The position numbers were made by a program, and so were the translations under genes. A stretch of DNA of 64,000 nucleotides, from contig NW_024704743.1 of NCBI RefSeq assembly GCF_018977255.1, forward strand, positions 7,442,001-7,506,000, written 5' to 3'. Positions within the stretch are counted from its first letter, which is position 1; the number at the start of each line of letters is the position of its first letter. Below are positions 1 through 64,000 of the stretch, in pieces. This stretch comes from Callorhinchus milii (taxonomy: Eukaryota). Below the pieces are notes generated by a model. That model ran no database searches. It worked only from the letters and a program-made list of their open reading frames with translations, and was not told where the DNA came from.

Positions 1-414
1 AGGATAGAGTTTACAGTAAATTTTGTTTGTACAGTATACGTGGCTGAACTTCTCTCCCCCTGACACCAAAAGAATGATTTCTCCCTCGGCCTTTTCAGAA
101 AGCATTGGATTTGAAACTCATGAGGAGTTTTGCTTTAGCATCTCAGTCGCTGAAACAGCTTTTTAACTTCAGCCTTTTGGGCTTTAGAATTATGCGTAGG
201 GTTGCGATTTGGCAAAGAAGCCCAATGTCTGAGTTCCCTCAGGCTCTGAATCAAGATTGTTCAGACCAGCCCCAGTCTAGCAGTGACACAATGGTTGGGC
301 TCGAAGTGGGCCTTACATTAGTTCACCAAAGATTCTTTGCCAGGATATGACTGATCCAGTTCAGTTTTGAAAGTTTGTAAAGTAAATAATTTGAAGTTAT
401 TTATCAAAGTTTCT

Positions 415-750
415 AAGCTGACACTCCAATGCAGCGCTTGGGGTGTGTTGTCAGAGGTGCTGTCCTTCAGATGTGATGTTAAACCGAGTTCCTGTCTGCC
501 TGTTGACGTGGATGTTAAAAATCCCATGGCACTATTTGAAAAGAGAAGGGAGTTTCTCCCGTGTCCTGGCCAGCAATCTTCCAAATAAAATTGGTCACTC
601 ACTCCATGGCTGATTGTGGGACACTGCTGTGCACTTCTGGCTGCCGCATTTCGCCTACAAAATACGTAATCAATCCATTTCACAGCATATACTGTGAAGC
701 ACTTTGAGACATCTCGACGATGTGGTAAGACGCTATATTAAATATCAGTA
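415..750 (+). mobile_element. Deu-domain (SacSINE1/AmnSINE1-related) SINE, 5'-truncated
   Basis: Motifs gctgacactccaatgcag...gatgttaaaccgag...aatcccatggcactatttgaaaagagaagggag, followed by the shared 3' tail gtgaagcactttgagac...; many near-identical copies across the window. Confidence 0.75.
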
Positions 751-1009
751 GCACTATTCTTAAGTTTAAAATTAAGCTTAAAATTAAGCTCTAGCTTAGG
801 AACTAGCAATGAGATACCACTTGGTCGTTTCTTTTTGATGAAATTTGGTGGGGGGGAGGCTTTAGACAAGTGCTCTGGGACTCTACCCCGAGCACAGTGG
901 GGGGGAGATCAAGATCACATCCTGAGAGATAAAGCATTCAGTGCTCCTGGACTTTAGAAACAACAAATAAGAAAGATCCCATCAGAGGAAGAAACAAATT
1001 GTAAATGTG

Positions 1010-1385
1010 GCAATAACAAAAATGTGCATTCATATAGTGCCCTTCATGCAGGGAGCATCCTGGAGCACTTAACAGCGGAGCGGTTTAACTGGAAACGGGG
1101 ACCAAAAGATAGAAGTTGAGACCGAGTGGTAGAGTAAGGGAGATCCATAGGTTTGGGTAGGAACTGAATAATCACCACTATTGATGGTGTCGAGGATTGG
1201 GGGTGGTAGGGGCGAGGGATGGAGTGGAATAGGAGAAGATCAGAGAGATAAGGAGATGCCAGGGAATGGAGGGATTTGTAGGTGAGATCGAGGACTTTGA
1301 AATCAATCAGCTGGGAGATTGGAGGAACAACAACCACAACGAAATTACATTTATAGAGCGCCTTTCACATGGGGAGGACTACCAG
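1010..1385 (-). mobile_element. Two adjacent degraded L2 LINE 3' fragments
   Basis: (CAA)n tails at ~1010 and ~1327; minus-strand translation IDFKVLDLTYKSLHSLASPYLSDLL resembles the L2 ORF2 C-terminus seen at 23398-24000. Confidence 0.7.
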
Positions 1386-2949
1386 AGGTAGCTGGACTCT
1401 GCCAGTTGTGCGCACGAGGTGACTCGAAGCGATGATAACATGCATCCCTCCACAATGGAAGATGGTGAATTAGATGGAAATTTGGCACAAGAACTGGTGC
1501 ATGTCCCGATGACAGCAGCTTGGCGCAGTGCAATCGGGATTTGAGTTTGGTTTCAGTCTGAAGAATTCCCACCTGTGCTCATGAAAGGATCTAGGAGAAA
1601 TATCATTGGAAACAGACAGCAGTGCTGGTGCTAGGCCAGATCACACATCTGCTTCTAACTCAGCTGATTATATTGCATTCAGTTTTTCCAGCTATAAAAA
1701 TAAAAAAAACACTGCATATGTTTTGGGGAAAGAGCCAAATTCCTCCAAACAAGGGAGCAAAGTTCTGTTAAAGTGTGAGCGAACGTTATTCTCACGTATG
1801 TCTCGCTGCGTTACAGGATGTCAGTAACCAGGAACCCCTAAAAGTCTGTGTGTGGAGCTCGGCTGTGATGGTCTGCACAAGTGAAGACCCATAGACTCTC
1901 GGATGTTTAGGAAAATGGCTTTCACGTATTCTGTAGTTGCTCTCTAGAACTCCCTCTGACTCGCCTACTCCCTCTCCACTTTCAAAGCCCACCTCAAAAC
2001 TTAACTCTCTGACCGGTATCTTTCCTCTCACTATCGTCTTCAGCTCCCATCCCCAACCTCCTGCCCCGGCTCAGGTGGACAGCCAGCAATGTGAAGCGCT
2101 CTGAAATATCCTTCCCATGGGAAACGCCTACAAACTATGCGGTCACTACACTTTAAAACATATTCTATTAAATGCTTTGAAATGTTTTCCAATGTGAAAG
2201 GTGCGATGTTAAATCCAAGGATTATTATTACATGCAAATTGTACTATATTGTATAGAAATGACAACTTGACCCTGTGGTAACAGTCCTTAGGCACGATTC
2301 AGTGCCTTTAGGAGGATAGCAAATGGCAAATGCATTGCTGCACCTGGCATTTTCCAATTCTGATGGCCAGATGTACTATGCCCAGACTGCAGTGCTCCAC
2401 GAGCCAATCTCAAGCATGATTGAATGCGCTCATACTCAATGACCCCTTGAGGCAGAAAGTAAATTAAGTAATCAATTAACATAATCGACCAAGCACCTTA
2501 ACTGCTGCTTTTAATAGACATTCCTGTAGCTGCGGGAGAAATATTGCAACAGTTCAGCCACCAAGGTTGAAGACCGAGGGAGACGTGCAGTAATACTTAA
2601 GTGAGATGCCACAAGCCTGAGATTGTGGGAGACTAGATTGGACAAGGAAGGAAAGACTTAGGGAAGGACAGAGTTCCGCAGTCTCAAGGACAAGGGAAAG
2701 AAGGAGTTGGACAAGGAGACTCTACAATTGGCATTACAGATGTTTTATCCAAAATGAATCAAAAAGTTAGGGGAAAAACATTAAACCAATAAAAGCTTTA
2801 CCCCTCCCCCACCTTTAAAATGAAAAGATAATCGTCAGCCTAAGTGTAAATGTAACCTTCTTGCAGACTTTCCTTTTGTTCAGTATTTCCCCCGATCTGA
2901 GGACAAGTTGTTAACTATGTACCAATTACTCTGTTAACTGCTTATTATC

Positions 2950-3215
2950 CTGGTCCTGTTTGTCTATTCAGGTTGAAGGTTAAAGATCCTATTCGATAAG
3001 AGAAGGTAATTTCTCTCAGTGTCCTGTCCAACAATCCCCCAAAATAAAATTGATCATTAACTTCATGGCAGGTTGTGGGATACTGCTGCTACAGTAAATT
3101 TGCTGCTGCCTTGGCCTGCAAATGCACATCACCACACTTTACAGTAAATCTTATGGAGGATTTTGAGACATCCTCTCGACATGAAAGGTGCTATATCAAA
3201 TGCAAGGATTATTTT
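2950..3215 (+). mobile_element. Deu-domain SINE 3' half
   Basis: gtcctgtttgtctattcagg...gtgtcctgtccaacaatccccc...aaatgcaaggattatt, matching other copies. Confidence 0.7.
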
Positions 3216-4239
3216 TATGAACAATATTTTACAAGCAGCAGATATCCTGCTCAGAGAAACTTTCTGGCTTCCTTCATCTTTGGTCTCCGTCCCATTTCCT
3301 TCCTCATGGCTCTAATGACCAACATTCTCCCCTTGTTGTCTTGTTTACCATAAAACATTCCAGTTGTATTAATACCTAATGGATACTTATCCGTGAGAAG
3401 AAACAATCACAGTTGTGTGATTGTAATTTTAGGCTCCGGTCCTGTTGAAGCAAAATAAGCAAAATTTCAGCAGCTTCTGAGCTCATTTCTTCCCGAGTGA
3501 ATAATAATAATCCTTGCGATTTATATAACGCTTTATCATGACGAAACAATAACAGCAACAACAACTTGCATTTATATAGTGCCCTTCATGCGGTTAGCAT
3601 CTCGGAGCGGTTAGCATCTGTGAGGTTTGACACTGAGCTGGAAAGGGAGGGGAGGTGACCGAAGGCACGGTCAAAGAGGATTATTATAACACTGTCCCAT
3701 TTGCCTATCCGGACTATAACAGGCTCCCCTGCTTCTTAAGACCTGTTTACAACATTGGCTCATATGCAGTAGCAGTTTGGAATCCATTTGTGGCTTTGCT
3801 GCCTGGACTATCGTAATGAGCAGCTGACAGGACATCCTGCTTTTGTTGACAAGGTCCTGTTGAATTTTGAGACAGTTTTAGTTTCATGTCACTAATTTCT
3901 TAAGAAGGAAAAACACTTTGCTCCCAGCCTCTCTCGCCAAGTAGAAGCATGCACAATGTCTCCTCTCCTTAAACTGCTTTTCAAACAGTAGTTTATCTAC
4001 AGAGTTGGTACACAGTGCAAGAATGTACCCCTTTGCTGCCACCCCCTTTAATCCTAGCTCATTTCTGAACCTTTGTAATTAGTGCTCCATAATTATTATT
4101 ATTGAGTGGGGGAGGGCGGGGTGAGGCAGTTGTTAAGTGTGGCAGTATACTTACCTCCCACACTACACAAGCAATGCGATCATGTGAAAATTCAATCTGT
4201 TCTAAGTTGTTTGTTTCGCTCCTAACCCAGAGCCATAAA

Positions 4240-4395
4240 CCATAGAAATGTACAGCTAGGAAGGCCATTCGGCCCATCCTGTCTGTGCCGGCTCTTTTAA
4301 AGAACAATCCTTTCACCCCTATTTACCTGTCTTTTCCCCATACCCCTGTTGTTTACTCCTTATTAAATGTCTATCTAGTTTCCCTTTGAAAGCTT
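4240..4395 (-). mobile_element. CR1 LINE 3' tail fragment
   Basis: aaggccattcggcccatc is the reverse complement of the CR1 3' stem-loop gatgggccgaatggcct seen at 10865 and 46945. Confidence 0.65.
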
Positions 4396-6246
4396 CCTCA
4401 ACTAATTGACTTTGGTAAAATCCAGCATTAGAATTTGGATTACATCTCAGTGGGATAGCAGAATGTGATTGAGGTTAAAAATGTTAAACCCTTTAATGGG
4501 AACAGAGATTAATGCATTTCTTATACCCACCTCCACTCGCAACACACCTGGATAGGTATCTGCTTGAATATATCATTGGGGATATAGAGATGCAAGAAGA
4601 CTCAAGGTGAGCCAATAGTCCATGGAGCATAATAAGGTTGAAATTCCATACTATGATCCATACTAAATATCTATGATTCAATCCCGTGGATGATATGGAT
4701 TAAGATGGAAGCCTTAGTTATACAATAGTCACACAAAGAGGGAAAGGAGAGCTTAGGAGAATTGTTTTTCACTCAGAGAGTTATCGACATGCCCTGCTAA
4801 ATATGGTGGTAGAGGCAGAGTCCATTGTTGGTTTCAAGAGTGAAATAGACTGGTACAGAAGAAATGGAGGGTTGAAAAGGTAGAACAATGAAATTGAATG
4901 AATACCTTGCTCTGAGAACCAGTGCAACTCAATGGGCCAAATGGCCCCCTCTGTACGTTTCTATGATTCAATCCCATAATTCGGGAAGAAAAGTAAGGTA
5001 AAAGCAGTAATTGTACATTGAAAATTCCTGTAAACATTAGGGCTTTGGCTTGCAGCATTAGCAGGAGTATAGTAGGAAGAAGCATGAACAGATATGGTGA
5101 AAAGAGTTATGTGCTCAAATAAATCAAAATGTTTTAAATAGAAGTAGCTCAGTATTTATATAAACAACCCAAACAATGAGCCTGCCATCAGTGAGCTATG
5201 GTATATGTTTCCTCTTCCTAGCTCCCAGCCAGCGCCTTCTCTATGTGTGCTCACTAGATTGACTCAGTGTCTTAAACACCTATCCGAGAGGGAAAGAGTT
5301 GGTGTGTGTCCCAGGATAGAGGGGGAAAAGAAAGAGCGAGATGTCAGTGGCTCCTGGCTGCACCTGGCAGTACCTTTACCAACTAGGTCATTGAAATGAT
5401 AGAGAAATATTCTTTCATTTACTTCAATAACTTAGGGAGAGGAAGAAACCGTGTGAAATATCTCTTCGGTAGATTAAGCACACAACTCCAAAGGTAGCAC
5501 TCGTGCCTATGGGTGAGAAGGTTGTGGGTTCAATCTGCCTGTTCATGTCAAGGATCTCATGGCACTGTTCAAAAAAGAGAAGGGAGTTCCTCCTGGTGTC
5601 CTGGTCAACAATTTCCCGGTTAAAATCGGTTATTTTCTTCATTCCTGTTTGTGGCACATTGCTGTGTGCAAATTGGCTGGCGAGTTCATCTTCGGTCATT
5701 ATACTTCACAGTGAATTCTTTGAAGTGCTTTGAGGTGTTTTGCCAGTGTGAAAGACACAATATTAAATTCAAGGATTATTTTTGTTAATGTATTTATTCG
5801 TTTAAATAGGTGAGGTGTGTTCTGTAATAGAACAACATGAATCCTGATCTATGGAGGAATGGTCTTGATGGGCCAAATGGCCCCTTTACATGTCAGTTTA
5901 GTCTTAAGTTTTCATTCAGTCGACCTTTGCTGAATGACTGAGTGAAGGCTGCTACCTCAAGCTACAGTATTCATGAGATGCCTGAATGTCTCCGTGGCCA
6001 TGTTGTTGATCAGTGGTTAAGCAGATTCCATTGTGGACTGCAGCGTGGAGTTACTCTCACTGCCAAAGTAAAAGAGGGATCAAGTGAGTGATTCTCCCAT
6101 TGAAATGCGAACAGAAGCAGCAGCTGATTTTCCACACTGCACGAGCTATAATGAAGGAGCCGGCCCAGGGCACAGGGTCACTGATGTAGCTTAATACTAT
6201 CGCTTACACTATTATGCATCCCATCTTCCAGGTGATTCACACCAGA

Positions 6247-6530
6247 ACAACAACAACAACAAGATTCCATTTATAGAGCGCCTTTCACGTCGGGAGGGAG
6301 TCCCAAGGCACTGTACAGTTGGGTCAGGACCCGAGCATTGGGGGGAAATGGTCAGGATGAGGGGAGGGAAGGGAGGGAGGGAGCGAGGAGGGGGTAGAGA
6401 GTCGAGAGGGGAGCTGAAGGCACGGTCAAAGAGAAAGGTCTTGAGACTGGCCTTGAAGGAGGAAAGGGAGGAGGCGGCGAAGGCACTGGGGGATAGAGTT
6501 CCAGAGCCTAGGGGCTGAGAGGCTGAAGAC
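6247..6530 (-). mobile_element. Young L2 LINE 3' end
   Basis: (CAA)n tail; near-identical reverse complement of 24000-24258. Confidence 0.85.
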
Positions 6531-7033
6531 TGAAGGTGAGGTGTCCCTTTATGTAGCCCTTGAAGCTCGGGAACGCAAATTGTACTAGGTGGCCTCTGTA
6601 TTCAGTCCTAATTCCGTGAGTGCAAATCCCTACTCTTGTGGAACTTCAGTATTTGGAGCAACACAACAACAGGTATTCCTGATGGACTACTGCCCACCCA
6701 ATCAAGATGCTTTCCCCAGTGCCTTATCGCATTACAGGCCACTGAGTCCAGCAACTACCTGTTTTGTGTATTTCCCTATCTCCCTCCCTACTTTCCCGAG
6801 CTCCCAGCCTCAACATCTCCAAACCTACGTCTGCTAAACTAAATGAGAGCAGCTTGTCAGGTTAAAAACTCAAACCCTCTTAAAGGGATAGGCATCCCCA
6901 AGTATAGGAATTATTAATCTTATTATCTCCAACACTTATATTTATACAGGATAGAGAGTGTACAAAAATAGTGTAACTGTGACAGAGGCAACGGTGTATT
7001 ATTGCAAAATACTGTAGAAATATACATAATTAT

Positions 7034-7350
7034 AATAATCCTTGCATTTGGTATAGCACTTTATCATGTTGTCGAGGCATCTCAAAGCATTTCACAGGAT
7101 TTGACTGTGAGGTGTAGTGACTGTATGTTCTGTAGGTGAACCCGGCAGCCAATTTGGGCACAAAAGCAATGTCCCACAAATAGCCATGTAGTGAATAGCC
7201 AGTTTTATTATTTGGGGGATTGTTGGCCAGGACACCAGGAGAAAGTCCCTTCTCTTTTCATGTAGTGCTATGGGATATTTAATGGTCAATCTGGATATTT
7301 AAGGTCCACCGAGACGTTGGTTTAAGATCTCATCTGAAGGAAGGCACTGT
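7034..7350 (-). mobile_element. Deu-domain SINE (reverse)
   Basis: Starts aataatccttgcatttg (reverse complement of the SINE tail) and continues through gttggccaggacaccaggaga...agtgctatgggat. Confidence 0.75.
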
Positions 7351-7777
7351 TCCCCCAACACAGCACAGGAGCACGTGAATTGAAGTGATTTATTGTTTTT
7401 AATGCAATTCTGACGTCTCGCTTATGTGAAATTGTGAGATTTGCAAAGGGATTCGTAAACCCAAATCCTACATGTGCTCAGATGACTTTGTGAGGAACTC
7501 AACTGAATCTGAGTCACTACTCTTGGCACCTGGTAGTAAATCGTTATATGAGCGACATTCCGGATCCGATGTTTCCAAATCCTTTTGTGATCTCGCAATT
7601 TAAACCAAAACTCCTCCCTTCTCCCAATCCTCTCCACCACCCCATCTGTCAAGTGGATTGTTCAACACTGTTTATAATGAATCCAGTCATTCAGCAAAAC
7701 GTTACCTTATGTTTACTTGATGACTCACATTGGAAATGGTTGTTTTGGGGAATGTGCCCATCAGTAAAAGAGATAGA

Positions 7778-7837
7778 GGGACAAATGTCCTGACTATGCG
7801 AATAAATAGGGAGGTAGAAAGGGCTTTAAACTACTAA
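7778..7837 (+). pseudogene. C-terminal remnant of CR1 ORF1 (SGNH-esterase-type ORF1 tail)
   Basis: Translates GTNVLTMRINREVERALNY*; an ...RALN* end is the ORF1 terminus I recall for vertebrate CR1 elements; lies directly upstream of ORF2. Confidence 0.75.
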
Positions 7838-7887
7838 GGGGGGGGGGAGGTAAAAACATAGTAAAGTATAGTCCACCACAGTTCAAT

Positions 7888-10817
7888 TTGAGATCAACAA
7901 AAGCAAGAGAGCAGATTAACAAGGGAGAAGAGCAAAGTGTGTCAAGCAGGGAAAGGAAGTACAGTGATAGAGTGCTGGTGAATAGGGTTAATAGCCGGAT
8001 GTCAGAATTAAGGGCACTATATCTGAATGCACGAAGCATTCGTAACAAGATAGATGAATTAGTTGCACAAATAGAGACAAACCGGTATGATCTAGTAGCC
8101 ATCACCGAGACATGGTTACAGGGTGATCAGGGATGGGAACTGAATATTCCCGGCTACGTGGTATATAGGAAAGATAGGCGATGTGGTAAACGAAGAGGGG
8201 GAGTGGCCCTGCTAATAAAGGATGGGATAAAAACAGTAGAGAGGAAAGATTTTAAATCTGAAAAGCAAGATGTAGAGTCAGTATGGGTAGAGATACGTAA
8301 CTTCAAGGGGCAGAAAACTATAGTGGGAGTAGTTTATAGACCCCCAAACAGTGGTCAAAGTATCGCTCAAGGTATAAATCAAGAGATTAGTGGAGCATGT
8401 AGCAAAGGAAAGACACTAATTGTGGGTGATTTTAACCTGCACATAGACTGGGACAACCAAATTGGGAAAGGTAACATAGAAGAGGAGTTTATAGAATGTA
8501 TTAGAGATAATTTTCTAGATCAATATGCTGAGGAGCCGACCAGGGAACAAGCCATATTAGACCTTGTTTTGTGTAATGAAACAGGGCTGATCAGCAAACT
8601 GGAACTTAAGGCTCCTCTAGGGCAAAGCGATCATAATATGATGGAATTTAGCGTTAAGTTAGAGAGGGAAGTAGTTAAGTCTGAAGCAAAAGTCTTCAAT
8701 TTAAATCGAGCCAACTTTGCTGGTATGAGAGAGGATTTAGCCAGAATAAACTGGGAGACTAAACTTAAAGATTTGACGGTAGACCAGCAATGGCAGACAT
8801 TCAAGGAGATAGTGCAAAATTCCCAACGAGCACATATTCCTTTGAGGAATAAGAATGCCATGGGAAAGGTGGTGCAGCCATGGCTAACTAGAGCAGTTAG
8901 GGAAAGTATCAAATCAAAAGAAAAAGCCTATAAAACAGCGAAGATGAGTAGTAAACCCGAGGATTGGGAGAACTTTAGGGAACAACAGAGGAGGACCAAA
9001 AAATTGATCAAGAGGGAGAAAATAGATTACGAGGGCAAACTAGCAAAGAACATAAAAACAGACTCCAAGAGTTTTTACAAATATATAAAGAGGAAAAGGC
9101 TAGCGAGGGTGAATGTGGGTCCATTACAGGCAGAGACCGGAGGAATTATAATAGGGGACAAAGACATGGCAGAGTCATTAAACAAGTATTTTTCTACAGT
9201 CTTCACCGTAGAAGACACTGGAAACATACCAAAAATAGAGGACCAAGAAGACAATGTTAGCGAGCAACTTAGGGAGATTAACATTAGTAAAGAGATGGTT
9301 CTAGGTAAATTGTCGGGTCTTAAAACCGATAAATCCCCTGGACCGGATGGCCTGCATCCGAGAGTTTTAAAGGAGGTGGCTACTGAGATAGTGGATGGCA
9401 TGTCTATAATCTTCCAAAAGTCTGTGGATACTGGAAAAGTTCCCATTGATTGGAAGATTGCAAACGTAACTCCACTATTTAAGAAGGGTGGGAGAGAAAA
9501 TAGGGAAAACTATAGACCAGTTAGTTTGACGTCAGTTGTAGGGAAAATTCTTGAGTCCTTAATAAAAGACGTAGTTATGGGATACCTGGAAGACCATAAA
9601 AAGATTAGGCAGAGTCAACATGGCTTTACAAAAGGGAAGTCATGCTTGACTAACCTTTTAGAATTTTTTGAGGATGTATCCAGCAGGTTGGATAAGGGGG
9701 AACCAGTAGATGTGGTATATTTGGATTTTAGGAAGGCATTTGACAAGGTGCCACACAAAAGGCTGTTACTCAAGATCAAGGCCCACGGGATTAATGGGAA
9801 AATATTAACATGGATAGAAGAGTGGCTATCGGGTAGAAAGCAGAGAGTAGTGATAAACGGATCATTCTCGAATTGGCAGGATGTAACTAGTGGAGTGCCA
9901 CAAGGATCAGTGCTTGGGCCTCAGCTATTTACCATTTACATCAATGATCTGGACGAGGACATTGAATGTAATGTGTCTAAATTCGCGGATGATACTAAAC
10001 TAGGTAGCAGAGTGAGCTCTCAGGATGATGCAAAAAGATTGCAACAAGATATAGATAGGCGGGGAGTGGGCAAGTAGGTGGCAGATGGAATTCAATGTTA
10101 GCAAGTGTGAAATTATTCACCTAGGTAGCAAGAATAAAAGAACAGATTATTTTCTGGAAGGGGAGAAGTTAGATAGTGTTAGTATTCAAAGGGATTTGGG
10201 TGTCCTTGTACACCAGTCCCAAAAAGTTAGTTTGCAGGTGCAGCAAGCAACTAAGAAGGCGAACGGCATGTTAGCGTTCATTTCGAAAGGTTTAGAATAT
10301 AAGAGTAGGGAAGTCTTGCTGCAACTGTATAGGGCTTTGGTGAGACCGCACCGAGAGTATTGTGTGCAGTTTTGGTCTCCTTATTTAAAAAAGGACATAC
10401 TTGCCCTAGAGGGGGTGCAGCGTAGATTCACTCGGTTAGTTCCTGGGATGAGGGGACTGACCTATGAGGATAGGCTGAATAAACTAGGGCTATATTCTCT
10501 AGAGTACAGAAGAATTAGGGGGATCTTATTGAAACATAAGATTCTTAAAGGGCTGGATAAAGTAGACACTGAGGGTCTGTTTCCCCTGGTAGGAGAATCT
10601 ATAACCAGGGGTCACAGTCTTAAAATTAAGGGTCAGCCTTTTAGAACAGAGTTGAGGAAACATTTCTTACACTCAGAGGGTAGTGAATTTATGGAATTCA
10701 CTACCCTAGAAGGCTGTAGATGCTCAGTCCTTGAACATTTTCAACGCTGAGACTGATAGATTCTTGAAAAATAGAGGGATTAGGGGATATGGGGATAGGG
10801 CAGGTAATCAGAGTTAG
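7888..10817 (+). pseudogene. CR1 ORF2 (AP endonuclease + reverse transcriptase), disrupted near the C-terminus
   Basis: EN motifs YLNARS, AITETWL, YRPP, GDFN, SDH; RT motifs [38 protein letters not shown]. Frameshift at ~10060 (DIDRLGEW broken), compensated indels at ~10520-10540, +1 insertion at ~10669 and in-frame TAG at ~10707. Confidence 0.93.
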
Positions 10818-11848
10818 GTGAAAAGATCAGCCATGATCTTATTGAATGGCGGGGCAGGCACGAAGGGCCGAATGGCCTACTCCTGCTCCTAATTCTTATG
10901 TTCTTATGACAGACAGTACAGTTCTGCTTTATAAAATCATTCGAGGGTGAGAGTGAAACTAAAGAAACAGAAATATTTTGTCAAAACACTGGAGGGAGGG
11001 GAAAAGTCTGATTTTCTACATTACACTCTTTTTTATTAAATCTAAAGTGTAATATAAAGAACACAGCAGCTGGTGGGAGGGGAAAACCTCCATGGTGCTG
11101 TTTTTAACAAGCGTGAAGCTGTACGCATTCCAGGAGATTATCATACACAATGAAAATACTAAATGCATAAAGTGGAGGACATTGGAGGCCTTTGCTGAGG
11201 GTAGTTGACGTTATTAAATACTTTGACAAGTGCAGATGCAATTCTTCTCCTTCCTACTTTTCTTCCCTCCTCGTCTTTCCTCAGCCAAAGCAGTAAAGTT
11301 TGCTGCACAAAATACAGTCATTATACTTTACGGTACATATCACACAAAGCGCTTTGAGACATCCCAACGTGAAAGATACTGTACCAAAGTTTACAGTCAG
11401 GTGGGGCAATGGTGCCTTGCCCATTTGCCATTCTTCGTGTGACAGATTGGGACAGTGGGTGCGAGTAAGCTGTTTGACTGTGGGGTGGGGGTTGGGAGGG
11501 GGGCATTGCGGTCAAGCCCACCTCAACCCCAGGGAAACTGAGGCCAATTGAAAGAGCCCCAGACCACCCAGCACGTCAGCTGGGATCAACTAAAACATCA
11601 CAGAGCAGGGCTCGAACGTGCACCCTTTCAACTGTGGCAAAGCAATATACAATTACAGATGTAATTTTAGCAAATAGCTGTTCAATGAGCTGCATTGATT
11701 TCTGCACCATGGATTATAAACACATAATACCTATAGTGGCAACTTGAGCTCAGTTCATTCCAAAATCCACTGAAATTCAATTTCCACATAATATCCTTGA
11801 ATTTGATATTGTGGATTTCAAGCGCTCTGACACACTAACCTGCATGGG

Positions 11849-12180
11849 AGAGCACTCGCCTCGCAAGCAAGAGACCTGGGTGCGATTCCCGGCAGGGTAA
11901 AATGTTAGGCAAGTTTCCTTACTCCACACACTTCTGTTTACCTAGTAATAAGTAGGAACCCTGTTGTTAGCTGAATAGCGGATCGCTTTTCCGGCGGTAA
12001 TAATTCCTTAAAAAAAATTGTTCAATCCACGACTGTTTGCGGGACACTGCTATACACAATTGTGTGCAATCGCCCACAGGATATACAGTCAACTCAATTT
12101 ACGGTATATTCTGTGAAGCGCTTTGAGACGTCTTGAAGATGTGATAAGACGTTATATCAAATGCAAGGATTATTATTATT
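11849..12180 (+). mobile_element. tRNA-derived SINE (tRNA-Ala-like head, L2-type tail)
   Basis: agagcactcgcctcgcaagcaagagacctgggtgcgattcccggcaggg head, family body, tail gcaaggattattatt. Confidence 0.85.
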
Positions 12181-12742
12181 AATATATAAATGCAAGTTGT
12201 TGTTGAATCAGAACTCTTCAGCCCATTTGATCTCATCCTTTCAGACATCTACCATATCATCTTCCCATTCAGCATCAAGCACTGGAATGAGATTGAAGTA
12301 CATAGTCCTGGGGGGTCACCAGCACAGACGCAATGGGACAAATGGTCTCATTCAGTCCTGTAAAGATTCTATAATGTTGTACAACTATTCGATTGATATT
12401 GTGGAGCCAAAGGTTTTAACATTCAGTTTTAACGAAAAAATAGTCAAAACTCCAGGGTTAGATTTGTACTTTACCTTTAATAGTAGGCAAGTTAGGCTCA
12501 AGACTGGCTTACTCGACTTGCCATTAAAGGTAAAGTACTTCTATTCATCTCTTCACTTTTTCTCTCCAGCGATTGAAGGAGGGTAGATTCAAAACAAATC
12601 TATGGAAACACTATTTCAGTGAGCGAAGAAAATCTATGGAGCAGGTTCCCTTGGGAGATTAGTGGAAGCAGAAAGTGTTGATTCTTTCAAATGCAAATTA
12701 GATAGATTTTTTTAGGAAATAATATTTCGGGATACAGTTTAT

Positions 12743-13069
12743 GGAGTCCTGTAGCTCAGTGGTTAGAGCACTCGCTTTGCAAGTGAGAGACCTGAGTTCA
12801 ATTCCAGGCAGGGCGAAACCTTGGGCAAGTTTCCTTACTCCACACAGAGCCTAATAATAATCCCTCCAAAACTAAAAACAATAATTAAATTGGTCATTTT
12901 CAATCTACGACTGTTTGTGGGACATTGCTGTGCGCAATTGGCTGCCGCGTTCGCCCACAAATATACAGTCAATTCACTTTACAGTGTGTTCTGTGAAGCG
13001 CTTTGGGACGTCCTCCCGACTTGAAAAGCGCTATATCAAATGCAAGGATTATTATTATTATTATTATTA
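12743..13069 (+). mobile_element. tRNA-derived SINE with internal deletion, inserted into an old CR1 3' fragment
   Basis: A-box tagctcagtgg, B-box gttcaattcc, TGC anticodon loop, (TTA)n tail; CR1-like sequence on both sides (12570-12742, 13070-13162). Confidence 0.85.
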
Positions 13070-16000
13070 ATTCAGGAAAGGCCATGTGCATGCCACTGCC
13101 AGGATGGTGGAAGGCGAACTGGATGGACTTTGGTCTTTTTTGATCTAACATTTCCTATGTTCCTCTCCCATTGATCCCTGAGATGAGCAATCTGCGTTTC
13201 AGTTTCAGTGTAGCCCCAGTGTTTAAAGTTGCCCTGGAATCTGTGTGAGCTGCACTCTGTATACCGTGCAGTTAATCAGAGAATACACATGTGCGTCTGT
13301 GTGTGTGGGCAGGGAGTGGGAGGTGTCCTTTCAATGTAAAGTACTTCGGGAACTTGGCCACTCTTAAATTTTCCAGGCTCTGACATTGCCCCCACCAGTA
13401 TTGAGCACTAGAGGATACTGACATGTGCTGAGTGTATGGAGCAACTCAGTGTTAGATCCGTAGTTGATGCTTGTTAGCAAGTTCAGTCACAATTTTGGTG
13501 ACACAAAATGGTGCTGTGGAGCTGTACATATTATGTTGTAACTCACCAGTTGGTGTTTTTTGATCAGCCAAGTGTCTGACACATATCAAAACCCATCACC
13601 ATGCTTAAGAGTATCCAAGCCAGACTGAGAGTTCCACATATGTATGCCACCTAAACATGGAAAATTCCTTATGTCAGGAATGGAATGCATACTGTCTCCC
13701 AGAGGGATATACTCTGCTTAACTAATTCCAGAAAATATTAGCTGCAGGTTGGCAAAAGGCAAGGCTTGGGGACCCCAGAGTGTATATTGGGTACTACTGG
13801 AGTCTAACCAGCTAAAGATCACAAGATTGGTCCAGATGAAGAAGGCCCTTCAGCCCATCTGATCTCATTGCTACAGAACACCTACCCGACCTATCCCTCT
13901 AGGACACTTGCCATTGAGAGCACTACCTGGAAAACTAACAGCTGCTTTCCTACATAGGCCCATTGTACCTGTTAAGAGCTTTGGCTTGAAGGGTTAACAG
14001 GAGCTGAGTAAACCCACACCTGGTTCAAGAAGAGGACTATGCTAACTGCAACAGAGATTGACTCAATTCTGATATTCTGTTGCTATCTCAGCTCCATCCC
14101 TGGGGGTAATAACATAATTAGATGGGATAAACACTAAAAATACTTCCCAACACACACACATAATAACCCATTGAAAATAGCTTCAAAAGTAAATTAACTT
14201 ACAACGGTGGGATTTGCTGAATAAAGGGCCCATATTTTATCTGTGTTTTGCAACCATGAAATTGCATTTGGGGCGATTATGTACCATATTTTTATACCCC
14301 CCGCTCCCCCCCCCCCCAACCCCTCAAGGGTGATGGATGGCATAGTACATTTGTGGCACATTGCAATGGGGAGGGGACGTGCAGTGTAGATGAGAGGTTT
14401 GAGCTTCGAGCCACAATACCATACTTATTGTACAGGTTCAGGCCTTGGGAGTACACTGCTGATATTGCCAGCTGGGAAGTGGTGTAGTTGAGGAAATTAA
14501 TTTTTAGACATTTATCCTGTTAGCGCTTTGGGACGTCGTCCCAGCATGAATCACGCTATATAAATATAAATCTGTATTGTGCTACTGCCAGATACTTCTA
14601 ACATGTCTAGTGAGTTTATGTTCTTTTCAGGTCCTATAGCGAGGAAGAAAATGATATTTTTTTAAATGTTTCTGTATTCTGTGGAGCTCGGTCGGCATTG
14701 ATGGGGTGGTTGGTGGAACAATGTTTAAGTCAGCTGGTGTTTCATGAGAAAGCATCGCTCATCCTCACTCTACACCATTGATAATATGAAACCAGGAGCC
14801 CGTACCATTGAGACTAGAAGCCGCATAGACAAAACCCTCAACCTATCTCCCTATCAGCTTCCTGGGCATCATTCCTCCAGATCCGCTGCTCACGTCAATG
14901 GTACCTCATGTCCTGCTTACCTCATGACTCAGCGGAGCCTCATTGGTACCTCATGCCCTCATCCTCCCAGCAAATGATCACAAAACCTGTGAACATACAA
15001 GAGGGGAGAAGAGAGGAGAATTTGCTTAGAGGAGAGAGGGTTTACATTTGTTCTATTTTCTTAGCATTTGAGAATGTCCGGAATTTGGCAAGTTGTTGAA
15101 TTCAGGCATAAATTTGAAGCCTGCTCCCTGCAGTTTTTAAACAATACCTACAGAAAGCCCTCTTCAGAATGCAGGCTGGATTTAAGAATTTGCCAAATTC
15201 TGGATGCTTGGGCATCAACAACAAACAATAAATTGCATTTACAGACTGCCTTTCACGTTGGGTGGAAGTGAAAGGCGCTATTTAAAACAGGAGACAAATT
15301 CTAAGAAAATAGATGCCAGGAGATGGTCTCAAAGCGCTTCACAGAATTGGTTGGGGGCCTGAGCTGGGGGGGCATGAGAAGAAAAGGTGACCAAAAGTGC
15401 AGTCAAAAAGAAAACGTTTCTGAAATTGGCACTAAGGTGAATATGGGGTTAACTTAGTATCCGAGTGCCTGAGGTAGGAGTGCGAAATGGTACAACTTTA
15501 CCAAGTGCAAAACAGGAGAAAGGTTTAATCCCTTCTAGTCCTGGAGCACCTAAATACTAATCTAGTGCCTCTGTACTAAATTCTCTAAAGAAAGCAGCAG
15601 AGCTGAGCAAATAGCAACAAGCTGCCTATTTTTGAAGTCAGCAGTCATTAATTCTGCGACAGTTCCCTTTCAATACATAGTGCGCACACAGCGCAAGACA
15701 AGAGGTGTCACAACAGATTAAGTAAAAGTAATCTGAGTCGTATATGAAGGTTCTCTGGAGTGAAGAAGCCTGCCTTGTAGCAGCCTTTGGATCAGTTTTT
15801 CTAGCTGTCGCTTATGAGCGCTGACCCGATTCCACATCTAAAAATACGTCTTAGCTCCCAGTAACTGTGGAAATGTATCACGGCGCCTACACAACAACCA
15901 CACAAAAAGTGCACCTCGCACCATTTGTAGCATCAGCTGTCAGGTCTCTGAAGCTCACTCCTTGCGGCCTCTTCACTGGGTCTCGTTGTGAGGCAGAGTA

Positions 16001-16564
16001 CATGAAAAAATAATGACTTTGCACTTCGACGCTGCGACTTGAAAGCCATTGCAAGTCAGAACCGTGCTAATCAAAATAATAATAATAATCCTTAACTTGG
16101 GTGTAGCGCATTTTACATCTGGGGGATGTGTCAAAGTGCTTCACAGGATTTATCGTAAAGTGTAGTGACTTTGTATCTTGTGGGTGAATACAGGAGCCAA
16201 CTGCCCACAGCAGCATCCCATAAACAGCCATGAAGTAACTTCATCTCGGGTATTTTCACTTGATATATGGGTGAAAAACATGGTGGGTGATGTGATCACT
16301 TGTGGGATGTTCCACACAGGGCCAAGTTGGTGATTGGCTGCACAGGACTGTGAACTCACATGTTTGGGTGGATGTTAAAGATCCCGTGGCACTATTGGAA
16401 AAGAGTGTCCTGTCCTGGCCAACAATCCAACAGATAAAATTGATCATTCACTTAATCGCTGTTTATGGGACAATGGCTGCCATGTTTGCCTTCGAAATAC
16501 ACAGTCCCTACACTTTAAAGTGAATCCTGGGAATACCTTGAGATGTTTTCCTGATGTCTTCCTC

Positions 16565-16753
16565 CTGCAGCAGTGATTAAATCGGATAGTGTAGATGCAT
16601 TTAAGAAGAATTTAGATATACACATGAGGGAGAAGGGAATAGAAGGGTTTGAGAGGATGTAAGGAGTGGAGACTCATATGGAGCATAAACTCCGGCACGG
16701 ACTATTTGGGCTGAATGGCCAGTTTCAGTGCTGTTCAATGTATGTAAATCTAT
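16565..16753 (+). mobile_element. CR1 LINE 3' tail fragment
   Basis: gatgcatttaagaagaatttagat...gggctgaatggcc...tctatg tail. Confidence 0.7.
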
Positions 16754-17569
16754 GACATATTACAACGTAACAAGGAGCCATATCAAATGTAATCGGAAAG
16801 GTTATTTCTCCCTGTGACTAACGATCCTCCAGTTAAATTAATTATTCACCTCACGGGTAATTTTGCTGATCTTGCTCATGCAAAAATGCCCACAAAATCA
16901 GTCACTGCCCTTGACATTACATGTGAAGTGCTTTTAAATGTTTCAGGGGACTGTTCGATGGTGCAGTGCATAGAGCTGCAGGTTATGAAACAGCAGTTCA
17001 CTGATTTCAAATCCTGGTCCACGCTGAGTTTGCTGGTCTCGGCTAGGGTTGTATAGAGAGGCTAAATTGGCCCTGACTACCCCAGGCCTAGGGAGGGGTT
17101 ACCTCTCCTGATCCCTGTATAGCATCTTCTATTGGTTGCGTGCATTTAACAGCTGAATGGGGGGAGGTTAGGCTAGGCTGTGACTTTCTCTACAATTGAA
17201 AGGTCTTCCTGCCAAAGTTCACTCAAAAAGAGTGGCCACTTGGGGTGGGGAATGGGGTTTCAGCCAGAAACTGTGGAACTGCACCTCAGCAAGAGGAGGC
17301 TAGTCCAGGAGCAGTGAAGTGCCAGTGGGGGTATTAGAAAAATAATTGAACCCTACATTTATACAGTAAACCTCACAAAAGTGGTATCAGTTGGGACCAT
17401 ACATTTAATATGATTATGCTAAGTATGAATTATGTTGAACTTGCATAGAATATAAACTCTTGAACAGGACTTGGGTAGATTTAGGCAATTATTTGATTTA
17501 TATAGATCAGATTTATGCATGTTTTACTGTATAAAAAGGATGTTTCAATGTAATAAGGCGCTGTAATAG

Positions 17570-18049
17570 TGACCCCATCACTCTCACCCACGCCCGACCC
17601 TACTGGCTCCCCATCCCCTAGAGGATCGAGTTCAAGATCCTCGTCCTCACCTTTAAGGCTATCCATGGCCTTGCCCCCTTCTACCTCTCTGATCTGCTGA
17701 CTCCCTACCAATCTGCTCACTCCCTCCGTTCAGCAGACCACAGCCTGCTCCACGTCTCCCGCCCAACCTGCCCTACCATTGATGGCCGGGCTTTCAGCCT
17801 CTCTGCCCCCACACTCTGGAACTCCATCCCACAGTCCCTTTGCCTTGCTTCCTCCCTTGCCACCTTCAAGGCCAGTCTCAAGACCATTCTCTTCAACCGT
17901 GCCTTTGGTCTCCCTCCCACCTCTCTGCCTTCCCTCACCCCTACACCACCCCTCCCCCATGCTCGGGCCTCAACACCTGACTGTTCAGCGATTTGGGACG
18001 TCCTCCCGACGTGAAAGGCGCTCTATAAATGTAATTTTGTTGTTGTTGT
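17570..18049 (+). mobile_element. L2 LINE 3' fragment
   Basis: tggctccccatcccctagaggatcgagttcaagatcctc (WLPIPxRIEFKIL), 3' stem-loop gggacgtcctcccgacgtgaaaggcgct, (TTG)n tail. Confidence 0.88.
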
Positions 18050-18610
18050 AATAATGAAAGTTTGTCCTCTGCACTGGACTGTCAGCCTATGCCTTTTAGA
18101 CCTTGATGTTTAATAGTTACTTAATTAAGTATAATTTTTCATTTCAGTGGAATTTTTTTTTGAAACGTGTTTATGGTCAAAGTAGTGGTAGTGAGTTGGC
18201 TGTGTGTGCATTGGTCAATTATCACTTATATGGGCCCTGGAAGTAATTCTACGGCTTTAAGAATGTCTCATTGGCGTTCGCTGAGTGTTAGGTATTTTTC
18301 ACGCCTTCACATCAGCTTGATCTATCTGCATTTAAAAGCAGAAGAAAATTTGAGTGCTGAGCCCCACGCCAGGGATTGTGTTTTGCTGGAAGCTCTGACA
18401 GTGATGGGAGGGAACTACTTCAAAGAATCAGCAAAGCAAATGCTGTTTCAAGAGAGGAGAGAAGGCGTACAGCCTCATCTTACTAATAATAGTTCTCCTG
18501 ATTTGATATAAGCACTCAAGTACTGTATCTAAAAGTGTTTCACATGTAATTGCTGTTGAGTGGATTACCTATTTATTTGTAGGCAACACAGCAGCCAATT
18601 TCTATCCCAT

Positions 18611-19035
18611 AATAATAATAATAATAATCCTTGCATTTGATGTAGTGCCTTATCATGTCAGCGAGATGTCTCAAAGTGCTTCACAGGATATACTGTAAAT
18701 TGGTGTGACTTTGTATTTTGTGTGTGAAACGCGGCAGCCAGTTGCACACAGCTATGACCCACAAACAGCCATGAAATGAGTGACCAAGTGTTATTTGGAG
18801 GATTGTTGGCTGGGACATCAGGAGAAACTCCTGTCTCTTTTCGAATAGTGTCATGGGATCCTCAACGTCACCTGAACAGGCAGACGGGACCTCAGTTTAA
18901 TGTCTCCTACAAAAGACAGTGTCTCCCCAGCACTGCAATGGAGTGTCAGTTTAGACTATGAGATTCCAAGTCCCAATTTGGGGCTTGAAACCGCAACCTT
19001 CTGATTCAGAGGCTTAGAGTGCTACTACTGCACCA
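18611..19035 (-). mobile_element. Near full-length Deu-domain SINE (reverse)
   Basis: (TAA)n tail at 18611, body, and tRNA-like head caaccttctgattcagaggc at ~19000. Confidence 0.8.
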
Positions 19036-20879
19036 GGGTAACACAAAACAGCCAAGCGGTGAATGACTCATTTATCTCGACTCGATTGTTCGCCACATGA
19101 CCAGGAGAAACTGTCTTTTCAAATGTCATGGGATCTTTAACATCCACCTTGACAGTCAGTCAGGAGCTCAGTTTAATGTCTTGTTCAAAGGATGCCAACT
19201 CTAGCAATGCAGCAACAATATAACAACTTCCATTTATGCAGTGCCTTTCACATTGGGAGGATATCTTGAAGTCTCAATTTGAGGTTTCAGTCCTCGCACC
19301 CTTCTGACCTAGAAGCAACAGTGCAACCAATAAACTGAGTGAAGCTGATAATTGATCTCAATTGGTAACAAGCTCAGTGGTCATTCACTTAATGGCTGTT
19401 TGTGGGATATTGCTGTGTGCAAATTGGCTACCGTTCATCCCAAAATACACAGTTACTATACTTTACAGCGAATCCTGTCAAGCACTTTGAGACATTTCAA
19501 TGCCAAGATGATAAGCAGCAATATCAAAATTCAAGTATTATTATTATTTTATTATTATAGTGTAGATTATTTTTCGGGACATGAAGATTATTCAGCTTAA
19601 GTTGCACCTTTGCTATTGAAACTAATCTGCAGTAAAACTGAATAAATACAGATGCTAATGAATGTTATAATGAGTACCAGATAGTGTAGGCAAAGGGTCT
19701 GAAAACCTGCTCTCACTGATGGTGGGGCAGACTGGGCTAGGGCCTCGAGGAGGCCAGAGTTGATGGAGTAGCGGCAGGAGGATTGCAAGAGTTGGCAGAG
19801 ACAGGATAGGGCAAGGTTGTGGAGGCATTTGGAGTTGAAGATGAGGATTTTCAATTCAACCCACTGGGGGATATGGAGCCAATGAACTACATGAGCCTGG
19901 TGTGGGAGGGAAGGCGCTGTGGCGTTTGGGATAATCTGGAGTTTATCGTGTGCAAATTGTGGAAAATTTTCATGCGCAAATTGGCTCTTGTTTTTGCCTA
20001 CAAATACATTGACACAGCATTACCTGTGAAACACCTTGAGATGTTTTAATGTTATGGGTGCTATATAAAATATAAGGATTATTATTTTATGGGGTTAAAG
20101 GAGGAAGGAGAGTAGAGAAAATTGGTGAGAGACATTTAAACGTTTTGTATCTTTTAAGCTTTTGCAAATAGTAGTGCCCTGAATGAACATTACACATAGA
20201 CGCTAATGATGTCCTCTACAGTACCTCAGGATCACAAACAATGGGCCAGATAGTTTACCACACACTGTATTATGCTGTTTGTGAAAAAAAATCATCTCTC
20301 TACAATAGCACATTCGGATATTTAAGTGGCTGCCAATACAGCTTATCAGTCCTCAGCCCTTTATGAGCTCTTTGTATGTTTTCTGTGCTATTTTAAAAAA
20401 AATTGCAGATAAAGAAATGAAACCCAAATTGTCATTTGTGTCTGCATATTAATTCTGAAACCCGTCAGTCAGAGCCTGCTGCTGATCCCTAACCAGCTCT
20501 GATTTCCCCTGGGACAAAGCCAGCACTTCTCAGTCTGCTTGCTGCAGGCACAGTGAGATCTATCAGTGATGGAGGTGGATTTGGGTCTTAGGTTTAGCCT
20601 GGATTTAAAACCAAGGGCGTGCGTTTTCCTAATACCCTCCGTGTTAAAGTCCTTTTCTCTGGGAGTGTCACAAACCTTTAGGGTTCGATTTCATTTGCAT
20701 GGTAATGTTAATTTTTACTCTTAAATATGTTTCCAGTATGAATTTGTGCCACTATTGGATGCTGGAGACGAATAGATAGTTACATCGACTGAAATTAAAG
20801 CACCATTTCCCAAATGTCTATGACTCCAATTATTCCTAAACTTTAAATAAAATTATACATAGATCTTCCTCAGAGAGCT

Positions 20880-21252
20880 CAGAGACTGGGCAGTGTGTTA
20901 CTGAGTGACACAAAACTGGGTTCGATTCCCGGATGGTCCGAAACCTAGACTAGTTTCCATGCTCCACACGCTTTTGTTTACCTAACAGGAAGTAGGAACC
21001 CGGTTGTTAGTCGATAGGCGGATCGTTTTCCAGGGGTAATAATCCCTCTCCCCTCTCCCCCACCAAAAGCAAATAATAATTTGGTCACTCAATCCACGAC
21101 TGTTTGTGGGATACTGCTGTGCGCAATTGGCTGCCATGTTTCGCCCACAAAACACACAGTCAATGACTTTACAATATCCTGTATTCTGTGAAGCGCTTTG
21201 AGATGTGTCAAGATGTGATAAGGAGCTATATCAAATACAAGGATTATTATTA
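20880..21252 (+). mobile_element. tRNA-derived SINE
   Basis: B-box ggttcgattccc, family body, tail aaggattattatt. Confidence 0.8.
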
Positions 21253-22929
21253 TAAACCGGAAGGGCCTTCTTCATCCAGATCAGTTTTGTGATGTTGTGA
21301 AATGCCCCGGTTTGATTTCTGATCTTGTCAAATCAGCTGAGGGTACAAGGCGAGAGCAGGCGAAAGCAAGCGAAGAGTACCAATAAGGAATAAATAAGGA
21401 CATGAATAGATTGGCAGAAGAGACTCAATTAATGCTTTTGAGTATTAACTAAGAACCAGTAAACTCACCAGATGACTTCCAATTACATCACTCTCCTTAC
21501 CACATAGAGGAGATTCTTACCAATTTCTTCCAATTATCATATAAATGTAGTCCCCCTACGTTGCTACAAAAAAACAGCCCCTGGCATCGTAGCAGGATTT
21601 TTTATTAGAATGACTTGTGCGTTAAATATTTCATCGTTGTCTCATTTGAGCAAAGCACAACATGCCAGCCATCTGGCTTGTTCATGGTCATGTCCTCGTC
21701 TGTCTTCTCAACAGACAAATGTTCTCTAACATGAATTGTACTAGTAAGCACCAATGTGTCACAGTGGATTGGTGGATCCCAGCTATGCCAGCCCTCACAA
21801 TAGCAGCTGATTATTCCTTCTTGACTATATATCCGGGGGAGGGGAAGAAATTCCCCCTGGGTTCAGGCTTAGACTTTTCTCTTAGCATTTTGCCCACAAA
21901 ATGTACAGTCAATTCACTTTACAGTATATTCTGTAAAGCGCTTTGAGACGCATCGAAGACATGATAAGGCGCGATATCAAATGCAAGGATTATTATTATT
22001 TCAGAGTGCCCAAATAGTGGGCAGTTCTCAATTGTAGCTTTAATTTTGAAGCTTTTGTTTGTAGTTCTTCAAAGAAGACTGAATTTAGGAATTGTTAAAA
22101 ATGTACCCACTGAAATGCTACGATAAAAAGCCAAAGTCGAAAGGCATGTGGAGTTCTTCTCTCTCCTCTCAAATAATGTCCATTCTTATCAGGACAGGAG
22201 GTGGGAGGGGCAGGTTGTGTGACTTTTGCTAACCTTCCAGTTAAAGGATAAGATAAAATAGTTTAAGATAGTTACTATGGGATTATTTGCTGTGACAAAA
22301 TGCTACAGAGATAAGTGGGCTTAAAGGAAAAGGCGCTGCAAAGACATTTGGTGGTTTCAAACCTTTTATCAAGTACCAGGATGACAGGACTGAGCCTCAA
22401 ATCCCTGATAAAAATTGTTGCTAATCTGTTATCACAGAGCTTTGTGCTGTTATGTGTCACGTGATACAGAGGTGACATGCACAAAGCAAAGAGGTAGCAT
22501 TTGTACAAAGCTCATTTGCTCTCTTGTGGGTCGGTCACTCTGCACAACATACTGTCCCCTGGATGTTGACCCGTAGCCGCAGAGCAGTGAAGGAAACACT
22601 ATTGAGCAATATTTGTAATGATTCTTAACCAGAGGCTCTGAGTTTCTCATCGTGTCAGCCTACCAGGTCATATTTATCTTAAATTTTCAGATTACACAGA
22701 ATTTTTGAGAATTCTTAAATCCAGTTTTAACGTGGAAGCCGATTTTTTGCAGTCCTTAAAATAATTTAAGATTTTTTTTACAATTCAGTGTCATTTTAAG
22801 ATAATATTGTCCTAAAGGCTAAGGTGAGGTAGAATTTCAGGCCTCAAATTCCTTAACAAAGAATCTTGTTAGAATTTCCATCCACTCCCAGGAACTACAT
22901 TGGCTCTGGATGTTGACTATGTTGGGATA

Positions 22930-24398
22930 AAGTCTCACTCCAGGGCTTTGAACACATGGACTAGGCTGACATTCCAATTGTCAGAGGAACCATCCTTCGG
23001 ATGCGATGGTAAATTGAGTTCCTGTCTGTCATTAATGTTCAGGTGGATATAAAATCTCCTTTAGCACAACTCAGAAAGAGAAAGTTTCTCTTGTAGTCCT
23101 GGCCGACAATCCCCCAGATAAAATTGTTTGTTCACTTCATGGCTGTTTTTCCTCCGGCCCCCGCATTGTCTCGTGCGGTGTCCCTCAAGGCTCTGTCCTC
23201 GGTCCCCTCCTCTTCACCCTCTATATGCTCCCCCTCGGTGACATCATCCGCAGACATGGGGTTAACTTCCACATGTATGCGGATGACACCCAACTCTACC
23301 TTTCCTCCTCTACCCTCAACTCCACGACCACCGATGTCCTGACAGCTGTCTGTCCGACATCGAGTCCTCGACGAGAGATAACTTTCTCCAGCTCAACGTG
23401 CGCAAAACTGAGGCCCTCCTGATTGGTTCGCGTCAGCGCCTCCGCACCTCAGGCGCTGACACCATCAGCATCCAAGGCTGCACTCTCCACCTCTCAAAGT
23501 CAGTCAGGAACCTCGGGGTTCTGTTCAACCCTGAGCTGTCCTTTCTCCCTCATATCCGCGCCACAACTGGCACCGCCTTCCATCACCTCTGGAATGTCGC
23601 CAGACTACGGCACTACCTCACCCCTCACGCTGCTGAAACCCTGGTCCACGCCTTTGTCACCTCAAGGCTGGACTATGGGAACTCTCTCCTCGCCGGCCTT
23701 CCCGGCACCTCCCTCCACAAACTGCAGGTCATTCAGAACTCTGCAGCTCGTGTACTGTCCTGCACCAGGCTTCGCGATCACATCACTCCCACCCTCGCTC
23801 GCCTCCACTGGCTCCCCATCCCCCAGAGGATCGAATTCAAGATCCTCACCTACAAGGCCATTCACGGCCTCGCTCCCTCCTACCTCTCCGACCTACTATC
23901 CCCCTACCTACCCGCCCGTACCCTCCGTTCCTCTGGCTCTGGTCTGCTCCACACCCCCCGCCCTAACCGCCCTACCATCGGTGGCCGGGCCTTCAGCCCC
24001 GAGGCTCTGGAACTCTATCCCCCAGTGCCTTCGCCGCCTCCTCCCTTTCCTCCTTCAAGGCCGGTCTCAAGACCTTTCTCTTTGACCGTGCCTTCAGCTC
24101 CCCTCTCGACTCTCTGCCCCCTCCTCGCTCCCTCCCTTCCCTCCCCTCACCCTGACCATTTCCCCCTTGCTCGGGTCCTGACCCAACTGTACAACGCTTT
24201 GGGACGTCCTCCCGACGTGAAAGGCGCTAATAAATGGAATCTTGTTGTTGTTGTTGTTTGTGGGACATTGCTGTGCGGCAATTGGCTGCTGCATTCACCG
24301 ACAAAACACCACTTTACAGTAAATCCTGTGAAGCGCTTTAAGATGTCCTTCTGATGTGAAAGGCGCTTTATCAAATGCAAGGATTACTATTATTATTA
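22930..24398 (+). mobile_element. Deu-domain SINE split by an L2 insertion (halves 22930-23148 and 24260-24398)
   Basis: SINE consensus ...ttcatggctgttt|gtgggacattgctgtg... is interrupted and resumes exactly after the L2 tail. Confidence 0.8.
23149..24259 (+). mobile_element. Young 5'-truncated L2 LINE (RT C-half, ORF2 C-terminus, 3' UTR)
   Basis: ggtgtccctcaaggctctgtcctcggtccc ([10 protein letters not shown]), [31 protein letters not shown]; (TTG)n tail; frameshifts present. Confidence 0.92.
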
Positions 24399-24835
24399 AA
24401 ATCGATCCCCATGTTTCATAACTTTACCTTCCTCGAGCCTTGGATTTCCCTCCGCTTTCCGTAGAACTCTTAACGCATCACAAAGAGTCTGAAGGGTGAT
24501 TGGAATCGTTAAACTGATTAAAGTGTCTGAATCCTACAGTAACCACTTCATCACACAAAGAGATTTCATAAGATGCCGGATCAGTGGAGAGACCACTGTT
24601 AACAGCACTGTCCTGCAGAGAGTGTGATGCAGTATTACAGCTGAACTCTCATTCACCTCGGGCCCTGAACTGGGGAACGTCACTCGGAGGTGTAGTCACA
24701 CCTATCCTATAAATAACCATCCTGAGACTTTACAGGGAGCTGCCAGGCTGACAGTTGTGTGACATTTTGTGACGCATTTGAGGTGTTAGTTACCACCAGT
24801 GAGAATTAAGTCACGTGTTACCCGCGATTTGCTGA

Positions 24836-25080
24836 AACAACAATAACAACTTGTATCTATGTAGCGCCCTTCACACAGGATGGCGTCTCGGAGCACTGCA
24901 CAGTGACGGAGTTGGACGGCGAGCAAAGGAGGAGGAGGAGGTGACCATAGGCGCAATTGAAGAGGTACGTCTCGAAGAGGGATTTAAAGATGGATAAGGA
25001 GAGGGAGAGGTGGAGATCTTGAGACAAGGAACTCCAGAGGTTTAGTGGCTGAAGGCAATGCTACCGATAATGGAACTTAG
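24836..25080 (-). mobile_element. L2 LINE 3' fragment
   Basis: aacaacaataacaacttgtatctatgtagcgcccttcac tail; purine-rich body typical of reverse L2 ends here. Confidence 0.7.
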
Positions 25081-25991
25081 ATAGTGGATACTCTTAAGCA
25101 TGGTGATGGTTTTCTACATGTGTCAGACATCCGGCTGACCCTCAAAAATAGTGGCACAGAGGGGACGGGACGCACAGCAGGCCTGTGATATGAGAACGAA
25201 GGGATGGTACAAGCAAGTTAGAAATGTAAGGGAGGTGCTAGGACGTAAAGGGATTTATATGTGAGAGTGAGGACCTTGAAGTCAATCCTTTTGGAGATGA
25301 GGATCCAGTGGAGCTTGGCAAGGATTGCAGTGATGGGTGTGCAGAGTTTGTTGTGGCTGAGGACACAGGTGGTGGAGTGTTGAATGAGATGGACCTTGTG
25401 GATGGTGAAAACTGGGGAGACCAGCAAGGAGCCCGATTGAGAAATTAAGACAGAGCAATTTTCACCAGGGATAAATAACACTTCAAATCTGTTATGAAAC
25501 GTGGTGATTTTTCAACTCGATTTCTTTGGCACAAGTGTACAAAGTGCTGCTCATTTACTGGGTGTGATAAACAGAAATAGCCGGAGGCTGAAATAAAAAC
25601 AGAAAAGGCTGGGTAAGCACAGCAGGTAACCCAGCATGGCTCTCAGATGCCAGTTTACCTGCTGTGTGTTTACGTGCTGTGAATTGACAGGAATAGGCAG
25701 CTCCGTTCCTCTGAAGTACAGGCATTTGGCAGTAACCAGGGGTACGTATTTAAGTGTGGTTTCGTGCCAATTCAGAGTCACACTGAGATCTGAGGAGCAT
25801 CAGGTTCTTTGTTTCACTCTGCCTGTTACTGGGTTCAATGATCAGCAAAGTGTGAAATGTTCTCTGCTCACCAGCGAAATGTGTGATTTTCATACCATCT
25901 GTGATGCTTTCATAACCAACACCATAGTTTTAAAACACATTTTAGAATTGTTTTGAAAACACATGATAATTTTCTTAACAAAGAGTAGTTT

Positions 25992-26231
25992 GTCAGCCTG
26001 GCTCAGCTGGCAGCGCTCTCGCCTCTGAGTCAGAAGGTTATGGGTTTCAGCCTCCACATCAGGACTTTTGAGCTCATAGTCTAGGCTGACACTCCAGTAC
26101 AGTGCTGGGGGAGTGTTGCATTGTCAGAGGTGTCATCTTTCAAATGGGACGTTAAGCCTGTTTCCCTGTTGTATATTAAAAATCCCATGGCACTATTCGA
26201 AAGAAGAAGTGAGTTTCTCCCAGTGTCCTGG
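25992..26231 (+). mobile_element. Deu-domain SINE 5' half (tRNA head + Deu region)
   Basis: gtcagcctggctcagctggcagcgctctcgcctctgagtcagaagg head; ends at gtgtcctgg where the L2 begins. Confidence 0.8.
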
Positions 26232-27125
26232 TTGAGGGGACGAGGCGGAGGGACTGCGGGATGGAGATCCAGAGAGTGGGGGCAGTGTGGCAAAAGGCCC
26301 GCCCGCCAATGGTGGTGCAGGCGAGGTGGGGGACGTGAAGCAGGCTGGAGTCCGCTGAGTGGAGGGAGCGAGCAGGATGGTAGGGGAATAGGAGGGAATA
26401 GGAGGTCGCAGAAGTAGTAGGGAGCAAGACCATGATGGGCCTTAAAGATGAGGACCAGGTTCTTGAACTGTATCCTCTGTGTGATGGGAAGCAAGTAGAG
26501 TTGGGAAAGGATGGGGGCGATAGGGTCATGGAGCCTGGTACGGGAGAGAACACGGGCTGCAGAGTTCTGGATGATCTGCAGCATGTGGAGGGAGGAGTTG
26601 GGGAGGCCGACAAGCAATAAGTTTGCATCGTCGAGCCTCGATGTAATGAAAGCGTGTATGAGGGTTTCGGCTGCGGAGTGAAACAGTGGCGGAGCCGGGC
26701 GATGTTGTGGAGGTGGGGGAAGGCAGAGCGGGTCATGGTGCAGATGTGGGGTAGAAAGGATAGTTGAGGGTCAAACAAGACTCCAAGGTTCCAGACTGGC
26801 TTAGCAAGGTGGAGTGTGCAACCATGGATGGTGATGCTGTCAGCTCCTGAGGTGCGGAGGCGCTGACGGGAGCCAATCAGGAGAGACTCGGTCTTTTTGA
26901 CATTCAACTGAAGAAAGTTAGCTCTCATCCAGGACTTGATGTACGATAGACATTCTGTCAGGACAGCAGTGGTCCTGGAGTCAAGAGTGGAGGCAGAGAG
27001 GTACAGTTGAGTGTCATCCGCATATATGTGGAAGTTGACCCCATGTTGCGGATGATGTCACCAAGAGGGAGCATATAGATATTGAAGAGGAGGGGATCAA
27101 GGACAGAGCCCTGCGGAACGCCGCA
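26232..27125 (-). mobile_element. L2 LINE internal fragment (RT to ORF2 C-terminus), no tail
   Basis: Minus-strand ORFs [21 protein letters not shown] and LQIIQNSAARVLSRTR; YADDTQL motif at ~27010. Confidence 0.9.
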
Positions 27126-27134
27126 AACCACTAC

Positions 27135-27328
27135 CTGTCACCTGGGCTCGCTCTCAACCCCTTCATCTTGCCCCCTCCTTTCTCTTTTTCAGATCAAGCC
27201 TGAAGACCTTCCTCTTCGACGGTGCTTATGGTCACTTCCCCCCGGCTCATCCTCAGGCTCAGCCTTTGTTAAGCACTCCGAAACTCTGTCCCATGTGAAG
27301 GGCGCTACATAAATGCAAGTTGTTGTTA
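27135..27328 (+). mobile_element. L2 LINE 3' end
   Basis: ctgaagaccttcctcttcgac...gtgaagggcgctacataaatgcaagttgttgtt. Confidence 0.8.
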
Positions 27329-27374
27329 AGTGCGAACCGAGGTCACATCGATGCCAACCGTTTGGTTCTGACAC

Positions 27375-27540
27375 CTGGGATGGGCAGCATCTCGTAGCAC
27401 TTCACGGAGCTGTTGACACCGAGTCGGGGGAGGTGACCATCAGCACGGTCGAAAAGGAAGGTCTTCAGGCGTTGATCTGAAAAAGGAGAAGGGAGGCAAG
27501 GCAGAGGAATTGAGGGAGACAGTGGTCAGGGGAAGATGAA
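27375..27540 (-). mobile_element. L2 LINE 3' fragment (inverted relative to 27135-27328)
   Basis: Reverse complement closely matches 27170-27250. Confidence 0.75.
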
Positions 27541-27559
27541 AGGCTCAGGGAGGAGGAAA

Positions 27560-27752
27560 ATGCCTAGCTTTAAAGTTCCATTTGTGTCAGCGTTCGGGCC
27601 ACTTCAGACTGGTGAGGACAGCAAATCCAGTCGCAGTTCCCTTCACCAGTGGCTGCCTCTACTGAGCATGCTCTGCAGTTTCTTCACGCAGTGCTGTGTG
27701 ACAGTAACTATGCACAGCAACAGGAGCATGAGTGATCCGACACTGCTGGTGG
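27560..27752 (+). other. Candidate non-coding 5' exon of JCAD (start uncertain)
   Basis: Repeat-free sequence ending in a consensus donor TGG|GTAAGT (GT at 27753-27754); CpG retained locally; same strand as the JCAD exon. Confidence 0.3.
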
Positions 27753-29962
27753 GTAAGTGAGTGAGTTACCTGTGCCTTTTTACTATAGGAAACCTGGGAT
27801 TTATTTGCAAATGGGATAAAGGAGTTAATGTGCTTGGACTTTCTGCGATGAGGAAAGAGATTCAGTGTCTGCTCTTACTGAAACCACAGTCACTGGTAGC
27901 TTAGTGTTGTGCTCACTCAACGTACTTGATTATTTATTTGCCAGTTTCCCAAGGAAAGCTCGATTTCTGTTTAAAACAACAGCAAGGACAGCGAGGAGGC
28001 TTTTTAAAGTCGGTACATTACGACTAATCTTGTACAGACGTTTTCGTAAAAACATTATGTGCAAGCGCTATAAATAAATTGGATTATGAGCGAAGGATAT
28101 TATTTACCAGCCTGCAAGAGTCAAAGGGCTTTAGGAAGAGATACCACTTTGCTAACATGCAAGCTTCGAGCTACTGGAGCTAGACAGCAGCAAAACAGTA
28201 CGATATTTCATGTATACCGTACATGTTCATATTCTGAGTTGTTCCTTTTCCTTGCAGTGGTGCAGATACGGTATCTGTGAGTCTTCAAAGGAAGTTCAGC
28301 GTACAACTAATCATAAAAGTGCTTCTGATTTGTATCCAGAATGTGCATCAGCAAGGAGGTTTGAAGGTCCATGGAGATTTTCTTTCAAAACCATATCTCA
28401 GCACAGCTTGCTGGTTGAGGCAGTCCTATTGTCAGTGCTCACACTTAACCCCCTCAAATTGTTGTAGCCAGAGAGAAACAAAAAGCCCAGCTAAAGACTG
28501 AAGCCATTAATCAGTTGTCAGTCTATCTCTCTCTCTTCTCTCTTTCGAGCGAGCGTGGCCAAGGAGGCTTGAGCAATGTGGAGAGAGATGGCAGAAGCCA
28601 GGTGTGTAAGGGTGGGAGACCTGGCTGAGAGACAGGCAGGGGCTCCTGATTGACAGGGGAAGAAGTCAGTAGAGCTAGAGATGAATAATGCAAAGGAGGA
28701 AGGATGAGCCTGAGGTCCATGAGTAGACGGCTCACACTCACTCTCTGCCTCTTGACGAGTGCCTCATACCCAAAAGCTCAGCAGCTCATTAAAGATGTAC
28801 AGCACTGGCTCTGCTGCCTGTACCGTATTTGCGCTCCACACTTCTTCGCTGGCAGGTCTTGTTCTGGAATAAACTTGCAGATCCCATCGTGGTTTCAGCC
28901 CTTCACAACAACAACAAAGTTACAACAAATATAGCCCCTTTCATGTCGGAAGGACGTCCTAAGGCGCTGGACAGTTAAGGGTTTGCACTCGACCTGGGGG
29001 TTAGAATCAAGAGGGTTTAAGGGAAAGGGGAGAGGGAGGGTGTGTGAAAGCACGGTCAGAGAGGAAATTCCTCTGGGAAGGTAGTTTCTTTCTGTTTTTC
29101 TGTGATGAATTCCTGGTTGTGGCAGTGATGTATATATACTCCATCTCCACCCATGTGCACCCACGAAACGTGATTCATGCCATTCGTTTCCGGGTTCAGC
29201 CCCATAATAATAATACTCCTCGCATTTGATGTAGCTCCTTATCACGTCATTGAAATGTGTCAGAGAGCTTCACAGAATATAGTGCAGACTGTGTATTTTG
29301 TGGGAAAACCGTGGCAGCCAGTTTACGCATAGCAGTGTCTCACAAACAGTCGTGGATTGAGTAACCAATTTTATTTGGGGGATTGTTGGCTAGGAGACCG
29401 AGAGAGAAACTCCCTTCTCTATTTAAATAGTGCTTGGAATTATTAAAGTCCACTTGTATGGATAGACAGGGCCTCGGTTTAACTTCACAGCTGAAGGACG
29501 AACCTAAAGGAAGGATCTGAGGTTAACTTAATTAAAATAAACCTTTCCCTCCCCTATTCTGTAATGTAGTGTGAAGGCACATCACATCTCATGTCAAACG
29601 AGTAGTTTCATTTTATAAATAGCCCATCTACACAAAAGAAAAGTGTCATCATTTTATGTTATTTTTGAACTGTTTCTTTGACTGCACTGAATTTATAATG
29701 GGGATTAGAGTTTGTATAGCTTCATTGAAGGAGCCTGCGCCAACATAAGGCACAAGGGGAAAAAATTATTGTTTTCTGTGTTGTGTGTCAAGGTGTTACA
29801 CAACTAGCTCAGTTGGTAGCATTCTCACCTCTGAGTTATAGGGCTCATGATCCGTGTCAGGACTTTGAGCTTGTAGTCTGAGCTGACACTTCAATGCGGT
29901 GCTGGGGAGTGCTAGATGAATTGAATGATTTAAATTGTTTGAGCCACACAGTTCAAGTAATT

Positions 29963-30335
29963 GTGTAGCGTGGTAGCTAGAGCACTCACCTTGCAAGCAA
30001 GAGGACCTGGGTTTGATTCCCGGGCGGGGCGAAACTTTAGGCAAGTATCCTTACTCTACATGCATCTGTTTACCTAGCAGTAAGTAGGAATCTGGTTGTT
30101 AGCGATTGGTGGATCGCTTTCCAGGGGTAATAATCCCTTAAAAAAACAAATAATAATAATTTGGTCACTCAGTCCATGACTCTTTGTAGGACACTGCTGT
30201 GCCTACTTGGGTGTAGCATTTCGCCCACAAAATACACAGTCAATTCACTTTACAGTAAATTCTGTGAGGTACTTTGAGACATCTCAATGAAGTGATAAGG
30301 CGCTACATCAAATGCAAGGATTATTATTATATTAT
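29963..30335 (+). mobile_element. tRNA-derived SINE, near full-length
   Basis: Head agagcactcaccttgcaagcaagaggacctgggtttgattccc, body, (TTA)n tail. Confidence 0.85.
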
Positions 30336-31692
30336 AAATTCCCAGTTTTAGTCTCGGCTCTAGGCTGAGCAAGCTGTTGTCAACAGGGACAGTATAGTTG
30401 GCTTTGGTCTTCCTGAGTTCAGAGAGGTAGTACTCAGCTAAAATAATAATAATCTTTGCCTTTGATATAGTGCCTTATCATGTCTTTGAGACGTCTGAAA
30501 GCGCTTCACAGAATATAGTGTAAAGTCAATTGACTGTATATTTTGTTGGTGAAATGCGATTTGGAATTGGGGAAGAGTGTGATGGAGTTTAGAGGTAATG
30601 TCTCTCTGCGGTCAAATAGCCAGTCAACTCTCACTGTATAATCTTAGACAGAAGTAGCAGAGTCTGTCAGTGCTCATCCAACTACATCCTGGTATGGGTC
30701 TTGGCAATGGTCACCCCTTGGTTTTCTATGTCTGTCTGTTTAAAATATGTTCAGTAAATTTTATGTGTTCCCTAAAAGCATTAGCCAGTGTGAGTGCAGT
30801 TAGTAATTACCAATTGTGCTCAGGGAAACTGGGAAAGAGATGAAGTTTGGTAGAACTGGAGCATACCCATATACCCATATTGAGCAGCTCTTTAAATACT
30901 TTTTTTAATGTATTTAATGCCTTTGATATTTATGTTGCCGTCAGGTTTCCAAAGGCGTCGGTTGCAACAATTTGGCAGATAACTTACCATTCCAATATGC
31001 AAATGAAGGATTGCAAATGTACTTGTCTCCTATTGGGCAACTGAGGGAAGGATTCTGATTAGACCATACCATTGGGTATCCTAATTCATGGAGGGGTTCA
31101 ATGCATATAAAAGAACGTAGGCCATGTGCTTGGAATCACTTTTTTCTACTTGATGCCAACAAAGGTATGTGCTCTAACTATTGATGAGTAGTAGTCAGAG
31201 GTTGGTTCTTCGTGCACTTTACATTAACTTCATTATAAGTGGTTGCTAGATTGTACATAAGTGTGATTAATGTTTGTTATCTCATAGCTGTGTTTGTTGA
31301 TATTTATCGTGTTGTTTATAAGATTTAATGCTGAGGGTTATGGATTTCATTGAAAGTACAATACAATTCCGTTGAGTTTACTTAACCTGTCTTTCTCAAA
31401 CTTTCTGTATAAATCAGAGGGAATGCACAAATACCCAAAAAGGTTCAGCCTAGGTCACAGAGGTATTCGACAATAAACCTTTGATTGACTGAAGCTTCCC
31501 AATTCGCTTTAATTTAAAATAGCAATTGGTTGTACCTGTCAATGTGCAAGAACTCATTAGTCAAGTTATATCTAGTTGTAGGGACTTGCATTCATCAGTG
31601 AGGATTGAATACAGGCCACCGAGTACACTCTGTGAGGGGGAGCGAGCCATATTGTGGGTGTTCGTATAGGGGTGACAAACCATCTCAGTCGG

Positions 31693-32020
31693 TACATTCA
31701 GGAGAACAGTGCAGAAAAATGAAATTCTGCAATGCATCATTACCTTTGATATAATCCAGTCCAGTGCTGTATTATGTGGTTTAAATCTTTGCAAATAATT
31801 GCAATAATTTCCAGCATTCCAGACTTGTGTAAACTGCTGTTTTAGAATGTTCCAATGAAGATATTAATCATTCTCTGAGTGCTTTTTATGACTTTGCTTT
31901 AGGGTTTCTAGGACAACAGTGTTGAGACAGTAAGCCCTTGGTGCGCAATGCACAACCCTCTCTCAAAGTTACTAATGCATTGCAGAATTTCATTTTTCTG
32001 CACTGTTCTCCTGATTGTTA
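31693..32020. mobile_element. MITE-like element with long terminal inverted repeats
   Basis: 31698-31737 and 31975-32014 are a perfect 40-bp inverted repeat, extendable with mismatches; no coding capacity. Confidence 0.6.
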
Positions 32021-35000
32021 CAAGTGACTGATTTGCCAAGAGTCGGTGCACTCTTCAAAAACAGTTATAATCCACGTGGAAACAGTGGCCATCATTGTCA
32101 TGAACAGCTGTCCTCTTGCTCTGAAGCTGTAAGTGTACAGAAGGACAATTGCTGGATAATACAGAAGAGTATCATTTTCCATTAATTCATTTTGTATCAG
32201 GTAGAAGTGAAATGAGAGGAATTGGACGAAGATATCGATGAGAATGTGAGTAATAAAGCTTATATTGATTTTTTTTAAACTTTGGGTTAGAGGGTCTTCG
32301 GGGGTTGATTTATTTCCTGGTCCTGTACATTCCTATGTTCTTGTGAACTGAACTCTGCTAATCCATTGCATTAATGCACAAACTAAAATGAAATCTAAAA
32401 TTTCACTTTATGACAGTTGTTGCACAGGTTTGGCAGGTTGTTGACAAGTGAGCACAGTTTGCCTACAAATTGTTACTTAAAACTTCCTGTGTTTGTGACA
32501 AATGTGTGGGGGAAAATTATTCTTGCAACCGTGGAAAGCCTTGCTAACAGAAGCTCAAAGGGCTTCAGTCTTCGAAATTGGGCAATGTGTTTAATCCTTT
32601 CTAATCCAATCTGTTAATTTGTTGGCCTTTTGGATTTTGCATGTACCAATGTACCCAGTGAAGAATGAAGGTATTGTGTGTTTATATTCTGCTGTAAAGC
32701 ACGGGAGCAGCCGAGAACTTCTGTTCCAAAAGACTCAACAAGTGAACGAGGCTTGAACGTGTAATTTTTCTCCAGGAATCCAATTTACTTTTGCTGCTTC
32801 TTGGAGAGCAGACAGACAGACCTTGGATTTACATCCAATGTAACAGACCTTTAAAAATGCAGAGCTCCCCAGTATTACATTACCTAGACTATATGCTCAA
32901 ATCAAAATATGGAGCTCAAACTCATGAGACCCAGAGCCAAGATTACAATGATTTCAACAACAACAATTTACATTTGTATAGCGCCTTTCACGTCAGGAGG
33001 ACGTCCCAAGTCGCTGAACAGTCAGGGAATTGGACCCAAGCATGGGGATTGGGATCAGGAGGGGGAGGGCAGGGAGGATAGGGGTTCAAAGTAAGTCAGA
33101 AAAATATGTCCAGAAGAAATAAAGTAAGTAAACTTAGGGTAGATATCAATGGTTCCGTCAGCCTGGCTCAGCTGGTAGCAATCTTGCCTCTGAGTAAACA
33201 CTACAAGGTGCATTGATATAAGTGCAGAACACCATTGTGAAGTTCAATGTACTTTTAAAAAGCTGTCAAGCCTCCAGCAACTGACCCCAAAGTGCCAGAG
33301 ATACAGGCAACTTCAGTTATAACTGCACATTAGTCCAATGAACCCAGGAACTCCTCTCAGTTAACCTCCCCAAACCGTCAGGACTAATTAATACAGTGCC
33401 CATATTCACCTGCCAAAATAATCACAAACTATTCAGTAAATCCCGTGAAATGTTTTGAGACAACTTCCCGACTTGAAAGATGCAGCGCGAGGATTATCAT
33501 TAAGTATCATTAGTGATAGCCATGATCTCTGTCATAGTGGGGAGAAGGGGGTGGCGGTGGTTACGTCATGACTAGTGAAAGCCTGCCCTTTAAATGTGGG
33601 ATTCCAGCAAGCAGCCTCGATGGGATTGCAACAAAGTATGGCTCAGAAACTATCATGTTTTGGGGTTTTTACTAATGTTCTGAGAGTTGTTATAGTATGT
33701 TGGATTGTTGTGTTTGCTCCCGTTGTCTTGAATTTTTGTCTTCTTTATAATGCAAGGTGGGTGGCCTAGGGTTTCTCGGTTGCAATAGAGAGTAGCACCT
33801 CGGAAGGCGTAAGTGCCAGCATTTTATGTGGTTATGATGCAAAACTTAATTTAAGGCTTTGAGGTGTTGTAAAAATATATACTTGTATATTTAAATTAGT
33901 TAATAGAACCGGGATACTGTCTTTGTCCTCCCGACTCGAGAAGCCCCGACTCTTAATCATTGAAGCATTGGGTATCAGAAACCAAACTCCGTGACGAGGT
34001 GGAGAGCCAGTGCGTGAACCAGATTTAATATTGGCTTTATTGAGAACGCATTCTGTGTAATTTGCAAAATAAAATAGAAATAATAATCCTTGCATTTGAT
34101 GCAGCACCTTTCACATCAGGAGGGAATGTCTCAAAGTGTGTTTTGATTATGTATTTTTGTAGGCAAACTTGTTAAATACCCAAATTGTTTATATTTGATT
34201 GCTTTTAGGAGGATGGGACCTGTGGTTGGTACTAATCTGTAGCTCTTTCAAAACCATAATTAGACATCCTGTTTGGGAAAATAACGAAGGATCAGCCATC
34301 ACCCTTTACTTAAACACTGTTGCCCCAGCACTTTAAAGTGCTTTAGCTAAACGTTAATTTATTTTTATGCTGAACAAGTAGTTCTGGTAGTTTCCTGACA
34401 ATATTTTGCTGGTCATGTGAACTATGTGAAGTTTCCCCCTGTTTCTCTCCTCAGTTTTAATGACATTGGCTAGATTCCATCCCAATTAACCTTGAAGGTT
34501 GAGAGTCTGTTTAATCCAGTAGAAAACAATTGTTCTCTTGTATTTTTCACCAGACAAAGCCTTTTCCCGGGCCGTGGGCTGAATGCACAGACTTGGGTTC
34601 TTAGCTGACCTCCTTTCTCCGTCCACGTTTTCTGCCGAGTTGCTCCCAGTTCAGCAGATGGTTCTGCTCCACCTTGAGTTTGTGGATATTTAAGGAGTTC
34701 TTTTAACGCCATCACAGAGACGGAGAGAAAGAAAAAAAGCAAGATTCTCTCGTGGTTCTTTTGTTTTATTTGAAAACCAGGAAATGAAGACTGGAGGAAG
34801 TTTATACATGAACTCCAGACACGACTAAGGAAATGGTAGGTTGGTGGATGACCAGCTTGTAATGAGGCCACAGGCTGATTGTCAGAGCTCTACAGTATTT
34901 TGAGATAATTGCAAATTCACGGAGTCTTGATTGTTGGAAACTTTACATTGATGTCTGTCATACTTTGATTGCTAAGTATAGCAATGAGAGGGACTAGCAT

Positions 35001-35500
35001 TTTTATAGCACTATATAATAATCTTTGCATTTGATATAGCATCTTTTCATGTCATTGAGACATCTCAAAGCACTTCATAGAAACTGAATTGATTGTATTT
35101 TGTGGGCGAAACATGGCAGCCAATTGCACACAGCAGTGTCCCACAAATAGTTGTGGATTGAGTGACTAAATTATTATTTGAAGGGATTATTATTTATTTC
35201 ATGAGCCAGCCCAAGGAAAATATTCTGAAAAGTTCATTTGGGTATCACTGCCTTTCGTTGACTCGCTCTATAGAAAGTTTCCCCTGGGGCTAGCGAGCAA
35301 CAGGCAGAGAAGGTGGACCATGCTGAGTTTGCATCTTGTCTGGGAATACAGGGAACATGGATCAGGCTTGGAAGGGAATAATCTGTGTGTACATTTATGC
35401 GGGTTGATATGTCAGTTTATAACTCGTGTAAATGAGATTGAACTGCTTGTAGGAGAATTAATTGGCAATCCACGAAAAAGTTATATAATAATCCTTGCAC

Positions 35501-35932
35501 AACTCTGTTTACGTAGCATTAAGTAGGAACCCAATTGTTAGATGATTGGTGGATTGCTTTTCTGGGGGTAATAATCCCTTCCAAAAAAGAAAAATTACAA
35601 TAATTTGTCACTCAATCCACGGTGTTTGTAGGACACTGCTGTGTGCAATTGGCTGCTGCATTTCACCCACAAAATATACAGTCAATTCACTTTACAATAT
35701 ACATTGGAATATACAGCACAGAAACAGGCCATTCGGCCCAACTAGTCTATGCCGGTGTTTATGCTCCACATAAGCCTCCTCCTGCCTTTCCTCAACTAAG
35801 CCTTCAAGCATAACCTTTTATTCCTTTCTCCGTCATGTAACTATCCAGCTTTCCCTTAAATATATTCTGTGAAGCGCTTTGATATGTCTCGACGTGATAA
35901 GGCGCTGTATCAAATGCAAGAATTATTATTAT
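35501..35932 (+). mobile_element. tRNA-derived SINE (headless) with a reverse CR1 tail inserted at ~35701-35860
   Basis: SINE ...tttacaatat|...|tatattctgtgaagcgc split by acagcacagaaacaggccattcggccc...ttcccttaaa. Confidence 0.8.
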
Positions 35933-36971
35933 TACTTTGATCACTAAAATTATCTGTAGAAGATCTTTGGAATTATAATTCAATTTACATTTATATATCT
36001 TTTATGAAAGCAGGATGTCTCAAAATGCTTAACACAGCTAGATGGGTACCTGAACCAAGGGTTGGAGGAGTTAGATGACCAAAAATTTTGTCAAAGAAGT
36101 AAATCTTGAGGTGGGCTTTGGAGTTTTTAAAGCTAGCATTCTTAGTGCAGTATCATAGTAAAGTACTAAGGTACCTTGTTGTACCTTGTCACATTAAAAA
36201 AGCACTTCACAAGCAAACATTGGGATGCTACCCTGCAAGTTGTTGTTGTTTTTGCGGGCAAAACTACCTACGCCATTAAAGGCCCACTAATAACTGAGAA
36301 AAATGACCAATTAATGACCAAAATGACTGGAGGATTGTTGGCCAGGACACTTCTCATATTGTGTAATTTCACAGAATCTTTAATGTTCACCTGAACCTAA
36401 ACCATCTAAAAGATAGGCTCTTCAATAATCAGATTTCCCCCAATACTGCACTGGAGTGTCAACTTAGACCAAGTTCAAGTCCCAACATTGTGCTTGGACC
36501 CAAACCTTATCCAGAGACAAAATTGAGCCAGGCGGATACTTAGCTTTTCATAACTCACTCATTGCTGTTTTTTCTTAATGTTTCCCCATCAGTTTCCACA
36601 TATCTAGGCTATTTGAATGCACAGTGCTTGCACTGTGTTTCCATGTGCAGGTGGGATGCATGGAATTCTCAATTTGGTTTGCATACTCTTAAGCATAGTG
36701 ATGGGTTTCTGTATATGTCAGTGGTGGAGTGCGTGCTATGCTAATGCACAGTGCTCTATTAGTCAATCCTGTGAAGTGCTATGAGCATCTCGATGATGTG
36801 CTAAGGTGCTATGTCAAATGTAAGGATTATTATTTTTACCTTGCCTTCGGAACGAAGGCTGCACTTGTTGGCTTTAGTGCGATCGATTGAGGAAAAGGGA
36901 ACTTTGAGCTGGGTCAGATTTTCTCTGTTTCACCAATACAGTATAATAGGTTGAACAGTCAGTAATAATGC

Positions 36972-37275
36972 TAATAATGAATCCTTGCATTTGATATAGT
37001 GCCCTTTCACATTAGGAGGATGTCTCAAAGTGCTTCACGGGATTTACTGTAACACGTGGTGACTATTTTGTTGTTGAACATTGCAGACAGACACACAGCA
37101 ATGTCCCATAAATAGCCATGAATTAAATGACTTTTTTTTAATCCAGGGGGTTGTTCTCAGGAGAAACTCCATTTTGAATGGGGGTTTTTAACATCCACCT
37201 GAACAGGCAAATGGGACCTCGATTGAACCTCTCATCTGAAGCATGGTACCTCCAACAATGTAGCACTTCCCCAGC
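36972..37275 (-). mobile_element. Deu-domain SINE (reverse)
   Basis: aatccttgcatttgatatag...aacatccacctgaacaggca. Confidence 0.7.
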
Positions 37276-39967
37276 ACACATAGGGAGTGACTTGCCTAGA
37301 CTGTGGGGTCAAAGATCAATTGACACCAATCTAGCAATAATATCTTCAGCAGGAGATATACTGGATTTACAATTCCTGTGACTAGTTAACTAAACATTAT
37401 TTCTCAAAGCTGACAGTGATTATATTACCAATGAATTCAATACCCTTCTGCAAAGGTCACAATGAACTCTTTTGATCTGTCAGCTTACCTAATAAACCTG
37501 GAACACCCTTCAATTGCCGTTACCTCTGTTTAAAACTGTATTAATAAGAAGATTAATTTCTTCAAATCTGCTCCGCTCCACTGCAGCGTTATATATAGCG
37601 GTGTCAGCCCGGCTATTTTGGAAGCACTCTTGCCTCTGAGTCAGAAGGTTGTGGGTTCAACTCCCATGTTACAGCATAGGCTGACCCTCTAATGTGTTGC
37701 TGGGGGAAGCGTTTTGCTGTGAGAGATGCAGTCCTTTGGATCAAACGTTAAACTGCCTGCTGAGGTGGACTTTTTGTTTGTATGTTTGTGCTTCGCCCCC
37801 GCTTCCCCAGGTCGCTCCTGAAGACTTTCCTTTTCGACTGTGCCTAAAGTCACGTCCCTTGTCGTCCCCCCCCGGCTCAGTTTCGTGCTGTCGAGCGCTC
37901 TGGGACGCTACCCTGCGTGAGGGGAGACATACAAATGCAAGTTGTTAAAAATCTCATAGCGTTATTCAAAAAGTGAGGGGAATTTAATATTCCCAAGTCT
38001 TCTTCCAGCCACAACAGCACAGGAATCATTGTGTCCCGTGGAGCAATAGTTCTCTCAGTCTCAAGCTTCCACTTAGCATTACAATGCACGGAACTGAATT
38101 AACACACAAGGCTGACATCGTCAGACCTCTGAAGCTCCTTCAGATGGTGACTCTCTTCGCTATCGCTTCAGTGCCTTTGCAATGTCATGGTCAGTAACTC
38201 CTCTGCATTCATCATTTGTGTAAAACAAACTCACAAAAAAGGATGTAAAAGTTAATGAAAGCTCTTTGTAACAGTTTGACTTGTAAACTGGAACAATAAT
38301 GGTGACTCCTTCTTCAAAGAGTCTTTGTTGCAGAGAACAGATGTGCATCATTTGGTCACACTGACATATGGTGCCTTTTTGCTGTGAGTTGTGCCACGTG
38401 TTTAGCAAACTGTGCCAATCGCTTCAGTAGATATTCTACCCTGCAATAAAACATTCACAGTGAACAATACACCTCCATGCGTTGACAGTGAAAGTTTATT
38501 GTACAGCTACTGTATTTTCTGTGCATTGGCAACAAGAGTTTTTTTTGGTCTGACACATGCAGAAACTCATCATCATGCTTAAGAATATCCAAACCAGACT
38601 GAGGAATCCACATATAATAGTATAATAATAATCCTTGCAATTGATCACTATAATGCACACGCCTAATAATAATCCCTTCAAAACAAAACAATAATAAATT
38701 GGTCATTTTCAATCCACGACTGTTTGTGGGACATTGCTGTGCACAATTGGCTGCTGCATTTTGCACACAAATATACGGTCAGTTCACTTCACAGTATATT
38801 CTGTGTAGCGCTTTGAGACATCGAGAAGATGTGAAAAGTGCTATATCAAATGCAAGGATTATTATATTATAATCTCACTGTCGAGTTATCTCAACGCATT
38901 TCACAGGATTTAGAGTAATGTGTGTCTGTTTATTTTGTGGTAGAATGCAGCAACCAATTTGCACATAGCTGTGTCCCACAAACAGCCATGGAGTGAGTGA
39001 CCAATTTGATGTATATGCCACCTTCCAAGGAAATTTCCATGCATCTGGAATGGCACACTCTCTCCCTAGAGGGAAGCACCCTACCTGTCTAATTCCAGAT
39101 AATAGGTGCTTGTGGGTAAGAGCCAAGGCTTGGGGATCCACAATGTGCATTGGGATATTGCTTAAGTTTAAACAGCTCAAAACATAGATTGTCATCATAT
39201 GATAGATGAATGTTCTGTGTAATGAACATGATGCACGGCACTATATTGTCACATACTTAAATAAATATGAACTCACCGAGAATTTTCTCCGAAGTTAGCT
39301 GACGTGAGTAAGTAAACAGTGGGTGCGATGTGGTGTCAGCCTGGCTCAGTTGGTAGCACTCTTGCCTCTGATTCAGAAGGTTGTGGGTTCATGCTGTTTG
39401 TAAAACATTGCTGTATGCAAACTGGCTGTCTCGTTTTGCCTACAAATAAAGTAACTGCACTTCACCATGATTCTGTGAAGCACTTTGAGACATTCTCCCG
39501 ATGTGAAAGATGCTATGTTAAATGCATGGATTATTGTTATTAGTGTAGGTGGCTGAGTCCCAGATCCCCCTCCTGTGAGTGTCTAGTGTTCAGCTTCGTC
39601 TAATTAGCAGAAATTGTTTGGTGATAATTCCCTGACTCTCAGTGCAGGGCACAGCTGCACCCTTGAGATCACTGTTTTCACTTGCAGTAAAGTGTTAATG
39701 TTCCTGTCCTTTCCTCTCCCGTTCCCTTGAATCTCGGATTGAATGGCTGGCCAAGGCCGAAGTGATTAGCTGAATGCTAATGTGGGTAATCTCTTTGATC
39801 TCAGTATACTCCCTTCATGAACCATGTAACTGTCATTTAAGGCATCTGAGGCTGTGATGGGCTCTAATTAGACGCTTTTGCACACATACTGCACTCAGGA
39901 GGAAAGAGAAAGCAGAGTCGATGCAAACCTAGGCATCTGCGTGGATTTAGTATTATTGATTCGCAGT

Positions 39968-40290
39968 CAAGGCTGGCACTTCAATGTCAGAGGTGACGTC
40001 CTTCGGATGAGACATTCAACCAAGGTCCTGTCTGCTTGTGTTTGGTGAACGTTAAAGATCCCATGGCACTATTTGATAAGAGATGGAAGATTCTTCTAGT
40101 ATCATGGCCAACAACTCCCCAGATAAATTTGGTCATTCACTTCATGGCTTTTTGTGGGATATTGCTGTGTGCAAATTGGCTGACACATTCACGTATAAAA
40201 TACAGTCACTACGCTTCCCAGTAAATCTGTGAAGCAATTTGAGTCAGCTGCTCGACATGAGACACTACAACAAATTCAAGCATTAATATT
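39968..40290 (+). mobile_element. Deu-domain SINE
   Basis: gtccttcggatgagac...gttaaagatcccatggcactatttga...tail. Confidence 0.75.
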
Positions 40291-40399
40291 ATTCTGTCTT
40301 CATCTGAATTCACGAAAAAACAAATTAGTGATCAGTCTTTGGTGTTTGTAGGGTGTTTTTCCCACATTTCATAGTAACTCAGTGACTCCAATATAATGT

Positions 40400-40727
40400 G
40401 CTTTGTCTCCTCTCTTCTCACAACAGTGCCCGTTGCCTTCGTTGCTCCAGGTCTGGCCTCCTCCTTGTCCCCCGAATCCTCCGCTCCACCCTCGGCGGCC
40501 GTGCCTTCAGCCACTACCTCCCAAGGCTCTGGAACTGCCTTCCTCACTCCCTTAGCTTTGTGCCCTCTCTTCCTATTTTCAGGTCTCGGCTGAAGACCTT
40601 TCTTTTCGACCGCACCTTTGGTCACCTTCCTCCTCCTCTCCCTGGCTCGGCCCCGGGGTCCGTTACTGTGAACCGCTCTGAGATGCCTTCTGGGTGAAGA
40701 GCGCTATATAAATCCAAGTTGTTGTTA
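40400..40727 (+). mobile_element. L2 LINE 3' fragment
   Basis: STLGGRAFSHYLPRLWNCLP...FRSRLKTFLF; (TTG)n tail. Confidence 0.88.
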
Positions 40728-43700
40728 CAGGGTAGACCCTATATTAAAGCGTAGTTACACTGTGGACTTGCGCTAAACCAAAATGTGAGAGGCTTCAGGC
40801 CATCAGTGCTGGTGGCCAGCTTCCTGCATCTGCACAGCTACGATGATCTGGAAGTGAAGACATCCTGCAACCATTCGTTTCATATAACAGGAGGTCTGAG
40901 TTTATGGACTAAAAGCACTTTTTTAACGGGCTTTGCTGTGCACAAATAGCCTGATGCATTCACCTACAACATATTTTACGTGCAACGAGTTAAACATTTG
41001 AAAATGCTGATGCACTATATAAATGCAGGGTGTGGTTCATTATTTATTTGAATCTCTGGTTGGCTGATTTTGAACTTAATCTAGGCTGCTGGGATAAATA
41101 CCCTCTCTCTATACTTAAAAGGATCCCAATTGAAATGATTGGAACAGTGAACACATTTCCTATCTTGGCAACAGTATTAAACTTCCAACAATTTGTCAAA
41201 TTAACACTTGTCCTTACCAGCTTGATAAAGAGAGGCAATAAAGACTTGTGAATGTCACACCCACGCCTTTCTTCCTACTCTTCTGTCATTTGTGATCACT
41301 GCACACTGCTGAGTCAGTGTACAGCAAGCTTTGCACTGCATCTAATAATAATTACCACATTTGATATAGCACTTTATAATGTAAAAATATCTTGAAATAC
41401 GTTGTGGCATTTTTCTGTAAATTGTGGTGACTCTAGGTAGACAACCAATTTGGCAACCAATGTGCATGGGGAGATGTTGCACAAACAGCCATAAGGGGAG
41501 ATGTTGCACAAACAGCCATAAAGTGAGAATGATAAATTATTTTTGATCTGGGGCATTGTAAAAATGTTCATGTCCCAAGTCGGGGCTTGGAAAGCATATA
41601 ACCTCTGCTGACCATCCAAATGCAGTCTTGGGGTGTGCATTTTTGGAGGTGTCGTCCTTCGGATAAGATGTTAAACTGAGTCTATTTGTTGACCTGTTCA
41701 GATGGACATTAAAGATACCATGACACTATTTGAAAAGAGAAGCGAATTTATCCTGGTGTTCAGGCCAACAATTCCTATAAAATTAAAATACACTATCTTA
41801 CCAATTTACAGTGTATCCTGTAATCCACCTTGATCTTTTGACAATGATTATTTGCTGTATCAAATGCACAAATTATTATATTTATCATCAGAAACTGAAA
41901 ACTGAGAGGTGTCACATTATATCAGCTATGATATTTATCATATTGCAATTATATAATTATCTCCGGTGATAATTATCAGATAACATGCTGCATAATTATC
42001 ACATTATATACCGCATACTTAGCAACAATGATAATCAGCACATCATACTTATCACTGGTGATAATTAGTGTATCATGTTATGTGCATCTTTTTCTTTTTC
42101 CCCATTAAAATGTTAGTTATAATAGTTCAAGTTCATCAACTTAAAATTGTACATATAATTCTGTATTCATACCACTTGTGAAAACATATTGATAACATTA
42201 AAGCAGGGATGATAAATTTTTAATTTCTGTGCAATTAAATATTCAGTTACAATGACCTATTTGAATCTACGTTGCCTATCAGTAAATTACAAACGAGTTT
42301 AATGAATATGCCTCCTTGGTGCTCTGGTGATGATAGGAAACAATAATTCATTCAATAGTAGCTGGAAGAAGAAATGTCACAATGAATAATTTACTACAAC
42401 ACTGCAGCTTTGCATTATGTATCAGGCTTATGAAGACTGAGATCATGATGAATTGTGATAACTAAGAAGGCTAAAGACAATGGCAAGAGGCTGCTTAATA
42501 GTGGTATGTTTCTCATGGCAATATCTTCTTTAAATTTATTTTTGTTTCGTCAAAAAAAATAGTCAATTCACTCTACAGTATATTCTTTGCAGTGATTTGA
42601 GATGTCTCAACGACGTGATAAGATGCTATATCAAATGCAAGGCCTATTATTTGTAAAGCGCAAGATTATTTAACCTGGGAGTTGGGACTCAGGATAAAAA
42701 AAAGCTGCTGTTTGCAAAGACAAACGAGTTTTGGTGAAAAACAAATCTCAGCACAGTTTAATGGTTAAAGGCATTGCCTGTTCTAACCCGATACAGACCA
42801 CAACCACTGTTAAGCTGGTTTCCACAACATAAGGGAGCTGCCCAAAACTCAACAAAAGGGAGGTCCCAAAGCGCTTCACAGAATATACTGTAAAGTCGAG
42901 TGACCATGGGTTTCGTGGGCAGATATGGCAGCAAATTTGTGCACAGCAGTGCCTACAAACAGCCATGGAGTAAGTGACCAATTTTATTTGGGGCAATTAA
43001 TTGTTAGAGGGACAGATCAGAGCCTGCTGAGCAGAGAGATCAGAGCCTGCTGAGCAGAGAGAGCAGACAGGCTGGCTTCTTGCTGCTAGAAAAAGCCTCT
43101 CAAAGTTTAAGCTGCTTCTCCAAACTCAGAGCCAAGGCGGAAATACTTAAATGCGATCTCAATTTAAAAGTTGGTCCATTTTAAGAATCTAAACATTCTT
43201 AAATTTAAATTTTAAGTTTTAATTTTAATGTCATATGGACTTACAGGCAAAGATAGTTGGATTTCCCGGCCTGAAACACCCTGTGTCACTGGTGTAAGTG
43301 TTCTGAAATTCTAGAAAGACACCTGGCAATAGCTGTTACATTTACTGGGGTTGTTTACTGCAGAGCCACTGGATTCTTTCTTTTTAGGTTCGTCTTGAAG
43401 GTAGTTTTGGCAGCTTCAAAGCTGCTCGCTATCCAAAATTCAATCTGCCTAGCATTGAATTACACAGAGTGATAAGGCACTGTGAGTTCTTAGAAAGAAC
43501 TAGCTTACAAATTAAAACTGAATGGAAGAATTCTGCATTATCTTAAATTTTAAGACAAAATGGTCTCACAGCAAAAGCGGTAGAAATTCCACCTGGATCT
43601 AAATTTACTTTATTAACAAAAACATTTCAGAGTGTCCAGAATGTGGTAAGTTCTTAAATGCAGTCTTAAATCTGAAGCTGTTTTACTGCAAGTTCTTTCG

Positions 43701-45892
43701 AAGAGTACAGAAATATGGTTTCAGAATTATGACTGAATTCAAGAACTTGCCAAATTCTGTGATCTCTGAGATGTTGATAGAGAAAATCTAGACCTAGTTG
43801 GGACTTTACGCCCCAAAACGAGGAGGTATTTGAGGCCTCTCGTTTTCTGTGTCAAGAACACTTTTGTTTAATTTTGTTTAGTATCACTTGTTCAATCATA
43901 GCTTCTTCACTTGCACTTTTGGGGGCTGCCTGTTTGCAGCTTTGATCTTACAAAAATACAGAGAGTATAAAAAAATCCAGTCACTACTCTTTACAGAAAA
44001 TCCGGAGAAGCGCTTTGAGGCTTCCTACCTCCGTGAAAGGTGCTGTGTCAAACGCAAGGATTATTCTCATCTTTGAATTTTCCATCAGGATAAGGTGCAG
44101 TAATAAGGGCAGTCGATTGTACGTGGGATTGTGATGAAAAAAGGCAGCTGATTCAAATTTTGTTACACAAATAGACTTTTGCGCAGATAGACTTTTTGCA
44201 TCATATTCTTCCTCCACTGTTTGCCACAGTGCATTAATCATGCAGGTCTCCATGTTGGAGAGCACACAGTAATAATCATGCAGTGCAAATGCATCATTTA
44301 CTTTAAATCCCGTTCTCCCCCCTCCCCTATCGTACCTTTATTCTTCAAGTGTTTGTCCAATTCCCTTTTAAATGACATAATAGACTTGGAACTCAGTAGC
44401 CACTTGTGGCAACGTGTTCCACATCTTAATAATCTTTTGTGTACAAAAATATTCTGACTGGCCTTACCCCTTGTACACTGTGTAAAGGCAGTTAGGCACT
44501 GATGCCCAATGACATCCCGACGTGAAAGCACAGAGGTAACACATTTGGAATTGCTTTATTAATATTCATTGTGTAGCAAGGTCTCATGCTGGCAAACGAG
44601 AAAAAGCAGTTTGGGTTATCAATGCACTGAAAAGCAGAGATCAGAAGATACAAGTCCTAATGCTGGAAACATGAAAACAGAAGATATTAGACATGCACGG
44701 AATGTCCTCGTTCAGGCTTTGAAAGCAAAAATAGGTAAACAATTCTGATTCAGCAAAGCCCTTTAAGTGCTTTACTTTTGTGTAGTTCTATGTTCTGTGG
44801 TGTGTTGTTTTTTTCATTTCAAATACCGTGCACCTCCAGTTTGTTTTGCACTATGAAGAGCAATGTAAACTTTCTGTGATCTGGCACAGAGTGAGAGTGG
44901 AGGGGGGAAGGAACACATATTTAAACCTTTTGTGACCACTGAAGTTTAGGTCAAATCCTCTCTTACAGTTTAACTCTGCTCTTGAGACGTCTTTTTGAGT
45001 TTCCGTGCACTCTTTGGGGAGCACTCATTACCTTACCTTAGAAGACCTTGGTGAAAAAGCAATTTAACCTGCGGACGGTTAAATAAAACAACCGTTTCTG
45101 AAGTTAAGATGACTTCTGTATCAAGCCTAACAAAATCAAGAGTTGCGTCAGTATCTTACAGGTAAATCGTGATATATATGTGAACAGTGCTAATTGTTAG
45201 TAACACATTGTTGAAAAAGCAGCTAGTTGGTGTGTTATCCGTTGATTATGTTAACTATAGACAGTTCAATGCATTCTGCAAGCGAGAAATCCAAGTCTGA
45301 CTGGTTTCTGGAGGTAACTATTGTAAACTGATGGGGGAAGGGTCTGCTTCTAACACACTTATGAACCAATCAAGAATTAACCCACTAATTGTCTCTTTTC
45401 TCAATGATTTGTTAATTAACACTATAACTGTTAATTAACACTTCGCATATTGCAGTTTTGGTCCCAATATTTCTAAGCTTTTAAACATTACACCCCATGT
45501 CCAGTAATGGCAAAAAACAAACAGCCAAACAAAATGATAGCTTGCTATTGAGAGCGATAAGTATGATCCTCCATGTTCATGGGATAGAGGGACGAGCTGT
45601 GGCAACCAGATAAGCTAGAGTGTTCAACCTTCACAGGAGACATTTCAGAAGGGGCTAATAGGTATGTCCCTTAAGATGTCTGGTAGGATTGAGAAAGTTA
45701 ACCCAGAACAATACTTTTGGATGAGCCAAGCCAGCTAAGTAAGAATACATAGGTTCAAGGATGTGAAGGACAATTTTAGGACAAACACCAGGAACAACAG
45801 CTGGAATGGGATATCAGAAAGGGTGGTAGAAATCCAGGACAGTGGATTTATTTAACTACTGTAACAGTTTGGTGGTTATTCCGGAAGAATTT

Positions 45893-46980
45893 GTTAAAGG
45901 CAAAGCATGTCTAACAAATTTGATAAGAGTTTTTTGATGAAATAACAGAGAATGGATGAAGGTAGTGCAATTGATGTAGTTTATATGGATTTTCAAAAGG
46001 AGTTCATAAAGTGCCACATAAGAGACTTGTAAGCAAAATAGAAGCCCGAGGTATTAAAGGGCAGTGGTAGCGTGGATATAGAAGTACAATATCCAAGTTT
46101 GCAGATGATACTAAGCTAGGAAAAGTAGTAAACTGAGGAGGATAGTCGCAGACTGCAAATGGATATGGACAGACTGGTAAAGTGGGCAGACACGCGGCAG
46201 ATGATATTTAATGTGGAGAAATGCAAAGTGATGCATTTTGGGAGGAAGAATGAGGAGAGGCCATATACGCTGATGGTACAATCTTAAAGGGGTGAAGGCA
46301 CAGAGAGACCTGAGGGTTCATATCAGTAAATCTTTGAAGGTGGCAGGACAGGCAGATAAAGCTGTTAAAATGGCATACGGGATACTAGACTTTATAAATA
46401 GGGGCATAGAATACAAAAATTGGGAAGTTATGATGAACCTTTATAAAACACTGGAGACTTTGTTCAGTTCTGGGCCCCACACTTTAGGAAGGATGTCAAG
46501 GCATTGGAGAGGGTGCAAAGCAGATTTACCGGGATGGTACCAGGAATGAGGAACTTCAGTTATCAGGAGAGGCGAGAGAAGCTGGGATTATTCCCCTTGG
46601 AGCACAGAAGGTTAAGCGGAGACTTAATAGAAGTTTTCAAAATTATGAGGGGATTTAATAAGGTGAACAAGGAGAAACTATTGGGTGGGTCGGTAACCCG
46701 AGGACATTGATTTAAAATCATTGTTAAAAGAAACAGAGGGGAGGCGAGAAGAAATTTTTTCACACAGCGAGTTGTTCGGATCTGGACTGCATTGCCTGAA
46801 AGAGCGGTGGAAGCCGATTCGATAACAACTTTCAAGAGAGAAGTAGATAATTATTTGGGGAGGAACAAGTTTGCAGGGCTATGGGGAGAGCACGGGGGAT
46901 TGAATTGGATAGCACATTTCAAAGAGCCGGCATAGACATGATGGGCCGAATGGCCTCCTTCTGTGCTGTATAATTCTATA
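45893..46980 (+). mobile_element. Degraded CR1 LINE (RT C-half and 3' tail) with internal deletion
   Basis: KGKACLTNL, DVVYMDFQK, SKFADDTKL, ERVQSRFT..., DLIEVFKIM remnants in mixed frames; 3' gatgggccgaatggcctcc...ttctat. Confidence 0.9.
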
Positions 46981-47016
46981 CTGATCAAGTGTACTAAAGG
47001 TCTTTTTCACGGAATA

Positions 47017-47360
47017 TCTCAGTGGTTAGAGCATTCGCTTTGCAAGCAATAGAGCTGGGTTCGATTCCCGGTAGGGCGAAACGTTGGGCAAGTTTCCTTT
47101 CTCTACAAGACTCTGTTTACCGAGCAGTAAGTAGGAACCTGGTTGTTAGTCGATTGGCAGATAGCATTTCTGGGGGTAATAATTCCTTCAAATAATAATA
47201 ATAAATTAGTCACGCAATCCATGATTGTTGTGAGACACTGTTGTGTGCAATTGGTTGCAGAGTTTCGCCCACAAAATATACAGTCCATTCACATCACAGC
47301 ATATTATGTGAAGCGCTTTGAGACATCTTGAAGACGTGATAAAACACTATATCAAACGCA
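47017..47360 (+). mobile_element. tRNA-derived SINE, 3' end abutting a reverse L2 tail
   Basis: ctcagtggttagagc...ggttcgattcccgg head, family body. Confidence 0.82.
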
Positions 47361-48526
47361 ACAACAAGATGACATTTGTATAGCGCCTTTCACGTCGGGA
47401 GGACGTCCCAATTTAATGCAATTATCATTAATTATTAAGAAAAAATAAATAATAATTAATTATTAATAAATGCAAGGATTATTATTATTACCTCCAGGGA
47501 TCTTGAAAACGAATGCCGGCATTTCAAATAGGAAAAGGTTAAAATGCATTTGTGGAAACTAATGTTTGCTGAAACAAACAGTATTGCCAAGATATGGAAT
47601 GGACATTTTATTAAAAAAAAGTGCCTTATCTGCACCCTACAATATTGCAAAATTCTCTCATGAAACAGATTATCCTGTCATGATTTGGGAGTTGGGCTGC
47701 AGAGAAAGATTAATATTATTATCTTGAGTCTGGAGACTGATGTCTGTGCTTTGGGTTGTTGTGATTAGCCAGTGGTGACGAATGATACCAGCAGGTTGAG
47801 GAGGTCAGTGTTTTATTAAACAGTAATGCAGGCAGAGCCTCAGTCACAGAACACATGGAAGCCAAGCCCTTACATATCACTGTGGCTCTCTTGCTCCCTT
47901 GCACCAGTTTCATTTCATTTTATCTTTCCCTCCAATTTTCCTTTCCCATTTTCCCCCTTTTCTAGGCCTCTCTTCATGCCATGCAGAGAGCTCTCCCCCT
48001 GAAGGATTCTGTGAGAATCAACAATGTTGGTTAACACTGAAGTCAGGGTGCTGGGGGGTAGGGGTGTCTACACTGGGCTTGTTGTCAATATACATGTTGT
48101 CAATTATAACTAAGTAATGTAAAGATCTCTATCTTGAGAGATCAGTGCTTGATATGGCTTTTCGTTCCAGTAATAACATTGACTGGCTATTCTGTTTCTT
48201 CCATCCCTGGAAATTTACAGCAAAGATCACCTTCGTGTCTGTGCTTTTAAAGACCAATCCTTCCAATCTCATTTACCTGTCTTTTGCTCATATGCCTGCA
48301 GTTTATTCCTCTTTAGATATCTATCTTGGTCCCTTTTGAAAGCTAATATGGATTCTGCCTCAGCCATCACTCCTGGGCTTGGCATTCCACATCCTAAAAA
48401 TGTTTCCCCTAATCTTCCCATTTCCTTGTTTGCTAACTATCTTAAATTGATGCCCTCTAGTCACTGACTCACCGACCAGTTACCAACTCCTGATACCAAC
48501 TAGCATCACCAATCACATTCTCTGTC

Positions 48527-49030
48527 AACAACAACTTGGATTTATATAGTGCCCTCCACGCCGGACGGCGTCTCAGAGCGCTTTACAGTAACGGATCCCG
48601 GGGCCGAGCCAGGGGGAGGGGGAGGAAGGTGACCAGATTTTAGATGTTGTCGAGAGCCAAAGTCTTCCGTCTTGTCAACATTCAACTGAAGGAAATTTGC
48701 GCTCATCCAGCCCCTGAAACCTGACAGGCAGGCTGACAGAACATCAGGGGACTGGGGGTCGCAAAGAGAGGTGGAAAAATAGAGTTCGGTGTCACCCGCA
48801 TACATGTGGAAATGACATCCCCAAGAGGGAGCATGTAGATCAGAAAGAGGAGGGGGCCAAGGATGGATCCTTGGGGTACCCCGCAGGTAACCGGGTGAGA
48901 GCAGGAGGAGAAGTCGTTTGTGCAGATGTATGCTGGTGGTTTGTGAGGTACGACTCGAACCAGGCGAGTGCGGTCCTACTGAGGTGGATGATGGAGGAAA
49001 GGCGTTGGAGGAGGATGGCGTGATCGACTA
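48527..49030 (-). mobile_element. Internally deleted L2 LINE
   Basis: (CAA)n tail; [39 protein letters not shown] motifs on minus strand. Confidence 0.85.
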
Positions 49031-49596
49031 TCGAAACAAATTGTATTTGAAGCCAATCCAGAAGAGGACAGTGAAATCCAATACATTGCATGATTCGCTT
49101 CTGGTGAATATCTTTGTGGATGGGAGGAAGAGAGTAATAATAATGATGATACTACTAATAATAACTCTTGCATTTGATATAGCACCTTATCATGTTGTCG
49201 AGAAGTCTCAAAGCGCTTCACTGGATACACTGTAAAGTGAATTGACTGTATATTTTATGGGCAAAATATGTCAAATACACCAGAGAGCAGTTGATATTTT
49301 AACACGTCAACTGGTTGTTTTTTCCAACCGTGTTTATATATTATAATAATAATAATCCTTGCATTTGATATAGCGCTTTTCACGTCATCTCGACGTCTCA
49401 AAGTGCTTCACAGAATAGACTGTAAAGTGAATTGACTATTTGTGGGCGAAACGCAGCAGCCAATTAGCACCATCAATCATAGGCTTCGCAATGTTTATCC
49501 TTTAGAACTGCGTACTAGCTATTGAAGCTGTGAATAAATAGAAAGGATGAATATCAGCTTCCCAGAAGTATTGCAGCTGTACCAGTGGGTAGTTGT

Positions 49597-50019
49597 GTGT
49601 CAGCCTGACTACATTGCTAAGAGTCACCTCTGAGTCAGGAGGTTGTGGAATCAAGTCCTATTTTAGGACTTTGAACTCATATAATGTATTCTAAGGTGAT
49701 ACTCCAATGCGTTGTTAGTGGGATGTTCTATTGTTGGAGGAGGAGATGTTAAACTAAGGCCTTATCTTCCTGTTCAGGGGACGTTAAAGATCCCATGGTA
49801 CTATTCAAAAAGAGAAGAGAGTTTTTCCCGGGCAACGATCCCACAAATAAAATTGATCATTTACTTCATAACTCTTTGTGGGCCATTGCTGTGTGTAAAT
49901 CTGCTGCCATGTCCGTCTACAAAACACAGTCACTGCACTTTACAGTATATTTGTGAAGCACTTTCGGACATTCCCCCTGACATGAAAGGCACAATGCCAA
50001 ATGTAAGGATTATTATTAG
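49597..50019 (+). mobile_element. Full-length Deu-domain SINE
   Basis: gtgtcagcc head through Deu region to aaggattattatt tail. Confidence 0.8.
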
Positions 50020-50350
50020 TATTACTCCAATGTAATATGACCAATGAATGACCAATTTTATCAGGGAGATTGTTGGCCAGGATATTGGGATAAACTCCCT
50101 TCACATTTCTAACAGTGCCATTGGATCTTTAACAGTAATAAGCAGACAGGACCATGGTTTAAAATCTCTTAATGCTTCTGCATTAAAATAGACAATAATA
50201 TTTACTTTGAATAAGTGCTCTGGGCTGTCCTGATGAGGGGTGCTATATAAATGCGAAAATAGTTGTTGAAAATACTGAAAATTGATCTAATTACAATGGG
50301 GTCTTAGTAGTGAGATTATATATAATAATAATTATGTTTACATACTATAA

Positions 50351-51365
50351 CAACACAACTTGGATTTATATAATGCTCCTAATTCAGAGCAGCCTCCTAG
50401 AGCGCCGGGAGGGTGGGATTGATGGAGGCACGGTCGAATAGGAAGGTGTTCAGGCGGGACCTGAAGTTGGGGAACGAAGGGGCAAGGCGGAGGGATAGAG
50501 GAAGAATGTTTCAGAGTTTCGGGGCATAGTGGCTGAAAGCACGGCCACCAATGGTGGAATGGAGGGCACGAGGAACATGCAGAAGGCTGGAGCTAGTCTA
50601 GCAGAGGCAGTGGGTTGGGGGTTAAGCAGGTCAGAGAGTTAGGGAGGTGCCAGGGCATGAAGGGATTTGAAAATGTGTATGAGGATCTTGAAATTGATCT
50701 GGTTGGCAATAGGAAGCCAGTGGAGCCTGACTAGAACTGGTATGATGGGGGTATGGAGTTTAGTGTGGGTGGGTATGCGGGGAGCTGAGTTTTGGATCAG
50801 CTGGATCCTGTGTATGGTGGTGCTGGAGAGACTGGCAAAGAGGGCATTTGAGAAATCAAGTCAAGAGGTGACGAATATATGGATGAATGTTTCAGCTGCG
50901 TCTGGGATAAGGTACGGTCAGAGGTGGGCAATGTGGCGGAGGTGGAGGAAGGCAGTCTTGATCAGGGATCGGATGTGGGGAAGGAAGAACAGCTGTGGGT
51001 TGAACCTGACGCCTAGATTCGGTAAGTTTGAAGGATAGATTGAGGAGGTCAGAGCTACAGGATAGAAGATGTTGATGGGAGCCAATGAGTATGGCTTCTG
51101 TTTTGTCAACATTGAGTTGTAGGAAGTTTTTGCTCATCCAGCCCCTGATGTCCGTCAGACAAGTAGAGAGAACATCGGTGGACATGGAGTCCCAACTGGA
51201 GGAGGAGAAGTAGATTTGCGTGTCATCCGCGGACATGTGAAGTTTACCCCATGTCTGCGGATGACATCGCCAAGAATTGAGCATATAGATAAGGAAGAGG
51301 AGAGGGCCAAGGATGGAGCCATGGGGTATACCTCCTGCGTGGGCAGAAGGAGAAGCCGTTTGAGG
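50351..51365 (-). mobile_element. Degraded 5'-truncated L2 LINE
   Basis: SADDTQIYFS, WMSKNFLQLNVDKTEAILIGS, NLGVRFNPQL motifs; tail caacttggatttata. Confidence 0.88.
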
Positions 51366-51394
51366 AGATAAAGTGAAGGCAGTTTATACTATAA

Positions 51395-52125
51395 ACTGAG
51401 GTTGACACCCTTTTGCTTTGGACCTCTTTCTGCAGCTGCTCACAGACTGGTGTTTGAATGTAAATCAAATTGAGACACGTACTCTAAATCTGTAACGCCA
51501 CTCAGAAGCCTTTGGTTGCAATCTGGAAACAAACTTAATTGAGTTCCAGAGAGACACTTCTGGATATTTCCAGAATTCTCATTTACAATTCCTTTGGAGA
51601 TCTTGCAAATTGACCTCCAATGTCTTGTGCCTTTTAAATCCACCAGGATCCAACACCCAACCCTATGAGTCACTCCACTTTGCCAGTTGGGGAGAAGCTG
51701 ATTGAGCTTTAGTCAGGTTCTGTTGGTGAATTTGTTTGCCAGGTTCCTCTGAGCTGTGAGCTCATGTGCATCTGTTGTGGAGCGGTGGTGGGAGGAGAGG
51801 GACAGACACTTTGTGAGCAGTTCAACGATTGCTATGCACCACATTGTGTAAAAGATCCCAACGCACTCAGCATGCTCCTATTCTGCCACAGTGAGTCATA
51901 TCAGCCGGTCACCCAGCTGAGCTCTGGCACAATTGCTCCCAAGCACTTGTGGTGCTAATTTATTTTTATTGTTGTGTTTCTTTAGGCTAATTTCTTTTTA
52001 TGTCTGACAGAATGTCAATCCCACGTCTCAGTTACACTGAGGTTGACACCCTTTTGCTTTGGACCTCTTTCTGCAGCTGCTGACAGACTGGAGTTTGAAT
52101 GTAAGTCAAATTGAGACACGTATTC
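51395..52125 (+). repeat. Local 90-bp direct repeat pair (51395-51484, 52036-52125)
   Basis: actgaggttgacacccttttgctttggacctc...ttgagacacgta present twice, 4 mismatches, offset 641 bp. Confidence 0.9.
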
Positions 52126-54207
52126 AGGGTTCAGCTGAATCAGGCCTGCTCTTGGATAGCAGTGTATTTCATTCAGTCTCTGTAGTTAGGTCCTGCTCAT
52201 ATCATCCATATTGTGTGTAGACATGTGTGGGTATACAAAGTGACATTTCCAGGAAAAAGGTCACTGAGTTTTTAATTTAGATTGAGAACAAATTGAATTG
52301 CTTTGTATTCCATCCACAACATGAATCGGTGCAAATACACAGCAGCTAAAGCATTGCTTCCAGAGCAGGGCTCAGCCTCAGCCCCGGCATTTCTGCCGAT
52401 GTGCTGGGTCGAGGACTCAGGTCACCCACATGCCACACACCAAGCCATCTACTCCATTCAGCGGCGCACATAGCACGCAAAACATTTGATGGTAAGAAAT
52501 CAACCTCTTGCTGTGGCATAAGGTAGGACAATTGCATTTTTATCATAGGAATACCCTGTGAGTAAATTGCTTCTTGGTAAGATTCAGATTATTCTCACTC
52601 CTTCACCTGTTACTCCCTTGGAATATTGTGCAACAAGGGCCATTGCTCCTGAACAACCACAGAAGGTATCTCGGTTTAGCATCTCAGCTGACGAATGGCA
52701 CCACCAACCATGTCGCACCTCCCCGGAATTCTATTAATATTTCAGCCTAGACTGTAAGTACCAATGAGGAAAGTGAACCCACATCCTCCTGCATCAGAGG
52801 CTCAGAGGCAAGAGTCACACTGACACCCAGCCAAGCGGCAATTACTGCTGACCAACCCCTGACTAACATGAAACATCCACACGGTTCTGAAAGTTGAGTA
52901 GTATTTCCACCAATAGAATGGGCGTTTTTTCAACTTAAAACTGGTGTCCTGACCAACAGTCCCCCGTTTTTTCAACTTAAAACTGGTGTCCTGACCAGCA
53001 GTCCCCTAAAGAAAATTGGGTTATTTGTTTTGTCGCTGTTTGTAGGACATTGCCGTGTTCAATTGGGCTATCGCATTCGCCTACAAATATATAGTCACTC
53101 CATTTCACAGTAAAATCCTGTGAGGCGCTTTGAGACATCCTCCCGATGTGAAAGGAGCTATTCTAAATGCAATAATTCTTATCGCCACATTTTTGAGAAC
53201 AATTCCAATAATAATAATAATCCTCGCATTTGATATAGCGCTTTATCACGTCTTTAATACGTCTCAAAACGCTTCACAGAATATACTGTAAAGTGCTGTG
53301 ACTGCATTTTATCTCTAGCTGCAGTAGTGCAAGCCCACCGGCATTCCAGCTAGGCAGGATCTGAGGCAACACAACGTATCCCCATGCGCTCTCACCAATT
53401 ACACTTCCCAATATGTAAAGGTCCCTTTGGAACAGTTTGTGGGACTTTGCATTGAGATGCTAGCCCGCTGAAGGGCGCGACATAAATGCAAGCTGTTGTT
53501 GTTCAATTGAATCACAGGCAGACGGATGCAAAGGACAGAAATCATCCCCTCCGTTGCCTCCTTGAAAGCCTATCTCAAGTCCTTCCTCTTTGACCGTGCC
53601 ATCAGTCATCCTCTTACCTCCACCCCTTTGCCTTCCACCCCTCTTGATTCCAACCCCAAGCTTGGGTGAAAACCCCTGACTATCCAGCGCCTTGGGATGT
53701 CCTACCAATGTGAAAGACGTATCCAAATGTGTATTGTATAAACAATAAAGCCATATTAATTTAAACTCCATAAAACACAAGCCTAACAACTCACTGTGCA
53801 CAGTAACAATGACGCTGTTGTACTTAATGAAACTAGCACAAATTAAATGTCTCAAAGTATATTCTGTGAAGCGCTTTGAGACGTGATAAGGCACTATATC
53901 AAATGCAAGGAATATTAATACATTAAAAAGTACAAGTCTTTCTGCCCTGCTCCAAACTCGACCCTTTAAGGTTGTTTCCTTTTCATTGCAAAAGCAGCAA
54001 GCTTAGAACAAACGACTAATGCACCAAAACATCCCATGAATTTACATTAGACGTTTACATTTTTTACATCTTTGCCATATCTTTAGCTGCATTTCAACAG
54101 AGCTGTGATTTTTTTACATAAATCCTGTAGGATTTGTAACAGAGCTTAGCTCTGTGAGGATAGCTTGTTATTGACTCCATGTATGTCCACAGTTATACTC
54201 ACACTGG

Positions 54208-54695
54208 TATTAGTCTGGTTCAGTTGGTAGCACTTTCACCTTTTGAGTCAAAGATTTAAGCCCCACATTGGGACTTTAAGTTTATATGCTCAACGACATT
54301 TCAGTTCAGTATTGGGAGAGTGGTGCATTGTCAGAGATGGAGTGCTGTGGATGTGATGTTAAATTGAGGTCCTATCTGCTTGTTCAGGTTGCCGTTAAAG
54401 ATCCCATGACACTATTCGCAAAGAGGGGGGAATTCCTCCTGATGTCCTATGCAACAACAGACACAATTAGTCATTCAACTCAGATGTTTGTGAGTCGTGT
54501 ATAAATTAGTTACTGTGTTTGCCTCCAAAATAATCAATCCCCAAACCCTTCAGTTCAGCCACCCCCCAACCTAGGTACCCAGCCAGCTACATAAACTCTT
54601 TGTGTCATCCTCCTGAGCTGAAAGGCGCTATACAAATGTGTATCGTATGTTCAGTTTGCGAAAGATGCTACACCAAATGCACAGATTATTTTTAT
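54208..54695 (+). mobile_element. Deu-domain SINE, degraded, with L2 tail fragment in its 3' part
   Basis: ggttcagttggtagcact head, gttaaagatcccatgacactattcg core. Confidence 0.7.
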
Positions 54696-56525
54696 GCCTA
54701 GTTTTGGAAAAGGTGATTGCAGATTGGAACAGCTGTTTTGTATTGTGGAAAACAACAACAACTTGCATTTATAACACCCTTCACATGTGATGCTCATTCT
54801 CAAAACGTTTCACAAAGACAGTGGGGATCACTGAGCCAGAAGAGAGGAAGGGGAATTTGATTGTATTGACGAAAGACATGGAGAAATAGATTTTTAAGAG
54901 GGGTATTATGTAAAAGGGCTATGGGGATTGAAAGTACAGCTGATTCTGGAGGCCAGTGCTGACTCAATGGGCCAAATGATTTCCTTCTGCTATGTAAATT
55001 TCTATGATTCAATGATTCTAAAGTTTGAAAACTTTTAAAAGGGTTTTGAGGTGGGGAGGAAAGGCTCGAGAGATTTTGGAGAGTTGCAGAGAATGGGGTC
55101 ATGATAGCTGAAAGCTGAACCCCTAACTCATATGATTCAAACTGTTTCCAGTTTATTCTCAAATCTCTGAAAGTGCAGTCCTAGTCCTTGTTTAGTGGAG
55201 GAAAGTATTTATCCTGCAACAAGCTGGTGTCATGGTCTGGAGGAGCTGAATATCTGGAGTTTTAAGTTTACTATCTGATCTCTGGAGATTTGCTGGTTTC
55301 TTATTGATCTGTTTTCTCTGGAGGTCTGGGGGAAGGGAGGAATTAGACAGGGTATGTATATTTTATCTCTGCTGTCTGCCTGTTAAGGTGGATGTTAAAG
55401 ATCCTAATGCACTATTAAAGAGAAGGGAGTTTCTCCTGGTATCCTGGTCAACAATGTCTCAGATAAAATTGGTCATTCACTTCAAGGATACTTGTGGGAT
55501 GTTGCTGTGCGTAAATTAGCTCCTGTATTTACATACAAATTGACAGTCACTACACTTTACAGTAAAATCGTGTGAAGTACATAATAAAGCACAGTGCACA
55601 GATTGTTATTATTTTTGTCCATTCAGGTTTGTGCTGAAGTTCTGTGAATGTTTCAGTGTAGAAGTATAGCCGTGTTATTTGCTACATGATTGTGGTAAAG
55701 ATGGATATTAAGATTGAAAAGGACTGAATGGAAGAGAATTGCTTTTTTTATTACATTTCCAGCAATCCTGTCAGGTCACTCACTGTGTGAGTGCAGTGGC
55801 GTAAACCAGAACCTCCCACCCCTCCAGGAGGGTAGAGTAGCCAGTTTCCTCTCACAAGGAATCTCTTAATATACATATCAATTGTGAAGAACAATTAACC
55901 GCCAGGCAATCTGTAGTCTGCATTTCTGTCAGGTACTGTTAATAACACCTTTATTTTACTATGGAAAACCACATCAGGGCTCCGTGAATGTTTTAATGAA
56001 GCTCCTGTCCATCACCTTATTGTACCGTACCTACATATCTTTTATTAACATTTGCAGCATTTGATACAAAGATGTAGCAGCTATTTTATTTAACTGGGTG
56101 CTGAGCATAGGGTTATAGGGGCTGTGGCCTTGGAATTTGTGTTTATACCTAAAGCTATTGGAGATACTCTAATGAGCCCCCTTTTGAAATGCCTAATAAG
56201 ACCCAAAGCTGTTGTCAAAACGCAAGCTTCTGATGCCAAACAGACTGAGTCAGCAGCTCTCTACAGCTGCCTTCTGGCTAAAAAAGCAGAGAATTATTAT
56301 CTGGGGAGAAATGGTACAAAAATATTTATAGTGTGTTTCTGAGCGTGTGCAGTTCAGCGTTACAGATTGGTTTGTCAGACCGGAGAATCCGAGTGCAAGG
56401 ATAAGAACGGACTAAAAGTGAAGCTTTGTAATGCCAGCGATCGCTTTATTAATCCTTCCGTCCTCCACGGGCAGGGATATTAACAGTCGGCTCCAGTGTT
56501 ACCTTCTCTTGCTTTATTTTCACAG

Positions 56526-56588
56526 TGATGGCTTCTGCAGCATGGCTTTGTCCCACTGCAACCTGCACTGACTGAAACAGCAGCAGTC
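56526..56588 (+). other. JCAD: 5' UTR part of the JCAD first coding exon
   Basis: Pyrimidine tract plus acceptor ttctcttgctttattttcacAG ending at 56525; alternative CAG acceptors at 56540 and 56580-56586 not excluded. Confidence 0.6.
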
Positions 56589-56905
56589 ATGTTCAGTGTG
56601 GAGGACCTGCTGATCTCACATGGATATCAACCACCAAAGAAAACTTCAAAGGACAAGCCCCCGTCCTCGAACGAGAACACCTTCGCCGGCTACCAGCGGG
56701 AGGCCAGAGAGAACAGGTCCACCCACGGCACTGTGAACGGGTATGAGACTGACACTGGGGCCTACCTCGCCAGCAGGCAAGCACAAGTGAAGGGCTACTT
56801 CAGTGACAACGAATGCAGGGAAGGGAACGCCTGGAGACAGGCTGATGTCAGTCATTGTGCTGATGTGCACAATGTGCCCACCACGTTTGCTGTGAAAGAA
56901 GCCGG
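56589..56905 (+). CDS. JCAD: Junctional cadherin 5-associated protein (JCAD/KIAA1462), first coding exon
   Basis: MFSVEDLLISHGY matches the JCAD N-terminus as I recall it (human MYSVEDLLISHGY); also NGYE, KGYFSD and terminal EAG; donor GCCGG|GTGAGT at 56905/56906 (phase 2); the ORF-track stop lies in the intron. Confidence 0.9.
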
Positions 56906-57608
56906 GTGAGTTAGCCAGCTGTTGTGGTGAATCCTTTCAGTGCTTTGATGAATGCTGTGACACGATGCAACAATATTCCCCTGAAACCAGTGTGAAATGC
57001 TTCTTCACAATACAAGCTAACTAAGTGGGTGCTCATCTGTTTGAGACTTGCAGGTTACAATTGTAATGAAATGGATCGTAAAAACATCTATAAAAGCCTT
57101 AAAATCCCACTGTATCTACACAGTGGATATGGAGAACGCTCCTCTTTCTAATATACCCTCAATGTATTTGTGGCGCTTTCTAAGATATTTCACAGAGGAG
57201 TGTAATGTTTGTTTAATAGTTCATTACACAGACAGCTGTTGAACAAGGTGTAAAAACATTAAAATCTATTTTCATTTTAATTGCAAAGTGTCATTTCGAA
57301 CAGTTGCAAAAAAAAATCAGGTTGAGCTTCTGACGAAATGAAATTGTGATTCCCGTTCAAAAATGATATTCAATGTAAAAAAAATCTGTTTTCTCAATGT
57401 GACCCTATTCCAGCTTTGGTAAAAAGGATGCAGTGGTTAGTATCACAAATGTATTTATTGCAAATAAGCAAAAGTTCTATTTTATTCCTGTTCTCACTCA
57501 ATTTGTGATGAAGATTGCAGTCTGTGACATATTAACACTTGGGTTTAAGATCGTTGCCTTTACATTTTTTGGAAAATTCTTAAATTCAGCCTTGATTTGG
57601 AAGCATTT

Positions 57609-57638
57609 CCCCCCCCCCCCCCACACACACACACACAC
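57609..57638 (+). repeat. poly-C plus (CA)n microsatellite
   Basis: Directly visible. Confidence 0.85.
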
Positions 57639-58361
57639 GCAGCAGTAAATAGCACAAGGGTGAAGATTGTTAATTAACACACAGCACAAAATTCCACTCC
57701 CTCAACTGTTTTGTCTGCTGGTGTGCCCTCACCCACCAACTCCATTCCAATGGATGGGCAGTGTTTCCTTTCCCTTTAGGAAATACAGCAGAGCCCTGTT
57801 GTAACACAGCAATTGGAGGGTGGGGGGGGTGGTGGAGAAGCGGGGGAGGACCATAACATTTTGGTCAGTGTTATAACAAGGTATGGTCAGTGCTTTTGCA
57901 TTCTGCAAAGCTGTCCAGCTTCCCACGCTAAACAATGGCTGACTATGTCAACAGGTTGCCACAACATCACCCGCAGCGCACAGGAAATCAGGCAACCTGA
58001 TTCGGCCCAGCTTGGGTGCCCATCCGGCATTGTGAATTGCGTTTAGATGTCCTTCCGACACGAAGGGCGTTATATAAATGTAAATCATACCATATATTGT
58101 AAATTGGTCTTTTTTTCAACAATTCCTTGCATTTTGCTACAGCGCCTTCTAAGTCAGAAGAACATCCCAAAGTAATTCACAGAATGTACTGTAAAGTGCA
58201 GCGACTCTATTTTGTGTGAGAAGCTGGCACTTTCTGTGCACATTTTGGATTTTGTGCTATGTCAATGTTGGGATCAACACCCCTATCGCATTATAGTGAA
58301 GCATGTTATAACAGGATTCCAGTGTATTGCAATTTGTTTTCCAGCAAGAAGCATCCTACTA

Positions 58362-58535
58362 TATAAACACAGAAGTTGCTGGGAACACGCAGCAGGTCAG
58401 GCAGCATCCATAGAGAGAGAACTGAATTCTAACAAAACGTTTCCTCTCTTCATGGATGCTGCCTGACCTGCTGCGTGTTCCCAGCGACTTCTGTGTTTAT
58501 ACTAGATTTCCAGCATCTGCAGTACTTTGCCTTTT
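58362..58535. mobile_element. Hairpin-type non-autonomous element (probably Penelope-associated)
   Basis: 50-bp inverted arms containing gcagcaggtcaggcagcatc / gatgctgcctgacctgctgc followed by agatttccagcatctgcagt; family assignment is from memory of similar shark repeats. Confidence 0.65.
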
Positions 58536-59674
58536 TTTATTTTTTAGAAGCATCATACTGCCGGTTAGTAGGATGCTGGCTTCATTTAGGAGGAAATCTC
58601 AGAGATGAGCCGGTATCTCCAATAACAGACTCTCAAATGGCACAATCCAAAAGCTGGCAAGTGTGTTGTGCACGACAGATGGCTTTAGGCCCAACCACTG
58701 TGACAGAATCGTGGGACATAGAGTCAATGAATGTCCTTAGTTATCCACAGAGTGGCATTTTCAACTGTGTGTTAATTAACACATCAAAGGTTACAATATT
58801 CACCCTTGTCTTATCTAAGAACTTCACAGGGAGAGGGAAAGCCTCCAAATTATCACTGAATCAAAGGATTTTCCAAAATATTGCACAACCTTAAATTTGA
58901 AGACATTGGTCTTTAAGCCTAAAACCATGAGAAGTTTCCAGCCTGAGACGTCTGATTGTGACACGCAAATACCTCTTGCTTTATCACTGTTCCAGATGTT
59001 ACAGTATCAGATTTTATCATCTGAGCCGGGCGAGAATGATGTGCAGATATTTCTCACACTTCCTTATGCCCCCAGAACAGCTTCACATATTTTACGTTAC
59101 AGACTTCATGTAGTTGAGGAGTCATGGAAGTTTCAAAGGAAAATGACAATTTTGTTTTGACGTTAACTCTAGATGTGCCGGGCTTTCTGTCCGTGTGATG
59201 ATTGCTGACTGTTAGCCCCTTTCACATCGGGAGGACATCTCAAAGCGCTTCAGGGGCTATACTGTAAAGTGCAGTGACTTTATTTTGTGGGTGAATGTAG
59301 ATTATGAAAAGTTGAAATGTATTCAATGTCAAGTTTGTGGTGCAATTACAGCCAACACACAGTAATCTGTCTGGCAATGGGGACGGTACATTAGTGCTTT
59401 TTCATAATATCTACGATTACATTGAGGACATTATAAAACTCTGCTAGTTATTTGCCGTTCAATAATTAATGCCACCCTCAATAATCTACTCCCTATCCTC
59501 CCTTTTTGTGGTGTTTTAGCAACATAGTGGCACCAACTTGATATTGCTGGGACAAGTGGAGTCTCTGGTCCTGGACAACACTGTGTTAATTCAGTCACTA
59601 TTCTCTTCTGCTGGACTCATCTAGTTTGTTGATCGAGGCAGTGTTTCAGAATAGGTATCCCTTTGGATACCTGT

Positions 59675-60030
59675 GGAGTCCTGTAGCTCTGTGGTTAGAG
59701 CACTCGCCTCGCAAGCAAGAGACGTGGGTATGATTCCCGGCAGGGTAAAACATTGGGTAAGTTTCCTTACTCCACACGCCTCTGTTTACCCAGCAGTAAG
59801 TAGGTGTTAGTTGATTGGTGGGTTGCTTATCCGGGGGTAATAATTCCTTCAAAAAAAAAAAAAAAAATTGGTCACTTCAATCCCTGATTGTCTGTGGGAC
59901 ACTGCTGTCTGCCGCGTTTCATCCACAAAATATACAGTCCACCAAATTTATTTGACAGTATATTCTGTGAAGCGCTTTGAGACGTCTCGAAGACGTGATA
60001 AGGCGCTATATTAAATGCAAGACTTATTAA
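59675..60030 (+). mobile_element. tRNA-derived SINE, full-length
   Basis: ggagtcctgtagctctgtggttagagcactcgcctcgcaagcaagag head, body with A-run, L2-type tail. Confidence 0.87.
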
Positions 60031-60124
60031 TATTGTAGCACTGGCATCGTGGAATCGTATTTCATCATGAGGCAGCAACTGCAGGAGAGAAAGAGAAATT
60101 ACTCCCAAAAACTTGAAATTTGGA

Positions 60125-60510
60125 GCTCCACATTGGGACTTTGAACTCACAGTCTAGTCTGACACTCCAATATGGTCCTGGGAACAACCCTGCATCACTG
60201 GAGGTGCTAATCTTTGGATTAAACGTTAATCCGAGGTCCCATCTGCCTGTTCAGGTGGATGTATGTTAAAGATCTCATGGCACTATATGAAAAAGAGAAG
60301 GGAGTTTCTCCTGCTGTCCCAGCAAACAATCCCCAAGATAAAATTGGTCATTCATTCCATGGCTGTTTGGGGGAACTGATGTGTGCAAATTAACTGGCAC
60401 GTTGGCCTACAAAATACACAGTGACCACATTTTACCGTAAAATCCCTTGAAGCACTTTGAGACCTCCTGGTGTGAAAGGTGCTGTATCGAATACAAAGAT
60501 TATTATTTAT
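60125..60510 (+). mobile_element. Deu-domain SINE
   Basis: cacattgggactttgaactc...ctgcctgttcaggtggatg...tail. Confidence 0.78.
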
Positions 60511-61637
60511 TGTTATAAATATCTGATAATATAGAACAATGAGTTCTTGTGTGGATAGCATTCCAGAGCAAGAACCATGTGTTCATCTTCAAATATTAAT
60601 TTATTCTATTCTTTAATTGGATTCCTTAACACAGAATCCAAGCAAAAAATAAAATCGATATTCCTTTAAGTCACTGGAAGTTTGTCATGCTATCCCATGG
60701 GAATTCCATTCCGACATATTTCTGGACTTGAGTTCTTGTGGATGGGTGAGAATTATGACAGAATTCCATATTAAGGAATCACGTTTCGAAATCCCGCATG
60801 TTAGACTTTACACACATCTGCTAAGTAGGTTCTACAATAGGACGTTTCAATGGGTGACCCAGTGGTGATCTGCAGTGCTCTGAGGATGCCCTCCAGCACT
60901 GAGATGAGTTGCAGCTGTTGTATATGAATGCGTTGCAAAAACTACTACTTATTAATAGTTTTTCTGAACAAAATGTTCCTTAAAACCTTATGACTGGCTA
61001 TTTTCCTTTCTTCTTACTGCTTGTCAGCTTCCAGCTTTGCCCCTTTTTTGTATTTGCATTGATCATCAGCGCAAGACCAGCAAGACCCAATGTCCATGAC
61101 CAGGAAATTGTGTTACAAACTTAGTGACCACAATCAGAAATGACAGTGATATTAAAGGCAAGCTACGGCGGTTGTAGCTGGTTAGACTCCAGCAGTACCC
61201 CAATGCACACTCTGGGGTCTCCAAGCCTTGGCTCTTGCCAACCTGCGCCTAATACTTTCCGGAATTAGGTAAGCAGGATGTGTCACACCAGGGGAGAGAG
61301 TGCGCATTCCATTTCAACAATCTATCTCTGGGATTTCCATGAGTAGGTGGGATACATGAAATTCTCAGTTTGGGTTGGAAACTCTGAAGCACGGTGATGG
61401 GTTTCTGCATGTATCAGACATGCCCCCCCAGCACCCATCAGAGTCAAAAGCTCACATGTGAATTATAGTCACTTGGACAAGGTAATAGTCCATGAATCCA
61501 TATCCCATTGAGGAGTTATTTCTATGCTTTGTCACAAAGTTAAACTCTGACATTGTTAAAACACTGCAGTGATATTTTTGTATTTCCCTGTTGCCTTGTA
61601 CTGACATATCTGCTGTCTTGTACTTATATACCTGCTG

Positions 61638-62818
61638 CCCATTTCAAACCTGCCCTTCCTGGATGAAGCCCTGGAACACGTTGCTGCAAACCAACTTAGC
61701 TCACACCTCGTCCTCCAGTCCGATTTCCCCCCAGCCTACAGCACAGCGACCGCGCTAATCAGAGTAACAAATGACATCCTTTCTCTGTGTGATCAGGGTT
61801 TCCTCTGCCCCCTCGTCCTCCTGGACCTCTCTGCTGCGTTCGACACAGTCGATCACGCCATCCTTCACCACCTCCTCTCCTCCCTCAACCACCTTAGTTG
61901 GACCACACTCGCATGGTTTGAGTCCTACTTAATCAACCGCCAGCACTTCATCTCGGCCAATGGTTTCTCCTCCGCCTGGTCACCTGTGGGGTATCCCAAG
62001 GCTCAATGCTTGGCCCCCTTCTTTTCCTCATCTATATGCTTCCTCTCGGCGATGGCATTCGCAAACATATGTTTGCGGATGGCACCCAAAACTGCTTCTC
62101 CTCCTGCTATGACTCCCAGTCTGCTGATATTCTGTCAGCCTTGTTTGACAGACATCAAAGCCTGGATAAGCATAAATTTCCTGCAGCTGAATGTCAGCAA
62201 GACAGAAGCCATGCTCTTTGGCTCCCATCAACGTCTTCTTTCCTGCAGGGCTAAAATCCTCAACCTCCCCGAGGCTCTCCCTCAAACTCTCCAAACTCGT
62301 GACAACTCAGGTGTCAGGTTCGATCCCCAGCTTTCCTTTCTACCCCACATCCGTTCCCTGACCAGGACTGCTTTTTTCACTTCCGTCGCATTGACCGCCT
62401 CCATCCATACCACACAACTGATGCAGCTGAAACCCTCGTCCAAGCCTTCGTCACTTCCTGACTGGACTATTCCAGTGCCCTCCTCACTGGTCTTTCCAGC
62501 TCCACCATACACAAAATCCAATGAATTAAAAACTCCGCCACTCGGATAGTCTCCTGCACGAAACTCCGTACCTCCGTCACACCAATTGTTGTCAGGCTCC
62601 ACTGGCTCCCGATCTCCGAACGGATCGATTTCAAGAGTCTCTCGTTTTCAAATCACTTAATTCCCTCGCACCTCCCTACCTCTCCAACCTGCTTACCCTC
62701 CACTCCACCCCCCACTGCCTTCACTTGGTTGGTTCTGGGCTCCTATTTGTCCCTCGTCCCCTCCGTTCCACCATCGGTGGCCATGCCTTCAGCCACTACA
62801 CCCCGAAACTCTGGAACC
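61638..62818 (+). mobile_element. Degraded L2 LINE ORF2 (RT) fragment lacking its 3' tail
   Basis: [64 protein letters not shown] in mixed frames. Confidence 0.9.
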
Positions 62819-64000
62819 CTAGGCTGGATCAATGGAGTCATTCAAAAGGGAATTGGATGAGTAGTAAAACATTGGATATGGGAAAGAACTAGGAAATGGG
62901 ATGATTAACATATTTAGTAATACTGGCAACAGTGGCGAAGACTTAATGGGCCAAATGACCTTATGTGCTGGAATATTTTGCCTTTCTATGTTTTTATAAA
63001 TGTTATAAACTCATGTTTTTATAAACCGTTTGTTCACTTCATGGCTGTTTGTAGGAACCTTGCTATGTAGGAATAGGCTGCTGCATTTACCTAGAAATAC
63101 ATAGTTACTACACTTGAAAGCAATTACTTGTGAAAGACTTTAGTCTTTATGTGAGTTGTTTTGTCAAAGCAAACATTATAGTCTAAAAGGGCCCAACTGC
63201 AACATCTGCGACATGCTGCTCTATGTAATATAGTACGAGTTCCATATGCAAAATATATACTTTTAATCATCCCATTTTCTAGCTCTTTAACCGTATCTCC
63301 TGATCTCCCCATATTGCCCATGTGTTTATCCAGTTTATTCCATTGAGGTCAGCAGATTGCAGGAGCTTTGAACAGACCAGAGAGTCAGTGTGTAGCTGGC
63401 CTATTCCTAGAAAGTTCAATATGGGTAAGTATCAAATACCCGTTTGGTCCTGAACTTTCCTGAGGTCAGCGGATCAGACCAAAGCCCAAAGCTCCCATTC
63501 CACTAAAGTTAATGGAATGTTTCCATAAGATACGAGACCAAGCTTTGGGTTTTAAAAGAGGAATCCTCATTGTTGGGAAAGTGCTGAAAGACAATATTTT
63601 CCTTCCGATGAGAACATTTCAAACAAAAGGTAATTTCTCTGGGCTTTACTTTCCTCTTAAAGCTGTTGTTGATTTGCCCCAGGGGATCATAGATGTGGAT
63701 TGAAATTGAGATGTTTGGAAGGGAAACGTATAGTTTGAAAATAAGGGTATTAAGAGAGATGGGGGGAAAAGCTGGGCAAATGTCATTAGAAGGATAAAGA
63801 CCAGAAATGAATAAAATGCTCTACTCATGTTTCATGTTTTCTCATGTGTGTGGTGCAGACAAATACGCAGTCACTACACATCACAGAAAACTGAAGTGTT
63901 TTGAGATTATGTTCTAATGATTACAATGGGGGCAAGAATTAACGCTGGCATTCTTACATCCTTTTATTGTGTCTCTTATTTTGGGGAGAAAGTGACTTTC

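What the first reader, a model, noticed from the sequence alone, without database searches (positions are those of the whole stretch)
7810..8001. CR1 ORF1/ORF2 junction looks like a programmed -1 ribosomal frameshift site (U_UUA_AAC + 6-nt spacer + G-tract)
Seen: ORF1 ends ...AGG GCT TTA AAC TAC TAA (stop 7835-7837), placing the heptamer T_TTA_AAC (7825-7831) exactly in X_XXY_YYZ phase. The ORF2 frame is the -1 frame (TTT AAA CTA CTA AGG GGG...) and is stop-free from 7810 through the whole EN-RT region. After a 6-nt spacer (TACTAA) comes G10-A-GG (7838-7850). The first in-frame ATG is only at 7999, in weak context (cggATGt), leaving about 55 open ATG-less codons (roughly 7% chance at uniform base composition). 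Established: UUUAAAC is the coronavirus -1 slippery site, stimulators sit about 5-9 nt downstream, and G-quadruplexes can stimulate -1 frameshifting; LINE ORF2 is usually explained by termination-reinitiation. Inference: this CR1 family may make an ORF1-ORF2 fusion like retroviral gag-pol, with the ...RALN* end conserved partly at nucleotide level. I cannot confirm whether this has been published.
Basis: partly seen in the sequence, partly recalled or inferred. Interest (0 to 1): 0.85.

Follow-up and report, generated by a model that had tools for sequence, protein, structure and literature searches.

The report
Conserved -1 frameshift site in CR1
A seven-letter "slippery" signal, of the kind viruses use to shift the ribosome back one base, is kept at the end of the first gene of CR1 jumping genes from sharks to birds, so these elements probably make their reverse transcriptase as a fusion protein and not from its own start codon, though this has not been tested at the bench.

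Summary
Its ATG at 7999 is private: 29 of 30 family copies have no in-frame Met before codon 229. In 14 of 14 CR1 lineages (12 in this genome, one fish-like, one bird-like) the majority junction is NNT TTA AAC, although the preceding codon encodes seven different residues and invariant residues upstream use several codons. ORF2's modal frame is -1 in six of eight families counted, the -1 frame closes 0-5 codons upstream in 12 of 14 lineages, and G is conserved at +11 to +15. Against: in this family the G-run is hypervariable and frames split 18/19/13; four lineages have a linker AUG; no conserved hairpin, pseudoknot or G-quadruplex was found. Verdict: programmed -1 frameshift making an ORF1-EN-RT fusion, about 0.8, inferred, untested; G-quadruplex stimulator unlikely. 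No report for CR1 in ten literature searches, but the founding CR1 papers were not readable; -1 frameshifting is already stated for Dictyostelium TRE5-A/TRE3-A. The scan had not noted this before.

The parts
7778..10907 (+). 5'-truncated, inactive copy of a young CR1 (esterase-ORF1) LINE family; ends in a short 8-mer repeat; no target-site duplication seen by eye
   Evidence: blastn to two longer family copies, 98-99% identical over 7778-10907; 40 best matches 96-98% identical
7778..7837 (+). last 20 codons of ORF1 (C-terminal helix of the SGNH/GDSL esterase), ending ...R-A-L-N-Y-stop
   Evidence: full ORF1 from L027 hits PF13472
7807..7809 (+). stop codon that closes the ORF2 (-1) frame 5 codons before the heptamer; no ATG between
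7825..7831 (+). slippery heptamer U_UUA_AAC (Ala third base, Leu, Asn of ORF1)
   Evidence: 30 of 30 family copies; 14 of 14 lineages
7835..7837 (+). ORF1 stop codon, one codon after the heptamer (directly after it in most other lineages)
7838..7850 (+). G-tract; G conserved at +11 to +15 after the heptamer across lineages; run length hypervariable in this family; candidate stimulator
7832..8010 (+). open, poorly conserved, basic linker in the -1 frame between heptamer and endonuclease (about 55 codons here, roughly 25-55 in other lineages)
7999..8001 (+). ATG private to this copy (family reads AAG); not the ORF2 start
8011..10077 (+). ORF2 endonuclease and reverse transcriptase; frame broken near 10,060 and again further 3' in this copy
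   Evidence: PF03372, PF14529, PF00078

Best explanation
Vertebrate CR1 elements with an esterase ORF1 express ORF2 by programmed -1 ribosomal frameshifting. Most ribosomes end ORF1 at the stop that follows U_UUA_AAC by zero or one codon. A minority, with tRNA-Leu and tRNA-Asn on UUA and AAC, slip to UUU AAA and read on through a flexible linker into endonuclease and RT, making an ORF1-EN-RT fusion at a fixed low ratio, like gag-pol. SHOWN (sequence): heptamer, its phase, nucleotide-level conservation, -1 modal register, open linker, missing AUG, conserved G-tract. INFERRED: that ribosomes shift and a fusion is made. Stimulator, inferred and weak: the G-tract acting unfolded or through a bound protein (my odds 0.45), G-quadruplex (0.2), the adjacent stop codon alone (0.2), long-range pairing (0.15). 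The copy in the window cannot do this itself: it lacks ORF1's start and its ORF2 is broken.
For: Codon table over 14 lineages: third base T 14/14 under 7 different residues, TTA 14/14, AAC 14/14, while the invariant Leu of GLHL uses 4 codons; background TTA 41/240 Leu, AAC 45/144 Asn, NNT 527/2407. Modal heptamer-to-EN distance is the -1 frame in F3 (14/53 at the mode), F6 (18/30), F7 (5/6), F8 (21/59), F9 (12/18), F10 (12/40). L031 and L032 are open in -1 from the heptamer into EN; an annotated stingray protein reads on through F-K-L into the EN motif (P0015). The -1 frame is closed 0-5 codons upstream in 12 of 14 lineages, with no Met between. No linker Met as the rule in F1, F4, F6-F10 and L031. 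Of 46 distant ORF1 representatives ending in LN, 1 has a preceding residue that cannot be coded NNT (background 17.7%, p=0.0014); 11 end in GN, 9 of them QGN, which fits G_GGA_AAC; S/T/A/Q/R-K-N fits A_AAA_AAC. These three heptamers are among the four named as most shifty for mammalian ribosomes (PMC5009743, passages). Published consensuses of crocodilians, lizard, frog, coelacanth, bowfin, sharks and rays show the same junction (PMC13343379 supplement).
Against: In this family and F4 no frame mode exists: F1 18/19/13 (-1/0/+1 of 50), F4 6/10/8 of 24; by total copies -1 is not significant in F3 (20/53, p=0.29) or F10 (18/40, p=0.08). The run varies even among copies identical over 900 bases, which is costly if frame matters. 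F2, F3, F5 and the bird-like L032 have in-frame linker AUGs; F9 has the -1 frame open 54 or more codons upstream with a Met in 3 of 5 copies. No conserved downstream structure: z below -2 in 1 of 15, G4 in 2 of 15; no Rfam match. One representative ends E-L-N, which cannot be NNT TTA AAC (P0027). The GN and KN groups were seen only as protein. Lineages F1-F5 and F6-F10 are kin, so independent cases number about six, not 14. No translation data.
Confidence: 0.8

Rival explanations
1. Termination-reinitiation, as in L1 and SART1: ribosomes stop at the ORF1 stop and restart downstream at a linker AUG or a near-cognate codon; ORF2p is a free protein, and heptamer and G-tract help retain or position the post-termination ribosome.
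For: The accepted model for LINE ORF2 (PMC2881922, PMC5972666, PMC5009743, passages). It would tolerate G-run length changes. Linker AUGs in F2, F3, F5, L032.
Against: No AUG before codon 229 in 29 of 30 F1 copies; none as the rule in F4, F6-F10, L031. It does not predict a canonical slippery heptamer fixed at synonymous sites, nor a -1 mode in six families. TURBS motif 1 lies upstream of the stop, the G-tract lies downstream.
Confidence: 0.11
2. The conserved element is a processing or transcription signal (UUUAAA as a weak poly(A) hexamer with a downstream G-rich element, or a TATA-like box), making an ORF1-only or ORF2-only RNA.
For: Nucleotide-level conservation of TTTAAA and a G-tract fits in principle; such signals are recalled from own knowledge, not from a call.
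Against: Does not explain the invariant C, the -1 register, the missing AUG or the protein-level switch to GN/KN ends.
Confidence: 0.04
3. Stop-codon readthrough or another recoding in frame 0.
For: 19 of 50 F1 copies are in frame 0; G4 can also stimulate readthrough (PMC3919603, passages).
Against: Modal frame is -1 wherever a mode exists; the stop is TAG, TAA or TGA in different lineages; the best-supported indel in short-read contigs is the 3-base-shorter run, which keeps -1.
Confidence: 0.03
4. Only the protein ending Leu-Asn is conserved and the rest is codon bias or common descent.
For: Lineages share ancestry; 46 of 108 representatives end in LN.
Against: Background per lineage is about 0.22 x 0.17 x 0.31 = 0.012; the third base stays T under seven different residues while upstream invariant residues change codon.
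Confidence: 0.02

Closest known systems
Retroviral gag-pol and coronavirus 1a/1b programmed -1 frameshift (U_UUA_AAC; PMC5009743 passages)
   Same: Same heptamer and phase, -1 downstream polymerase ORF without its own start, conserved element a few bases downstream.
   Different: Non-LTR retrotransposon; no hairpin or pseudoknot found; stop codon 0-1 codons after the heptamer; the downstream element is a G-tract.
Dictyostelium TRE5-A and TRE3-A non-LTR retrotransposons (stated to require a -1 frameshift for ORF2; PMC5911963 figure legend)
   Same: Non-LTR element with APE-RT ORF2 reached in the -1 frame.
   Different: Amoebal tRNA-targeting elements with another ORF1; I saw only the review's statement, no slippery site or experiment; not CR1, not vertebrate.
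L1 and SART1 ORF2 translation by termination-reinitiation (PMC5972666, PMC2881922, PMC3894237 passages)
   Same: Bicistronic LINE RNA, ORF2 made at low level and dependent on ORF1 translation.
   Different: Those have an AUG (UAAUG overlap, or 63-nt spacer); here ORF2 overlaps ORF1's end in -1 and usually lacks a usable AUG.
Arterivirus (PRRSV) nsp1beta/PCBP protein-stimulated frameshift (PMC5009743 legend)
   Same: Frameshift without a folded stimulator; that its motif sits about 10 nt downstream is recalled, not from a call, and matches the +11 G core here.
   Different: C-rich motif and known proteins there; G-rich motif and no identified protein here.
Canonical vertebrate CR1 with esterase ORF1 (PMC13343379 passages and supplement; PMC3905857 passages)
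   Same: Element type, domains and junction sequence.
   Different: These papers' main texts contain no occurrence of 'frameshift'.

Membership tests
Programmed -1 ribosomal frameshift signal | X_XXY_YYZ heptamer in phase with the upstream ORF | tested here: met
Programmed -1 ribosomal frameshift signal | heptamer conserved at nucleotide level beyond protein constraint | tested here: met
   14 of 14 lineages, 79 of 92 copies exact; 1 of 46 incompatible residues
Programmed -1 ribosomal frameshift signal | downstream ORF in -1 frame, open from the heptamer | tested here: met
   mode -1 in 6 of 8 families counted, none in F1 and F4; L031, L032; inconclusive for this family alone
Programmed -1 ribosomal frameshift signal | no conserved independent start codon for the downstream ORF | tested here: met
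   exceptions F2, F3, F5, L032 (linker AUG) and F9 (upstream Met)
Programmed -1 ribosomal frameshift signal | folded stimulator (hairpin, pseudoknot, G4) 5-9 nt downstream | tested here: not met
   pseudoknots were not modelled, but no conserved first stem appeared; long-range scan incomplete
Programmed -1 ribosomal frameshift signal | conserved sequence element at stimulator distance | tested here: met
   G at +11, +12, +14 in 14/14 and +13, +15, +18 in 13/14 lineages; G fraction 0.71 vs 0.24 further on
Programmed -1 ribosomal frameshift signal | measured frameshifting or fusion protein | not testable with these tools
   no Ribo-seq, proteomics or reporter
G-quadruplex-stimulated frameshift | stable G4 at 6-8 nt in all family forms | tested here: not met
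   predicted in 2 of 15 (F1 G10, F5), not in F1 G7; fewer quartets shift less (PMC3919603)
Canonical CR1 LINE (esterase ORF1) | SGNH/GDSL esterase ORF1, APE-RT ORF2 | tested here: met
   PF13472; PF03372/PF14529, PF00078; junction matches published CR1 consensuses
Canonical CR1 LINE (esterase ORF1) | placement in the CR1 clade by RT phylogeny | not tested
   no tree built
SART1/L1-type termination-reinitiation | AUG overlapping or shortly after the ORF1 stop | tested here: not met

The most novel reading that the evidence does not exclude
Since the common ancestor of jawed vertebrates, CR1 has made its reverse transcriptase only as an ORF1-esterase-EN-RT fusion by a structure-free -1 frameshift that is stimulated by a G-tract held 10 nt behind U_UUA_AAC (bound by a host G-tract protein or by ORF1p itself), and distant CR1-group elements have swapped among the shiftiest heptamers (U_UUA_AAC, G_GGA_AAC, A_AAA_AAC); this has not been described.
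Probability: 0.3. Interest if true: 0.88.

Novelty: new variant of a known kind. Interest (0 to 1): 0.72.

Why it matters
How LINE ORF2 is translated is called an open question in the reviews read (PMC3894237), and CR1 is described as the dominant retrotransposon of most vertebrate species (PMC13343379, abstract start). A gag-pol-like fusion would redefine the CR1 enzyme's N-terminus (first-ATG annotation in this family would start after the endonuclease domain), tie the esterase physically to the RT, give a set ORF1:ORF2 ratio, and add a possibly new, G-tract class of frameshift stimulator. It reduces to a 40-nt cassette that a standard reporter can test in days.

Tried and rejected
G4 as the family's stimulator: rejected as general. 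Local hairpin: none conserved; Rfam none. Long-range partner: script stopped after 14 of 21 elements, several interrupted by other insertions; no common partner; the 3' UTR pyrimidine tract ranked in the top four in 5 of 14 but by eye is the 3' arm of the local 3' hairpin. G-run length versus divergence or sub-lineage in 26 F1 copies: no pattern. My note that ORF1s ending in F-F mark U_UUU_UUY was dropped: the preceding Q or E cannot end in U. Splicing (AG at the stop): rejected because the stop is TAG, TAA, TGA or TAY-TAA. Polymerase slippage on the G-run: cannot fuse, the ORF1 stop lies before it. DNA for the GN/KN groups: three viral scans empty, one genome scan gave one unrelated bacterial hit. 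Metagenome scan: 2 of 12 loci were vertebrate-type junctions; the other 10 were distant or lacked the junction, and L034 shows ORF2 in frame 0 after the stop with no heptamer. Longer homologues (natural fusions): 2 hits, named as host genes, not inspected further; weak search. Degenerate pattern was mis-spaced and gave 1 match. No RNA holder listed on record; contigs did not bridge this copy's own G-run. L008 was aligned on the wrong strand and is ignored there. Papers not held: PubMed 9402732, PMC1190309, PMC7528939, PMC1356112.

Full report
Observation. The sequence is as described: heptamer at 7825-7831, ORF1 stop 7835-7837, G10-A-GG at 7838-7850, a 755-codon open -1 frame from 7810, first ATG at 7999. 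The element is a 5'-truncated CR1 spanning 7778-10907, 98-99% identical to longer copies, with frame breaks near 10,060 and beyond. ORF1 from a longer copy is a zinc-finger-like (by eye) plus GDSL/SGNH esterase protein and ORF2 is endonuclease-RT. The nearest named protein (93%) is from Callorhinchus milii.

The family itself. A DNA search of G000 scored 40 of 712 candidates; I took the best 30. All 30 carry the heptamer. Only the window's copy has the ATG at 7999; the other 29 have no in-frame Met before codon 229, near or past the end of the endonuclease (24 of 26 read AAG; 4 of 4 public runs read A at 8000). The G-run weakens it: 50 exact-flank matches give -1/0/+1 = 18/19/13, and length varies among copies identical over 900 bases. 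In short-read contigs the best-supported indel is three G fewer, which keeps -1, with a two-fewer form also present. This family alone cannot fix the register.

Other lineages. A tblastn-type search with a distant ORF1 (P0019) gave 121 places; I fetched 90 of them and sorted them by eye into 12 families (F1-F12; ORF1 C-terminal identity 36-100%). A metagenome scan added a fish-like and a bird-like junction, 2 of 12 loci (L031, L032; L031's ORF1 end resembles a sturgeon protein). The heptamer is exact in 79 of 92 copies and is the majority in 14 of 14 lineages; the codon before it encodes A, N, D, G, R, C or H but always ends in T, while the invariant Leu of GLHL uses four codons. Background is TTA 41/240, AAC 45/144, NNT 527/2407, about 0.012 per lineage. 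F1-F5 and F6-F10 are kin, so about six cases are independent. A stop follows directly in 10 lineages; F1, F2 and F5 have Tyr then stop; in F6 the copies split between a stop and a sense codon.

Frame. Pattern searches from heptamer to endonuclease start listed 100 of 178, 67 of 67 and 79 of 79 matches. I labelled families by eye and set aside 8 non-CR1 chance matches, 6 near-duplicate rows and 2 single rows of other families. The modal length is the -1 frame in F3, F6, F7, F8, F9, F10; F4 and F1, with long G-runs, have no mode. Counting all copies, -1 exceeds one third in F6 (18/30), F7 (5/6), F8 (29/59), F9 (14/18) but not significantly in F10 (18/40) or F3 (20/53), and not in F4 (6/24). The -1 frame is closed 0-5 codons before the heptamer in 12 of 14 lineages, 24 codons before in F6, and open 54 or more codons with a Met in 3 of 5 F9 copies. 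Linker Met is absent as the rule in F1, F4, F6-F10 and L031, present in F2, F3, F5 and L032; F11 and F12 could not be read. A Met inside the first endonuclease strand in F3 and F6-F9 aligns with L or I in other lineages.

Wider spread. ORF1 homologues from sharks, rays and turtles at 30-50% identity end in x-L-N. Of 150 representatives, 108 had the last esterase motif near the C-terminus; 46 end in LN and only 1 has a preceding residue not codable as NNT (p=0.0014); 11 end in GN, 9 as QGN (Fisher p=6e-8 against the LN group); 2 end in SKN and about nine more have S/T/A/Q/R-K-N at the same place. GN and KN fit G_GGA_AAC and A_AAA_AAC; I could not obtain their DNA, and their taxa are uncertain (Atlas look-alikes mostly Chordata). 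In the supplement of PMC13343379 (cells cut at 400 bases; species read from abbreviations), 18 of 22 rows shown were ORF1 ends with heptamer plus stop, in crocodilians, lizard, frog, coelacanth, bowfin, another bony fish, chimaera, sharks and rays, about 14 with a G-run by eye (conditioned on the motif, so spread, not frequency). With other search terms, 9 of 9 consensuses whose ORF1 end was in view had NNT TTA AAC. Frames in those consensuses are not reliable.

Stimulator. G is the majority at +11, +12, +14 in 14/14 and +13, +15, +18 in 13/14 lineages; +11 and +14 are third positions in the -1 frame, so this is nucleotide-level. Folding 90 nt downstream in 15 representatives gave one z below -2 and G4 in two; Rfam gave nothing; a partial long-range scan found no common partner. 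G4 can stimulate -1 shifts, best at 6-8 nt and less with fewer quartets (PMC3919603 passages), but the conserved core has too few G-runs. I favour an unfolded or protein-bound G-tract, by analogy with PCBP/nsp1beta stimulation; this is inference.

Mechanism and rivals. Programmed -1 frameshift giving an ORF1-linker-EN-RT fusion, 0.8; reinitiation 0.11; RNA processing or promoter signal 0.04; readthrough 0.03; protein constraint only 0.02. Lineages with a linker AUG may use both routes.

What is known. Ten searches listed no paper on frameshifting in CR1; 'chicken repeat 1' with 'ribosomal frameshift' gave 0. I saw passages only of PMC5009743 (first 300,000 characters held; 0 occurrences of CR1), PMC3708506, PMC13343379 (plus supplement rows), PMC3894237, PMC2734521, PMC4120745, PMC3919603, PMC2881922, PMC3905857, PMC5972666, PMC5911963 and PMC5006619. 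The 2005 SART1, 2006 L1 and 2003 esterase papers, and a PubMed id I recalled for the 1997 turtle CR1 paper, were not held; the 1997 turtle and chicken CR1 papers (recalled, not seen) or Repbase notes may already mention the overlap or a frameshift, and unread supplements may bear on this. A -1 frameshift is stated for TRE5-A/TRE3-A. The scan's earlier notes held nothing on this junction.

Verdict. Real, conserved and probably a programmed -1 frameshift: a new variant of a known kind, untested, with an unresolved stimulator. Interest 0.72.

Noticed in passing
window 7838-7847 and family copies L001-L030: The G-run is hypervariable (mostly G7-G12) even among copies with no substitution over 900 bases; about two thirds of copies are out of register. 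Could be RT slippage, later mutation or assembly error.
   Followed up: partly
G000: At least 12 distinguishable esterase-ORF1 CR1 families coexist in this genome, plus one further junction type at G000:C3:85753430-85753601.
   Followed up: partly
L079, L088, L090, L092, L101, L107, L128 (family F6): Many F6 copies have a sense codon (CAG, CGG, TGG, AAG) in place of the stop after the heptamer, so ORF1 would run further in part of the family.
   Followed up: no
L002, L016, L027 upstream of ORF1: A 5' segment translating as ...ATSGVRRGQSV... appears twice or rearranged in several copies, suggesting 5' UTR repeats or internally deleted forms.
   Followed up: no
G000:C3:37059226-37087996: Five near-identical F8 junctions within 29 kb: a tandem duplication carrying a CR1.
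   Followed up: no
window 23287-24354, 26081-27057, 61605-62549: Further broken RT fragments of another LINE type (L2-like by eye).
   Followed up: no
L034:1150-1744: A distant SGNH ORF followed after one stop codon by an in-frame endonuclease-like ORF: a different junction (frame 0), possibly readthrough or reinitiation.
   Followed up: no
proteins P0022, P0064, P0077, P0201: Host gene models in public sets contain CR1 ORF1 pieces, probably annotation artefacts.
   Followed up: no
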